A stretch of 64,000 bases of DNA, taken from positions 14,756,001-14,820,000 of the forward strand of contig NC_086097.1 in NCBI RefSeq assembly GCF_963921235.1. The letters run 5' to 3'. A model generated the notes under the pieces. That model had not been told where the DNA came from and searched no databases. It saw only the letters and a list, made by a program, of their open reading frames with translations. The position numbers and the translations under genes are program-made. This document shows positions 1-64,000 of the stretch, piece after piece. Each line of letters opens with the position of its first letter. The stretch's first letter is position 1. The stretch comes from Mobula hypostoma. Its lineage: Eukaryota.

Positions 1-470
1 TGTATTTATAGAGTAAGGCAGTGGGCTAAGCACACACCCCTGAGGTGCGCCAGAGTTGATCGTCAATGAGGAGGATATGTTATCACCAATCCGTATAGAT
101 TGTGGTCTTCCAGTTAGGAAGTCATTGGCCTCTGAGACAGAGATCACAGGATCATCAGGTGCAGCAGGGATCTTCACAGCTGGACTTGTATTCTCCCTTT
201 CAAAGCGGGCATAGAAGGCATTGAGTTCATCTGGTAGTGGAGCATCGCTGCCATTCATGCTATTGGGTTTCACTTTGTAGGAAGTAATGTCTTGCAAACC
301 CTGCCAGAGTTGTTATACATCAATGTCACCTCCAACATCTTTTGAAATTGTCTCTTTGCCCTTGAAATAACCCTCCACAAATCATACCCGGTTTTCTGGT
401 ACGGACCTGGGTCACCAGACTTGAATGCCACAGATCTGGCCTTCAGCAGACAACGTACCTCCTGGTTCAT
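1..470 (-). mobile_element. Rex1/Babar LINE internal fragment
   Basis: ORF 270..470 (WMNQEVR..LKARSVAFKSGDP) matches the longer Rex1 copy at 38450-39430; about 0.5 kb is deleted internally relative to it. Confidence 0.85.
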
Positions 471-957
471 AATCTTTGGGGATTATGAGACCTTACATGA
501 TTGGTTAATCATTCTAACTGGAATAGTATAAAGGTTGTCAATATCTGATAGGCATTCCCAGTTTGAGTTAATATTTTTATTGTAACTTAACCCCATTAAT
601 GATGGATAAATACATACAGCATTATCTCTATAAGTCTGAAGATGGTGAAACCATCACGATTGCAGGAACAATTCTGTAAAAGACACTCTGAAAAGGCTAC
701 TTGTGGTATTGCTCAGTTCCAGAAGATGAAAGATGCATTTGAAAAGTGTTGCACTCTCAAGTTATTTGCCAAGAAAGCCAAAAATGACCTTGACAGTGGT
801 CTCATTGCTTGTTATAATAATAAATTTCCAAAATGATGGCAAAGAGTGGAAAATCTCATACAATTGGTGAAAGATTAATAATGCCTGCTGTATCAGAAGT
901 GCTCATCAATGTTCTCAAAGTGGATACCATTATTTTGAACATTATAAATATGAAACT

Positions 958-1679
958 ATTGAGAATATAGTATTAATGGTAAGACTCTTGGCAGTGTGGA
1001 GGATCAGAGGGATCTTGGGGTCCGAGTCCATAGGTCACTCAAAGCTGCTGTGCAGGTTGACTGTGTGGTTAAGAAAGCATACGGTGTATTGGCCTTCATC
1101 AGTTAGGAGCTGAGAGGTAATGTTGCAGCTATATAGGATCCTGGTCAGACCCCACTTGGAGTACTATGCTCAGTTCTGGTTGCCTCACTAAGGGAGGATG
1201 TGGAAACCATAGAAAGGGTGCAGAGGAGATTTACCAGGATGCTGCCTGGATTGGGGAGCATGCCTTATGAGAATAGGTTGAGTGAACTTGGCCTTTTTTC
1301 CTTGGAGCGACCTGATAGAGGTGTATAAGATGATGAGAGGCATTGATCATGTGAATAATCAGAGGCTTTTTCCCAGGACTGAAATGGCTAGTATGAGAGG
1401 CACAGTTTTAAGGTGCTTGGAAGTAGGTACAGAGGAGATGTCAGGGGTAAGTTTTTTTACGCAGAGAGTGGTGAGTGCGTGGAATGGGCTGCTGGCGACG
1501 GTGGAGGAGGCGGATACGATAGGTTCTTTTAAGAGACTCCTGGACAGGTACATGGATCTCAGAAAAATAGAGGGCTATGGGTAACCCTATGTAATTTCTA
1601 AGGTAAAGACATGTTCGGCACAGCTTTGTGGGCTGAAAGGCCTGTATTGTGCTGCAGGTTTTCTATGTTTCTATGTTTC
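958..1679 (+). mobile_element. CR1 LINE 3' fragment
   Basis: RT C-terminal motifs (LVRPHLEY, FFTQRVVSAWNGL), (TTTCTATG)n tail, TSD TATGAAACT at 949-957 and 1680-1688. Confidence 0.9.
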
Positions 1680-1879
1680 TATGAAACTGCAAGGTGAGAA
1701 TTTCAGCTTAATCCAAGCAAAAAGTGCAGTATTCACTTTTATTGGAAAATTGGAAATATATAAGCAAAACATCAGGAGAAGAACGTTCTCACAGTTTTCC
1801 TGCACAGAAAGTATAGCACTCTACTTCACAAGAGTACTGCTTGCACCTGCAGTCACTGAAGAAGGATTTTCAGAATCAA

Positions 1880-2990
1880 TTCAAAGAAGAACAGCAAGGC
1901 ATCTGGAAAGAAATGGATCCATCAGGCAGATGCAGCATGGATTCGGCAAAGGCAGGTCCCGTTTGACAAGCTTACTGAGTTCTTGGAGAATATGACAAGC
2001 ACAGTGGATGGAGGGGAACAGATGGACATTATTTACTTACATTTCCAAAAGGTGTTCGATAAGGTGCCATATAAAAGACTTACCCATAAAATAAGGACGC
2101 ATAGGGTTGGGGTGATGTATTAGCATGGATAGAGGATTGGTTAACTAATACAAAGTAGAGAGTCAGGATACATGGGTGTTACTCTGGTTGGCAACCAATG
2201 GTGAGCGGTGTGCTGGAGGGGTCGGTGCTGGGCCCACAACTGTCCACGATATATATTAACAATCTGGAAGAGGGGACTGAATGTAGTGTATCTAAGCTTG
2301 CTGATGATACTGAGTTGAGTGGAAAAGCAAATTGTTCAGAAGATACAGAGGCCTTCATTGCTAGATGGATTGAATTTAAGAGCAGGGAGGTTATGCTGCA
2401 ACTGTACAGGACACTGGTGAGGCAGTACCTGGAGTACTGTGTGCAGTTCTGGTCTCCTTACCTGAGGAAGGATATACTGGCTTTGGAGGCAGTGCAGAGG
2501 AGGCTCACCAGGTTGATTCCACAGACGAGGGAATTATACTATGTGGAGAGATTGAGTCATCTGGGACTGTACTCACTGGAATTCAGAAGAATGAGAGGGG
2601 ATCTTTTAGAAACATATAAAATTATGAAAGGGATAGATTAGATAGAGGCAGGAAAGTTGTTTCCACTGATAGGTGAGACTAGAACTAGGGGACATAGCCT
2701 CAAGATTCCGGGAAGTAAATTTGGGATGGAGATGAAGAGGATCTGCTTTTCCCAGAGAGTGGTGAATCTGTGGAATTATCTGCTCAATGAAGCAATGGAG
2801 GATCCCTCAGTCAGTATATTTAAGACAAGGTTGGATAGATTTTTGCATAGTAGGGGGATTAAGAGTTATGGTGAAAAGGCAGACAGGTGGAGCTGAGTTC
2901 ATGGCCAGATCAGCCATGATCTTATTAAATGGTGGAACAGGCTTGACAGGCCAGATGGCCTAATCCTGCTCCTATTTCTTATGTTCTTAT
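1880..2990 (+). mobile_element. CR1 LINE RT/3' fragment, decayed
   Basis: QHGF, GSVLGPQL, LADD and LEYCVQFWSPY motifs in ORFs 1681, 2198 and 2657; CR1 3' tail. Confidence 0.9.
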
Positions 2991-3580
2991 TTCATTATGT
3001 ATTTGAATGATTTGGAAATTTTGGACTGGGTAATTAACCCATTTCTTTGTAAGGTGGAAGAACATTATTGAAATTCAGAATGATGAAGAAGCAAAAATGG
3101 TTTTCAAAATTGTCGGCTTTCATGGTATGTGGCTACATAGTCTCACGAAGTTTCCTGGTCTTTGGAGAAGAGCCAAACTGCTCTTCATGGCATTTCCATC
3201 CTCCTACCTTGTTGAACGAAGCTTCAGTGCAGTTAACCACATACTTACAAAAAACAGAATCCACTTGGACATTGTTATGTGTGGGGATTTAAGGCTTTTG
3301 CTGTCACAACTTGAACCATATATTTCAACTCTTGCTAAAAACCATCAAGCTCAAGGATCACATTGATATCGTAGTTGCTGTACAGTACACAGATACTGTG
3401 TAAACTGGGATTAAAGACAAATAAAAATATAAAGCAGAATTATTTTTCTCATGTTAGCATATGGTAGACGTGTCTTTACACAATAAGGGCACTGAAAAGT
3501 ATATCGTGCCTAAGAATAGAGTTGGCTAGTATGAATGTGCTTTGTGGGAGCATTGGGCTATAAAAGGTTGGGAGACACTG

Positions 3581-4815
3581 CCCTAAACTATTCAGTCTTT
3601 CCTTATAACTCAGGTCCTCTATACCCAGCAACATCCTCGTAAATTTTCTCTGTATTCTTTCAAACTTATTCACATCTTTCCTGTAGGTAGGTGAGCAAAA
3701 CTGCACACAATACTCCAAATTAGGCCTCACCAATGTCTTATACAACTTCAACATAACATTCCATCTCCTGTACTCAATACTTTGATTTATGAAAGCCAGT
3801 GTGCCAAAAGCTTTCTTTACAACCCTATCTACCTGTGATGCCACTTTCAACTAATTATGGACTTGAATTCCCAGATCCCTTTGTTCTACTGCACTCCTCA
3901 GTGCCCAACCATTCACTGTGTAAGACCTACCCGAAGATTCTACCGAAGTGCAACACCTCACCCTTTTCTGCATTAAATTCCATCTGCCATTTTTCAGCCC
4001 ATTATTCCAGCTGATCCAAATCCTTCTGCAAGCCATCTTAGTTTTTCTCACTATCCACTACAAACCCAGTCTTGGTGTCATCCACAAATTTGCTGATCCA
4101 GTTAACCACATTATCATCCAGATCATTGATACAGATGCTAAGCAACAATGGACCCAGCACTAATCCCTGCAGCACTCCGCCAGTCATAGGCTAACAGTCA
4201 GAGAGGCAACCATCTACTACCACTCTCTGGATTCTCCCACAAAGGCAATGCCTAATTGAATTTACTACATCATCTTGAATGCTGAGTGACTGAACCTTCT
4301 TGACTAGCCTCCCACGCAGGACCTTGTCAAGTGCCTTGCTGAAGTCCGTGTAGACAACATCCACTGCCTTGCCTTCATCCACTTTCCTGGTAACTTCCTC
4401 AGAAATCTCAGTTAGGATGGTTAGACATGACCTACCACACACGAAGCCATGCTGACTATCTTTAATCAGTCCATGTTTGTCCAAATACTTATATATCTGG
4501 TCCCTTAGAACACCTTCTAATAACTTTCCCACAACCGATGTCAGACTCACTGGCCTATAATTTTCTTGTTCATGTTTAGAGACTTACTTAAACAGCAGAA
4601 GAACATTAGCTATTTTCCAATCCTCTGGTACATCACCTGTTGCTAAGGATGAATTAAATATCCCTACTTTGGCACCAGCAATTTCTGTACTTGCCTCCTG
4701 TAGGGTCCGAGGGCACACCTTGTCAGGCCCTGGGGATTTATCCACCCTGATTTGCCTCAGGACAGCAAACAGCTTCTCCTCTGTAATCTGTGCAGGGTCC
4801 ATGAAGTTGATGGCA
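3581..4815 (-). mobile_element. CR1 LINE RT fragment (target of the hAT insertion)
   Basis: ORFs 3476, 4191 and 4584 with DKSPGPD, SQHGF, DFSKA and LVRPNLEYCVQF; the reading frame is cut at the hAT TIR. Confidence 0.9.
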
Positions 4816-4950
4816 CTTAGGAGTTGATTTAATTTAACTTCGTTTTAATTTAGAGATACAGTATGGTAACAGGTCCTTCCAGCCCAATGAGCTCACATCG
4901 CTCAATTACACCCATGTGACCAATTAACCCATATTATCTTTGGACTGTGG

Positions 4951-6437
4951 TACTCCTTCCACAAGCATCCAATCCCTCCACCATTAACAGACAGTTTTTT
5001 AGCAGTGTGTATTATCTACAAGATGCACTGCAACAACCCAACAAAGTTCCCAAGGCAGCACTTTCCAGATCCACGACAACTACCATCTAGAACAGGAGTG
5101 GCCAACCTTTTACATTCCATGAGTCAATTTTTTCACGCACAAGTTCAGATGTGCCATACAACTCTTGTACTCCCATTCAATTCTTGTAAAATATGTTAAT
5201 AGAGACATATTTAGCATTTTTACATGATATATTGATTTAATATGAAAACAAGATAAACATTACTTAATTCCGTTTTTTGGCTAACACTAAAGCAATTTCA
5301 TAGGACGCTTCTGTCATCGCCAAACTTTTACAACTTCTTTTAACAAATATGTTTTGCCTGCTTTTGATTTCTTCCTTTTTCTTAATCACATATTCTTTCC
5401 GTAACTCAGACCCAAGCACTAGCTTCAGTTTTCCTTCTATTTCAGTCTGATGTTGCATTTTATAGTGTCTATTAAGATCATGCCTTCTATTATGTGAGAA
5501 AGTGTTTTCACAAACAATGCACAATGGTTCTCCTGACGGACCCGCTGTAAATAAGAACTCATTTTCCCACTGTTCATTGAATTCATGCTTACTATCACTT
5601 TCTACTTTTCTTTTGCACTGTGATGGGTAACTGAATGTAAAACCAAGGCTTAATTTTTGAAAAAGTACAAAACTGCAAATGTTCACAAAGGACGAACAAA
5701 GCACAACTCCGCAGCGCATGAGTGTCAATTGTAAACTGGCTGGCAAAAACCTGCGACGTACCGCTGGTGCAGACGCCTGGCACCTCAGGATCAAACAAGT
5801 ATCAAACGTTATGGAACGAATGAGGAACAAAAGTTCTTCTTTCCTAGTTTGACTCATTGAACATTTCTTAAAATTGAAAACAGATTAATGTGAAAAAAGA
5901 TAACATCTGCCAAAAGATGTGCACGAAATAATAAAATCGCTAAAATAATTGCTAAGTTTTAGATTTATTCTCAGTAAAACCCACTTCTAGCTCTAAGCTA
6001 CTTGATTTTTTTTCTACAAATCGGTTTTTGCTTAATACTTTTTGCATGAGTAGGCTTACTTTTTTATTATCATCGCTAGGGTGCAATGCGCCACTTCGAG
6101 TCATCCAATGCACCACTTTTGGTGCATGCGCCATAGGTTGGCCATCCCTGATCTAGAAGGACAAGAACAGCAGATACCTGGGAACACCACCATTTGGCAA
6201 TCCCCCTCCAAGTCACTCACCATCCTGACTTGGAAACATATCACCATTCCTTCATTGTCGCTGGGTCAAAATCATGGAATTCCCTCCCTAACAGCACTGT
6301 GGGTGTACCTACACCTCAGGGACTGCAGCAGCTCAAGAAGGCAGCTCATCAACACCTTCTCAAGGGCAACTGGGGATGGGCAATAAATGCTGTCTTAGCT
6401 GGCAACTTCCACATCCTGTAAATGCATAAATAAAAAT
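4951..6437 (+). mobile_element. CR1-group LINE 3' fragment split by a hAT element
   Basis: SFIVAGSKSWNSLP..LQQLKKAAHQHLL C-terminus with an A-rich tail; sequence is contiguous across the TSD ATCTAGAA. Confidence 0.65.
5093..6150 (-). mobile_element. Non-autonomous hAT (SPIN/GTF2IRD2-like) element with a truncated BED-finger transposase N-terminus
   Basis: TIRs CAGGAGTGGCCAACCT and AGGTTGGCCATCCCTG; 8-bp TSD ATCTAGAA at 5085-5092 and 6151-6158; ORF 5264..5857 contains FNEQWENEFLF..PLCIVC..LNRHY..H. Confidence 0.9.
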
Positions 6438-7276
6438 AAGAAACCAGAGCACCTGGGGTCATGGGGAGAACATACAAACGCATTACAGATGGCGGTGGGA
6501 ATTGAACCTGGGTCACTGGTACTGTAGAGCGTTGTGCTAGCCACTTATGCTATGGTGCCACTCAAGTTTTGACAGTGAGATAGCAAGAAGAATCTCACCT
6601 GGCCAGTTAAACTGAAAATGCTGGAAGCACACAGCATCACTAAGGAAAGGAGCTGTGTTTACATTTTGGATCAAGCTAGCACTTTCACTGGTACACGACA
6701 TGAAGCGGCCTTTTTTGGAAACATTGACTCAATTTCTCTCTCCAGTGATGCTGCCTGACCCACAGGATACTTCCAATGTTCCCTGCTTTCATTTTCAGGT
6801 TTATCACCTGCACTTTATTGGTCCAAATCAGCAACAATGTGATTATGTTACCATAGGATGTAGAAGATAGAACTCTGAAACACAGCCCAGACCCTTCGGC
6901 CTACAATGTTGTGCAGACATTTTAACTTACTGTAAGATCAATTTAAATCTTCCCTCCCACATCCCCCTCCATTCTTCTTTCATCCATGTGCCTATCAGTC
7001 CCTTCAATAGTCCTAATGTAAGAGCATAAGATCATAAGATATCGGAGCAGAATTAGCTCATTTGGCCCACTGAGCCTGCACCGCCATTTCATCACGGCTG
7101 ATCAAAATGTTGCTTCTTTGACAATCCATCACTTGCTGGAGTTAGGCAGTCCATCGGAATCAGAATCAGGTTTAATATCACTGGCATTTGTCATGAAATT
7201 CTTTGTTTTGTGGCAGCAGTACAGTGTAATACATAATAAAAAACAATAAATTACCAAAAAAATATACGTGTATATA

Positions 7277-7835
7277 CAGTGGACTCCAGTTAATTGGAAC
7301 ACATCAGGACCAGTACATTTTGACCCAATTAAATGGCTGCCCTAACTACCCAAAGTTCCATGAAAGTGGTTAAAAGCTATAAGAGAGACTAACTACCATT
7401 TAATTGAGTAACAATTTATGTACTGTATTTAAATGAAATACAGAATGAATTAGAACACTACTAATACTACTCCAGTACTATAAAACTGTGAATTAGTTCC
7501 TAATAGTTATCACAGAGGAATTAATCTGGCGAGTGTTTTTGATTGACTGTAAATGAACAAAGTCAGCGCAGAAAATGCTATAGACGATTGCATCCTCCAA
7601 ATTTTCATTTTCGTTGTAACTTTAAGATGATTGGCGATACCATCGTAGTTCCTAACTGTTAAAGTAGTGAAATCGTTTCATTGTCACTCCTGGCTGTTTC
7701 TGGCATCTCCAAGCCTAAATGCTTGAAACCGCACGGAGCAAAATAGTTCGGAATTGTCTTACTGCTTATTTCTCGGCAACTAACAGTGAGAAAAATCATT
7801 GTTTTTTAACACAAGCATATGCAACAGATGCTATT
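7277..7835 (-). mobile_element. Tigger/pogo-like non-autonomous fragment
   Basis: TA|CAGTGGACTCCAGTTAATTGG terminus; internal sequence is the reverse-complement homologue of 34400-34720. Confidence 0.65.
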
Positions 7836-8375
7836 TTCATGTAATCAAAGAAAAGGTGAGTGTAGCTGGGACCCATGTGTGTGCCCAAGGCTACACCTAT
7901 ACCTTGTAGAAAGTGGAAGAAGCCTAAAGAGAAATTGTTGAGGGAGAGAACCAGATGGAGGAGGGAGTTAGTGGAGGGGAACTTGTTAGGTCTGTTATTT
8001 CCGATGTAACCCCAGTCTTATGAGGAAAGCTTAAGCAAGATAGGGCTTTTCTGTTCGGAGCACAGGAGGATTGCTAACATTCCCTCAATTTCTTTGCTTC
8101 TTCCCTCTGTTAAAGATCTTGAAAACTCTGATCAATATCTCAAGACACTCAAAGATAATCAAATATTCAAGTAAACTAAAAATCAACTTATTAAAATATA
8201 AAATTAAATTAAATTGAATCACTAAGCAATCAAATCATTTGTATAAAGCAATTCAAAAAATTGTACCTGATACTTGGGTCAATTTACTCTCTGAAGTGGA
8301 TGAACTCTGCACTCGCTGACATTTTGGGTGTTGTCAGTGTAGAGTCTTCAGACTGTCGCTGTGACTGCTCCGTTT

Positions 8376-8645
8376 CATAGAAACATAGAAAATAGGTGCA
8401 GGAGTAGGCCATTCAGCCCTTCGAGCCTGCACCACCATTCAGTATTATCATGGTTGATCATCCAACTCAGAACCTTGTACCTGCCTTCTCTCCATACCCC
8501 CTGATCCCTTTAGCCACAAGGGCCATATCTAACTCCCTCTTAAATATAGCCAATGAACTGGCCTCAACTGTTTCCTGTGGCAGAGAATTCCACAGATTCA
8601 CCACCCTCTGTGTGAATAAGTTTTTCCTCATCTCGGTCCTAAAAG
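8376..8645 (-). mobile_element. CR1 3' end (young subfamily)
   Basis: FTQRVVNLWNSLP plus a (CATAGAAA) tail; near-identical to 14622-14920. Confidence 0.9.
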
Positions 8646-9869
8646 CTCCCATATCCCAAATATAATCACAGTTGAATTAACTGCCTACTCACTCGATATT
8701 GCCCCTAGAGGAAGGGTAATCAGGGGGAAGTTCCTGGGCATGGGAGAGAGAGTATAGGTTACCCTGAAATAAGTATAGGGTACATGGATGGTGGAAATGC
8801 TTGAAGAGCAGGCATAGATATGATGGCCTGAGCGGCCTCCTTCTATGTTGTAAGGAAACATGAGAAATCTGAGCTTAGGTTCTCCAGATATGACTGTGCA
8901 GAAAGGAAACAAAGTTGAACAGGGAAACGCCAGGCAGAAGTCTATCCGAGGAAGGGCTTGCCTTGTTGCTCTGTGACCGTTCCTTGGCACCGAGACTATT
9001 TCATTAACAACATGACCACTGGGCCTTCCAGGTGGCTTCTGGCTGTTTTTAATTGTACCTCTTTCAAAGGTAGTTTGCTCAGAGCTAGTTAATTAAAAAA
9101 AATGAATGTGGCTCTGAGGATGGAGTAAAACAGCTTGCAGAGAGCAGTGCAGGTCCAGTTACACTTAATCATCCTCGCATGATGAAGTCATTTCAGCGAA
9201 CTGTGTCTCTGGCCCCAAACACCGAGTCTGGAATTCTTTATGAGGACTGAAAAAGCATAGAACTTAGAACAAAGAACTGTATAGTTCATGATGTTCTGCC
9301 AACCTTTTAACGTACTCATGATCAACCTAATCTTCCCCTTCTCCAAATCCTCCACTATTCCATCAAAAGAGTCTCTTAAATGTCTCCTTTGTATCAGCTT
9401 CTAACCACCACGTCCAGCAGTGCCTTCCACTCTCTGTGTAAAGAACCCTGTCACTGAGAACCGTCCTAAACTTTCCTCTGCTCACCTTAAAAGGATGTCT
9501 TCTGCGATCAGCCATTGTGCTAAGATGGCACCACTAATAGGCTGTTGCTTGCGTGCTGCTCCAACGGGAATCATGGAATATTCCCATTTCAAACTACTAC
9601 TGCTGAAATCCACAGTCTTCACCGTGGGTACTGAGGTAAGCAGATTCATTTTAAGATGTTTTAAAACCTATTACGTATTTAATTTAATTTTCTTTATATA
9701 TACTTCCTATTGTAATTTATAGTTTTCATTATGTATTGCATTGCACTGGCGCCGCAATGCAATGAATTTCACAACATATGCCGATGATATTAAACCCAAT
9801 TCTGATTCTGATTCTGCCGCCATGAGAAAAAGGTGCTGGCTGTTCACGCTATCTATGCCTCAAACACGT

Positions 9870-10180
9870 AGAGGCAGGGGGAGGAGCGAAGCAAAGAGTT
9901 GGAGAGTCGACTGGTGAAAGAGATAAAGGGCTGGAGAAGGGGGGAATCTGATAGGAAAGGACAGAAGGCAATAGAGGTATTCCGGCTGGGTAGCCTCATG
10001 ATGGCATGAACATCAATTTCTTGAACTTCTAGCAATGGCCCACACACTACCCCTCCTTCTCCATTCCCATTCCCATCTCCTTACCTGCCCATCATCTCCC
10101 TCTGATGCTCCTCCCTCTTCCCTTTATTTTGTGTGTGTTGCTTTGAGTTTCCAGCATCTGCAGATTTTCTTGTGTTTGTC
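9870..10180 (+). mobile_element. Penelope-like 3' end with an inverted upstream piece
   Basis: Endonuclease C-terminal remnant (FRLGSL..DGMNINF) at about 9980-10030 and a pyrimidine-rich 3' UTR; a purine-rich inverted UTR piece lies at 9870-9975. Confidence 0.65.
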
Positions 10181-10194
10181 TATGAATTATTTCA

Positions 10195-10487
10195 TTCATT
10201 TTTTTATTTACTGAGATACAGCACGGAATAGATCCTTCCAGCCCTTCGAGGCGTGCCACTCAGCAACCCCCAGTTTAATCCGAGCCTAATCGCAGGACAA
10301 TTTACAATGACCAAATAACCTACTGACCGGTACGTCTTTGGACTGTGGAAGGAAACCGGAGCACCGAAGAAAACCCATGCAGTCACAGGGAGAACATACA
10401 AACTCCTTACGGACAGCGACGGGAATTGAAGCCGGGTCACTGGTTCTTTAGAGCATTGTGCTAGCCACTATGCTACTGTGACACCCC
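10195..10487 (-). mobile_element. HE1-like tRNA-derived SINE, full length
   Basis: tRNA-like head with A/B boxes, GGAGTTTGTATGTTCTCC core, CR1-like 3' end and (TAAA)n tail. Confidence 0.85.
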
Positions 10488-10922
10488 TAATTACTTTGTG
10501 TTCAGTTGCACTTCTTAAAGCCAAATGGATTGCTGCCAGTCCCTGGTGTGGTACACCACTAAATAGTCAGATAACAACGTAAAGTGAGCAGCTCTCCTGC
10601 ACTGAATCTGATGGGATCTCTATGACAATATGATCAACATTACAGGTGCTCTTTGTTATTCAAATTTACTTTAGATACCATGATAAAGAGGCTCAGTTGC
10701 CATGGTAGGACTTGGACTTCCTCACCTCTAAATCAATAGTCCAGTCACATCCAGTCGACTAATTTATGCCTGGCCACTGTAGTCAATCAAGATGAAACCT
10801 TGCCTTGTGAGTTACAAATAAAATGTTTATTCTGCCCCAGCCCTGCCTCTGACCCTCCCTGTAATTCTCCCTAAACCTCCGAATCAGGTTTACTATCACT
10901 GATGTACGTCATGAAATTTGTT

Positions 10923-11110
10923 AAATGCAAGAGATTTTGCAGATGTTGGAAATATTAAGCATCACACAAAATGCTGGAGGAACTCAGCAAGTCAGCAGCA
11001 TCTGTGGAAGGAAATAAACAGTCGATGTTTTGGGCTGAGATCCTTCATCAGGACAGGCCTTGGCCCAAAGCGTTGACTGTTTATTCCCTTCCACAGATGC
11101 TGTCTGACTT
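10923..11110. mobile_element. Penelope-derived fold-back unit with two degenerate hammerhead motifs
   Basis: Inverted arms at about 10989-11044 and 11055-11110; TSD AT(G/A)AAATTTGTT at 10911-10922 and 11111-11122. Confidence 0.75.
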
Positions 11111-11921
11111 ATAAAATTTGTTGTCTTGTGGTAGCGGTACAGTGTAAGACATAAAAACTACTGTGAGTTCCAAAAATAAATAAATAATACTCAAGACATA
11201 TAATGAGATAGTGTTCCTGGGTTAATGGGTTGACCAGGATTCTGATGATGGAGCAAAGCAGCAGTCCTTAAAATGTCGAGTGTGGGTCTTCAGGCTCTTA
11301 TGCTTCCTCATCAATGGTAGTAATGGAAGCAGGCGTGTCCCAGACGGAGAGGATCTTCAGTGATTGAGGCTGCATTATTAAGGCGCTGTCCCTTTAAGAC
11401 ATCCTCGGTGATGGGCAGAGTTGTGCCCATGATGGAACCGGCTTATTCCCACTGCACTCCATCTTGCGATCCTGTGCTTTGGAGCCTCCATACCAGCCTA
11501 TCCCCTTGTTCCTTTCCCACCCTTTCCCCCTCTCTAACCCTGGCTCTGACCACATCTTTGTCTTCCTCTAAAGCACCAGGCAGAGATATTCTCCTCCCCA
11601 ATCCTGTCTCTATTCCCTTCTCAGACCCCCTACCCTGGGTTACTTTACTTCCTATTCACACTCCAGTACAATTCGTAAAACTAAGTCAGAAAAAGTACCA
11701 AAGTTCCATTAGAACTTGTAGAATAAAGAGAGACTAAATGCACTTGACCCTTCCAGCACATTCCCTCTGGAGCTGGTGTTCTGTCGCGCAAAATTTAGAT
11801 CACTGATCTCTCCTAACGAGTCCAGCGCTGACCGAGGAGCGGGGCACAAGACACATGTCCTTGGACCTCCAGCCACTCTGCTCATGTGGACTCCATCCAA
11901 GTTTTAACACCACCTTAAAGA

Positions 11922-14320
11922 GAATCAGAATCAGGTTTAATATCACCGACACGCGTTGTGAAACCTGTTAGCAGTACAACGCGATACATGATAACAGAGA
12001 GAAAAACTGAATTTCAGTAAGTATATACATTAACAGAAGTTCAGTTTTACTTTCTGTCGTTATGTACTGTATTGTACTGCTGCCGCAAAGACAACAAGTT
12101 TCACAACATATATAATAATTAGTTAAATTAAATAAGTAGTGCAAAAAAAATAAAAATAAATATAGTAGTAAGGTAGTGTTCATGGGTTCAATATCCATTC
12201 AGAAATTGCATGGCGGAGAGGAAGAAGCTATTCCTGAATCATTGAGTGTGTGCTTCATGCTCCTGTATCTCCTTCATAGAAACATAGAACATCTACAGCT
12301 CAATACAGGCCCTTCAGCCCACAATGCTGTGCTGAACATGCACTTACTTTAGAAATTACCTAGGGTTACCCATAGCCCTCTATTTTTCTAAGCACCATGT
12401 ACCTGTCCAAGAGTCTCTTAAAAGACCCTATTGTATCCGCCTCCACCACCGTTGCCAGCAGCTCATCCCACGCACTCACCACTCTCTGCGTAAAAAAACT
12501 TACCCCTGTCATCTCCTCTGTACCTACTTCCAAGCACCTTAAAACTGTGCCCTCTCATGCTAGCCATTTCAGTCCTGGGAAAAAGCCTCTGACTATCCAC
12601 ACAATCAAAGCCTCTCATCATCTTGTACACCTCTATCTGGTACCTCTCATCCTCCATCACTCCAAGGAAAAAAGGCCAAGTTCACTAATCTATTCTCATA
12701 AGGCATGCTCCCCAATCCAGGCAACATCCTTGTAAATCTCTTCAGCACCCTTTCTGTAGTTTGCTCATCCTTCCTGTAGTGAGGTGACCAGAACTGAGCA
12801 CAGTACCCCAAGTGGGGTCTGACCAGGGTCCTATATACCTGTAACATTGCCTCTCGGTTCTTGAACTCAATTCCATGATTAATGAAGGCCAATACACCGT
12901 ATGCCTTCTTAACCACAGAGTCAACCTGCACAGCTGCTTTGAGTGTCCTATGGACTCGGACCCCAAGATCCCTCTGATCCTCCACACTGCCAAGACTCTT
13001 ACCATTAATACTATATCCTGTCATCATATTTGACCTATCAAAATGAACCACCTCACATTTATCTGGGTTGAACTCCATCTGCCACATCTCAGCCCAGTTT
13101 TGCATCCTATCGATGTCCTGCTGTAACCTCTGACAGCCCTCCACGCTATCCACAACACCTCCAACCTTTGTGTCATCAGCAAATTTACTAACCCATCCCT
13201 CCGCTTCCTCATCCGGGTCATTTATAAAAATCATGAATAGAAGGGGTCCCAGAACAGATCCCTGAGGCACACCACTGGTCACTGACCTCCATGCAGAATA
13301 TGACATGTCTACAGCCACTCTTTGCTTTCTGTGGGCACAAAGCAATGTCCCCTTGGATCCCATGCCTCCTTACTTTCTCAATAAGCCTTACATAGGGTAC
13401 CTTATCAAAGACCTTGCTGAAATCTACATACACTACATCTACTGCTCTACCTTCATCAATGTGTTCAGTCACATCCTCAAAAAATTCAATCAGGCTTGTA
13501 AGGCATGACCTGCCTTTGACAAAGCCATGCTGACTATTCCTAATTATATTGTGTCTCTCCAAATGTTCATAAATCCTGCCTCTCAAGATCTTCTCCATCA
13601 ACTTAGCAACCACTGAAGTAGGACTCACTGGTGTATAATTTCCTGGGCTATCTCTACTCCCTTTCTTGAATAAGGGAACAAAATCTGCAACCCTCCAATC
13701 CTCCGGAACCTCTCCTGTCCCCATTGATGATGCAAAGATTATTGCCAGAGGCTCAGCAATCTCCTCCCTCACCTCCCACAGTAGCCTGAGGTATATCTCG
13801 TCCGGTCCCGGTGACTTATCCAACTTGATGCTTCCCAAAAGCTCCAGCACATCCTCTTTCTTAGTATCTATATGCTCAAGCTTTTCAGTCCACCGTAAGT
13901 CATCCCTACAATCACCAAGATCCTTTTCCGTAGTGAATACTGAAGCAAAGTATTCATTAACTACCTCCGCTACCTCCTCCAGTTCCATACGCACTTTTCC
14001 ACTTCTCGATGGTAGCATTGAGAACAAGGAATGTCTTGGGAGATGGGGGTCCTTAATGATGGATGCTGCCTTTTTGAGGCATCGCTCCTTCAAGATGTCT
14101 TGGTTACTGCGGAGGCTAGTTCCCATGATGGAGCTGACTGTGTTTACAACTCTCTGCAGCTTATTTTGATCCTGTAGAGTAGCCCACCCCGCTCCATACT
14201 AGATGGTGATGCAACTGGTTAGAATGCGCTCCACGGTGCGTTTGGAGAATTGTGAGTGTCTTTGGTGACGTACCGAGTCTCCTCAAACTCTGAATGAAAT
14301 ATAACGAGTGACTTCTCATT
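11922..14320 (-). mobile_element. Rex1/Babar 3' fragment split by CR1
   Basis: (GATTCT)n tail at about 11922; KERCLKKAASIIKDPHLP..LFSMLPS motif at 14000-14126. Confidence 0.75.
12275..14001 (-). mobile_element. CR1 LINE RT region, 5'-truncated and frameshifted
   Basis: ORFs 13218 and 12647: DKSPGPD, SQHGFVKGRSCLT, SGVPQGSVLGP, KFADD; CATAGAA tail. Confidence 0.95.
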
Positions 14321-14621
14321 AATAAACAATTAGCATTGTCCATTTTATGGATGTAAAGTTTCTTTGGTGTCCCCAGCCCCCTGTTTCAATTATGTCACCA
14401 ACTCAGGTACTTACTGCGTGGAACATAGAACAGTACAGCACAGCAACAGGACCTTTGGCCCACAATGTTATACTGAACCAATTAAATTAATAATCAAGTG
14501 GCCAACAAAACTAATCCCCACTGCCTACACAATGTCCATATCCTTCCATTTTCTTCACATTGCTATTTATTTATATTTGTATTTGCACAGTTTGTTGTCT
14601 TCTATGATCTACTTGATTGCA

Positions 14622-14920
14622 GTTTGAGGATAAAGGGGAAGCCTTTTAGGACCCAGATGAGGAAAGACTTCTTCACACAGAGAGTGGTGAATCTGTGGAA
14701 TTCTCTGCCACAGGAAACAGTTGAAGCCAGTTCATTGGCTATATTTAAGAGGAAGTTAGATATGGCCCTTGTGGCTAAAGGGATCAGGGGGTATGGAGAG
14801 AATCCAGATACAGGGTTCTGAGTTGGATGATCAGCCATGATCATACTGAATGGTGGTGCAGCCTCGAAGGGCCGAATGGCCTACTCCTGCACCTATTTTC
14901 TATGTCTCCGTTTCTATGTT
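14622..14920 (+). mobile_element. CR1 3' end
   Basis: LRIKGKPFRTQMRKDFFTQRVVNLWNSLP followed by a TTCTATG tail. Confidence 0.9.
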
Positions 14921-15041
14921 TCATTGATTATATTATATTATAGTTACTATTCTATAGATTTGATGAGTATGCCATAGGGAAAAGAATCTCAGGGTTGTAT
15001 TTGGTGACCTATACAGTATGTATAGGTCACATATACATGTG

Positions 15042-15340
15042 TGTTGGCGCGTGGCCAAGTGGTTAAGGCATTCGTCTAGTGATCTGAAGGTCGCTAGTTC
15101 GAGCCTTGGCTGAGGCAGCGTGTTTTGTCCTTCAACAAAGCACTTAACCACACATTGCTCTGTGATGACACCGGTGCCAAGCTGTATGGGTCCCTCCCTT
15201 GGACAACATCAGTGGCATGGAGAGGGGAGACTTGCAGCAAGGGCAACTGCCGGTCTTCCATACAACCTTGCCCAGGCCTGCGCCCTGGAAAACTTCCAAG
15301 GCGCAAATCCATGGTCTCATGAGACTAACGGATGCCTATA
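15042..15340 (+). mobile_element. tRNA-derived SINE with a V-domain-like core
   Basis: A box TGGCCAAGTGG, B box GTTCGAGCC, GTCCTT..AAGCACTTAACC core; TSD TATACAGTATGTA; second copy at 23300-23613. Confidence 0.85.
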
Positions 15341-16899
15341 TACAGTATGTACTTTGATAATTAAATTTACTTCGAACATTCATGTGCCCATCTAAATGTC
15401 TAATAAAATTCCCTAGTGTACTTTACTCTACTACCACCTCAGGTGGCGCATTCCAGGCACCCACCGCTCAGTGTGAAAAACTTGCCCCTCACACCTCTTA
15501 AAATCACTCATTTTTACCTTAACTGCATGCCCACTGGTATTAGACATTCCAACCCTGGGAAAAAAAATACTTTCTGTCTAGTCTATCCATGCCTCTGATA
15601 ATCTTATAAACCTCTATCAGATCTCCCCTCTGCCTCTGCTGCTCCTGAGAAAACAACCCAGGTCAGTCCAGCCTCTCCTTATAGCATGTGCCCTCTAAGC
15701 CAGTCAGTATCTCCAAAGCCTCAACATCCTTCCTGAAATGGGGTGACTAGAACTGTATGCAATATGTCAGACTTGGCCTAACGAGAGTTTTATAAAGCTG
15801 TAACATAACTTCCTGACTTTTGAACTCAACGCCTCAACTAAAGGCAAACAAGTCATGTGCAATCTTGAACCAACTGGCACAACTCTAATCGCTATAGTTT
15901 AGCAAGATTTTGGCCACATTGATTTCCTGAGCAATGGCAAGCTACTTCTATACAAAATTTGCCAAGAACAATTATCGTCATGGAAAGACCATGAGAGGCC
16001 ACATCATATGACATGACATACAACAAACAAGCTATCACTTGGATGAGAGCTACAGAAACCTAAAGTTCCACATGACCAAGTTCAAGAACAGCTGCTTCCC
16101 TTCAACCATTCGGTTCTTGAACCAAATGGCACAGCCCTAAGCACAATAGTTTCGCAACGCTTCGGCCAATTTAAACACTTTGAACTAAAATTGACTTTTT
16201 TTGTTCTAATTGTGTTCTTTTTTTGTAAAGATTATGTGTAATTTATGTTAACTCGTGTTTTTTTCCCTGAGACTGCTGGTGTTATGTACCTGCAAAGCTG
16301 CAGCAAGTAGGGTTTTCAATGCGCCTCGGCATACATGTACTTGTGCATTTGAAAATGAACTTGACTTTGAGTTTGATCTGGGACATTCCTTGAAGTGTGT
16401 CCAAGATTCATCGAACAGAGAATACTAATGAGAAAGGCAGTTCAGTGAATACTCATGCTCCAATCAGGGTCAGCACAAGCAGAGTTAACTTCATGAACCT
16501 CCTTTCCATTTCCTATCTCGATATGTTAGTTTAAGCAATTTAATTGGTGAGGACATCACATCTGAGTGAGCGTCTGTCCTGAGCTACTCTGTGTGATGCC
16601 TGGTTTGAGAGGTGGTGTGCATGGGCCAAAAGGTTACTGGTCTGTGGTCAGGGACCTGAGCCACTGCTGGCTTTCTTTCACACCTCCGTCTCTCTTAACT
16701 CTGGGAATGGAAGCCATATCAGCAGCTCCACCACTGTCCCAACTGTGAAAGGTGAAGTCAGGGGTTCAAACCTGCCTGCAGGCTAGCTTTCCCTGATAAT
16801 TCTGCATTGCTGATCTTCCTTTGTTGAGTTAGCCCTAAATGTGCTCTTACATCTGCGTGGGCTCTGTGTAATCAAACAGACACATAATGGTGATGATGA

Positions 16900-17200
16900 T
16901 GATGATGAGAGGCCAGGGTCGGGCATTTCCATGCCTTACAAGACGCAGTTCGAAAGGCTGTGTGGGGCGCCACTCCTCGCACAGGCATTTCGCAGTATTA
17001 TTTTACGAGGCCGCGTTGCGAGCTGGACATCAGCCCGGCGCGGATGGACAGCGCACACGGGGGCGGTCTGTCACTGGATCAAACTCGGGAGCCTCCGTAC
17101 TCGAGCCCGGCGCTGATCTCACTGCGCCACCTGCCGACCAGATGGACACGGACACAGGTTACACCTATCTGAACAGAAACGCGATGAGGTGTAACCTAAG
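16900..17200. promoter_or_regulatory. CpG-rich unique island with a CTCF-like motif (17123-17140, minus strand)
   Basis: Dense CpGs in an otherwise CpG-depleted window; TGGTCGGCAGGTGGCGCA resembles the CTCF core CCRSYAGRKGGCRS. Confidence 0.5.
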
Positions 17201-17376
17201 TGTACTGTAAATATGATGGGGAATGGGCTTATAATAAATCAAAGAGAAATTCAAAGTGTAATAATAGCCTGGATCATGATTTAGTGACTAGGCCTTATCG
17301 AAAGTGCCCTTAAAAATGCCTCAGGCTCATTTAGCTGTCAATTTTATTGCAATACTCTTAGTGGCTCATGTGCACA

Positions 17377-17378
<2 letters not shown>

Positions 17379-17424
<46 letters not shown>

Positions 17425-17454
17425 TGTGTGTGTATGTGTTGGTATGTGTGTATG
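17379..17454. repeat. (TG)n microsatellite
   Basis: Directly visible dinucleotide run with an imperfect 3' end. Confidence 0.98.
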
Positions 17455-19024
17455 CTTGTTTACCCTTATAGCCTCTGAAGAACAATATTAAAAATGTATA
17501 GTGGGGGCTGATCTTCTTCCAGCCAAATCTCTTATGGAATAGTGGAGTCTGGTATTAATTATAAAATATTTCTAAGTACAGAGTTGAAATGTAAAACAAA
17601 TACAGTATATTTTCCTGGCCTGTAGCAGTGCTTTCTTGTCTTTAGTAATACATTTAGATTTCCTTTGTTGATCTTTGTAGCAGATGCATGAAAGAAGAGA
17701 CAATGGATTAAAGATTCTCCATTAGCTCTGGGAATAAACTAGTGGTTCTGAGACTGAACCTCCTCACCCACCACGAACAAACTGCAGCATCACTCGGTGA
17801 ACTGCTGTGAAGGGGACTCCATGAATCCGGGTGCTGGTCGTGTAATGATAGTCCTCACTCAGTGCGCCTCACAGGGAAGGCAGTGAACTTGGTTTAAAAT
17901 GTGGCTTTTCTCTGCTAGTTCTTTCCAAGACAATTTCCTCTTGCATTTGTTTGACCTGCATGGGCTTTCAGCACAACTATGCCTCCAGTTTATTGGTATT
18001 AGTATTGGTATTGTCACATGGACCAGGATACAGTGAAAAGTTTGTCTTCTACTATTTATACTGATGAAATCATTACACAATGCATTGAGCTAGAGTAAGG
18101 TGAAAAAAAAATAAAAATGCGGAACAAAGTGTAAAAGGCACTGAGCAAGTGCGGTGCAGGTAAATGCAAGAACTTAACGAGGTAGATTGTGAGGCCAAGA
18201 GTTCATCTTATTGTACAAGGGATCTGTTCAAGAATCTGATAGCAGTGGGATAGAATCTGCCCTTGAGCCTGTGGGACCTGCTTTCAGGCTTTTGTATCTT
18301 CTGCCCGATGGGAAAGGGGAGAAGAGTGAATTTCTGGGGTAGGCGGTGCCTTTGATTATGTTAGCAGCTTTGCTGACCAGTAAGCACTATAGACAGTGTC
18401 CATAGAGAGAGGCTGGTTCCTGCACTATGCTAACCTAATCCTGATCCTTGATTTCAAATCCTTCGTTCTCTCCCCGCAACAACTTACAATCCACAACTTC
18501 TAAAGGATTCACGGTATGTATGTTAAACCACAAGGTGCCACTTTATTAGAGTTACATGAAACATGCAACACAGACAGAAGTACAAATGGTTAATGAAATA
18601 GCAGTACAGAAAACAAACAAACACTTAGCATCCTCCTAATGAGCTGATCTGTAGAATGCTGCAGGAAGCACAGTCACGACAAACTTTCACATAATCTTCT
18701 CTCTCGTGCTCTCTCTCTCTCTTGTTGTCTAAGCCTCTATCCCAAGTTTCAAGTTCAAGTTTAATTAGCATTCAGCCATACAAGAAATCCGCCAAACAAA
18801 ACAGCATTCCCCTGAGGCCAAGGTGCAAACACAGTACCAACAGTCACGCACAGCACAAGGTACATATAGTACATATAAGATAGCAAGTAGACTTAGAGTC
18901 ACACAAAATATATAAATAGCCCTATCCCCTAAGTAAATGGTCCTCAACCACCGGGCCACGAGGAAACAATATGAGTCAGCTGCACCTTTCCTCATTCCCT
19001 GTCACGCACTGTTGAACTTGAACA

Positions 19025-21232
19025 TAGGGTTGCCAACTGTCCCGTATTTGCCAGGACATCCCCTATATTGGGCTAAATTGGTTTGTCCCATACGGGACCA
19101 CCCTTGTCCCGTATTTCCTCCGCTAAGGTAGAGTGTTCCTATGAAACCTTTCGTGCCGAAATGGCGTAAAGCGAAGAAGCAATTACCATTAATTTATATG
19201 AGAAAATTTTTCGAGCACTCCCAGACCCAAAAAATAACATAGAACATAGAACATAGAATAGTACAACACAGTACAGGCCCTTCGGCCCACAATGTTGTGC
19301 CGACCCTGAAACCCTGCCTCCCATATAAGCCCCCACCTTAGATTCCTCCATATACCTGTCTAGTAGTCTCTTAAACTTCACTAGTGTATCTGCCTCCACC
19401 ACTGACTCAGGCAGCGCATTCCACGCACCAACTACTCTCTGAGTAAAAAACCTTCCTCTAATATCCCCCTTGAACTTCCCACCCCTTACCTTAAAGCCAT
19501 GTCCTCTTGTATTGAGCAGTGGTGCCTTGGGGAAGAGGCGCTGGCTATCCACTCTATCTATTCCTCTTATTATCTTGTACACCTCTATCATGTCTCCTCT
19601 CATCCTCCTTCTCTCCAAAGAGTAAAGCCCTAGCTCCCTTAATCTCTGATCATAATGCATACTTTCTAAACCAGGCAGCATCCTAATAAATCTCCTCTGT
19701 ACCCTTTCCAATGCTTCCACATCCTTCCTATAGTGAGGTGACCAGAACTGGACACAGTACTCCAAGTGTGGCCTAACCAGAGTTTTATAGAGCTGCATCA
19801 TTACATTGCGACTCTTAAACTCTATCCCTCGACTTATGAAAGCTAACACCCCATAAGCTTTCTTAACTACCCTATCCACCTGTGAGGCAACTTTCAGGGA
19901 TCTGTGGACATGTACCCCGAGATCCCTCTGCTCCTTCACACTACCAAGTATCCTGCCATTTACTTTGTACTCTGCCTTGGAGTTTGTCCTTCCAAAGTGT
20001 ACCACCTTACACTTCTCTGGGTTGAACTCCATCTGCCACTTCTCAGCCCACTTCTGCATCCTATCAATGTCTCTCTGCAATCTTTGACAATCCTCTACAC
20101 TATCTACAACACCACCAACCTTTGTGTCGTCTGCAAACTTGCCAACCCACCCTTCTACCCCTACATCCAGGTCGTTAATAAAAATCACGAAAAGTAGAGG
20201 TCCCAGAACAGATCCTTGTGGGACACCACTAGTCACAATCCTCCAATCTGAATGTACTCCCTCCACCACCACCCTCTGCCTTCTGCAGGCAAGCCAATTC
20301 TGAATCCAACTGGCCAGACTTCCCAGGATCCCATGCCTTCTAACTTTCTGAATAAGCCTACCGTGTGGAACCTTGTCAAATGCCTTACTAAAATCCATAT
20401 AGATCACATCCACTGCGCTACCCTCATCTATATGCCTGGTCACCTCCTCAAAGAACTCTATCAGGCTTGTTAGGCACGATCTGCCCTTCACAAAGCCATG
20501 CTGACTGTCCCTGATCAGACCATGATTCTCTAAATGCCTATAGATCCTATCTCTAAGAATCTTTTCCAACAGCTTTCCCACCACAGACTAAGGCTCACTG
20601 GTCTATAATTACCCGGACTATCCCTACTACCTGTTTTGAACAAGGGAACAACATTCGCCTCCCTCCAATCCTCCGGTACCTTTCCCGTGGACAACGAGGA
20701 CATAAAGATCCTAGCCAGAGGCTCAGCAATCTCTTCTCTCGCCTCGTGGAGCAGCCTGGGGAATATTCCGTCAGGCCCCGGGGACTTAACTGTCCTAACG
20801 TATTTTAACAACTCCAACACCTCCTCTCCCTTAATATCAACATGCTCCAGAACACCAACCTCACTCATATTGTCCTCACCATCATCAAGTTCCCTCTCAT
20901 AACCTATCAAATCATACAAATAACACAAAAAAATGAAAATAACACTAACATATAGTAAAAGCAGGAATGATATGATAAATACACAGCCTATGTAAAGTAG
21001 AAATAATATATGTACAATATAGTCAGGAAGATTAAGCCAAGACTGATTTGTTGAAAAAAATCGGCACGTACGCGCATGCGCACATCACATATGCGCACGT
21101 CACGCATGCGCACACAAGTGCCCGTGCAAGGCTTCATGGTCATGGTAGTCTTTCCTGGGGTAAACACAAGTGTCCCAGGATTTGACTGTTACTTTTGTCC
21201 CTTATTTGGGAGTGAGAAAGCTGGCAACCCTA
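19025..21232. mobile_element. hAT-Blackjack-like non-autonomous element interrupted by CR1
   Basis: TIRs TAGGGTTGCCAACT and AGCTGGCAACCCTA; subterminal TGTCCC repeats; no matching TSD. Confidence 0.65.
19239..20898 (-). mobile_element. Young 5'-truncated CR1 LINE with a nearly intact reverse transcriptase
   Basis: ORF 19139..20584 (481 aa, all RT motifs including GKFADD) plus ORF 20530..20928 joined by one frameshift; (CATAGAA)n tail; TSD ATAAC at 19234-19238 and 20899-20903. Confidence 0.95.
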
Positions 21233-21282
21233 ACTGTAAAAGACATGTTGAGGTGAGCTTAACCCCACTTGAACACCCATTG

Positions 21283-21882
21283 GCCCATTGGCTTTCATAA
21301 ATCAAAGTATTGGATACAGGAGATGGGATGTTATGTTGAAGCTCTATAAAATGTTGGTGAGACCTACAGGAAAGATGTAAATAACTTGAAAGAGTACAGA
21401 GAAAATTTACAAGGAAGTTGCCAGGTCTGGAGGACCAAAGTTATAAGGAAAGATTGAATGGGTTAGAACTGCATCCTTAGAACACAGAAGATTGAGAGGA
21501 GATTTGTTAGAATTATACAAAATTATGAGGGGTGTAGATAGGGTAAATGCAAGCAGGCTTTTCCGCTGAGGTTGAGTGGGAATGCAACTATAGTTCATAG
21601 TTGTAGTAGTAGTCGTGGTGAATAAGGTGAAAAGTTTAAGGAGAACATGAAGGGAAACTTCTTCACTCAGAGGATCATGAGAGTGTGGAATGAGCTGCCA
21701 GCACAAGTGGTGCATGCAAGCTAGATTTCAACGTTTAAGCGACATTTGCATATGTACACGGATGGTAAGGGTATGGTGGGCTATAGTTCTGGAGCAGGTC
21801 GATGGGAGTAGGCAGTTTAAATGGTTTTGGTGTGGCCTAGATGGGCCTAAGTTTCTGTGCTGTGGTTTTCTATGACTCTATA
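21283..21882 (+). mobile_element. CR1 3' fragment, decayed
   Basis: Homologous to 3581-3800 and to other CR1 3' ends. Confidence 0.8.
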
Positions 21883-22649
21883 ACTCTAAGAACAAACAGT
21901 TCTCAGCAAGCAAGTCATAATACTAGCTCTAATTGTAGTCTAGCTAAAGAGAAGATACCCCTCTTGCACAAAAAAAGTGCCCCATTCTATTCCCTTCAAG
22001 GTGCCTTCAAAACTCTAATGTAACTCTTATTTCCATTACTTTTCCATGATAAGGTACCATATGGTACCTGCACCTGCACAATGATCTCACCTTCCCCAGA
22101 CAAACATCTATTCATCATTGTCTGCTCTCAAGACTGTAGACTTGTAGACTCAAAACAATCCCACTTCCAGGCTAACACAATTTTTATCTTTCAAATTTCC
22201 ATTTTACTTTAACATATACCAAAGAGGAATCACATTTAACTCTTCCCCTGCAGACTCTCAGATCCAGTTGGAGGATTCAGACTTCTCCTGAGAATGACTG
22301 TTACAATCCATTTAGTATTAATACCGAAAATACTTCTCCAGCTCTGAATCACTTTAAGTCATTTTTCAACGAGCCATGCAAAATCTGAAACATCACCCTA
22401 ATGGCTTATGAAAGATAAATCATGAGCCGGTTATGGTCTGAGTCACAAGTAGACAGAATTTATTGAGCAGGATTTGTTCCCACTGGTCACTCTGTTCCCA
22501 GTATGAGTTCTGACTCCTCAGTTCATTCAAACCTTTTTCTGTCTCCATAAGAGTATCGATGTCATTTCCCTCAGCCTCTCCATTGGATAGCAGTTCTAAC
22601 CACTCTCTTGGCGAGGATTTTCTTCCTGCAACTTCCTCTTTAATCGGCA

Positions 22650-23685
22650 GCACAGCAGTGGAAATTGTGAGCTATTTCAACCTCCTGGGAGTGCACGCCT
22701 CATGCAGCCTCTCATGGTCCCAGAACACATCCTACAGAACTAGGTGAAGAAAGCTGTACTATGCACATCTATACTCACATCCTTCTACAGGTATGCAGTG
22801 GTGAATCATAAAATGCTGCATAACTGCGTGGCACAGAAACTGCACTGTGACGCACAGGAAGGCACTACTGCAGGTAGTCAAAACTGCCCAACATATCACC
22901 AGCCTACCTGCCATCAAGGACATATATACAAAAAGATGCTGAAAGAGGGCCAGTAACATCACGAAGGATCCCACCTACCCTACTCATGGACTGTTTGACC
23001 CACCCCCATCAGGGAGGAAGCTACGTAGCATCCACGACAGGACCACCAGGCTCAAAAACAGTTACATTCCCCATGCAGTAAAGCTGACCAACATCTCCGC
23101 TCACTAACCCACCACTCCATACCCCCCACCACCACTACCTTATCACTTGCTGTCAGTCATCTTATGTACAGACACTCCTGTGCTTTTTGACACTTCATGG
23201 ACGTACAAACGTACAACCAATCTACATATATCAGCTTTCTTATGTATTTATTATTGTGTTTTTTATCTTGTGGTTTTTTTGTGCTAGATTGGATCCAATA
23301 AAAGGCATCCGTTAGTCTTGTGAGACCATGGATCTGCGCCTGGAAAGTCTTCACTCTCCAGGGCGCAGGCCTGGGCAAGGTTGTATGGAAGACCAGCAGT
23401 TGCCCATGCTGCAAGTCTCCCCTCTCCACGACACCAATGTTGTCCAAGCGAAGGGCATTAGGACCCATACAGCTTGGCACCAGTGTCATCGCAGAGCAAT
23501 GTGTGATTTAGTGCCTTGCTCAAGGACACAACACACTGCCTCAGCAAAAGCTCGAACTCACGACCTTCAGGTCGCTAGTCCAATGCCTTAACCACTTGGC
23601 CACGTGCCCACACGATCCACAGTAATAATTATTTTGTTGCCTTTTACACTTCTGTACTAGAAATTACATCAAAACAATCTTGAAT
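22650..23685 (+). mobile_element. Rex1/Babar 3' fragment, decayed and interrupted by a SINE
   Basis: FNLLGVH..LSWS and KDPT.P.HGLF..PSGR-like motifs; AT-rich 3' UTR. Confidence 0.65.
23300..23613 (-). mobile_element. tRNA-derived SINE (same family as 15042-15340)
   Basis: Reverse-complement homology over its full length; flanked by GATCCA on both sides. Confidence 0.85.
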
Positions 23686-24294
23686 ATAATGATGCCTCTG
23701 GTTTGGGACCTCTCCTCTTTGACTATCTGAGAGTTCTCCTCCACACTATCTCTATGACTACCTGAGCTGTCAGTCCCTCAACCAACTGTTGCTCATCAAG
23801 GGAAGAGAGCTCTCCATCCATTGAACATCTCAGTTCTGCTCCCATCCTTGGAAACTGAGAGCTTTGATCAGATCGAAATGTCTAATCTTGCTGAAAAGTT
23901 GAAACAAATTGCAGAAAATAGTGGAAATGTATAGAGTATTGGAAAGACCCCAAAGATAGGGAAGCATCTCAAGCCTTGTTGTGGTGACACAGAGTGCAGA
24001 CACAAATTCTTCAGCCCACGAAGTCCATCTATATTAACCTCTATATTACTCTCTTCTTTTTACCCTCCCTGCATTCTCATTGACTCTTTCCAGGCTCTAC
24101 CACTCACTTACACACGAGGGGCAATTACTAGTCTGTTCACCTGGAAAATGTGGGAGGAAACTGAATCATCCCCATTTGACCTCAGAGTGAACATGTAGAC
24201 ACAGGTCAAGATTGAACCAGTTCTCCAAGCTGCACCATTGTGCATCCCCATAAATGGCATCTCCTCAGATTTAATGCCAAATTTTGTTGGTACT

Positions 24295-26896
24295 TGTTAT
24301 ATATTCATGTCTATTTTAACCCTTACGGGTTCCCTATGTGTTACATACTGAACATTGATGACCTTTTTTGCAGGATTGGCCAGAGGACATGTGCCAATCG
24401 TACTTGCAGATGCATGTGGAGGCAGAGTCTTAGGAGCTGTTGACCATCGTGACTCGCAAAGGAAGGTACCAAAGGCTTCCGTTTGGCGTCACCTCAGTTC
24501 CCGCACCTTTTCAGCAAGCAATGGACCTGAACGGGTCGACAGGGATACCATGATATTTGGATGACTTACTCATCACTGGGAAACACATCACCACAGAGCG
24601 TAAGTCAATTAAGATCTTTCTTGGGTCTACTTAGATACTTCGCAAAGTTTGTTCCTAACCTAGGTAGCAAACTGTAACCAATTTCTGAGCTTTGAAATAA
24701 ATCAACACACTGGCAGTGGACACATCACTGTGAAGAGGCTTTTAAAAAGGCCAAGGCAGCTTTGTCACAATCTGAAACACTCACACACTTCAGCCGGTCA
24801 TTGCCCATACAACTGGCCTGTGACGCATCACCCTGTGGTGCAGGGGCATTTACCTCACACATCATGCCATGGGGTGAAGGCTTTCGCATCAAGGACATTA
24901 AGCAAGGCAGAAAGACACTCTGCCCAGACTGAGCGGGAAGCATTCGTGCTAGTGCTTGGAGTTAAGGAATTCCATCAATTCCCTTCTGTTCGATGATTTA
25001 CACTGCTGACAGATTATCGCCCATTGATGTCAATTTTTGTTCCACATATGGGCATTCCTTCCCTGGCTGCTAGTTGAATATAATACTGGGCTCTGTTACT
25101 ATCTGCACGTCAGTACGATACACGGCAGTACTGGAGGTCTGAGCACCATTCAATGCTGATGGACCTATCCAGACTTCCACCAGCTGACACAGCTCCAGAG
25201 CAATCCCTACAAGAGATATTTCACTTCAAGGAAGCATCTACAGCTTTGACAGCTGCGGCGCAAGTCAGAAGCACACACATACTGACCCTGTTCTACCTAA
25301 AGTGTTGGACGTGGTAACTCATGAATGGAATGGAAAGCCATTCATAGAATTGAAACCTTACCAGGCTCTATGGAAAGAGCTCACCATCCAAGCAGAATGT
25401 TTACTATGGGGCTACCGTGTTGTCATTCCTCCACCATTCAGAAAGAGAGTGCTTGACCAGCTACATGCAAGACACTATGGCGACGTGCACATGAAAGGCG
25501 TCGCATACAGCTACTTCTGGTGGCCAGGACTGCAACGTAGCTATTGACGAGTAGGCCAAAGCATGCCCACTTTGTCAGCGAGTGAGAAATGTTCCTCTAC
25601 TCGCTCCTTTGCATCCATGAGAATGGCCCGAAGCAACATGGCAGAGGGTTCACATAGAGTTTACAGGACCCGGAGAAGGCCACATGTTCTTGGTTGTAGT
25701 GAACTCACACAGCAAATGGCCTGAGGTTGCCATCACAGAGGTCACTACATCTGAAAAATGGATTGAGGAGCTACGTTCCATCTTTAGCTGTTTTGGGCTT
25801 CCTTAACAGCTTGTAAGTGACAAATACCCTGAAGAGTTTAAGGCACTTATGGAAGCAGATGGTATTCAGCCCATCAAGTCAGTACCAGATCATCCAGCCA
25901 CTAATGGTCTTGCTGAACAATTCGTACAAGCAATGAAACAAGCCCCCAAGACTTCAATGGGAAGTGGATCCCTCAAGCAGCGTCTAAACAATTTTTTGCT
26001 GACATACCATGACACACCACTACTAAAATGGCTCTAGCCACCGTATTGATGAAAAAACAGCTTCGTATCCAGCTTGACCCGCTTGGACCCCCAGACACAA
26101 AACAGATTGTGCTAAATGAACAGAAAACCTAAGCAGAAAGACGTGCCAAAGCAACATACAGGTGTCTCACAGCAGGACTTGCCTAGAACTACATCTCTGG
26201 AACAAAGTGGATAGTGGTGGCTCAGTCTGGTCCTGTATCATACACAGTGCCAGATCCATTTGTAGAAATGGGACAGGGTTCTGAGACAACGACTCCAGAA
26301 CCTCCGTTCAGATCAAATGACACAGTCAGAGATCCCCCATCACCTGTGCTTTCTGAGGTGCCCCCCATTGACAACGTAGTACCCAAGCCGAGTTCTATAC
26401 ATACACCACCAAGAGATAAAATCACGTTGGCATCATCCCCAGGCTGTCGGTACTCTCACAGGAACAGGCAGCCTCCAGACAGATTGAATCTCTAGTTTAG
26501 TGACTAACCTTCAGCACATGGGGCAGAATAATCCCCAGGGTTATGTCTACGAATAGAGGCAGACTGTTCTTTTCCCTTGTTTAGAAACAAAATGATTTTT
26601 GTTGTTGGTTGAATTTGATGATTACTCCATTGAATGTTAATAGTTCAGCAGCTAGTCTGCGTATGGGAAGGGGGAAAAGCATTTAAAGTATGGGGCAGAG
26701 ATATGTTATGCATTTATGTATGTCTTGATCCTTAAGGAGTTCTCTCAAGCCTCCCTGTGTGTTACATACTAAATGTAATGTGAGAGAACATTCTGGGTAA
26801 ATGACTTACAAGTAAAATAAACAACTGCATATTTGTTCCTCACCTCTCTGTCTCTCCTGTGTGTTATTCACGGCCACACGGCTACCCAGTACCACA
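24295..26896 (+). mobile_element. Decayed Gypsy LTR retrotransposon (pol remnants, 3' LTR 26704-26896, 5' LTR remnant)
   Basis: RT RLPFGV..FQQAMD, RNase H LACDASP/SRTLSKAER..EREA, integrase LLWGYRVVIP..YFWWPGL and HPATNGLAE; purine tract before the TG...CA LTR; 24295-24355 resembles the LTR start. Confidence 0.9.
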
Positions 26897-26899
26897 AAT

Positions 26900-27270
26900 A
26901 TTCATTCCTTAGTAATATGCCCTGTCATATGGCATGGGCGATCACGGTCTTCCCATGACCGTGATTGTTCTTGGCAATTTTTTCTACAGAAGTCGTTTGC
27001 CATTGCTTTCTTCTGGGCAGTGTCTTTACAAGATGGGTGACCCCAGCCATTATCAATACTCTTCAGAGATTGTCTGCCTGTCGTCAGTGGTCGCATAACC
27101 AGGGCTTGAGATTTGTGATATGCACCAGCTGCACATAGGACCCTTCAACACCTGATCCCATGGCGTCACGTGACCCTGATCAGGTGGCTAGCCAGGTGCT
27201 ACACCTTGCCCAAGGGTGACCTGCAGGCTGGCAGAGGGAAGAAGCGCCTTATGGTGGCAGAGTGGAGATA
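26900..27270 (-). mobile_element. RTE-related SINE/non-autonomous element
   Basis: Bov-A-like AGCAATGGCAAACGACTTC..TTGCCAAGAACAATC motif; homologous to 57063-57415 and 15930-16025. Confidence 0.75.
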
Positions 27271-27419
27271 CGAACATAACAGCACTTTCTGAACATTACA
27301 ATTTCAACACTTTGTAACATAGTGCCCTCTTCTTTCAATGACGCGGATAAAACACCGTCTGCTGGGCCAAGTTCACACATTTACTTGCTCCATATCATGA
27401 CTGTAATCCATATTCTGCG

Positions 27420-28200
27420 GGAGGCAAAACGAGGACTTTGACAGTATGCAGAGCCAGGCTGAGAAGTGGCTGGTGGAGTTTGACTGGAAAAATGTGAAGG
27501 GATGTACTTTGGAAGAACGAACTTGAAGGCACAACTCAGGGTCAATGCCAGGATTCTATAGCGTGGAGGAACAGAGGGATCTTGGGGTCCATGGCCATAG
27601 ATTGCTCAAAATTGCTATGCAAGCTGATTAGGTGGTTAAGAAGGTGTATAATGTGTTGACCTTAGTAGTCAGGGGATTGAGTTCAAGCACCGTGAGGTCA
27701 GGGGTTCCCAACCTTTCTTATGCCATGGACCCCTACCATTAACTGAGGTGTCCATGGACTCCAGATTGGGAAACCCTGCCCGAGGTGAGGTTACAACTCT
27801 ATAAAACCCTCGTTAGACCACACTTGGAGTATTGTGTTCAGTTCTGGTCGCCTCATTATAGAAAGAATGTGGAGGCTTTAGTGAGGCTCCAGAGGCGATT
27901 TGCCAAGACGCTGCCCGGATCAGAGAGCATATCTTAGGAGGATAGGCTGAGTGATCTGTTTGGAGCCAAGGTGAGTGTGAGGTAACTTGATAGAGGTGTA
28001 CAAGATGATGAGAGGCATAGATCGAATAGACAGCCAGAGATATTTTCCCAGAGTGGAAATGGCTAATGTGAGAAGGCATCATTTTAAGGTGATTGGAGGA
28101 ATGTCAGCGGTAAGTTCTTTACACAAAGAGTGGTGAGTACAGGGAACCAACTGCCAGAACTGATGGTAGAGGTAGATACATTAGCAGCAAATAAGAAAGC
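27420..28200 (+). mobile_element. CR1 3' fragment, decayed
   Basis: LVRPHLEYCVQFWSPHY-coding sequence at about 27810-27860. Confidence 0.85.
27699..27778. mobile_element. 80-bp hAT MITE
   Basis: TIRs CAGGGGTTCCCAA and TTGGGAAACCCTG; imperfect 8-bp TSD CGTGAGGT/CCCGAGGT. Confidence 0.8.
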
Positions 28201-28335
28201 CTCTAATAGGCTCATACAGTCACAGAAAAGTACAGCACAGAAACAGGCCTTTCGGCCCATCTATTCTATGCCAAAGCCATTTAATCTGCCTGCTCCCATT
28301 GACCTGCTCCTGGACCATCGCCCTCCATACCCCTC

Positions 28336-28832
28336 AGAAAGGATGTGTTGTCACTGGAGAGAGCCCAGAGGAGGTTCACGAGGATAATTCCAGGAATGAA
28401 GGGGTTAACATATGAAGAGAGTTTGGCAGCTTCAGGCCTATGCTCACTGCAATTTAGAAGAATGCAGAGGGATCTCATTGAAACCTACCAGATGTTGAAA
28501 GGACTAGATAGGGTGGATGTGAAGAGGATGTTTCCTATGGTGGGGGTATCCAGAACTAGAAGGCACAGCCTCAGAACTGAGGGGCAACCATTTAGCCAGA
28601 GAGTAGTGAATCTGTGGAATGCTCTGCCACAGTCTGTGATGGAGGCTAAGTCCATGTGCATATTTAAGGTGAAAGTTAATTATTTCCTAATTGGTCAGGG
28701 CATCAAAGGATATTGCAAGAAAGCAGGTGTATGGGGTTGGGTGGGATCTGGGATTAGCCATGATGGAATGGTGGAGCAGACTCGATGGGCTGAATGGCCT
28801 AATTCTGCTCCTATGTCTTATTGTCTTATGGT
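28336..28832 (+). mobile_element. CR1 3' fragment nested in an opposite-strand CR1 3' end (about 28215-29150)
   Basis: ORF 28345 LERAQRRFTRIIPG..FSQRVVNLWNALP. Confidence 0.85.
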
Positions 28833-29859
28833 TTACCTATCCAACTTTCACTTAAATATTGAAGTTGGGCTTGCATGCACCATTTGTGCTAGCAGCTCAT
28901 TCTACACTCTCACAACCCTCTGAGTGAAGACGTTTCCCCTCATGTTCCCCTTAAACTTTTCACTTTTCACCCTTTACCCTATCTATACCCCTCATATACC
29001 CCTATCAAATCTCCTCTCCATCTTCTACGTTCTAAGAACTAAAGTCGCAACCTATTCAATCTTTCCTTATAACTCAGGTCCTCCAGACCTGGCAACATAC
29101 TGTACCTGTAAATGTTCTCTGTACTGTTTCAACCTTATTTACTGCACGCCTGGATGATAGAAAAGATGGAGGGCTATGTAAGAAGGAAGGGTTAGATTGA
29201 TCTTGGAGTCGGCTGAAAGGTCAGCACAGCATCATGGGCTGTGGTGTTATGTCCTGTGAGTCATTGTGGTATCGCCCACTGAGGCTGGGTTTGAACAGTG
29301 CGGTTGCAGATTTTCTGCAGAGGCTTATGTGGTCTGCCTCAATGTTAATCAGACAGTTGCTGTTCAATTATTGTGGAATACGGCACACACTTTTATCCTT
29401 CCTTTATCTCCACACTTGTGGCAACAGCAGTGAAAATGTCATCAATTCCCCAGGTGCAAGTGATACTATATTTTGCCTGCTGCCATAACATTAATTTACT
29501 GTGGCGGTGAGTTATCACTTAGCCTGATTCCAGCACATGCTTAAAACACAGGGCTGAATCACTCAGAGAACATTACATCATTGACAATACATCACCCACA
29601 TGAAAATCTCTCACTGCTCACTCCTTCCTCGTGAGTTATTGGCCTTTTACACTGATACAAAGCCCAAGTAACATTATACTGAGGTGGCGATGAGGGACAG
29701 TGGTCAATTTGCATTTTTATAAGAATAACTGTCTCCCCACCATTAACCACAATGGATTCACCTTCAGTGTTCCAGCCACCAGTGCGCTTCTGGAAGTGTC
29801 ATGCCTTCCTCCAATAATCCCTCCCTACTATCTGTTCATCCACACAGAATGGTTTTCAA

Positions 29860-29960
29860 TGTAACACACATAAAACGCTGGAGGAACTCTGCAGGCAAGG
29901 CAACATCTCTGAAAAAGAATGAACAGTTGACATTTCGGGCTGAGACACTTCATCAGGACA
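29860..29960 (-). ncRNA. Penelope-derived unit with a minimal hammerhead motif
   Basis: Minus strand GTC CTGATGA AGTGTCTCAGCCC GAAA TGTC AACTG; core boxes intact, stems weakened. Confidence 0.6.
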
Positions 29961-30343
29961 CAGCCAGCTGCAATGGGATATCTTCCATGCCAAATATCCC
30001 TCTCATCTTGTTGAGAATCATTCCTCACTCATCATTTTTGCACTATTGTAGTGGCACAGGTTTCTATTCCAGTGTCACGGTGACACCCAGGTACAATTCA
30101 CAGCACCACATCGTACTCCCTCCTGTCAGTGAAAATCTAATAGATTTCACGTCTGCACAATCCCCGGGAGATCACAGTTTGGTTAGTTCTGCAGTTGTTT
30201 TTACCAGGTTTGTTCTGCCAAGCATCGTGGGCATGATATGTTGGCGCCAGAATGGGTGACGATACTTGCAGTCTGCGCCCTCCCACCCCACATCCTTGGG
30301 TGAATTGTGCCAAGAGGGAGAAAATAAATTATTGTTTGCATGA

Positions 30344-30466
30344 ACAACAGGAATTCTGCAGATGCTGGAAATTCAAGCAACACACATCAAAGTTGCTGGT
30401 GAACGCAGCAGGCCAGGCAGCATCTGTAGGAAGAGGTGCAGTCGACGTTTCAGGCCGAGACCCTTC
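30344..30466 (-). mobile_element. Penelope-derived unit truncated inside the hammerhead core
   Basis: Minus strand GAAGGGTCTCGGCCTGAAACGTCGACTG; 10-bp TSD GTTTGCATGA at 30334-30343 and 30467-30476. Confidence 0.75.
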
Positions 30467-31394
30467 GTTTGCATGATTTGATTTGATCTGTTTTTTTTCT
30501 CTCTCTACGCATTGGGTTTTGATTTTTTTAAGATTGGGTTCTTTCGGGGTTCTTGTTTTGTGGCTGCCTGTTAAGCAGAAGAATCTCAAGGTTCTATAAT
30601 TTATACATCCTTTGATAATAAAATGTACTTTGAACTTTGAAATTTGAATTGGTTGTTGATGCAAATGATGCATTTCGCTGTATGATTTGATGAACATGAG
30701 ACAAATAAATTTGTATTTTGAATGTTGAATAGTACAGAAGAGTGTAAGATTCAAATTGCAGAGGAAAGAAAGTCTGAAGAGTGATCACCTTGTCTTTTAG
30801 TACAGCACTTTAAAAAAACTTTTTCCACCAACAATGAGGATTTATGAGGATTTAGGGCCTTAGTTATGGGGGGAGGTCGGCGGGCTTTGACTCTATTCCA
30901 CATAGAAAAGAGACTGAGGGGTAATCATGGGGACATCAATAAGATAAATGCTCTTAGTCTTTTTGCTGGAGAAAAGAATTCAAAAACCAAAGACCATAGA
31001 TTTAAGTCAACAGGGAAAAGATTTAAAATGGACTTGAAGGGAAACTTCTTCGCACAGAGGTTGGTGTGCATGTAATTATAGGACCATAAGATAAGGGAGA
31101 AGAATTAGGCCCATCGAGACTTCTCTGTCATTTCATCATGTCTGATCCTTTTTCCTCTCTTCTCCCTATAACCTATCATGCTCTGACTAATTGAGAATCC
31201 TTTCAACCTCCACCTTAAATGCATCCAGTGACCTGGCCTCCACATGGAACGAGCTGCGAGAGAGAGTGGTTATGGCAGGTATAATAACAAAAATTTTAAT
31301 AGACATTTGGAGAAGGATGTGGATAAAAAAGCTTAGAGGAATAAGGGCCATTCTGGAAAAATGGGCTCCTTGGCATCAACGTATCAAAGGACCT

Positions 31395-32575
31395 GTCCTG
31401 GGATCAGCACATAAGCGGCATCACAAAGAAGGCACAACAGTGCCTTTACTTCCATTGAAGTTTGTCTACGTTTGACATGTCAGCAAAAACTTTGACAAAC
31501 TTCCATAGATCTATGGTGGAGAGCATTACAGTCTGGTACGCAAATGCCATTGCCCAGAAAAGGCTACAAAAATTGATGGATATATCCAATCAATCACAGG
31601 TGAAGCCCCTTCACCACTGAATATACTTACATGGAGCACTGCCACAGGAAAGCAGCTTCCATCATCAAAGACCCCCACCATCCAGGTCATGCCCTCTTCT
31701 CGCTACTACCATTGGGCAGGAAGTATAGAATCCTTAGATCCCACGCCACGAGATTCAGGAACAGTTATTACCCTACAAACATTAGACTCCTGAACCAGCC
31801 TGGATAACTTCACTCTCCACTACTCCGAACTGATTCTACAATCTACAGACTTGCTTTCAAAGACTCTTTACAACTCACGTTCTCAGTATCATTTTTATTT
31901 GCACATTTTGTCGTCTTTTTGCACATTGGTGCAAAGTTGTCTGTTTATGTATAGTTTGTCATAAAATTCAATTGTATATCTTTTTTTTTCCTGAAAGCTC
32001 CTGCAAGAAAGTTAATCGCAAGGTAGTATATGGTAACATACTGTATTTGTACTTTGAAAATTGTTCAGACTCCAGTCTATTCCGGGGTTCGCCAGCAGGG
32101 GCAGACTTAGTTCCCCAAGGGTTTTTTTCAGAATTGATTAGACTCTCTTGCTATTGATCATTGCCATCTGTGTATTTAAACCCTGCTTCCTCTACCTCAC
32201 TTTGCTCAAAGTGTGATCTTGTGAGTAGCAAGAGCCTCTGTGTATGTGTTGTTTTAGTCTTTTCTGTGTGCCATTTCTGGATCTTACTTCTGCATCAAGA
32301 TCTTGGATCGCTGAATTTGTGTTTGGATTGCTGCAATTTTGAGTTGGACAAGTTGCCTGGTTTTTGCCCCAACTTGGCTAAAAGAAAATAAAACTTGTTT
32401 TTGAATCTGCATGTCAACTCCTGTTTGCATTGAGGTGTCCACAATGGAGCTCACCCACAGTCCTTGGTTGTACCACGGTAGAGTGCTGGACTTTCAACCC
32501 AGTAGCCTGAGTTCGATTTCTGATTGGGCCTTTTCCCTTACAATAATAAATTTACTTTGAATTTTGAACTTTGAA
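31395..32575 (+). mobile_element. Rex1/Babar 3' fragment interrupted by a solo LTR
   Basis: KAASIIKDPHHPGHALFSLLP.GR-coding sequence; (ACTTTGA)n tail resumes after the LTR. Confidence 0.75.
32062..32542 (+). mobile_element. Solo LTR containing a tRNA-like segment
   Basis: TGT...ACA ends, TATTTAAA, AATAAA, 5-bp TSD AAAAT/ATAAT that restores the host Rex1 tail; tRNA-like sequence at 32461-32530. Confidence 0.7.
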
Positions 32576-32642
32576 GTCGGATTAGTATAGATGGTTAACT
32601 TGCACAGCATGGAGAAGTTGGGCCAAGAGACTTGTTCCAATG

Positions 32643-33080
32643 AAACACACTCAAAATGCTAGAGGAACTCAGCAGGCTAGGCCCAGGCCCTTCAGCAGAA
32701 CTGGAAAGGAAGGAGAGGAGTCAGAGCAAGAAGGTGAGGGGAGGGGAGGAAGTACAAAGTGGCAGGTGATAAGTGAAACAGGCAGAGGGGGATTGGGAAA
32801 GCGATAAAGGCCTGGAGAAGGGGAAATCTGATAGAAGAGGACGGAAGACCATGGAAGAAAGGGAAAGGGGGGGGCACCAGAGGGAGGTGATGGGTAGATA
32901 AGAAGATTAGGTGAGAGAAGGAAATAGGAATGGCAAATGGTGAAAGAGAGGAGGATGGAGGGCAATTGCTACAAGTTTGAGAAATGGATGTTCCTGCCAT
33001 CAAGTTGGAGGCTACCCAAATGGAATATAAGGTGTTGCTCCTCCAACTTGAGTGTTACAAGATGTTGCTCCTCCAAGCCC
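32643..33080 (-). mobile_element. Penelope-like 3' fragment (GIY-YIG C-terminus plus 3' UTR)
   Basis: Minus frame LKLEEQHLIFHLGSLQLDGRNIHFSNL*; TSD TGTTCCAATG at 32633-32642 and 33081-33090. Confidence 0.8.
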
Positions 33081-34165
33081 TGTTCCAATGCTTTATTATT
33101 CTATGATTCTTAATTTCCATTCAGTATTCCCAATCTGTCCTTTGAAACAACATTTAACACTAACACTTTGTCTCTCCACAGGTGTCCTTGGACCTGCCAA
33201 GTATCTTTGTCACTTCCAGATCTTTTTCTCTCGTTTTGGAGAGTGATACAAGACCTGCTGAGTAAAGCCTCATAAATACATTCAAAATCAAATGTGTAGA
33301 CATCAGAAGATGAGAAATCACTGGCTTTAAACTCTGGCAGTGGACACTGCAGACATTGTGATGTATCAAAGCATGGCAGGGAATAAGAAATGGTGAAGCC
33401 TCTTGCCACATCCAGCTGCTCTTTGGCACTCACTAACATTCAATTAAATTCCCTTGGATTGGCTAATCATGCTCTGTCTGATACAGCATTCTCACATTGT
33501 TGGCCAGAACAAGAACATCTTTCTCACATGACACAAGAACAGCTGAACAAGAGTGTGATGGAGTGCTCTCCACTTGCCTGGATGAGCACAGCTCCAAAGG
33601 CTCTCAAGGGCTTGACGCCATCCAGGACAAAGCAGCCCATTTGATTGATTCTCCATCTCCATTCTAAGCATTTATTCCCTCCACTGTGGTTGCCGTGTTT
33701 ATCCCTGAGTAATGTGCTCCAGCGGTATGCCAAGGTTTCTTCAACAAGCAACTCTGAGCTCATGATCTGTTCACCAAAACTAAAATGGATTCTGATCTCT
33801 GGTCTAGATACCAGATTCATTTATTTATCATGTGTACAACAAAGCATACTGTGAAAATGTGTCATTTCTGTTGGCAACCTAAAGATGTACTAAGGTAACA
33901 GCTTAAAAAAAAATCTCCTTTTAGAGGTAAGAAAGATGTTTTTTTTCACCAAAACATTTTGGGCAGAACCTCTATCTTGCATTTGTTGCTTTGAGATGTG
34001 ACTTCACAGGGTGAGGTATTCTTGTAAAATGTGTAAAGTGAGAAATCAAAACCTATCCTTCAGATGATTGTAATACTTTGAGCAAAGAGAGAAGCAAGAA
34101 TATTGAACAAAGCCTACCTGAAATATAATACCCAATTCTCAAAGTCAAAGTTAAGTTTATATATA

Positions 34166-34722
34166 CAGAGGATTCCAGTTAATTGGGGACAGACACTGTG
34201 AGACAACTCGTAAAGTGCAAAAATTAATCGAGAAAATTTCCTGGATTCCTTATGTTTATTTGGGATACTGTGCCATATAATTGGGACAGGAGACTGTCGC
34301 TGCCAAGGTTCTAACGAGCATCAATTGTGTGCACTTGTGCAGCTGTTATGCATAGAGTGATCAGTTTTAAATAGTTTCAATTGCATGTGCTTGCATTTGA
34401 AAAGAGTGATTTTTATCACTGAAGTAAGTAGCAAGAACATTCAGAACCGTTTTGCTCACTGCAGTTTCAAGCATTCAAGCTTGGAGAGGCCAGAAACGGT
34501 TGGAAGTGAAATGAAATAATTTTACTGCTTCAACAAGATGGGAATGACAAAGAATTTGAAGGTATCAACAATCATCTTAAATGTTACAATGAAAATGAAA
34601 ATTTGGAGGATGTAATCATCAGTAGCATTGTATGGAAGCAGTTCATTATCTGCACTAGGCATTTGTGCTAATCTTGTTCATTGCGTACACTGGATGAATT
34701 TTTCTACAGATAACTATTAGGA
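34166..34722 (+). mobile_element. Tigger/pogo-like fragment
   Basis: TA|CAGAGGATTCCAGTTAATTGG terminus; IQNRFAHCSF motif; homologous to 7277-7835. Confidence 0.65.
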
Positions 34723-34723
34723 A

Positions 34724-35040
34724 CGTTAGAAGGAGATGAATTATACAGCTCCCGTTACATGCATGTGCAGTTCAACTCTGAGTGATTATGCAGAAAGTTT
34801 GAAGTTAATAACTCATCTCCTGCTACCTTAGGGCCACGAACTTATCAATCACCCCTGCCGTGGACCACTTTCTGGAGGTCCAAGACGCCGACATCTACAA
34901 AGAAGGGATCCGTATGCTCCATGACCGCTGGACTAAGTGTGTAAATGTAGGAGGGGATTATGTTGAAAAGTAAATGTGCTAGGTTTTCTAAAATTGACTC
35001 CTTCTACCTTAGGCCACAAACTTATCAATCACTCCTCGTA
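34724..35040 (+). mobile_element. Mariner-derived MITE with a duplicated right TIR
   Basis: C-terminal VDHFLEVQDADIYKEGIRMLHDRWTKCVNVGGDYVEK*; TIR ..CTACCTTAGGCCAC.AACTTATCAATCAC.CCT occurs twice (about 34815-34857 and 34998-35038), followed by TA. Confidence 0.8.
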
Positions 35041-36330
35041 CTTGGAGACTAATGATAAAGTAAGTCAAAGTCAGCATGGTTTCTGTAAAGGGAAATCTTG
35101 CCTGACAAATCTGTTAGAATTCTTTGAGGAAGTAACAAGCAGGGTGTACAAAGGGGAGGCAGTGATGTCATTTACTTAGATTTTCAGAAGACATTTGATA
35201 AGGTGCCAACAAGATAAAATCCTGTGGCATTATAGGAAAGATCTGACATGGACAGAGGAATGGCTGACTAGCAGGAGGCAGCAAGTGGAAATAGAGGGGG
35301 CCTTTTCTGATTTGCTGCCAGTGACTAATGGTGCTCCTCAGGAGTCAGTATTGGAACCACTACTTTTCACATTGGTTGTCCATGATTTGGAAAATGGAAT
35401 TGATCATTTTGTGGTAAATTTTGCAGATGATACGAAGATAGATAGTGCTGAGGAAGCAATGCAATTGCATCAGGACTTAGACAAATTGGAAGAATGGGCA
35501 AAAAAGAGGCAGATGGAATACAGTGTTGGGAAATGTATGATAATGCATTTCAGTAAAAGGAACAATAGTGCAGACTATTATCTAAATGGGGAGAAAATTC
35601 AAACCGCAGACTCAACCTGTGAATTAACCTTCTGAGAGTCTTGCACAAGGACTCCTAAGCACCTCGGATGTTTGAATTTTCTCCCCATTTAGATAATAGT
35701 CTGCACTATTGTTCCATTTATTTCAATAGGAATAGAATGAAAAAACAAGGAGATAATGCTGAAGCACTAGTCAGGCTGCACTTGGAGTACTGTCAACAGT
35801 TTTGGGCCCTTTATCTTAGAACAGATGTATTGTAATTGGAGAGAGCCCAGAAGAGGTTCACAAGGATGACTCCAGAAATGAAGGGGTTAACGTATAAGGA
35901 GCATTTTGCAGCTTTGGGCCTGTACTTCCTGGAATTTAGAAGAATGCATGGGGATCTCATTGAAACATACTAAGTATTGAAAGGACCAGATAGGGTGGAT
36001 GTGGAGAGGATGTTTCCTCGGGTGGGGGTTATCCAGAACTAGAGGGCATGGCAACCTTTTAGAACAGAAGTAAGGAGGATATTTTTTAGCCAAAGAGTAG
36101 TGAATCTGTGGAATGCTCTGTCACGCACTGCAGTGGAGGTCAAGTCCGTGAGCATAATCAAAGTGAAAATTGATAAATTTCTGATTAGTTGGGGCATCAG
36201 AGGATATGGTGAGAGGGTAGGTGTATGGGGTTGAATGGGATCCAGGATCAGCCATGATGGAATGGCAGAGCAGACTCGATGGGCTGGATGGCCTAATTCT
36301 GCTCCTATGTCTTCTGGTTTTGTGGTCTAA
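35041..36330 (+). mobile_element. CR1 RT/3' fragment with an internal inversion-duplication
   Basis: SQHGFCKGKSCLTNLLEFF, NFADD and a 3' tail; inverted block at 35605-35715. Confidence 0.9.
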
Positions 36331-36529
36331 CTCTGTCTGAAAGGATGCTTAAGGCAGAAGGATCCATAATATTTAAAAAGTATACTCTCTACAGCTTCAC
36401 TAAAGGAATCTCACCCAACCTCATTGGAAAAAGCATTCTTGCATTTATTTTACCTACCCCTCAATGTTGTATACTTCTATAAAATTTCCCCTTATCATCT
36501 TAAACTCTAGGGAATAGAGTTCTAAGCTA

Positions 36530-37330
36530 GAATAGAACACTACAGCACAGAAACAGGTACTTCAGCCCATCTAGTCTGTGCTGAACCATTAATCTGTTTA
36601 GTCCCATCAACCTGCACTTGGAGCATAGCCCTCCATATCCCTCCAACCCATGCACGTATCCAAATTTCTCTTAAATGTTGAAATTGAACCCACCTCCTGC
36701 ACCTGCGCTGCAGTTCATTCCACACTTTCTCCTCCCTTCAAGTGAACAGGTTCGCCTCACGTTCCCCTTAAACATTCTACTTTTCACCCCTATCCCATGA
36801 CCTCTACTTGTAGTCTCACCCAACCTTGGTGGAAAAATACTATCTACAACCCTCATAATTTTTTTATAGCTCTATCAAATCTGCTCTCAATCTTCTCAGT
36901 CTAGGGAACAAAATCTGAATTTATTCAAACTTTCCCTAAACTCAGGTCCTAAAATCCTGCCTCTGCACTCTTTCAATCTTATTCACATCTTTCCTGTACA
37001 TAGGTGACCAAAACTGCACACAATACTCCAAAATAAGCCTCAGCAAAGTATTACCTAGGAAGAGGTACAGTCCTTCGTCCTGACGAAGGGTCTCGGCCTG
37101 AAACGTTGACTGTACCTCTTCCTAGAGATGCTGCCTGGCCTGCTGTGTTCACCAGCAACTTTGATGTGTGTTATCCAAACTCCTTAACTCATTACATTGA
37201 TTTATAAAGGCCAATGTGCCCAAAGTTATCTTTGTGACGCTATCTACCTGTGAAAGCACTTTCAAGGAATTATGGATAGTATTGCCAGATTCCTCAGATC
37301 TGCTGCATTCCTCAGTGCCCTAATGCTCAC
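36530..37330 (-). mobile_element. CR1 3' fragment interrupted by a hammerhead unit
   Basis: Homologous to 54295-55150 and 3581-3900. Confidence 0.8.
37055..37172 (+). ncRNA. Minimal hammerhead motif enclosed by a perfect 18-bp stem
   Basis: GTC CTGACGA AGGGTCTCGGCCT GAAAC GTT GACTG; arms at 37055-37072 and 37108-37125. Confidence 0.65.
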
Positions 37331-37342
37331 CTCGTCAGATCT

Positions 37343-37443
37343 AGCAACACACACAAAATGCTGGAAGATCTCAGCAAGCCAAATAGCACAATGGAAAAGA
37401 GTAAACAGTCGACGTTTCAGACCGAGACCCTTCATCAGGACTC
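37343..37443 (-). ncRNA. Penelope-derived unit with an intact minimal type-I hammerhead motif
   Basis: Minus strand AGTC CTGATGA AGGGTCTCGGTCT GAAAC GTC^GACT; predicted cleavage between 37411 and 37410. Confidence 0.7.
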
Positions 37444-37542
37444 TGAGTGAAGTTAGAATTGGAGAGAGGAGTAGTAAAGCTGAAACGGTTGATGTCTCAT
37501 CTGCAGTTAGCAATGAAAAGATCCAGAGCAGGCAGAAGACCA

Positions 37543-40500
37543 GGAATCAGAATCAGGTTTTATTATCACCGCTATGTGACGTGAAATTTGTTAACAGCAG
37601 CAGCAATACATAATATAGAAGAAAAAATAATAAATAAAAAAAATAATTAACATAATAATAAATAAATAAATTACCTTACACATATATTGAACATATTAAA
37701 AAATGTGCAAAAATCAGGAATACTGTATATTTTTAAAAAGTGAGGTAGTGTCCAAGGTTTAATGTCCATTTAGGAATCGGATGGCAGAGGGGAAGAAGCT
37801 GTTCCTGAATTGCTGAGTGTGTGCCTTCAGGCTTCTGTACCTCCTACCTAATGGTAACAGTGAGAAAAGGGCATGGCCTGGGTGCTGGAGGGTTCCTTAA
37901 TAATGGACGCTGTCTTTCTGAGACACTGCTCCTGAAGGTGTCCTGGGTACCTTGTAGGCTAGTACCCATGATGGAGCCAACTAAGTAGCCCCCCCCCCCA
38001 TACCAGACAGTGATGCAGCCTGTCAGAATGCTCTCCACGGTACATCTATAGAAGTTTTTGAGTGTATTTGCTGATGTGCCAAATTTCTTCATAATGAAAT
38101 ATAGCTGCTGTATTACCTTCTTTCTAACTACATCGACATGTTGGGACCAGGTTAGATCCTCAGAGATCTTGACACCCAGGAACTTGAAACTGCTCACTCT
38201 CTCCACTTCTGATCCCTCTATGAGGATTGGTATGTGTTCCTTCATCTTACCCTTCCTGAAATCCACAATCAGCTCTTTCGTCTTACTGACATTGAGTGCC
38301 AGGTTGTTGCTGCGGCACCACTCCACTAGTTGGCATATCTCACTCCTGTACGCCCTCTCGTCACCACCTGAGATTCAACCAACAGTGGTTGTATCGTCAG
38401 CAAATTTATAGATGGTATTTGAGCTATGCCTAGTCACACAGTTCGTGTATATAGAGAGTAGAGCAGTGGGCTAAGCACACACCCCTGAGGTGCGCCAGTG
38501 TTGATTGTCAGCGAGGAGGATATGTTATTACCAATCCGCCCAGATTGTGATCTTCCAGTTAGGAAGTCGAGGATCCAATTGCAGAGGGAGGTACAGAGGC
38601 CCAGGTTCTGCAACTTCTCAATCAGGATTGTGGGAATGATGGTATTAAATGCTGAGCTATAGTCGATGAACAGCATCCTGACATAGATGTTTGTGTTGTC
38701 CAAGTGGTCTAAAGCTGTGTGGAGAGCCATTGAGATTATGTCTGCCATTGATCTATTGTGGCGATAGGCAAATTGCAGTGGGTCCAGGTCCTTGTTGAGG
38801 CAGGAGATCAGTCTAGCCATGACCAACCTCTCAAAGCATTTCATCACTGTCGATGTGAGTGCTACCGGGCGATAGTCAGAAAGGCAGCTCACATTTTTCT
38901 TCTTAGGCACTGGTATAATTGTTGCCTTTTTAAAGCTAGTGGGAACTTACGCCCGTAGCAGTGAGATGTTGAAAATGTCCTTGAATACTCGTGTCAGTTG
39001 GTTGGCACAGGTTTTCAGAGCCTTACGAGGTACTCCATCGGGAACTTCTGCCTTGCGAGGGTTCACTCTCTTTAAAGACAGTCTAACATAAGCCTCTGAG
39101 ACAGAGATCACAGGGTTATCAGGTGCAGCAGGGATCTTCACAGCTGTAGTTGTGTTCACCCTTTCAAAGCGGACATATGAGTTCATCTGGTAGTGAAGCA
39201 TCACTGCCATTCATGTGATTGGGTTTCGCTTCGTAGGAAGTAATGTCTTGCAGACCCTGCCAGAGTTGCCGTACATCCGATGTCACCTCCAGCCTCTTTC
39301 AAAATTGTCTCTTCGCCCTTGAAATAGCCCTCCGCAAATCATACCTGATTTTCTGGTACAGGCCTGGATCGCCAGACTTCAATGCCACAGATCTAGCCTT
39401 CAGCAGACGATGTACCTCCTGGTTCATCCACGGCTTTTGGTTTGGGAATGTACAGGAAGTCTTTGTAGGCACGCACTCGTCCACACAGGTTTTAATGAAG
39501 TCGGTAACGACTGCAGCATACTCATCCAGGTTTGAAGATGAATCCCTGAATACAGTCCAGTCCACCGATTCAAAGCAATCCTGTAGGAACTCCTGTGCTT
39601 TGCTTGTCCATACCATCTTGATCCTCAGTACTGGTGATGCAGTCTTCAGTCTCCGCCTATACTCAGGGAGTAGAAGTATGGTCAGGTGATCAGACTTCCC
39701 GAAGCGAGGGCGTGGAATAGCACGGTAGGCATTCTTGATGGTGGTGTAGCAAAGGTCCAGTGTGTTGTTTTCTCTGGTATTGCAGGTGATCTGTTGATGA
39801 TAATTGCTTAGTGATTTTTTTCCAGACTGGCCTGGTTAAAGTCTTCCAAAACAACGGTGAAGGCATTAGGATGCGCTGTTTCTTGTAGGTTGATCCCATT
39901 GCTCAGATGATCTAAAGTCTGTTTGACATTGGCCTGAGGTGGAATGTAAACTGCTACCAAAATGACCCTAGAGAACTCCTGTGGTAGTTAAAAAGGACAG
40001 CATTTAACTGCTGGATATTCCAGGTCTGGTGAGCAGAATTGGAACAGCATTGATATATTTCTGCACCAAGAAGAGCTGATCGTGAGGCATACTCCTCCAC
40101 CTCTGCTTTTGAGAAAATATAGATCTGTCCTGACGGTCTATAGTAAACTCGTCAATGTGAATCGCTGCATCCGGTACGGAAGGGGTTAACCAGGATTCTG
40201 TGAAACAGAGGACCCTTGCGGTCCTAATGTCCCTCTGATTCAGCACCCTAACTCTGAGATCATCGATCTTATTCACCGGAGACTGTACATTTGTCAGCAA
40301 GGTGGTTGGTATAGGGAGTTTAAAACCCCATTTCCTTAAATGCACTTGTAACCCCGCTCTGCACCCGTGCTTCCTCCATGGTGTCCTATGTGGGCACTTC
40401 CAACCATAATCGGTGTCGTTTCTGACAGTTTTAAGCAACAATAGTTTGTTTAAAAGCATTAAGATATCTTTGTTGACTGTACTGATCTTGGAAGCAGTTG

Positions 40501-40585
40501 TGCTTTTTAGCTGTATCAGGCTGAAACAAGAATATTTAATCGTATCCATTGAGAGTACTGCTGCTACTTGAGTCACACCTAGGTG
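37543..40585 (-). mobile_element. Near full-length Rex1/Babar LINE, frameshifted
   Basis: APE domain (LLTNVQS..NKIDDL..LCFTESWL), RT ([36 protein letters not shown]), C-terminus and (GATTCT)n tail. Confidence 0.95.
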
Positions 40586-40589
40586 CCCC

Positions 40590-41590
40590 AGAGGAGGAGG
40601 AGGAGGGCTGAAGATGGGAGAAGGAGTCAACGGTGTGGGCTGGAGAGTCTTTTACAAAGAAATAAGGATGGAAATGGAGGTGGTTGATGAAGAGCTCAGT
40701 GTCATAGCGGACGTGGAATTCACTGAGGTGTGGGCACAGAGGTACAAAGCTGAGGTCCTTACTGAGGACAGGATATTCTGCCTCAGAGAGGGGAAGGTCA
40801 GAGGGAATGGTGAAGACCCGGCACAGATGAGACCTGGGATCAGAGGAGGGGACAGGAGTTGGTAGTGTCTGAGGAGAGGGGAGTGTTGGGGTTTTCAGGA
40901 AGATGGAGTCTCCCATGATCCAAGAGCTGATGGTGGGACCTGAGAGACATGGGATTGCAGAGTGGTGCTGGAGGAAGGGGAGACTGGGGTTCCAGCAGCA
41001 GCACGCAAGATCCTGGCCTGGAGGTGTTGTCCAGGCTGGAGTCCGAGTTGGAGGTTGTGCAATAGACACTTTGAAGGTGTCCAAATTTGTCAGAACCTGC
41101 ATTGATGGTGGTGGAGACCGGTTCTGGATCTGCTTGGGATTGTTACGTCCATTGAGGTCAGCGGCACGGATCGCGGTCTGATGACATCCGTGCCTACTGG
41201 CGTTGGAGACGACAGGCTCTGTAAACTGTAGACGGGCGATCTTCCAATCCTTACTAAACGTGAGAATGGTGATTGAAAGTGTACTTCCAATGGAGGATAA
41301 AGTGTCAGACAGATCCATTGCAGGCAGCATAGAGAGAATCCCAGAGCTGTGGAAGCGGCTGGGACAGGAACCTCAGGTACCTCCTCCTGGCAGAAGGTGT
41401 GGTACATAAAATGTGGTGGGAGAAACAGTCGATTGAATGCGAGGTCTTGGAGTCCTCAGAGGGTTCGAATCAAGAAGTTTGAAAACTGATCTGGAACCCA
41501 TGTGACAAAAGATGACAGCAAGGACTCAACAGGTCAGGCAGTATCTATGGACAAGAGTAAACAGTCCACATTCTGGGCCAAGACCTTGTA
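40590..41590 (-). mobile_element. Penelope-like element N-terminal ORF remnant with a degenerate hammerhead/pLTR upstream
   Basis: RVFTIPSDLPLSEAE..VLSKDLSFVP motif (LSKGLxFxP-type) in ORF 40536..41330; 41510-41590 matches the hammerhead unit family. Confidence 0.75.
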
Positions 41591-42354
41591 CTAAATATCC
41601 CAAAAGTCATAAAGGTTTCAGCCCAGGTGAAGGTCACACAGGCAATGTGTATCTGTCCTGGTGTTGAATCCCTGTTGAAACTCTGTCATTCCATCTTCTT
41701 ACTCTTCTTCCATAACCTTCTACTTATTTTCTTCCTCAAGTATTTACCTAATTCTCTCTGAAATGTCATGATTGGCTTGCCTTTAGTAGTCACTTGTGGG
41801 CAATATACTCCCATTCAAAGAACATTTTGTATAAAAATACAGTCCCTTTTGAATCTCTCTGGTACACTAGTATTCACACAGTGTGATTTCCAAGCCACCA
41901 TACTTCAACTGCACTTGCTCATTGTTCTCAAGACTTCTGTAAATTAAAAAAAAAATCAATTCAACAAAATGCAGGTAATTGCCCGGGAATAATTTCCAGT
42001 CCTTTGTTTGTCTATCTACGCAAGCAAAGTACCGAAAGCTGTTGCAGAAAAGTGATCACAATCAAAGGTAGAACGAATGGTCTCTGCCTCCATATATGCG
42101 ACAGACATCTCTCTCTCACACTCACACACACATATGTGTTCATCAGATGTGGATCGCCAGGCTTGAGAATGACTTATTGCCGTCTCTTCTGAAAGTCCTG
42201 AGTTCTAAGTTCACTCCTGCAAAAAGCTGTAAGGGTGGAGTTAATGAATATTTCCAAAGCAGTGACTGACATACATGAAGTGCACAGTAGTGAAGCTGTT
42301 CGCATCTTGCTTTACAGCACCAGCTGTAAGATCAGGGTTCAGTTTTGTCTGTAA

Positions 42355-42833
42355 AGGCTGATTTATACTTGTGCGTCAAATGTACGCTGAAGGTACTGTG
42401 TGCCCTACACCGTAGGGTGACGTGCACCTCCCCAAAAATGTAACTCACGCGTCGCGGCGACGCAGACCGCAACAACTGTGATTGGTCCGCTTGGTAGCAT
42501 CGCATTTCCTCCTACGCATTTCCGATTGCTTTTCTCCGCCATGTCTGCGCACTGATGCGAAATAAATGGTTGGAGACGATGAACCAAATCGTCAAATTTA
42601 CCTGCTGACATCCGAAAATATTTGAAATGCATTTCCTCGTCCATGTCTCTCACGAAGAAACTCAACACAGTGGCACAGAAACCCCACTGCCAACTAGCGT
42701 TTTGGCGGTGAATTGCAGAGCGATGCAGACACAACTACGCATGCTCACTACGGCGTAGGGCTACACAAAAGTATAAATCAGGCCTACGGCATAGGCTGCA
42801 GCATAACCTGTACGCACAAGTATAAATCAGTCT
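42355..42833 (-). mobile_element. PIF/Harbinger non-autonomous transposon inserted in an HE1-like SINE
   Basis: 22-bp TIRs AGGCTGATTTATACTTGTGCGT and ACGCACAAGTATAAATCAGTCT; 3-bp TSD TAA; transposase piece [20 protein letters not shown]. Confidence 0.9.
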
Positions 42834-43614
42834 TAAGGAGTTTGTACGTGCTCCCTGTGACCACGTGGGTTTCCTCCAGATGTTTGAGCTTCTTCCTGCA
42901 TTCCAAAGACCAACAAATTAGGCTTAGAAAGTTATGGGTATGTGATGTTGGCACTGGAAGCAGGACAACACTTGTGGGCTGCTCCCAACATTTCAGAACC
43001 AGGTTTAATATCATTGGCACCAATCATGAAATGTGTTGTTATGCAACAGTACACTGCAATCCATAATAATAGATACTGAATTACAGTAAATTTAAAATTC
43101 AATTAAATAGGTTATGCAAAAAGAGGGTATAAAAGTAGTGAGATAGTGTTCGTGGATTCAATGTCCATTCAGAAATCTGATATCAGAGGGGACAAAGCTG
43201 TTCCTGAATCGTTGGTCATCGGGCTGCGTTGGTCAGCGACACAATATTTGCTGGCATCCTCACAAATGTTCCCTGCAGCTTCTTAGGTGTTCCATGCAGG
43301 GAGTTACTCATAATAATCTCAAGCGGCCTGTGATTACCGAACACACACATGCAGTTGTCTCATCTCATATGTGTAATATTGAATTTTTCCCAAACCAGAG
43401 ATCACAGCAAGTAGCTCTTTCTTAATTTATGCTTGCTTCAGTATGCTGCCGACCAACCATCCTGCAAAATTTGTGCTCCAAGTGTCCTCTCGGACACATC
43501 ACACATCAACTCCTTTTTAACATCATTGCAGCACAACATGGGCTCTGGTGTCACTGTTTGCGAGATTCCTTTCCACATTTGCTCATGGATGTCCAAGCAC
43601 CATTCCACAGCTCC

Positions 43615-44020
43615 GGCAACACACACAAAATGCTGGAAGAACTCAGCAGGTCAGGCAGCTTAAGTGGAAATGAATAAACAGTTGAGGATTTGAGCCAAGA
43701 CCACCTTCAGGAAGGAAGAGGGAAGACATCAGAATAGAAATGTGGGGGGAAGGGGCAGGACGACCAGCTAGAAGGTGATTGGTGAAGCCTGGAGTGGAGG
43801 GAAAGGTAATGGGCTGGAGAAGAAGGAATCTGATAGGAAAGGAGAGAGGACCATGTGAGAAAGGGAGAAAGGAGGGGCACCAGGTGAAAGTGATAGGCAG
43901 ATGAGGAGAAGAGGTAAGAGCCCAGAATGAGGAATAGAAGAAGAGGGAAGGGAGAGGGAAAAAATTACTAGAAGGAGAAATCGCTGTTCATGCCATCAGG
44001 TTGGAGGCTTCCTAGATCCC
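43615..44020 (-). mobile_element. Penelope-like 3' end with a decayed hammerhead
   Basis: LGSLQPDGMNSDFSF* at about 43970-44016; same UTR as 32643-33080. Confidence 0.75.
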
Positions 44021-44340
44021 TCCCTCCACACCCTAACCCTAACCCCTCACAAATGGGGCAGATGCTGAACCACACTGAGCTATGTAACAGTCAGCAGTTC
44101 TGGCATCTTCTTCACCCCCCCCCCCTTGATCTTGACTGGATCTAAGACACACCATCTCTGATGTTCAACTGAAAATTCTCCATTGCTGAGCTGATTCTAA
44201 ATAGCCTTCCCCAATGGAATAACATGTTGAAAAAAGTTAAACATGAACTCTCCTCATCAAACTCCACAGGCCAGAGATCATGCCTTCCATCCACAATAGT
44301 GAAAATATTTGCTCTGCTCAAGTCTGCCGAGCATCTGCCA

Positions 44341-44698
44341 GGTGTATAGGATAATGAGAGGCATTGATCGTGTGGACATTCAGAGGCTTTTCCCCAGGGC
44401 TGAAATGGCTAGCACGAGAGGGCACAGTTTTAAGGTGCTTGGAAGTAGGTACAGAGGAGATGTCAGGGGTAAGTTTTTTTACACAGAGAGTGATGAGTGC
44501 GTGGAATGGGCTGCCGCAATGGTGGTGGAGGCGGATACGATAGAGTCTTTTAAGAGACTCCTGGACAGGTACATGGAGTTTAGAAAAATAGAGGGCTATG
44601 GGTAACCCTAGGTAATTTCTAAGGTAAAAACATGTTCGGCACAGCTTTGTGGGCCAAAGAGCCTGTATTGTGCTGTAGATTTTCTAGGTTCTATGTTT
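44341..44698 (+). mobile_element. CR1 3' end
   Basis: Near-identical to 1320-1679. Confidence 0.9.
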
Positions 44699-44782
44699 TA
44701 TCATCTATTGTCTTTGTGGGATAGTGACTCCTCTTCTGAGATCCATTATGATCTCTTGAGTCAAATCATATTGACTGGCTTA

Positions 44783-45410
44783 TCAGAATCAGGTTTATTA
44801 TCACTGGCATGTGCTGTGAAATATGTTAACTTAGCAGCAGCAGTTCAATGCAATACATAACATAGAAGAAAAATAAATAAATATATTACAGTATATGTAT
44901 ATTGAATAGATTAAAAATTGTGCAAGAACAGAAATAATGTATATTTAAAATGTGAGGTAGTGTTCACTGGTTCAAAGTCAATTTAGGAATCGGATGGCAG
45001 AGGGGAAGCTGTTCCTGAATCACTGAGTGTGTGCCTTCAGGCTTCTGTACCTCCTACTTGATGGTAACAATGAGAAAAGGGCATGTCCTGGGTGCTGGAG
45101 GTCCTTAATAACGGATGCTGCTTTTCTGAGACATTGCTCCTTGAAGATGTCCTGGGTACTTTGTAGGCTAGTACCCAAGATGGTGCCAACTTCTTTCGGT
45201 CTTATTCAGTAGTCCCCTTCCCCACCCCACCCCCCCCCCATGCCAGACAATGGTGCAGCCTGTCAAAATGTTTTCCACGGTACGTCTATAGAAGTTTTTG
45301 AGTGTTTTTGTTGACATACCGAACCTCTTCAAATTCCTAATGAAGTATAGTCGCTGTCTTGCTTTCTTTATAGCTGCATCGGTATGTTGGGACCAGGTTA
45401 GGTCCTCCGA
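44783..45410 (-). mobile_element. Rex1/Babar 3' fragment
   Basis: SEDLTWSQH..KKARQRLYFIR..FYR..VENILTGC; homologous to 37543-38170. Confidence 0.85.
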
Positions 45411-45620
45411 AGTGATTTTTCTAACTTTCACCAAAGCCAGATATCCAGTTCTAGTCTTGTTGGCTAGGGTCAATCCCAACCCTAGACTGTCTCTCTCTAA
45501 ATTGTTACTAAGTTTCTCCATGCAAACCACAATAGCATGCCTTCATGGATTAAAGAACTTCTCATCTAACAAGGCATATTCCACTGAACAGAATTCAGAT
45601 TCATTTATTTATCATATATA

Positions 45621-46154
45621 TAGTACTGTGCAAAAATCTTAGGCAGATATATAGCTATGGTGCCTAAGACTTTTGCACAGTACTGTATTTGTCAATGTAG
45701 ACTGGAGAATATGGCAGGAGCGAAGGATGTTGGGAATGCTGAGGGAGGGGTGTGGAACAGGTGGTAGAGAAGCAGTGCCAGGGGTGGGGGGGTGGGGACG
45801 GGTTGGTAGGTTTGCTGCAGATGCAGACACATCCACTGACACACTAGGCAAGGTCATTTGATTCCATACAAATGGTTTATTGATCATTACAGAATGTCCC
45901 TCTGGTGCTTCCCGTTACCCTTCCCTCTCCCTTCTCCCTTTCCCAACCATGATTTCCCCTCTTCCCACCCCCTTCCCACTCTCAGTCCACAGTAGAGACC
46001 CATATCAGAATCAGGTTTATCAGCATCATGTACAGTGTGTCAGGAATTTGTTTTATTTTTGCAGCAGTACAATACATAAAATTACTACAGTGCTGTGCAA
46101 AAGCATTAGGTGCCCAAGCTATGTACATGTGCCTCAGAAATTTGTACGGTACTG
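45621..46154. mobile_element. Compound element: two Tc1-type hairpin mini-MITEs (45621-45685 and 46088-46154) flanking cargo
   Basis: Each unit resembles CAGTACTGTGCAAAAG..TTAGG...CCTAAGACTTTTGCACAGTACTG; TA on both outer sides. Confidence 0.7.
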
Positions 46155-46404
46155 TACATCAACACACGTAGTGAATTGTTTCGTTTGCGTTAACAGCCCA
46201 AGTTCAGGGTGGTGAAGCAGATGCCAAGCCTGATGGATGTTACACAGCTCTCAGGGGTTCATTGACAGCCCATCAATGGAAGGACCACCCCTGTCCGCCA
46301 ATGGAGTAGCAGTATTTTTCTGCTGCTCTTAGTTTTCTTTCTTTCCCCCTAGTTTAAGCTTTGAATTTAAAATTTTTACTTGTTGATTCTTGAGGGTGAT
46401 CAAT

Positions 46405-47241
46405 ATGTCTATGTCTAGAAGAAGTGGGAAGAATTTACCTGAACCTAGTGATAAAGGTAATGGGAAAGGAAAGGTGCTAAAGGAAAGATCTGATGAAATG
46501 CCATCGTGGGCTGAAGATATTGTTTGGACACTGAATTCAATCAAGGATCAGAATGGATCAACTAAAGACCAACTGGAAAAGAATAGTAATGAAATGAAGT
46601 CATTTCTGGGAAAACTTAAAGACCTGGAAACTCAAGTTATTTCACACGAAGAGGAATTGAAGATAACTAAGCAAAAGCTGTCTGAAGCTACAACTTGTTT
46701 GGAAAGATATCAAAATAAGATTATAGACCTGGAAACTAGGTCTCGACGAAGGAATATAACAATTGTTGGGCTGCAGGAGGGAGCTGAAGATGGAGATCTA
46801 ACAGCTTACTTTGGTAAGCTTTTCCACACTTTATTTCCTACCATTCTATCAAAGCTGCCTGCTATTGAAAGGGCACACAGGGCGTTTATCTCGAAATCGA
46901 AGGACTCTAGTAAACCAAGATCTGTTCTGGTTTGCTTTCATCACTTTAAAATTAAAGATCAAATAATACGACAGGCAAGAAAACAGAGAGTTTTTAGATT
47001 TATGGAATCTGAGCTCCACTTCTACGAAGATTATCCAAGAGAGATAATGGAACAAAGATCAAAATTTGCCCTGGTAATGAAACAAGCATATGATAAGAAT
47101 CTTTTCCCGTCTTTGAGGTATCCGACAAAACTTAAAATTTTCCCTCCCAATTCTCCTCCTCGTACTTTTTTTGATCCAAAAGCTGCACTGGATTTTGTTG
47201 AGGCTTTGCCTGCCGCTGTCACCGACACCGCTGTTGAATGA
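46405..47241 (+). CDS. LINE-1 ORF1p-like protein (coiled coil, RRM, CTD); open frame, no ORF2
   Basis: DLETRSRRRNITIVGLQEG, IERAHR, PRSVLVCF and FYEDY motifs; ATG at 46405; unit 46279-47238 is flanked by the direct repeat TGACAGCCC(C)ATCAATG. Confidence 0.85.
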   Translation: MSMSRRSGKNLPEPSDKGNGKGKVLKERSDEMPSWAEDIVWTLNSIKDQNGSTKDQLEKNSNEMKSFLGKLKDLETQVISHEEELKITKQKLSEATTCLERYQNKIIDLETRSRRRNITIVGLQEGAEDGDLTAYFGKLFHTLFPTILSKLPAIERAHRAFISKSKDSSKPRSVLVCFHHFKIKDQIIRQARKQRVFRFMESELHFYEDYPREIMEQRSKFALVMKQAYDKNLFPSLRYPTKLKIFPPNSPPRTFFDPKAALDFVEALPAAVTDTAVE

Positions 47242-48151
47242 CAGCCCCATCAATGAGAGACGTGGAATGGCGCTTGCAAATATGCAAAGGAATCAAAGCT
47301 AAGGTTGTGCTTGGGGCAGTCCGCAAGTGTCACCACACATTTCAGTGCCAACACATCATGTTCCCATGTCCGCAGAACACACAATCAACAACAACAAAAC
47401 AAAACAAGCCCCTTTCCTCCCTCCCACCCACCCACCTAAACACAGGCAGTCCTCTAACCCCATATGGCATTTGAATTAAAGTTTCCTTGCTCCCTGAAAC
47501 AAAAAAATATCTCCACATCCATCTGTTAGTATGGCTGAATGCTTGTGTTGAAACGGTCTTTGTGATCCTGTCATGGTGTATCTTTACCTGTCCCATCTGC
47601 TCTGTGGTGCTGCTTCCAACAGAGGTGTGACATTTTCTGGTCTACACTGATGAAACACGTATCTATAGCTCGCTTGACTCTTTGAGTTTGCAATCTTCAA
47701 GAGGATATGACACTGCCCGCCCATTTACAATCTTCCTGCACATTGCAAACTCATGAATTCATGGGCTTTAAGTGCTGTACCTTAAGATCGATTCTTCGCT
47801 TTGGGAGGATATTGTAATCTTAAACATCATTGATTATGATTGCACCAACAAGCATGGCATTGATACACCAAACGAGTGTTCTGGCCACAGAGGTAACCTC
47901 ATTTGGGAACTGATTCATTGGGTCCAGCTGATGCTCTGAGAATGACTTTGTCTCTGTCCCTGCATGGCTCATGTCAACTACTCCATGGATTTTGGGTTCT
48001 CTTCTCTCAGAATGGTTTGAGAAATCACCAGCCCATCGCCACCCACTGGTGCCCCTCCTCCTGCCCCTTCTTCCATGGTCTACTCTCCTCTCCTCTCCTC
48101 CTCCCCCATGCACCTGCCTTCCTCCTCACCTGGTCTCACCTATATCACTTG

Positions 48152-50031
48152 CCATCAGAGAGGCGAAGCGTGCACACTCCCAGCGAATCCACGGCCACTT
48201 CCAGGACAGCGGCGACACGCAGCACATGTGGAAGGGCATTCAGGACAACACCAATGACAAGACAACACCACCTGCCTGTGCTGGTGATGCCTCCCTCCCA
48301 GATGCGTTGAATAACTTCTACGCTCATTTTGAGGCGGAAAATTACATGGCGGCGAGGAAGACCACCCCTCTTCCAAATGACCAGGTGCTGTGTCTTACCG
48401 TGGCCGATATGAGGAGAACCCTGTGCAGGGTCAACCCACGGAAGGCTGCTGGAACGGACAATATTCCTGGCAGAGTGCTTAGAGGATGTGCGGGCCAGCT
48501 AGCTGAGATTCTCACTGACATCTTCAACATCTCCCTGAGCAGCGCCATCATTCCTACGTGCTTCAAAGCCGCCACCATCATCCCCGTGTCGAAGAAGTCT
48601 TCAGTGTCCTGCCTCAACGACTACCGTCCCGTTGCACTCACATCCATCATCATGAAGTGTTTCGAGAGGCTCGTCATGAGGCACATCAAGACACTGCTGC
48701 CCCCCTCACTGGACCCCTGCAGTTCGCGTACCATCCCAACTGTTCAATAGACGACGCCGTTGCCATCACCCTCCACCTGGCCCTAACCCACCTGGACAAA
48801 AAAGACACATATGTTCGGATGCTGTTCATAGACTTCAGTTCAGCATTCAACACAATCATTCCTCAGAAACTGATTTGATTGGAAAGCTGAGCCTACTGGG
48901 CCTGAACACCTCCCTCTGCAACTGGATCCTAGACTTCCTGACTGGGAGACCTCAGTCAATCTGGATTGGAAGCAGCATCTCCAACACCATCACACTGAGC
49001 ATGGGGGCCCCCCAGGGCTGTGTGCTCGTCCACTGCTGTTCACTCTGCTGACCCACGACTGTGCTGCAACACACAGCTCGAACCACATCATCAAGTTCAC
49101 CGATGACACGACCGTGGTGGGTCTCATCAGCAAGAATGATGAGTCAGCATACAGAGAGGAGGTGCAGAGCCAACAACCTGTCTCTGAATGTGAACAAAAC
49201 AAAAGAGATGGTTGTTGACTTCAGGAGGACACAGAACGACCACTCTCCGCTGAACATCGATGACTCCTCCGTAGAGATCGTTAAGAGCAACAAATTTCTT
49301 GGTGTTCACCTGGCGGAGGATCTCACCTGGTCCCTCAACACCAGCTCCATAGCAAAGAAAGCCCAGCAGCGTCTCTACTTTCTGTGAAGGCTGAGAAAAG
49401 TCCATCTCCCTCCCCCCATCCTCATCACATTCTACAGAGGTTGTATTGAGAGCATCCTGAGCAGCTGCATCACTGCCTGGTTTGGAAATTGCACCATCTT
49501 GGATCGCAAGACCCTGCAGCGGATAGTGAGGTCAGCTGAGAAGATCATCGGGGTCTCTCCTCCTGCCATTACAGACATTTACACCGCACGCTGCATCTGC
49601 AAAGCAAATAGCATCATGAAGGACCTCACGCACCCCTCATACAGACTCTTCTCCCTCCTACCATCTGGAAAAAGGCACCGAAGCATTCAGGCTTTCACAA
49701 CCAGACTATGTAACAGTTTCTTCCCCCAAGCCATCAGATTCCTCAATACCCAGAGCCTGGACTGACACCAACCTACTGCCCTCTACTGTGCCTATTGTCT
49801 TGTTTATTATTTATTGTAATGCCTGAACTGTTTTGTGCACTTCATGCAGTCCTGGGTAGGTCTGTAGTCTAGTGTAGTTTTGTGTTGTTTTTTACATAGT
49901 TCAGTGTAGTTTTTGTATTATTTCATGTAGCACCATGGTCCTGAAAAACGTTGTCTCGTTTTTACTGTGGACTGTACCAGCAGTTATGATCAAAATGACA
50001 ATAAAAAGGTGACTTGACTTGACTTGACTTG
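48152..50031 (+). mobile_element. Rex1/Babar LINE, 5'-truncated, inserted in a Penelope 3' UTR
   Basis: [36 protein letters not shown] and KFTDD motifs; (GACTT)n tail at 50011-50031. Confidence 0.95.
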
Positions 50032-50228
50032 ATCTTGCACTCCTTTCCCTGTCCATACCTTCATATTCTGGCTTCTTCCCCCTTCGTTTCCAGTCTTGAT
50101 GAAGGGTCTTGGCCTGAAATGGTGACAGTTTATTCCTCTCCATAGATGCCGCCTGATCTACTGTGTTTCCCCAGCATTTTGTGTTTGTTGCTCTGGATTT
50201 GCAGCATCTGCAGAATCTCTTGTGTTTA
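50032..50228 (+). mobile_element. Penelope 3' UTR with a mutated hammerhead
   Basis: CAGTC TTGATGA AGGGTCTTGGCCT GAAATGGTGAC; continues the UTR piece at about 48020-48151. Confidence 0.7.
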
Positions 50229-51136
50229 TGATATTCCAATCCACATTCATTCATAGTTCCTTAAGGTTGATTTAGCAGGGTGGGGGGCAGTGGGGGGGGG
50301 GGGGTAAGCTCCTACTACTTACTAAATGCTCCCAATGGCGTGCATCTCACATAGCCTCTGACAACTAATTCCAGTTCCTGGCCTTCATGTGCAGCTCAGC
50401 TACTAGGCCCAGAGGAACCATTTCCATTGACAGGGAAAGGCGGGTAACCGGCATCTTAAAACCAGTCACTTCTGGCAGATAGGGCTCATTGTGAGTAACG
50501 CAGACAAAACTCACACATTCCCATCCTCATTGAGGTTGGCGTTTATTCCCCATGGCACCCAGCGGTCTCAAAACACCTCCATGTTAACTGTGCTTGCTCT
50601 TGACACTATAAGCTTGGCTTTGGGTGCCTTTGCATATCTGCACAGACTTTTCCAGGGTTTTCTTTCCTCTCCCTCAAATGAGAAAGCCTCTGCCCTGCTA
50701 GGATCTCAGGTGACACAAGTGTTCCGATCTGTGATCTGAAGCAATGCAATTATTTGCTAATAGCATAAACTTTATTAAAATTGTGTCAAAGAATTCTCCC
50801 CGCTCTCAGCTGCAAACAATAAAGCAGCCGCGCCAAAGGGTTTAATTTCCGGACATAAGAGACTGCAGGTGCTGGAGGAACTCAAAGTTCAAAGTAAATT
50901 TATTATTAAAATACAAATATGTCACCATATACTATCCCGAGATCCACTTTCTTGCAGGCACTTACAGTAGAGAAAAGAATACAATAAAAAACAACTCAGA
51001 AGGTCAATAAGTACCTGTGGAGGGCTAATGCACAGTTGATGCTTTGGTCTAATGTTTGTGTGCGTGCCAATGTCTCTGTTATGTGCTGTGAGTATGGCGT
51101 GGGTGTCCATTTCAAGGTAGATTGCTGTTTATAATT

Positions 51137-51385
51137 TGTTGTGTATTAATATTTCAGTAATATTTGAGTAATCTTGTGTATATATATTAGTTGATTAAGC
51201 ATTCTTTGTTGTTTAAATAATTTATTATGAATTACATGTAAAAATACATGAATTACAGACGTTATCATGCTACCTGATGATACTTATGTGCCTCACTTAA
51301 AGTAAACACAAAGTTAGACTCACATTTAGGACTCCTGTGTCTTCCTTTGAATTAGATTAATGTTTTGAAGTTACAAAACATAACA
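51137..51385 (+). mobile_element. Solo LTR
   Basis: TGTTGTGT...ACATAACA inverted ends; exact 5-bp TSD TAATT. Confidence 0.8.
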
Positions 51386-51862
51386 TAATTGATCTAACGT
51401 AGTGACTGGATTTTCATCTTCATGATATGGTATCGTTCTCTGTCCCCGTGGCCAATAATGTACATTAAAATCTTTACTTCCATCTGCTCTGGCATATTTG
51501 CCACGTCCCCCCCACCCACCACCATCACCACCTTCAATCCACAGTGTGAACTCTTCCCTCCACTCTCTGCACCTTCAGACAGCGTACTTGCCCAGAAACA
51601 CAGTGGCTCGGGCGACTTAATTTGTTCCATCCTGGGCTCTCTCTTTCATCGGGATTCTCACAGTTGTTTTCTTTCCAACAGCCTCCATCTGGAATTTTCT
51701 GTCCCCAAAATGCCATTGCTTCAGAAACCAGCAGCTAGTCCTGTGAAATGATCATTACAGAGATAAAAGCTTTAAGGCAAAATTAAAGTCCATAGACTAC
51801 CATTGTACATACATGTTGCATGTACATACACACTCAAACACAAAAATATACTAATCACAATT

Positions 51863-52262
51863 ACAGTGGCCACTTTAGTAAGTACCTCCTGTACCGAGTC
51901 TACGTTTGTGCTCTTCTACTGCTGTAGGCCACTATTTCAAGGTTTGGTGTGTTGTACATTCGGAAATGCTCTTCTGTACATCACTGCTGTAACATGTGGT
52001 TATCGGAGTTACTGTCAGCTTGAATCAGTCTGACCATTCTCCTCAGATCTCTCTCATTAACAAGCCTCTTTCACGCACGTAACTGCTCCTCTCTGGATGT
52101 TTTCTTTGTCGCACAATTCTCTGTTACTAAGATTCTCAAACCATCCCGCCATGATCAAAGTCACTTAGATCACATTTCTTCTCCTTTCTGAGGGACAACA
52201 ATGGAACCTCGTGACCATATCTGCATGCTTTTATACATTGAGTTGCTGCCACATGATTGGCC
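51863..52262. mobile_element. Tc1-derived non-autonomous fragment
   Basis: CAGTGGCCACTTTA.TA.GTAC TIR-like end; minus-strand KKCDLSDFDHG Tc1 N-terminal remnant. Confidence 0.6.
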
Positions 52263-52970
52263 TTTAAGAAGCGGGGAAGTCGCCACTGAATTGAGGAGCC
52301 AGTTCCCACTTGCATTTTAGAGAACATTCCAATACGTTTCAGCCAGACTTTTTCTTTGGGAATGCCAGGTTGATCTATATGTGTATTTTTGATCAAATGG
52401 TTTGAAGCATGTTGTTGTGAAAATATGTTCTGTTATAAATATGATTTGCACATGAATCTTAGCTGATTCTGAGAATCTCCATGCACTCTCTCAGCAATAT
52501 AACTCTAACCAGTCTAGACAGATGACATATTTCTCTAGTTTAAAGTATATTTATTACCAAAGTACATATATTTCATCATATACCACCCAGGGATTCATTC
52601 TCTTGCAGGCCTTCACAGTAAATGCAAAGAAACACAATAGTATCAATGAAAAACTGTACACAACCAAGGCAGACAAACAACCAATGTGCAAAAAATTACA
52701 AATTGTATAAATACAAAAAAATAAGTAAAACATATTGAGAATATGAGTTGTAGAGACATGAAAGGGAGTCCATAGATTGTGCAATCAGATCAGTGTTGGG
52801 GTGAATGAAGTTTAGGAGCCTGATGGTTGAGTGTAATAACCATTCCTGAATCTGATGATATGGGACTTAAGGCTCCTGTACCTCCTTCCTGATGGCAGCA
52901 GCGAGAAGAGAGTGTGGCCTAGGTGGTGGGGTTCCTTAATGATTGATGCTGCTTTCCTCTGATGGTGAAC

Positions 52971-53755
52971 TGTCACGAGGATTACCCCTCAATAATAGCC
53001 ATCAGTTAGACACAGAGAGATTCTGTATTTACTGAACGATACCTTTATTATCTCAGCTAACAAGCACCTGAATTTCCATAACTGAACACCTGTCTGCATA
53101 CCTACAAGGTGTCCTTGACCCTCCATAAAAAGTCAAAGAACAGAAAAGGTAATACCCGGGGAAAAGATTCTATGCTGGCCAGGCATCCCTCGAGGTCTCT
53201 TTCTAATCTCCATGTATCCAACCTAGTGTTATCTGCATTCACATCTGTGATGTTTGGTCTCTGGAGAGTTGTCACTACCTGTGGTCCCCAAATCCTCCAT
53301 TCCTATTCTCTTCTTTGTCAGATCAACTATACTGTTTCAATTTCATTGGCTCAAGGTCACCTGACTGACCTATGTCAAATTCCTATTGGATGTAACCCAT
53401 GGCTACAAGCAGTATTGCTTTATGGCTTTTCCTCCAGCCTCACCTCTTAGGTGATTTCCTTTGATTTTTTTCCCTCAACTCATACTGGTTTAAAACAGTT
53501 TAACCTGGTCACCAAACACTGGGCCCAGCTGACAAGATCACAGGTTGTTTCTTCTGCAAACTCATAATGTTACATAATAAACAGTTTCTTATCTGAGAAT
53601 GGTCTCGGGTTTAGCAGATCATTAGCAGGAACTCCTTGTGTCATCGTTCAACTGATCTGATTAAATTATCTTGGAGCAAGAATCAATTTACCTAACAGTT
53701 CACAAAATGGTGGCTGCAAGGACATTCTCACAAAATAGTGGCCTCCATTCCTACA
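52971..53755 (-). mobile_element. Probable retroviral-type solo LTR
   Basis: Minus strand TGTAGG...GTGACA with AATAAA near the 3' end; TSD not evident. Confidence 0.45.
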
Positions 53756-56191
53756 ACCATATGGCAAGAACAAATTCTTTTGATTTGTCTGTTTCCACTG
53801 CCCTTGCCTCATTCCTGTTCACTGATTTGTAGATTGTAGTTCTTTCTGGCCAACATCTCCTTGTAGATATGCTTAGTGGTGGGGAGGATGATGGACTGGG
53901 CTGTATCCACTAGCTGTTGTAGGATTTTCCTTTCAAAGGCATTGGCGTTTCTATACCAGGCCATGAAGCAACCAGCCAATGTACTCTCCACCGTGCATCG
54001 ATAGAAATTTGTTAAAGTTTTAGATGACATGCCAAATCTTGACAAACTTCTAAGAAATCAGAGGCACTTCCTTGCCTTCATTGTAATGGCATTTATGAGC
54101 TGGATCCAGGACAGGTCCTCTGAAATAATGACACCAAGGAATTTAAATTTCATCTCCAATGAACATTTTGCATAGCACTGCTCATTATAATAAAAATGTA
54201 GTAAGCGGGAGTGATTTAAAAATAAAGCTCTCACAGTGAATACATAAAGCATTTGGCACATAGAATTTGGTAAATTGAATTAGGATCATGTACTCACAGA
54301 ACACTACAGAACAGACACAGGCCCTTTGGCCCATCTAGTCCATTCCAAATTATCTGTCTGCCTGGTCCCATTGATCTGCACCCAGACCTTAGCCCTGTAT
54401 ACCCTCTTAAGTGACTCTTAGATAGGTACATGGAGTTTAGAAAAATAGAGGGCAATGCAGTAGGGAAATTCTAGGCAGTTTCTAGAGTAGGTTACACGGT
54501 CAGCACAACATTGTGGGCCGAAGAATCTGTAAAGTGCTGTAGATGTCTATGTTCTATGTTCTATACCCCTCCCAACCATGTAACTATGCAAATTTCTCTT
54601 AAATGGTGCAATTGAACCTACATCCACCACCTCCACTGGCAGCTCGTTCCACACTCTCACCAACCTCTGAGTGAAGAAGCTCCCCCTCATGTTCTCTTTA
54701 AACATTTCACCTTTCTCCCTCAACCCATTCTAGTATTTCCCAACTTCAATTGAAAAAGCCTGCTTGCATTTGCCCTATCTATACCCCTCATAATTTTGTA
54801 TACTGTACCTCTATCAAATCTCCCCTCCGTCTTCTACGTTCTAGAGAATAAAGTCCTAACCTATTCAACCTTCCCCTATAATGCAAATCCTCAAGTCCTT
54901 GCAATTTCCTTGCAAGTTTTTTCTGTGCTCTTTTAACCGTATTTACATCTTTCCTGTAGCTAGCTGACCAAAAATGCACTCAATAGTCCAAATTAGGTCT
55001 CACCAACGCCTTGTACAACTTCAACATAACATCCCAGCTCTTATATTCAGTACATAGATTTATGGAGGCAAATGTGCCAGAAGTTTTCTTTATGACCCTA
55101 TCTGTCTGTGATACCAGTTTCAAGGAATTATGCATCAGTATTCCCAAGTCCCTTTGTACGACCACACTCCTCAGTTTACTGTGGAAGACCTACCTTGGTT
55201 TTTCCTTCCAATATACAACACCTTACACTTGTCTGCCTTAAATTCCGTCTACCATTTTTTCAGCCTATTTTTCCAGCTGGTCCAGATGCTGCTGCAAGCT
55301 TTGATTGTCTTTCTCGCTGTCCACTCCACCCTGAATCTTGGTGTCATCCACAAATTTGCTGATCCAGTTAACCACATTATCATTCAGATCATTGACATAG
55401 ATGTCAAACAACAATGGGCCCAGCACTGATCCCTGTGGTGCTCCACTAGTCACAGGCCTCCAGTCAGAGAGGCAACTATCTACCACCACTCGCTGGCTTC
55501 TCCCACAATGTCAATATCTAATCCAATTTACTACCTCATCTTGAATGTCAAGTGACTGAACCTTCTTGATCAACGTCCCATGCTGGATCTTGTCAAAGGC
55601 TTTGCTAAAGTCCATGTAGACAACATCTACTGCCTTGCTTTCATCAACTTTCTTGGTAACTTCCTCAAAAAACTCTACAAGATTGGTTAGACACAACCTA
55701 CCGTGCACAAAGCCATGCTGACCATCACTAATCAGTCCCTATCTATCCAAATACTTATATCTCTGGTCCCTTAGAATATCTTCAAATAACATTCAGGTTC
55801 ACCAGCCTAAACTTTTCTGGCTTCTTCTTAAAGCTTTTCTTAAATAACAGAGCAACATTAGCTATTCACCAATCCTTCAGCATCTAACCTGTGGCTAAGG
55901 ATGTTTTAGAGGGTGTATAGTTACAGGGTGTGAGGGAACATGTTGTCAAGCTTTGAGGATTTATCCACCTAAAATTTCCTCAAAACAGTAAATACCTCCT
56001 CCTCTACAATCTGTATGTGTTCTAGGACCTCGCTGCTGCTTTGCTTCACTTCTGTCCATCTGTTGAGTAAATACAGATACAGTAGAAAAAAATCCATTTA
56101 AGATCTCCATCATCTCTTTTGGCTCCACACATAGATGACCACTCTGATCTTCGAGAGGACCAATTCTGTCCCTTGCTATTCTTTTGCTCTT

Positions 56192-56749
56192 GTTGTTCTT
56201 GTTGTTCGTCCATCGTTGACGTCGATGAGGACCTCGACAACATAATGATGGTGTCGAGACTAGCGCGTGATTTGGATTTAAGTGAGGGAGAGTTGTGCAG
56301 CGTCAGCCTCACTCTCTCTTCCCAATTCCCATCTGGGTCCAGTGGCAAGACAGAGTCTAGACGGCTGGAGATGGAACTAGGCACAGTGGATGACCAGGAC
56401 ATCTGCTGTGTCTTGTCCTGCTCTACACGTTCCACGACGCTTGCAGAGACCGCCTTCTTGACTGTTGGACCTTCCATTGGTCTCGTCCGCTCAATCCGCC
56501 GGAGTCTGTCTTCACATGCTGGGATAGACAACTCCCTATCTCACCGAGGGTTTGAGACCCGTCGGCTACCCTCACCTGGTTTAGCCGGCTTGTCGAAGCC
56601 GTTGCCCAGGGTGTGGCCGCTGTCGCATGCAAACAGCTACGGGGAGCCACAGGTGAGAGCTGAGTGCCAAGTGGGGACCAAAGGTGGACTAACCGCCCTG
56701 AAAAGGACGCGACATGTTCCCCCACCAGAGGTGCTACCCCTCCCTGACA
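56192..56749 (-). mobile_element. Non-autonomous RTE-type retroelement (no ORF, (AAC)n-like tail)
   Basis: 12-bp TSD TCTTTTGCTCTT at 56180-56191 and 56750-56761; CpG-rich, so probably young; RTE assignment rests on recalled resemblance to RTE1 5' UTRs. Confidence 0.8.
56569..56740 (-). ncRNA. Candidate HDV-like self-cleaving ribozyme
   Basis: Manual fold gives P1, P2, P3, P1.1, P4 and J4/2 GCTAA with a C75-equivalent at 56584 (see findings). Confidence 0.65.
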
Positions 56750-57062
56750 TCTTTTGCTCTTAATATATCTGTCGAAGCCCTTATTATTCTCCTTCACCTT
56801 GTCTGCTAGAGCAACTTCATGCCTTCTTATAGTCCTCCTGATTTCTTTCTTAAATGTCCATTTACATTTCTTATACTCCTCAAGTACTTTATTTGCTACT
56901 CCCTGCCTACATCTGCTGTTCACCTCCTTTGTTTTCTTAACCAGGGCCTTCATAACTCTTGAAAACCAAGACTTCAATGAAGTGTAGTAAATATTCTATG
57001 AAGCCCATTTATATTAGTCAGCCAAATTGAAACAACTATATTTAGGTGACTAGGTGATGAAA

Positions 57063-57415
57063 CGTCTCTACCAAAGGAGATGTTAGGCACTCCTTCGCTA
57101 CGCTAGCCTGCTGGTCACCCTTGGGCAAGGTGCAGCACCTGCTTCGTCCCTGATTGGGGTCATGTGAAACCATGGGAGCAGGTGGTGGATGGCCGTATGA
57201 GCTGCTGGTGCATACACAAGTCCTGGTTATGCAACCATTGACGGCAGGCAGACAAACTCTAAACAGTATTGGTAACGGCTGGAGTCAGCCGTCTTGTAAA
57301 GACACCCCAGAAGAAGGCAAAGGCAAACCACTTCTATAGAAAAAATTTGCTAAGAACAATCATAGTCAAAAGACCACGATCGCCAACATCATAGGACACA
57401 GCGCATAATGATGAC
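57063..57415 (+). mobile_element. RTE-related SINE/non-autonomous element
   Basis: GAAGAAGGCAAAGGCAAACCACTTC Bov-A-like motif; homologue of 26900-27270. Confidence 0.75.
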
Positions 57416-57873
57416 ACTTGTGACTGGGTTTTTTAAGTCTGGTGACTTGTTTCGTTAGTAATATTATAGGCCTATTTGCTTTTCTCTTGGGGCTGCAAAT
57501 CTATTGGCCCACAAGTACCAGCAACAACAACAGCAGCAGAAATGCTGAAGGCCAGCTGAAGAAAACCAGTCTCTTGAATTTGGAACACCCTGTTGTCGTA
57601 TGAGCACAAGATGAAATGGATCTGATATTATGGTATCTCTTTACCCTGTCCTTCCAATCAGACAACCAAATGGACTTGCAGGTAAAGAAAGGTGACTTGA
57701 ATGTGCTGGTGTTTAAGCCACTGTTTGGAGAAGGGCAAGAATGGACCTCCCTTGCCCCCATTTCTTTACATGTTAAAGCTTGCTAATCTCTCCCCAGTTT
57801 TGATGGAAGTTCATGCCTTGAAACATTAATCCTGCTCCACTCTCCAAAGAATCAGCCTGAATATTTTAAAGAA

Positions 57874-58150
57874 CACGGTAGTGTAGTAGTTAGCACAATG
57901 CTTTACAGTACCAGTGACCTGGGATCAATACCCACTGCTGTCTGTAAGGAGTTTGTATGTTCTTGCCATGACCACAGGGGTTTCCTCTGGGTTCTCCAAT
58001 TTCCTCCCACAGTCCAAAGATGTACCGGTTGGTAGGTTAATTCATCACTGTAAATTGTTCTGTGATTAGGGCTAGGATTAAATTGGGAGTTGCTTGGTAA
58101 TGTTCCTTGAAGGGCCTTTTCTGTGCTGTATCTCATTAATAAATAAATAA
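57874..58150 (+). mobile_element. HE1-like tRNA SINE
   Basis: Homologous to 10195-10487; (TAAA)n tail. Confidence 0.85.
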
Positions 58151-58309
58151 AATTAACACAAAGATAACCAGACAAATTCATAAGTTCACACGAGAGACTG
58201 CACATGTTGGTATCAGGAGCATTAGACAAACTGCTGAAGAACTCAGAAGGCTGAGCAGCACCTGTGGGGCAAAGAAACAGTTGACATTTCAACTGCTCCA
58301 TCCTCAGCT

Positions 58310-59410
58310 CTATCACTCAGCTTCCCATCCCCCTATCAAATTAGTTTAAACTCTCCCCAACAGCTCCAGCAAACCTGCCCACAGGGATATTGATCCCCCC
58401 TCAGGTTCAGGTGTAACCCATCCTTTTTGTGCAGGTCACACCTTCCCCAGAAGAGATCCCAATGATCCAGAAATCTGAAAGCCTGTCCCCTGCACCAATC
58501 CTTCAGCCACACATTCATCTGCCAAATCATCCTATATTTCCCCCACTGGCATTTGGCACAGGCAACAATCCAGAGGTTACTACCCTGGTGGTCCTAGTTC
58601 TCAGCTTTCTGTCTAACTCCCTAACTCTTCAGGTCCTCCTCCACTTTCCTACCTACGTCATTGGTGCTAATATGTACCACAACTTCTAGCTATTCACCCT
58701 CTCTCTTCAGAATGCTGTGGACCCCATCCGAGACATCCCTGACCCTGGCACCTGGGAGGCAACAAACCATCCAGGTGTCTCTTTCATGTCCACAGAATCT
58801 GCTTTCTTCTCCTCTAGTTATGAAATCCCCTAGCACTACTGCACTTCCCTTTTCCCCCTTCCCTTCTGGGCCACAGAGCCAGAGACCACGTTGGTGCTGC
58901 TTCCCCGAGACGGTATACTTATTATTCAGGAGAACTGTCACGGGGTACTCCGCATCGGCTGCTTATTCTCCCTTCCCTCTACTGACAGTCACCCAGCTCC
59001 CTGCCTCCTGTAACTTACCGGTGACTATCTCCCTGTGGCTCGTATCTATCACCTCCTCATTATCCTGTATGAGCCAAATGTCACTGAGCTGCAGCTCCAT
59101 TTCCTAAACACGATCTCTAAGGAGCTGCAGCTTGATGCACTTCATACAGATGTAGTTATCAGGGAGACTGGAGGTCATCTAGAGTTCACACAAGGAACAT
59201 GCCATGAAATCTGGACCTATTCTCAGTGCACTAACTACGTACTAAGGAAAAAAAACTTACTAGAAACTTGCTTACTTTCTTGGAACCTCCGCCTCTGTTT
59301 GCTCAAGTCTGTTCTAGCTCAAAGCTGTTGAACCAAGACCTGGCCACTCAAACACTGTCCACTCACACAATAGCCACTCAGGTTACACCTCTCTTCTTTC
59401 TATTGGCCCC
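58310..59410 (-). mobile_element. CR1 5' UTR plus ORF1 (SGNH esterase-like) remnant
   Basis: AVVLGDFITRG..VCCLPGARVRDV and FRFLDHWDLFWGR.DL.KKDGLHL motifs. Confidence 0.85.
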
Positions 59411-59411
59411 C

Positions 59412-61370
59412 TTTTGATTTCAGCCCTCTGAAAAGAGCCAAAAGCACTGGAGCTCTCTTTAATCCTTGTGCTGCGACACTAACAAACAACCTTTCGCACT
59501 GATTGCAGCTCGCCAAAAAGAGTCGAAATCACCAAAGCTCTTTTTAAACCTCAAGTTATATCATAGGAAATAGGAGCAGGAATAGGCCATCTCTGCCATT
59601 CAATAAGATCATGGCTGATCTGGCCATGAACTCATCTCCACCCACCTGCTATTCCCCCATAACCCTTCATTCCCCTACTATGCAAAAATCTATCCAACCT
59701 TGTCTTAAACATATTTACTGAGGTAGCCTCCACTGCTTCATTAGGCACAGAATTCCAGATTCATCACTCTCTGGGAAAAGCAGTTCCTCCTCATCTCCAT
59801 CCTAACTCTACTCCCCTGAATTTTGAGGCTATGTCACCTGGTTCTAGTCTCACCTAGCAGTGGAAACAACTTTCCTGTCACTATCTTATCTATCCCTTTC
59901 ATAATTTTATATGTTTCTATAAGATCTGCTCTCATTCTTCTGAATTCCTTTGAGTCCTGTCCCAGGTGACTCAATTTCTCCTCATAGTCCAACCCCCTCA
60001 TCTCTGGAATCAACCTGGTGAACCACCTCTGCACTGCCTTCAAAGCCAGTATATCCTTCCTCAAGTAAGGAGACCAGAACTGCACACAGTACTCCAGGTG
60101 TGGCCTCACCATTACCCTGTACAGTTGCAGCATAACCTCCCTGCTCTTAAATTCAATCCCTCTAGCAATGAAGGCCAACATTCCATTTGCCTTCTTGATA
60201 GCCTGCTGCACCCGCAAACCAACCTTTTGTGATTCATGCACAAGCATTCCCAAATCCCCCTGCACGGCAGCATGCTGCAATTTTTAACCATTTAAATGAT
60301 AATCTGCTCTTTCATTTTTCCTTCCAAAGTGGATGACCTCGCATTTACCAACATTGTATTCCATCTGCCAGACCCTTGCCCATTCACTTAACCTCTCTAC
60401 AGACTCTCCGTATCTTCTGCACAATTTGCTTTTCCACTCACTTTTGTATCATCAGCAGACTCAGATACACTACACTCAGTCCCCTCTTCCAGATCGTTAA
60501 TGTATATCCTGCAAAGTTGCGGGCCCAGCACCGACCCCCACGGCACACCACTCATCACTGATTGCCAACCAGAGGAACACCCATGTATCCCAACTCTCTG
60601 TTTCCTATTCGTTAACCAATCCTCGATCCATGCTAATGCATCTCCCCCAAGTCTATGCATTCTTATCTTATGCATAAGTCTTTTATATGGCACCTTATCG
60701 AACGCCTTCTGGAGATTCAAGTAAATAACATCCATCTGTTCCCCTCTATCCACTGCGCTTATTATATTCTCAAAGAACTCCAGTAAGTTTGTCAAACAGG
60801 ACCTGCCTTCGCTGAATCCGTGCTGCATCTGCCTGATCATGGATCCATTTCTTTTCAGATGCCTCGCCATTTCTTCTTTAATGATAGCTTCAAAGATTTT
60901 CCCAACTGCAGATGTTAAACTAACTGGCCTATAGTTACCTGCCTTTTGCCTACATCCCTTTTTAAACAGTGGTATGACATTCGCCATCTTCCAATCTGCC
61001 ACAACCTGCTCAGAGGCCAGAGAATTTTGGTAAATCATTACCAAAGCCTCTACTATAATTTCTACCATTTCTTTCAGTACTCTGGGATGGATTCCATCAG
61101 GGCCAGGGGACTTATCTATCTTCAAGCCCACAAGTTTGCTCAGTACTACCTCTTTAGTGATAGCTATTGTATCGAGGTCCTCACCTCCCGTCGCATCCAT
61201 AACATCTCTTTGGCATGTTAGATGTGTCCTCCACTGTGTCACCAACAAATGACCTTTCGTGCTCATTGCAGCCCACTGAAAAGAGCCAAAAGCAGCAGAG
61301 CTCTTTTTAAACCTCACGCTGTGTCACCAACAAACAACCTTTTGCACTGATTACAGCCCACCAAACAGAG
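59412..61370. repeat. 85-bp tandem monomer array split by a CR1 insertion
   Basis: Unit starts at 59471, 61234 and 61319, with a partial unit at 59412-59470; shared AAAAGAGCCAAAAGCA..AGCTCTTTTTAAACCTCA. Confidence 0.8.
59563..61233 (-). mobile_element. CR1 LINE RT region, 5'-truncated
   Basis: ORFs 60397 and 59834: DKSPGPDGIHPRVL, GNYRPVSLTS, SADD, LEYCVQFWSPY. Confidence 0.95.
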
Positions 61371-61884
61371 ATGAGGAGAAATTTTAGACCAGAGATGAGG
61401 AGGAATTTCATTAGCCAGAAGGAAGTGAATCTGAGGAATTCTTTACCACAGATGACTGCTGAGGCCAAGTCTTTGGGTATAATTAAGCAGAAGTTGATAG
61501 GTTCTTGATTAGTCAGATCATCATAGGTTAAAGGAAAAAGACGGGAGAATAGGGGCAGGAAGGATAATAAATCAGTCATGATGGAATGGTGGAACAGACT
61601 CGATGGGCTAAGTAGCCTACTTCTGTTCCTGGATCTTATTGTCTTATGTCTTGCTAGGACTTTATTAAGCTACATGTATAATATACTTCTGGTAAGATAG
61701 TGGAGCAGCAGCCTTTCTGAGTCCAAACAAAGATGGAATTGATCATCCTTTCACAAACAAGAGAAAATCTGCAGATGCTGGACATCCAAACAACACACAA
61801 AAAATGCTGGAGGTACTCAGCAGGCCAGGCAGCGTCTATGGCAGCATTTTTTTTATGATCGCAAGACACCGCTGGACATTATGT

Positions 61885-62025
61885 GTACATACATCTATTG
61901 ATGCTTCTGGACACATCTTCAGTGATGTTCCTGGAATCATCGGGTGTTTCGGGTCTTTCAATATCATACAGCCTCCTCCAGGTGACCCAGCCGGGGCTGA
62001 TCAGACCCCAGCTTGTGTCCAGATA
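61885..62025 (-). mobile_element. Possible Hero/R2-group LINE 3' UTR fragment
   Basis: GAAAGACCCGAAACACCCGATG..CACTGAAGATGTGTCC resembles fish Hero 3' ends (from memory only). Confidence 0.35.
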
Positions 62026-62339
62026 TGAACACTGCGTATGGTAGGTCTACTAGTGAGTTGCACGACAGCGGTGGAACTAGAATTGCTGCACAACTATGTT
62101 CCTTCAGCCACCCAGGATATCGGCATCATATGCGGTGCGCTCTCCAATAGATGGTGGAAATGATTGTCTTGGACACTTTTACTGCAATCAGGTGACTTTG
62201 GGACGAGGAAGGAAACTAGGGTCATCCGCTCAGTCTCAGGGAAAGCACACAAAGTCCACATGAACAGCACAAGGTAACAGGACGGAAGGTGGGTCACCGG
62301 AGCCATGAGACAGTCGCATTACTCACTGCATTACTATGC

Positions 62340-62768
62340 CAGTGTCCGAAATACACTGCATTGGCTTCCTGTATCTTTCAGAATTGATTTTAAAGTCCTC
62401 TTACTTGTTTTTAAAGCTCTCAAGGGTCTGGGACAGGAATACATCACAGAATCACTTTTGTTTTATATTCCTGCTCTCAGGCCTTCTTCTGCCAGCCTCT
62501 TAAATTTAAACAATCTCCCTCAAAAGATAATTGGAAGGTCAGCTTTTTTGAACTATGCTCCTAAACTGTAGAACTCAATAGCTAAAACTATCAGGGATGC
62601 AGACTCAGTTTACACTTTTAAACTGCTCAAAACCTATTTATTTAACCTTGTTTTTAATTAACATCTTTTTGTCTGTTATTTTTATGTTTGCACTTTATCA
62701 TTTTGTAAAGCACTTTGAGCTAAATTGTTTATATGAAAAGTTCTCTATAAATAAAGTTATTATTATTA
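62340..62768 (+). mobile_element. L2 LINE 3' fragment
   Basis: LHWLPVSFRIDFKVLLLVFKAL motif; GCACTTTGAG..TATAAATAAAG(TTA)n tail. Confidence 0.85.
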
Positions 62769-63019
62769 ATGTCATAATTTGTCAATCATGACAAATTTGT
62801 CAATCATGAGTGGGAAGCGCAGAATCAAATATCGCTGTGATGATTGTACATTCTAGTATCAATTGTTTGGCGACAATAAAGTATAAAGCATTGTACTTCT
62901 CGCAGAGCATTCACCAAACAGCTCTGTCTTTCTTTAAATCAGCTTTATTATCTACCTCATTAATAATGGGTCCAGCATTTTACCAATGACAGATGCTAGA
63001 TTTACTGGCCAATAGTATT

Positions 63020-63517
63020 CATCAACCTGGTATGGAAGTTGTCCTGTCCAAGACCGGAAGAAGCTGCAGATGATCGTGAACATGGCGCAGCACATCACAC
63101 AAACCAATCTTCCATCCTTGGACTCACTTTACACCGCACGCTGTCGGAGCAGTGCTGCCAGGAGAATCAAGGACACGACCCACCAAGCCAACACACATTT
63201 TGTCCATCTTCCCTGTGGGAGAAGGCTCAGGAGCTTGAAGACTCATACGGCCAGATTTGGGAACAGCTTCTTTCCAACTGTGATAATGGATCCTGACCTG
63301 GATCTGGGCCATACCCTCCAAATATCCGGACCTGCCTCTCCGTTTTTTTGCACTACCTTACTTCCCATTTTTCTATTTTCTCTCTATGATTTATAATTTA
63401 AATTTTTAATATTTACTATCGATTTGTAATCCAGGGAGCGGGAAGCACAGAATCAAATATCACTGTGATGGTTGTACGTTCTAGTATCAATTGTTTGGCG
63501 ACAATAAAGTATAAAGC
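63020..63517 (+). mobile_element. Rex1/Babar 3' fragment
   Basis: LPSLDSLYTARC..IKDTTH..LPCGRRLRS..RFGNSFFP. Confidence 0.8.
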
Positions 63518-63692
63518 ATTGTACTTCTCCCAGAGCACTCACCAAACAGCTCTGTCCTCCAGACCTTTGGAATGACTTGGTTGTCTTCTTCACTGATCTC
63601 CAGCTCTTGAGATTCTTCAGCCTCTGCCTCATGTCCCTCTGGCTCTGAGCTGCAGGCTGTTCTTTTTTAAAGTATTCATTCAAGGGATGGGC

Positions 63693-64000
63693 CACAACAC
63701 ATACAAAATGCTGGAGGAAATCAGCAGATCAGGCAGCATCTATGGAAAGGAACAAAAGAGTTGATATTTTGGGCCTAATCCCTTCATCAGGCCTGGAAAG
63801 GAAAGGGGGAAGAAGCCAGAATACAAAGGTGGGGTGGGGAAGAAGTACAAGCTAGAGGGTAATAGATGAGACCAGTTGAGGGGCAAAGTGGGAGGATGGG
63901 GGAGAGGAGTTGAAGTAATAAGTTGGGAAGTGATAGGTGGAAGAGGTAAAGGGCTGAAGAAAAAGTAACCTGATAGGAGAAGACAGTGGACAATGGGAGA
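63693..64000 (-). mobile_element. Penelope 3' UTR with a mutated hammerhead (runs off the window)
   Basis: Minus strand CAGGC CTGATGA AGGGATTAGGCCC AAAATATC (G12 mutated). Confidence 0.7.

Follow-up and report, generated by a model that had tools for sequence, protein, structure and literature searches.

Short hammerhead-bearing repeats in a ray genome are very probably cut-off ends of a Penelope-like element

Minimal hammerhead ribozymes have been described in the pseudo-LTR segments (pLTRs) of Penelope-like elements (PLEs) from fishes, coelacanth, and Xenopus, with thousands per genome in the latter two; most copies are single and were ascribed to truncated PLEs (PMC4209133). In the same work, PLE hammerhead monomers did not cleave and dimers cleaved slowly. 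A lizard PLE inserts without need for cleavage, and cleavage by its hammerhead required the element's protein (PMC11167929). PLE ends may also carry an optional tail, which lies between two reverse transcription (RT) start sites (PMC11167929, PMC3846280), and a CX2-5CxxC linker marks the Neptune and Nematis clades (PMC8557442). No shark or ray is named in the searched text and supplement of PMC4209133, one further file of which may list more species, and our literature search found no paper devoted to PLE hammerheads of rays.

Here, we analyze a 64-kb stretch of a ray genome (“the window”; all positions refer to it), in which an initial annotation had described a dispersed family of short, hammerhead-carrying units and flagged one of them (37343..37442, minus strand). 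We conclude that these short repeats are cut-off tail ends of a Penelope-like element, i.e., ordinary and mostly decayed leftovers. The units are very probably the 3′ ends (pLTR segments) of an endonuclease-bearing (EN+) PLE, probably of Neptune type, that was heavily amplified in this genome.

The unit family and its parent element

A profile built from eight copies recovers 16 insertions in the window, comprising all 14 places listed by the initial annotation and two more, at 10126-10178 and 50993-51050. Specifically, the profile gave 19 rows at E ≤ 1; two inverted pairs were each merged into a single insertion, and a weak row (26149-26217, E = 0.28) was discarded, which leaves 16. The eight seed copies match by construction; the reversed window gives no match, and the weakest of the 14 previously listed places is 57794-57860 (E = 0.076). 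The dispersed family is therefore real, and its density, put earlier at roughly one unit per 5 kb, is about one per 4 kb.

The copies differ widely in what they retain. The flagged unit is a 3′ pLTR remnant consisting of the hammerhead and about 65 bp, with neither tail nor target-site duplication (TSD). Two copies form a young subfamily: 37055..37172 (plus strand) has a 5′ fold-back inversion and a full core with a GUU site that lies in a long hairpin, and 30344..30466 (minus) carries the tail, is 5′-truncated inside the core, and has an exact 10-bp TSD. The unit at 10923..11110 (minus) combines a tail and a 5′ fold-back inversion with a decayed core and a 12-bp TSD with one mismatch, and 6602..6803 (plus) is an old inverted pair of units with a 7-bp TSD. 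At 29860..29960 (minus), a unit that starts from stem I keeps the core letters (11/11), has a palindrome broken by a CpG change, and lacks a TSD; contigs from sequencing runs show this unit to be shared with organisms B and C. The remaining short copies are more eroded. These are a highly diverged unit at 57783..57860 (plus; weak 9-bp TSD), a diverged unit with tail that begins at the 3′ side of stem II (58190..58292, minus), a tailed unit truncated downstream of the hammerhead and thus without ribozyme (61750..61841, minus), and the short diverged unit newly found at 50993..51050 (minus; profile E = 0.0017).

Other copies grade into longer PLE fragments. Two 5′-truncated PLEs, at 32643..33080 (minus; half-deleted hammerhead unit, 10-bp TSD) and 43615..44014 (minus; decayed unit), are 69% alike over 320 bp; in each, the unit is preceded by the final codons of the ORF and then by a CT-rich 3′ stretch of about 260-270 bp. 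Two further copies begin within the CT-rich sequence: a tailed unit with about 58 bp of it (50034..50228, plus) and a unit with more than 210 bp of it that continues past the window end (63693..64000, minus). The other newly found copy belongs to a PLE end at 9875..10178 (plus), which comprises an inverted CT-rich piece, the ORF end, an internal deletion that removes the hammerhead, and the tail. The 32643 insertion has a short ORF-end piece repeated at its 5′ end (33040-33080, minus), which is likely a template-switch duplication.

The Penelope origin proposed for the units is supported by the ORF-attached copies, the PLE layout, and the insertion marks. The further proposal that some are attached to the PLE ORF or to GIY-YIG C-termini holds in part: the 32643, 43615, and 41521-41590 copies do adjoin ORF sequence, but at the C-terminal side only the last 14-24 codons are present, without a catalytic motif. 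The match of these codons to endonuclease ends is modest, namely E = 0.004 for the 32643 copy (related protein P0070, aa 924-947) and, with a profile of the last 36 endonuclease residues, E = 0.007 (43615) and E = 1; a profile of whole endonuclease ends missed them in the window.

The flagged unit had been taken for a free-standing copy with a TSD. This is not the case, since the adjoining 37445-37541 is PLE coding sequence and no TSD was found, whether around the flagged unit alone or around the larger element to which it belongs. This element, which runs on the minus strand from 41590 to 37343, is a single internally deleted PLE that was later split by a LINE. It opens with a 5′ pLTR remnant (41521..41590, minus) that begins inside the hammerhead, lacks CUGAUGA, has a degenerate core, and adjoins the ORF N-terminus. 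There follows the frameshifted N-terminal part of the ORF (40582..41517, minus), matched by related proteins P0001 (aa 137-228 at 40907-40605, E = 7e-32) and P0002 (aa 55-133 at 41517-41272). The later insertion is a non-LTR retrotransposon (37542..40581, minus; Pfam RVT_1, E = 6.5e-23 at 38437-38946) with a short CTGATT-type tail at 37542, which we take to be Rex1/Babar-like. Beyond it lies an ORF fragment from the region before the DKG motif with one stop (37445..37541, minus; tblastn to P0001 aa 238-271, 76%, E = 3e-10), which is matched by 12 relatives and is joined directly to stem I of the flagged hammerhead. Because the ORF is colinear across the 3-kb LINE to within about two codons and is back in register at 37541, we read 41590-37343 as one element. 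The RT, the endonuclease, and the 3′ region are missing, and the order is 5′ pLTR remnant, ORF N-terminus, large deletion, and 3′ pLTR unit, i.e., pLTR-ORF-pLTR. The boundary at 41590 is bridged by contigs of organisms B and C, which indicates that the element is old.

A search of 1.84 billion proteins with the open frame at 40539-41372 found 68 relatives (6 of the 68 looked up); the two highest-ranking come from stingrays, and others from sharks and a brittle star, which makes a ray the most likely source of the window. Full-length relatives contain RT and GIY-YIG, with P0046 passing the Pfam GIY-YIG cut-off. The CX2-5CxxC linker is present in P0046 and P0070, as well as in 45 of the 51 related metagenome loci that reach this region (80 loci in all). 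A sense-strand minimal hammerhead lies upstream or downstream of the ORF in 11 of these 80 loci, compared to 2 antisense and none in shuffles, and stem III is palindromic in 10 of the 11. Exact hammerhead-pattern scans of metagenome contigs and of viral contigs each gave no match, and no ORF relatives were found in the viral contigs. The window contains no full-length PLE, and the Neptune assignment is drawn only from the relatives, because the window contains neither the linker nor the GIY-YIG motif and lacks most of the RT.

The window also contains an isolated PLE RT fragment at 7835-8030 (minus; 43% to P0046 aa 387-444, E = 1e-9) that lacks an adjacent hammerhead unit, and a piece of the PLE CT-rich 3′ sequence, without hammerhead, at the 5′ junction of a LINE (47950-48150, plus). 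Pfam searches of 264 of the 351 open frames of at least 60 aa returned transposon domains and weak matches only, with no GIY-YIG and no host gene. Degenerate LTR-retrotransposon pol pieces with RNase H and integrase domains, all but one below the Pfam cut-offs, lie at 24664-26034 (plus). A 284-aa open frame at 46387-47241 (plus), which includes a coiled coil, presumably represents an L1-type ORF1. A fragment at 5267-5884 (minus) resembles SPIN/hAT-type transposase (zf-C2H2_12, E = 3.7e-6), and we assume the same likeness for the fragment at 3034-3366 (plus).

Insertion marks and the crowding of junctions in the hammerhead

The insertions carry the marks of PLE retrotransposition. Of 14 insertions tested for TSDs, four have one (10, 12, 10, and 7 bp), both short and ORF-bearing copies among them, and a fifth has a weak one; among 1500 random intervals, a score of at least 9 occurs in 0.07% and of at least 7 in 1.9%. 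The earlier description of units with TSDs is therefore correct for these copies. In addition, there are two kinds of 3′ end, as six copies stop about 65 nt past the cut site and six clearly include a tail of 35-40 bp. The tail is the commonest loose end in sequencing run X5 (1088 contigs), and a loose tail end is seen in all four runs. An AT preference at the 3′ ends is not clear (77/130 letters vs 56% in the window).

The 5′ ends are staggered, at positions 1, 2, 2, 2, 8, 8, 11, 23, 26, and 48, and five copies extend further upstream, by 14 to about 380 bp, one of these with a TSD. The 36-nt hammerhead holds nine of the 16 5′ junctions, including those of all three fold-backs described below and the jump into the ORF in the flagged copy; per base, junctions are about five times as frequent there as upstream (p = 0.005, post hoc and with boundaries set by eye). 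The cut site itself is spanned by 12 of 15 aligned rows and is the starting point of none of the 16 insertions, which shows that the templates were uncleaved RNA, in line with the lizard element. Three insertions are head-to-head fold-backs with the apex in the hammerhead (6602-6803, 10923-11110, and 37055-37172), and one more inversion lies in the 3′ region. In the 37055 copy, the fold-back arm (37055-37081, plus) is made of two pieces: 7 nt that mirror the core, and 18 nt whose mirror begins with the first base after the cut site, where the stem I complement also lies. Such an inverted arm could arise by self-priming, either on stem I or on a cleavage product.

The crowding of junctions would be accounted for by RT stalling at the fold, by a nearby transcript start, or by a short master. 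We consider it possible, though doubtful, that the PLE RT preferentially stops and switches template at the hammerhead in vivo. This suggestion draws on the nine junctions, the three fold-back apices, the jump from stem I into the ORF in the flagged copy, and the long arm of the 37055 copy that starts from the first base past the cut site.

A less probable source is a short non-autonomous master of about 100-135 nt, consisting of hammerhead and tail, that is transcribed on its own and mobilized in trans by the PLE protein in the manner of a SINE. The same nine junctions would fit such a master, as would the four at stem I positions 1-2 and the short copy at 30344-30466 with its clean TSD. Summed contig depth, which is not copy number, is also highest of 30 bins on the bin of the young unit in runs X5, X15, and X16 and very low on the bin of the old ORF. 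However, the 5′ ends, although clustered in the hammerhead, are staggered (n = 16), and three of the four junctions at positions 1-2 are inversion or template-switch junctions. The five copies that extend upstream and the attachment of the flagged copy to ORF sequence count against this master as well. Moreover, an A-box/B-box pair (boxes as in PMC8969392, up to two mismatches each) occurs in none of the 16 units, and ARAGORN reports no tRNA in the window.

It is less probable still that the units stem from a non-LTR retrozyme, as dispersed monomers of an element that is tandem elsewhere and moves via small circular RNAs. Retrozymes derived from pLTRs have been reported in the one chondrichthyan genome examined (bioRxiv 10.64898/2026.07.22.740005), and one X16 contig (joint 29941 to 30344), which represents another locus, places a tail end, 39 CT-rich letters, and a hammerhead head-to-tail; this single contig fits a PLE partial tandem equally well. 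Against a retrozyme, none of the six tandem arrays of the window contains the unit, the 3′ ends coincide with the PLE tail sites, circular permutation of the copies is not seen, and the motif is the minimal PLE one rather than the canonical type of the retrozymes described in PMC7229834. Altogether, the proposal in the initial annotation that the units behave like a SINE or retrozyme family is not supported, given the staggered 5′ ends, the ladder of longer copies up to the ORF, the lack of Pol III box pairs and of tandem copies, and the place of the flagged copy in an ORF-bearing element.

We therefore return to truncated PLE ends as the preferred reading, for which published PLE work suggests a mechanism. 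The PLE protein would nick the target and begin reverse transcription at either of two neighboring sites, which lie about 65 and 100 nt past the cut site. The RT would copy through the uncleaved hammerhead and would often stop or switch template there, yielding short, fold-back, or deleted copies. In active masters arranged as partial tandems, the two pLTR hammerheads may pair via their ACGU palindromes into a double hammerhead and process the transcript, probably with help from the protein (PMC4209133, PMC6765202), and such processing would keep the core conserved between subfamilies. Singly inserted copies would be passive and would then decay, fastest at the CpGs of stem III.

Two other candidate signals around the hammerhead were considered. 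An acceptor-like, pyrimidine-tract CAG abuts stem I in three long copies (32700, 50094, and 63792; scores 7.3-11, >99.5th percentile) and recalls the intron end in Drosophila virilis Penelope. We did not adopt a splice acceptor at stem I, since none of 11 hammerheads of related invertebrate elements has the tract and the AG is in any case required for stem I. A conserved start codon 20 nt past the cut site was rejected by eye, as the subfamilies differ by one base downstream.

The flagged hammerhead and the decay of inserted copies

The flagged motif occupies 37407..37442 and reads on the minus strand from 37442 to 37407. Stem I (AGUC, 37442-37439) is followed by CUGAUGA (37438-37432), an unpaired A, and stem II; the 3′ half comprises GAAA, a loopless ACGU palindrome, and GUC^GACU, with the cut between 37411 and 37410. 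The sequence thus agrees with the minimal type I hammerhead with loopless ACGU stem III given in the initial annotation. All core letters (11/11) and all stem I pairs (4/4) are present together with the GUC site, while stem II, although it has 4/4 pairs, is weakened, with one Watson-Crick and three G-U pairs. The features of the minimal PLE type, namely a core of CUGANGA, GAAA, and NUH with short stems I and II, are all present. Rfam gives six matches in the window at E ≤ 1, no hammerhead family among them.

By sequence, the flagged motif is a minimal dimer-type hammerhead, a kind that would cleave as a dimer. Its double-hammerhead fold has a computed energy of +0.3 kcal/mol, vs −20.3 kcal/mol for the cofold minimum, and the column-majority motif reaches −12.0 kcal/mol; these are nearest-neighbor energies that ignore core contacts, usable as a ranking only. 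Dimer cleavage is reportedly described by Lunse et al. We found no intact partner for the flagged copy on its own strand within the window. The other complete copy (37055..37172), on the opposite strand and with a GUU site, is predicted to hold its core sequestered in the fold-back hairpin (−38.2 kcal/mol, z = −6.2).

Most units do not carry an intact ribozyme. A strict descriptor finds two intact hammerheads in the window. Among the 15 aligned rows (50993-51050 was left out of the alignment), the core is 11/11 in three, two of which also have the ACGU palindrome. Twelve rows cover the palindrome, and three of them keep it (the flagged copy, 37076, and 30466); the rest have changed, mostly at CpG. 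Indeed, the stem III CpG positions are the most mutated of all (15/36). Within copies, mismatches accumulate at the same rate in the core (19/121) and in the flank (163/801; p = 0.27), and inserted copies decay neutrally. In contrast, when the young subfamily (two copies) is compared with the old majority, the hammerhead differs at 3/35 positions and the flank at 19/64 (p = 0.02), and core, stem I, and stem III together show 0/21 differences. As such, the core boxes are more conserved between subfamilies than the flanking sequence, at the level of the master elements. Altogether, conservation between subfamilies combined with flank-like decay within copies points to selection on the masters and not on the inserted copies. 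By pair counts, 71% of cells in the window copies are paired, more than in any slid control, and covariation in these copies is not above shuffles.

Signs of a host gene were also sought around the units. On the minus strand at 63543-63650, starting 45 bp downstream of the 63693 unit, an exon-like stretch has two open frames, one of them acidic, and ends at a consensus GTGAGT donor; it is a possible host exon. Neither it nor a second exon-like stretch near 61700 has a match in the PDB, the protein collection, or the Atlas, and crude splice scans of the window reveal no convincing gene. Contigs of two presumed-RNA runs show no exon joint among the 15 joints listed (9193 more), which is no evidence either way on an intron or on cleavage; the same runs show no place where many molecules begin or end, again no evidence either way on cleavage. 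Published monomers are inactive, dimers are slow, and the lizard hammerhead is protein-dependent (PMC4209133, PMC11167929). It is thus highly improbable that intact copies within introns cut host pre-mRNA and affect expression, even though the flagged copy has all core letters, palindrome, and GUC site and a consensus donor follows an exon-like stretch on the same (minus) strand, given the neutral decay of the core, the single Watson-Crick pair in four of stem II, the unfavorable flagged dimer and its want of an intact same-strand partner, the hairpin-locked second complete copy, the absence of strand depletion (11 minus and 5 plus among the 16 insertions, p = 0.21), and the failure to find a host intron.

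Significance and comparison with known systems

As it stands, the finding extends the known association of minimal hammerheads with PLE pLTRs to a ray genome, which by itself matters little. It does carry a caution, namely that dispersed “ribozyme SINEs” in such genomes are mostly truncated PLE ends. If the hammerhead were a preferred RT stop across the genome, then the formation of pLTRs and inverted repeats would be shaped by the ribozyme fold or by its cleavage product, which would also yield a very large SINE-like class of about 100-135 bp and thereby a genomic read-out on the role of PLE hammerheads. Since the insertions are many, genome-wide 5′ junctions could test the role of cleavage or of RT stalling in PLE transposition, which the available text of PMC8557442 and PMC11167929 leaves open.

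The closest match by motif is the set of minimal PLE hammerheads in PMC4209133, with which the units share CUGANGA, an unpaired nucleotide before stem II, G10.1-C11.1 in the family majority, a short stem I, and a loopless palindromic stem III. Unlike the systems described there, the host is a ray, and 16 insertions lie in 64 kb with only two complete. With non-LTR retrozymes (PMC7229834; bioRxiv 10.64898/2026.07.22.740005), the units have in common that they are short, non-coding, related to pLTRs, and dispersed as monomers with a type I hammerhead. However, retrozymes are defined by tandem units and circular RNAs, whereas the units in the window are without tandem and grade into ORF-bearing PLE fragments.

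By their insertion marks, the units resemble Anolis Poseidon (PMC11167929), which has two RT start sites bounding the tail, a hammerhead at the pLTR-ORF junction, and uncleaved RNA as the main template; they differ from it in clade, in that no conserved start codon could be placed, and in showing no clear AT preference at the 3′ ends. Finally, they share with the Neptune EN+ PLEs (PMC8557442, PMC3846280) the pLTR-ORF-pLTR order, 5′ truncation, inverted 5′ copies, internal deletions, an optional tail of 30-40 bp, and TSDs of about 8-10 bp.

Follow-up and report, generated by a model that had tools for sequence, protein, structure and literature searches.

Does the retroelement insert on the minus strand of the 64 000-nucleotide stretch of DNA analysed here (the window) belong to a family headed by a self-cleaving RNA and, if so, where would that RNA be cut? 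A preliminary description of the locus had recognized the helices of an HDV-like ribozyme with an extra hairpin in loop L3, and had placed a short P1 helix and the cut site within the insert itself. The principle is known, as HDV-like ribozymes are established at the 5′ ends of non-LTR retroelements (R2, RTE and L1Tc). We compared the insert with other copies of its own family and with two further families of the same genome; the three are referred to below as young (the family of the insert), old and family 3. The ribozyme core and the L3 insertion of the preliminary description are right, and its P1, cut site and copy status are wrong. We assign a probability of about 0.72 to the reading that these are SINE-like elements headed by an HDV-like ribozyme.

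The insert (Table 1) ends at its 3′ side in a (CAA)-like tail and differs from the majority sequence of the young family in ten of 538 columns. All of the motifs listed in the preliminary description could be read directly on the minus strand at the positions given there. Family nt 1–13 (GGGGTRTATGGGG) are missing from the window copy, whereas 26 of the 29 other young copies have these ∼13 extra nucleotides upstream. The 5′ strand of P1 corresponds to family nt 1–7 and, without nt 1–13, the window copy cannot form P1. It is probably a dead, 5′-truncated member of an abundant short retroelement family, and a transcript of 56790–56560, which likewise lacks family nt 1–13, would therefore represent a dead copy. 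P2, P4 and the L3 hairpin are all part of the minimum-energy fold of 56750–56560, the energy of which is unremarkable (z = −0.51, with 59 of 200 shuffles equally stable). On visual inspection, a LINE-like reading frame is broken by the insert. A scan of the sequence for σ70 promoters and terminators was set aside as irrelevant to a eukaryote.

Table 1 Parts of the retroelement copy and of its fold in the window (nt, family numbering)
Feature	Position	Strand	Remark
Target-site duplication, 5′ copy, 11 bp, AGAGCAAAAGA	56760–56750	minus	Read directly
Young-family retroelement copy, 559 nt	56749–56191	minus	5′-truncated; family nt 14 to tail
Remnant of long J1/2 hairpin (nt 14–103)	56749–56660	minus	Includes GGGGU at 56740–36
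P2, 5′ strand, CUCUCACCUG (nt 104–113)	56659–56650	minus	Motif read directly; unpaired U next, at 56649
P3, 5′ strand, GGC	56648–56646	minus	Identical in majority of all three families
L3 proper, UCCCCGUA, starting UCCCCG	56645–56638	minus	U, CC and G common to all families; CC proposed to pair in P1.1
Hairpin inserted in L3: GCUGU, loop UUGCAUGCG, ACAGC	56637–56619	minus	In minimum-energy fold; single G next, at 56618
P3, 3′ strand, GCC	56617–56615	minus	Motif read directly; three-family table
P1, 3′ strand, ACACCCU (majority ACACCCC)	56614–56608	minus	Partner, family nt 1–7, absent here
J1/4, GGGCAA	56607–56602	minus	GG at its start proposed to pair with the CC of L3 (P1.1)
P4 hairpin, CGGCUU-CGAC-AAGCCG	56601–56586	minus	Compensatory change at pair 2
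J4/2, GCUAAAC	56585–56579	minus	Candidate catalytic C at 56584 (nt 179); identical in all three majorities
P2, 3′ strand, CAGGUGAGGG	56578–56569	minus	Motif read directly; pair counts
Target-site duplication, 3′ copy, AGAGCAAAAGA	56190–56180	minus	Same 11 nt, directly after the (CAA)-like tail

The young family is represented by at least 4736 first-look candidates in the 3.48 Gb genome, and the best 40 of these, which were scored, are 96–98% identical to the window copy. The element is ∼573 nt long and the fold occupies its first ∼194 nt. The copies are numerous and dispersed, with target-site duplications, 3′ tails of simple repeats and, as in the window copy, 5′ truncation; no reverse transcriptase (RT) or endonuclease ORF was recognized and no Pfam domains were found in the open frames of the element. 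It is a short, young, SINE-like non-autonomous non-LTR retroelement, in agreement with the preliminary description of a short, young, non-coding retroelement. The tails of the other young copies vary in length and end in (CAA)n. Full-length copies begin with GGGGURU directly after the target-site duplication, which abuts G1 in at least four copies (L005, L007, L018 and L028), and 18 of the 29 other young copies start exactly with GGGGT[AG]TATGGGG.

This sharp 5′ end coincides with a helix. The preliminary description, which had no sight of family nt 1–7, had already labelled their seven-nucleotide complement as P1′, although its model paired only five of the seven. Family nt 1–7 (GGGGUGU) are the exact Watson–Crick complement of the ACACCCC that lies between the 3′ strand of P3 and the following GG, and full-length members can form a 7 bp P1 with its 3′ strand directly after P3′ (GGGGUGU/ACACCCC in the young family and GGGGUAU/AUACCCC in family 3, where P1 again starts from the first base of the element). 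In each of the three families, P1 starts with the first base of the element. In HDV-like ribozymes the cut site is set by P1, which anneals to P1′ immediately 3′ of L3/P3; in R2, J1/2 spans from 23 to more than 700 nt (PMC3774820). By this model the cut is predicted at nt 1 of the element, 22 nt upstream of G56740 and at a base that is absent from the window copy; with the cut at nt 1, the caveat that some 9 nt of element lie 5′ of the cut falls away. One position of P1 is polymorphic in the young family: an A at nt 6 stands opposite C in 16 of the 29 copies, which form the commonest subfamily. According to our descriptor (see below), these A6 copies have a perfect P1 only by way of a second GGGGUGU at nt 10–16, and none of the 29 young copies starts at nt 10.

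The old family was found through a chance partial match and comprises at least 2383 candidates, with 74–82% identity to the old-copy query. Its 5′ end is the same as that of the young family (L071–L073), its length is ∼490–515 nt and its 3′ end is of the same kind. Family 3 was reached by a pattern search of the genome (GGCTCCNNGN{1,3}GCCACACCCC) for a core without the L3 hairpin, an arrangement noticed in a contig of another organism (see below); it returned seven matches and none in the reversed control. Four of these (L075, L076, L078 and L079) proved to be an unrelated repeat and were rejected, two are old copies that have lost the L3 hairpin (L080 and L081) and one (L077) led to family 3. 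At least 1135 candidates belong to this family, and the 39 copies scored besides L077 are 91–95% identical to it. Family 3 copies mostly start within a few nucleotides of one point, and the element is ∼467 nt long with a purine-rich tail and a 9 bp duplication in the single copy that was read through. In BLAST comparisons family 3 resembles old copies only over nt ∼107–177, that is, over the core from P2 to P2′, with the one exception of a 63% match to one young copy over nt 1–177. Judged by sequence similarity, only the core is common to the young, old and family 3 elements.

The helices were examined in 57 copies (29 young, 14 old and 14 family 3) that were projected onto the helix positions by our own anchoring and counted per family. 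An alignment of all three families by MAFFT was not used for the pair counts because it misplaced family 3 in P2, P3 and L3. One old copy (L031) was excluded from all tables, and in the P1 counts seven old copies (L063, L064, L065, L067, L068, L080 and L081) and two of family 3 (L084 and L093) are entered as gaps, as they have no alignable 5′ end. The nested double-pseudoknot order P1, J1/2, P2, P3, L3, P3′, P1′, J1/4, P4, J4/2, P2′ was found across the families. Between families, P1, P2 and P4 each contain a single pair that is changed on both sides, and one further pair changes to a wobble. Pair 6 of P1 is G–C in 11, A·C in 16 and otherwise in two of the young copies (n = 29), G–C in five and G–U in two of the old (n = 7), and A–U in ten of 12 family 3 copies. 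Pair 8 of P2 is C–G in all 29 young and all 14 old copies and G–C in 13 of 14 from family 3. In P4, pair 2 is G–C in 28 of 29 young copies and C–G in ten of 14 old and 11 of 14 family 3 copies, and the wobble change is at pair 5, which is U–A in 29 of 29 young copies and U–G in 11 of 14 old and 14 of 14 family 3 copies. The assignment of P2, P3, L3, P1′, the GG of P1.1, P4, J4/2 and P2′ in the preliminary description thus holds across three families with compensatory changes. Covariation was found in P1, P2 and P4, and none was seen in P3 or in the L3 hairpin among the three families.

Two simulations address how often such changes would arise by chance. Between old and family 3, two compensated pairs from five random substitutions in 52 paired nucleotides have P = 0.0011. 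Between old and the G6 young sequence, one compensated pair with none disruptive from three substitutions has P = 0.0046, a value that excludes the extra disruptive change of the A6 young majority. Three lineages were compared, and each covariation counts as one event because the genomic copies are neutral relics.

A structure-pair count was restricted to the alignment of the young and old families. In this count 94.2% of cells pair, compared with 31.7–50.1% when the partners are slid, and 36 cells are changed on both sides, compared with 12.1 ± 2.7 in shuffles, none of 500 of which reaches 36. Counted as pairs, double changes number seven and do not exceed those of the shuffles (6.6). The J1/2 structure used was derived from one of the counted sequences, which favours J1/2 in these values. 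The double changes between young and old lie in one pair of P4 and in three pairs of the J1/2 hairpin; the P4 rows read G–C 27 and C–G 10 at pair 2, and U–A 29 and U–G 11 at pair 5. P3 is paired in 98.4% of cells, and the P1.1 cells pair in 95.2% of rows.

All three majorities agree in P3, in the U, CC and G of L3, in the GG that follows P1′ and in the GCUAAAC of J4/2; they differ in the P4 loop, in the central part of L3 and in the latter half of J1/4. J1/4 reads GGGCAA, GGUACA and GGUAAA in the three majorities, so that the GG is kept and the other four nucleotides vary. J1/2 (nt 8–103, 96 nt) folds as a single long hairpin in each of the families (z = −3.07, −2.42 and −1.95), and this hairpin is kept though the sequence of family 3 differs.

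L3 itself reads UCCCCGUA in the young family, UCCAAGUA in the old family and UCCAAGC in family 3. Family 3 has a plain 7 nt L3 without a hairpin (GGC-UCCAAGC-GCC). The hairpin of the other two families is read as an insertion in L3 because of this ordinary 7 nt loop in the sister family, and in this respect the preliminary description was confirmed. The hairpin is also missing from the two old copies L080 and L081. A count of its pairs in the young and old families gave no family-level covariation; it is supported by being stable, by occurring in two families and by being cleanly missing from the third. In the preliminary description its location was likened to the U27 position of HDV, and UCCCCG to the HDV UCCUCG.

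As a measure of how often such an arrangement occurs, we used a descriptor of our own: a 7 bp P1 starting from G, P2 of at least 6 bp, a 3 bp Watson–Crick P3, U-CC-..-G in L3 (with or without a hairpin), GG following P1′, P4 as a hairpin and C-N-AA in J4/2. It gave 18 matches in 470 734 nt of loci, all of them element copies, and none in 128 000 nt (both strands of the window), the window copy included. Being post hoc, the descriptor shows only that the motif is rare. A search of the whole 64 kb window at the Rfam gathering scores returned no matches. At E ≤ 10 no HDV-type family was reported for the window copy or for full-length young, old or family 3 copies; two unrelated matches were found around the window site and, overall, only chance matches to lncRNA, miRNA and sRNA families. 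HDV-like ribozymes have been found by descriptors rather than by covariance models, and a J1/2 of 96 nt is costly for a covariance model.

The reading of the elements as headed by an HDV-like ribozyme brings these observations together as follows. The first ∼194 nt of full-length members would fold into an HDV-type nested double pseudoknot, in which nt 1–7 (GGGGUGU) pair with ACACCCC as P1, J1/2 is the 96 nt hairpin, P2 has 10 bp, P3 has 3 bp and L3 (UCC..G...) either carries or lacks an inserted 5 bp hairpin, followed by the GG of P1.1, a P4 of 6 bp and J4/2 (GCUAAAC) with the candidate catalytic C. The element would be transcribed within longer host transcripts, and the ribozyme would cut just 5′ of nt 1, freeing an RNA that starts at the first base of the element. 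A LINE reverse transcriptase may then recognize the 3′ stem-loops and the (CAA)n tail and copy the RNA to new sites. In the case of the window copy, nt 1–13 would have been lost through incomplete reverse transcription.

Several features speak against cutting by such a fold. The cut-site pair is G–C in all three majorities (17 of 28 young copies, with a further three G–U, five of seven old copies and ten of 12 family 3 copies), and a G:U wobble is the majority state in none of them. One or two unpaired nucleotides lie between P2 and P3, and two nucleotides (AC) follow GCUAA in J4/2; HDV is not known to have a P2/P3 linker or extra nucleotides after J4/2. A search for sequencing runs recorded as RNA gave none. 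HDV needs a G1:U37 wobble for full activity (PMC1874588; bioRxiv 10.1101/2022.09.22.508989), and P1 mismatches have been associated with loss of cleavage in vitro in R2 and other HDV-like ribozymes (PMC3774820). The largest young subfamily carries the A·C in P1, yet it has spread with nt 1 as its 5′ end. The G–C pair, the spread of the A·C subfamily, the linkers and the absence of an Rfam match would all suit a double-pseudoknot fold that is selected but has ceased to cut or never did so; it may bind the partner RT, protect the 5′ end or aid the last step of reverse transcription, with the 5′ end being set otherwise. We consider such a non-cutting fold unlikely. The positions kept across the families are those that matter for HDV-type catalysis (U..CC..G in L3, GG after P1′ and C then AA in J4/2), and the coincidence of the element start with the P1 start in all three families is predicted by cleavage and not by a binding site.

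Alternatively, the 5′ end could be the start of transcription from an internal promoter (a Pol II initiator or Pol III), the likeness to HDV having arisen by chance in a G+C-rich structured leader. This would agree with the ordinary fold energy in the window and with the lack of an Rfam match, and pairing with a C-run comes easily to a 5′ end that has three G-runs; moreover, L1Tc combines an internal promoter with an HDV-like ribozyme (PMC3383444). The compensatory changes in P1, P2 and P4 are, however, left unexplained by a promoter, and the descriptor matched nothing outside the elements in ∼600 kb. ARAGORN detected no tRNA in a full-length copy, and Rfam at E ≤ 10 gave no likeness to tRNA, 5S, 7SL or snRNA. 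The young family further contains a run of four T (TTTT) at nt 59–62, and a run of this kind would stop Pol III. A Pol III SINE head is unlikely, and the promoter explanation as a whole appears very improbable to us. The arrangement originally proposed for the window copy itself, with a 5 bp P1 of 56740–36 and 56612–08 and a cut at G56740 leaving 9 nt upstream, is barely credible: five pairs can be drawn with a G–U at the base, but this G–U stems from a private C-to-T change at a CpG (ACACCCU for ACACCCC, with C in 25 of the 29 other young copies), the GGGGU is the third G-run of the family and pairs with CCCC inside the predicted J1/2 hairpin, the family offers a 7 bp P1 elsewhere, and 26 of the 29 other copies keep the 22 nt upstream of the site, so that an RNA cut there is not the template.

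The preferred reading, in which the 5′ end is formed by ribozyme cleavage, has precedents of several kinds. LINEs and SINEs with HDV-like ribozymes are known, and these ribozymes free the RNAs of R2, RTE, Baggins and L1Tc from co-transcripts (PMC6765202); the LINE hosts named in the papers are protists, insects and other animals. R2 and the SIDEs resemble the present elements in having a 5′ HDV-like ribozyme that frees the element from a co-transcript, a P1′ directly after L3/P3, a J1/2 that can be very long and short ORF-less derivatives that keep the ribozyme (PMC3774820, PMC3414825 and PMC6765202). R2, however, inserts exclusively in 28S rDNA and frequently draws its P1 from 28S sequence, whereas the present elements are dispersed, number in the thousands and have a wholly internal P1, and no sequence likeness to an autonomous element was found.

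In the L1Tc/NARTc/SIDER elements of trypanosomatids, the 5′ ribozyme module L1TcRz, located within the first tens of nucleotides, is common to an autonomous LINE and to short dispersed non-autonomous elements (PMC3185411, PMC3383444 and PMC4035085). L1TcRz differs in being 77 nt long, in doubling as a promoter and in belonging to a protist; the present fold takes up ∼194 nt with its 96 nt J1/2 and is found in a 3.5 Gb genome. The HDV-like ribozymes of RTE and Baggins elements and the intergenic ones identified with structure descriptors are also comparable: those elements have no promoter and are freed from host transcripts by the ribozyme, and the hundreds of intergenic copies have conserved downstream and varied upstream sequence (PMC6765202). 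Genomic and antigenomic HDV share with the present elements the order of the helices, the 7 bp P1, the 3 bp P3, the GG after P1′ and the C in J4/2 (PMC1874588 and PMC3774820). The present elements differ from HDV in their G–C cut-site pair, 96 nt J1/2, linkers at P2/P3 and after J4/2 and, in two of the three families, the L3 hairpin. Hammerhead SINE-like elements (schistosome Sm-alpha and the retrozymes) are likewise short non-autonomous retroelements trimmed by their own ribozyme (PMC6765202). They belong to another ribozyme class and have tandem or circular life cycles, whereas the present elements occur as single, dispersed copies flanked by target-site duplications.

The preliminary description suggested that the element could borrow an RTE enzyme, in which case an RTE-clade LINE of this genome would be expected to have a matching 3′ end. 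BLAST of the young and family 3 elements against the window and ∼235 kb of loci gave no LINE that shares their head or tail, and the genome search, in which the best 40 candidates were scored, always returned the short element. Two possible partners were rejected. An RT ORF beside the old copy L031 belongs to a separate, 98%-identical young LINE, with all matches beginning at the junction. A stretch with RNase H and a zinc knuckle after the old copy L074 is not common to two further old copies.

If cleavage is true, three things would be new. A helix would be tolerated inside L3, a loop that builds the active site, and the hairpin-less sister family would be a natural control. A family would keep G–C rather than the G:U wobble at its cut site. 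Finally, a ribozyme module would be common to two or more short retroelement families that are otherwise unrelated and present in thousands of copies in a 3.5 Gb genome. In the literature searched, whose scope did not extend to the key descriptor papers, we found no helix inside the L3 of an HDV-like ribozyme (which is no proof of absence), no conserved G–C cut-site pair and no HDV-type module at the head of short, high-copy elements in a genome as large as this one. It would also follow from cleavage that the sharp 5′ end of such repeats, which is of concern in annotation, is explained without a promoter.

More broadly, and at slightly less than even odds, we suggest that several abundant SINE-like families of a large animal genome may carry a portable HDV-type ribozyme head instead of a Pol III promoter and spread from any host transcript, that two of them work with a helix in L3 and a G–C cut-site pair, that descriptors with a fixed L3 or a required G:U have missed this subclass, and that HDV-like ribozymes are under-counted in large genomes. 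That searches with a fixed-length L3 would miss members is what we argue from the inserted hairpin. The three families offer a direct test of the tolerance of the HDV core. The hairpin-less core also occurs outside this genome: a contig from another organism has GGC-UCCAAGC followed immediately by GCC-ACACCCC, and the sequence flanking the core is different on either side.

The loop of the 5-bp helix inserted in L3 of the young element contains a self-complementary hexamer, GCAUGC, through which two element RNAs could pair loop to loop. Most copies of the old family carry GCAUGU at this position, which may be the result of CpG decay. The hairpin alone is missing from two old-family copies (L080 and L081), each loss probably being a deletion between short repeats, and both copies resemble the arrangement of family 3, which also has the proposed HDV-like core.

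The young element or its relatives are present in contigs from at least four organisms (sequencing runs X1, X9, X10 and X13; compared with L003:1388-2160). Run X1 contains both L3 forms, young (CC) and old (AA), in a ratio of roughly 2:1. Pair 5 of P4 is C-G in X10 (T>C at nt 166 and A>G at nt 173), which would be a further compensated state, as read from a single contig with a depth of 3.

The sense strand of the young element contains a frame of 96 codons that runs from an ATG at nt 286 to the (CAA)n tail, and one frame of the antisense strand is open across all 572 nt. No Pfam domain scored above the cut-off in either frame, the best match being DUF746 with an E value of 0.029.

By eye, the window copy splits a single LINE-like reading frame, with YIKSKR on one side of the insert and IARDRIGPLEDQSGHLCVEPKEM on the other, and a similar LINE stretch is present at locus L095. 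LINE sequence also lies next to old-family copies. At locus L031 a decayed head of the old family (70% identity to the young family) adjoins a 5'-truncated LINE RT copy without a gap. This LINE RT is very young (97-98% identity to 39 other copies), and its matches to these copies all start at the junction with the head; the arrangement is either a chance nesting or a template-switch chimera. Directly after the old copy L072 comes a decayed LINE fragment in which motifs of an RNase H domain and of a zinc-knuckle region at the C-terminus were identified by eye in three frames; this fragment is absent from the two other old copies compared. The family 3 copy L077 borders a satellite array: directly upstream are ten or more tandem units, each about 70 bp long and 90-96% identical to L077:1-79.

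Coordinates of the features described
Feature	Location	Strand	Sequence
L3 hairpin	window 56619-56637		
L3 hairpin loop	window 56624-56632		
L3 region lacking the hairpin, one copy	L080/L081:163-264		GGCTCCA-AGTCGCC
L3 region lacking the hairpin, other copy	L080/L081:163-264		as preceding, but with AGCAGCC
Young element, sense frame	L003:1773-2060	+	
Young element, antisense frame	L003:1488-2059	-	
Window equivalents of these frames	about 56478-56191		
Split LINE-like frame	window 56761-56900 and 56100-56179	-	
Similar LINE stretch	L095:2060-2985		
Old-family head and LINE RT	L031:600-1250	-	
LINE fragment following L072	L074:~120-700		
Tandem units upstream of L077	G000:C12:194625061-194625819
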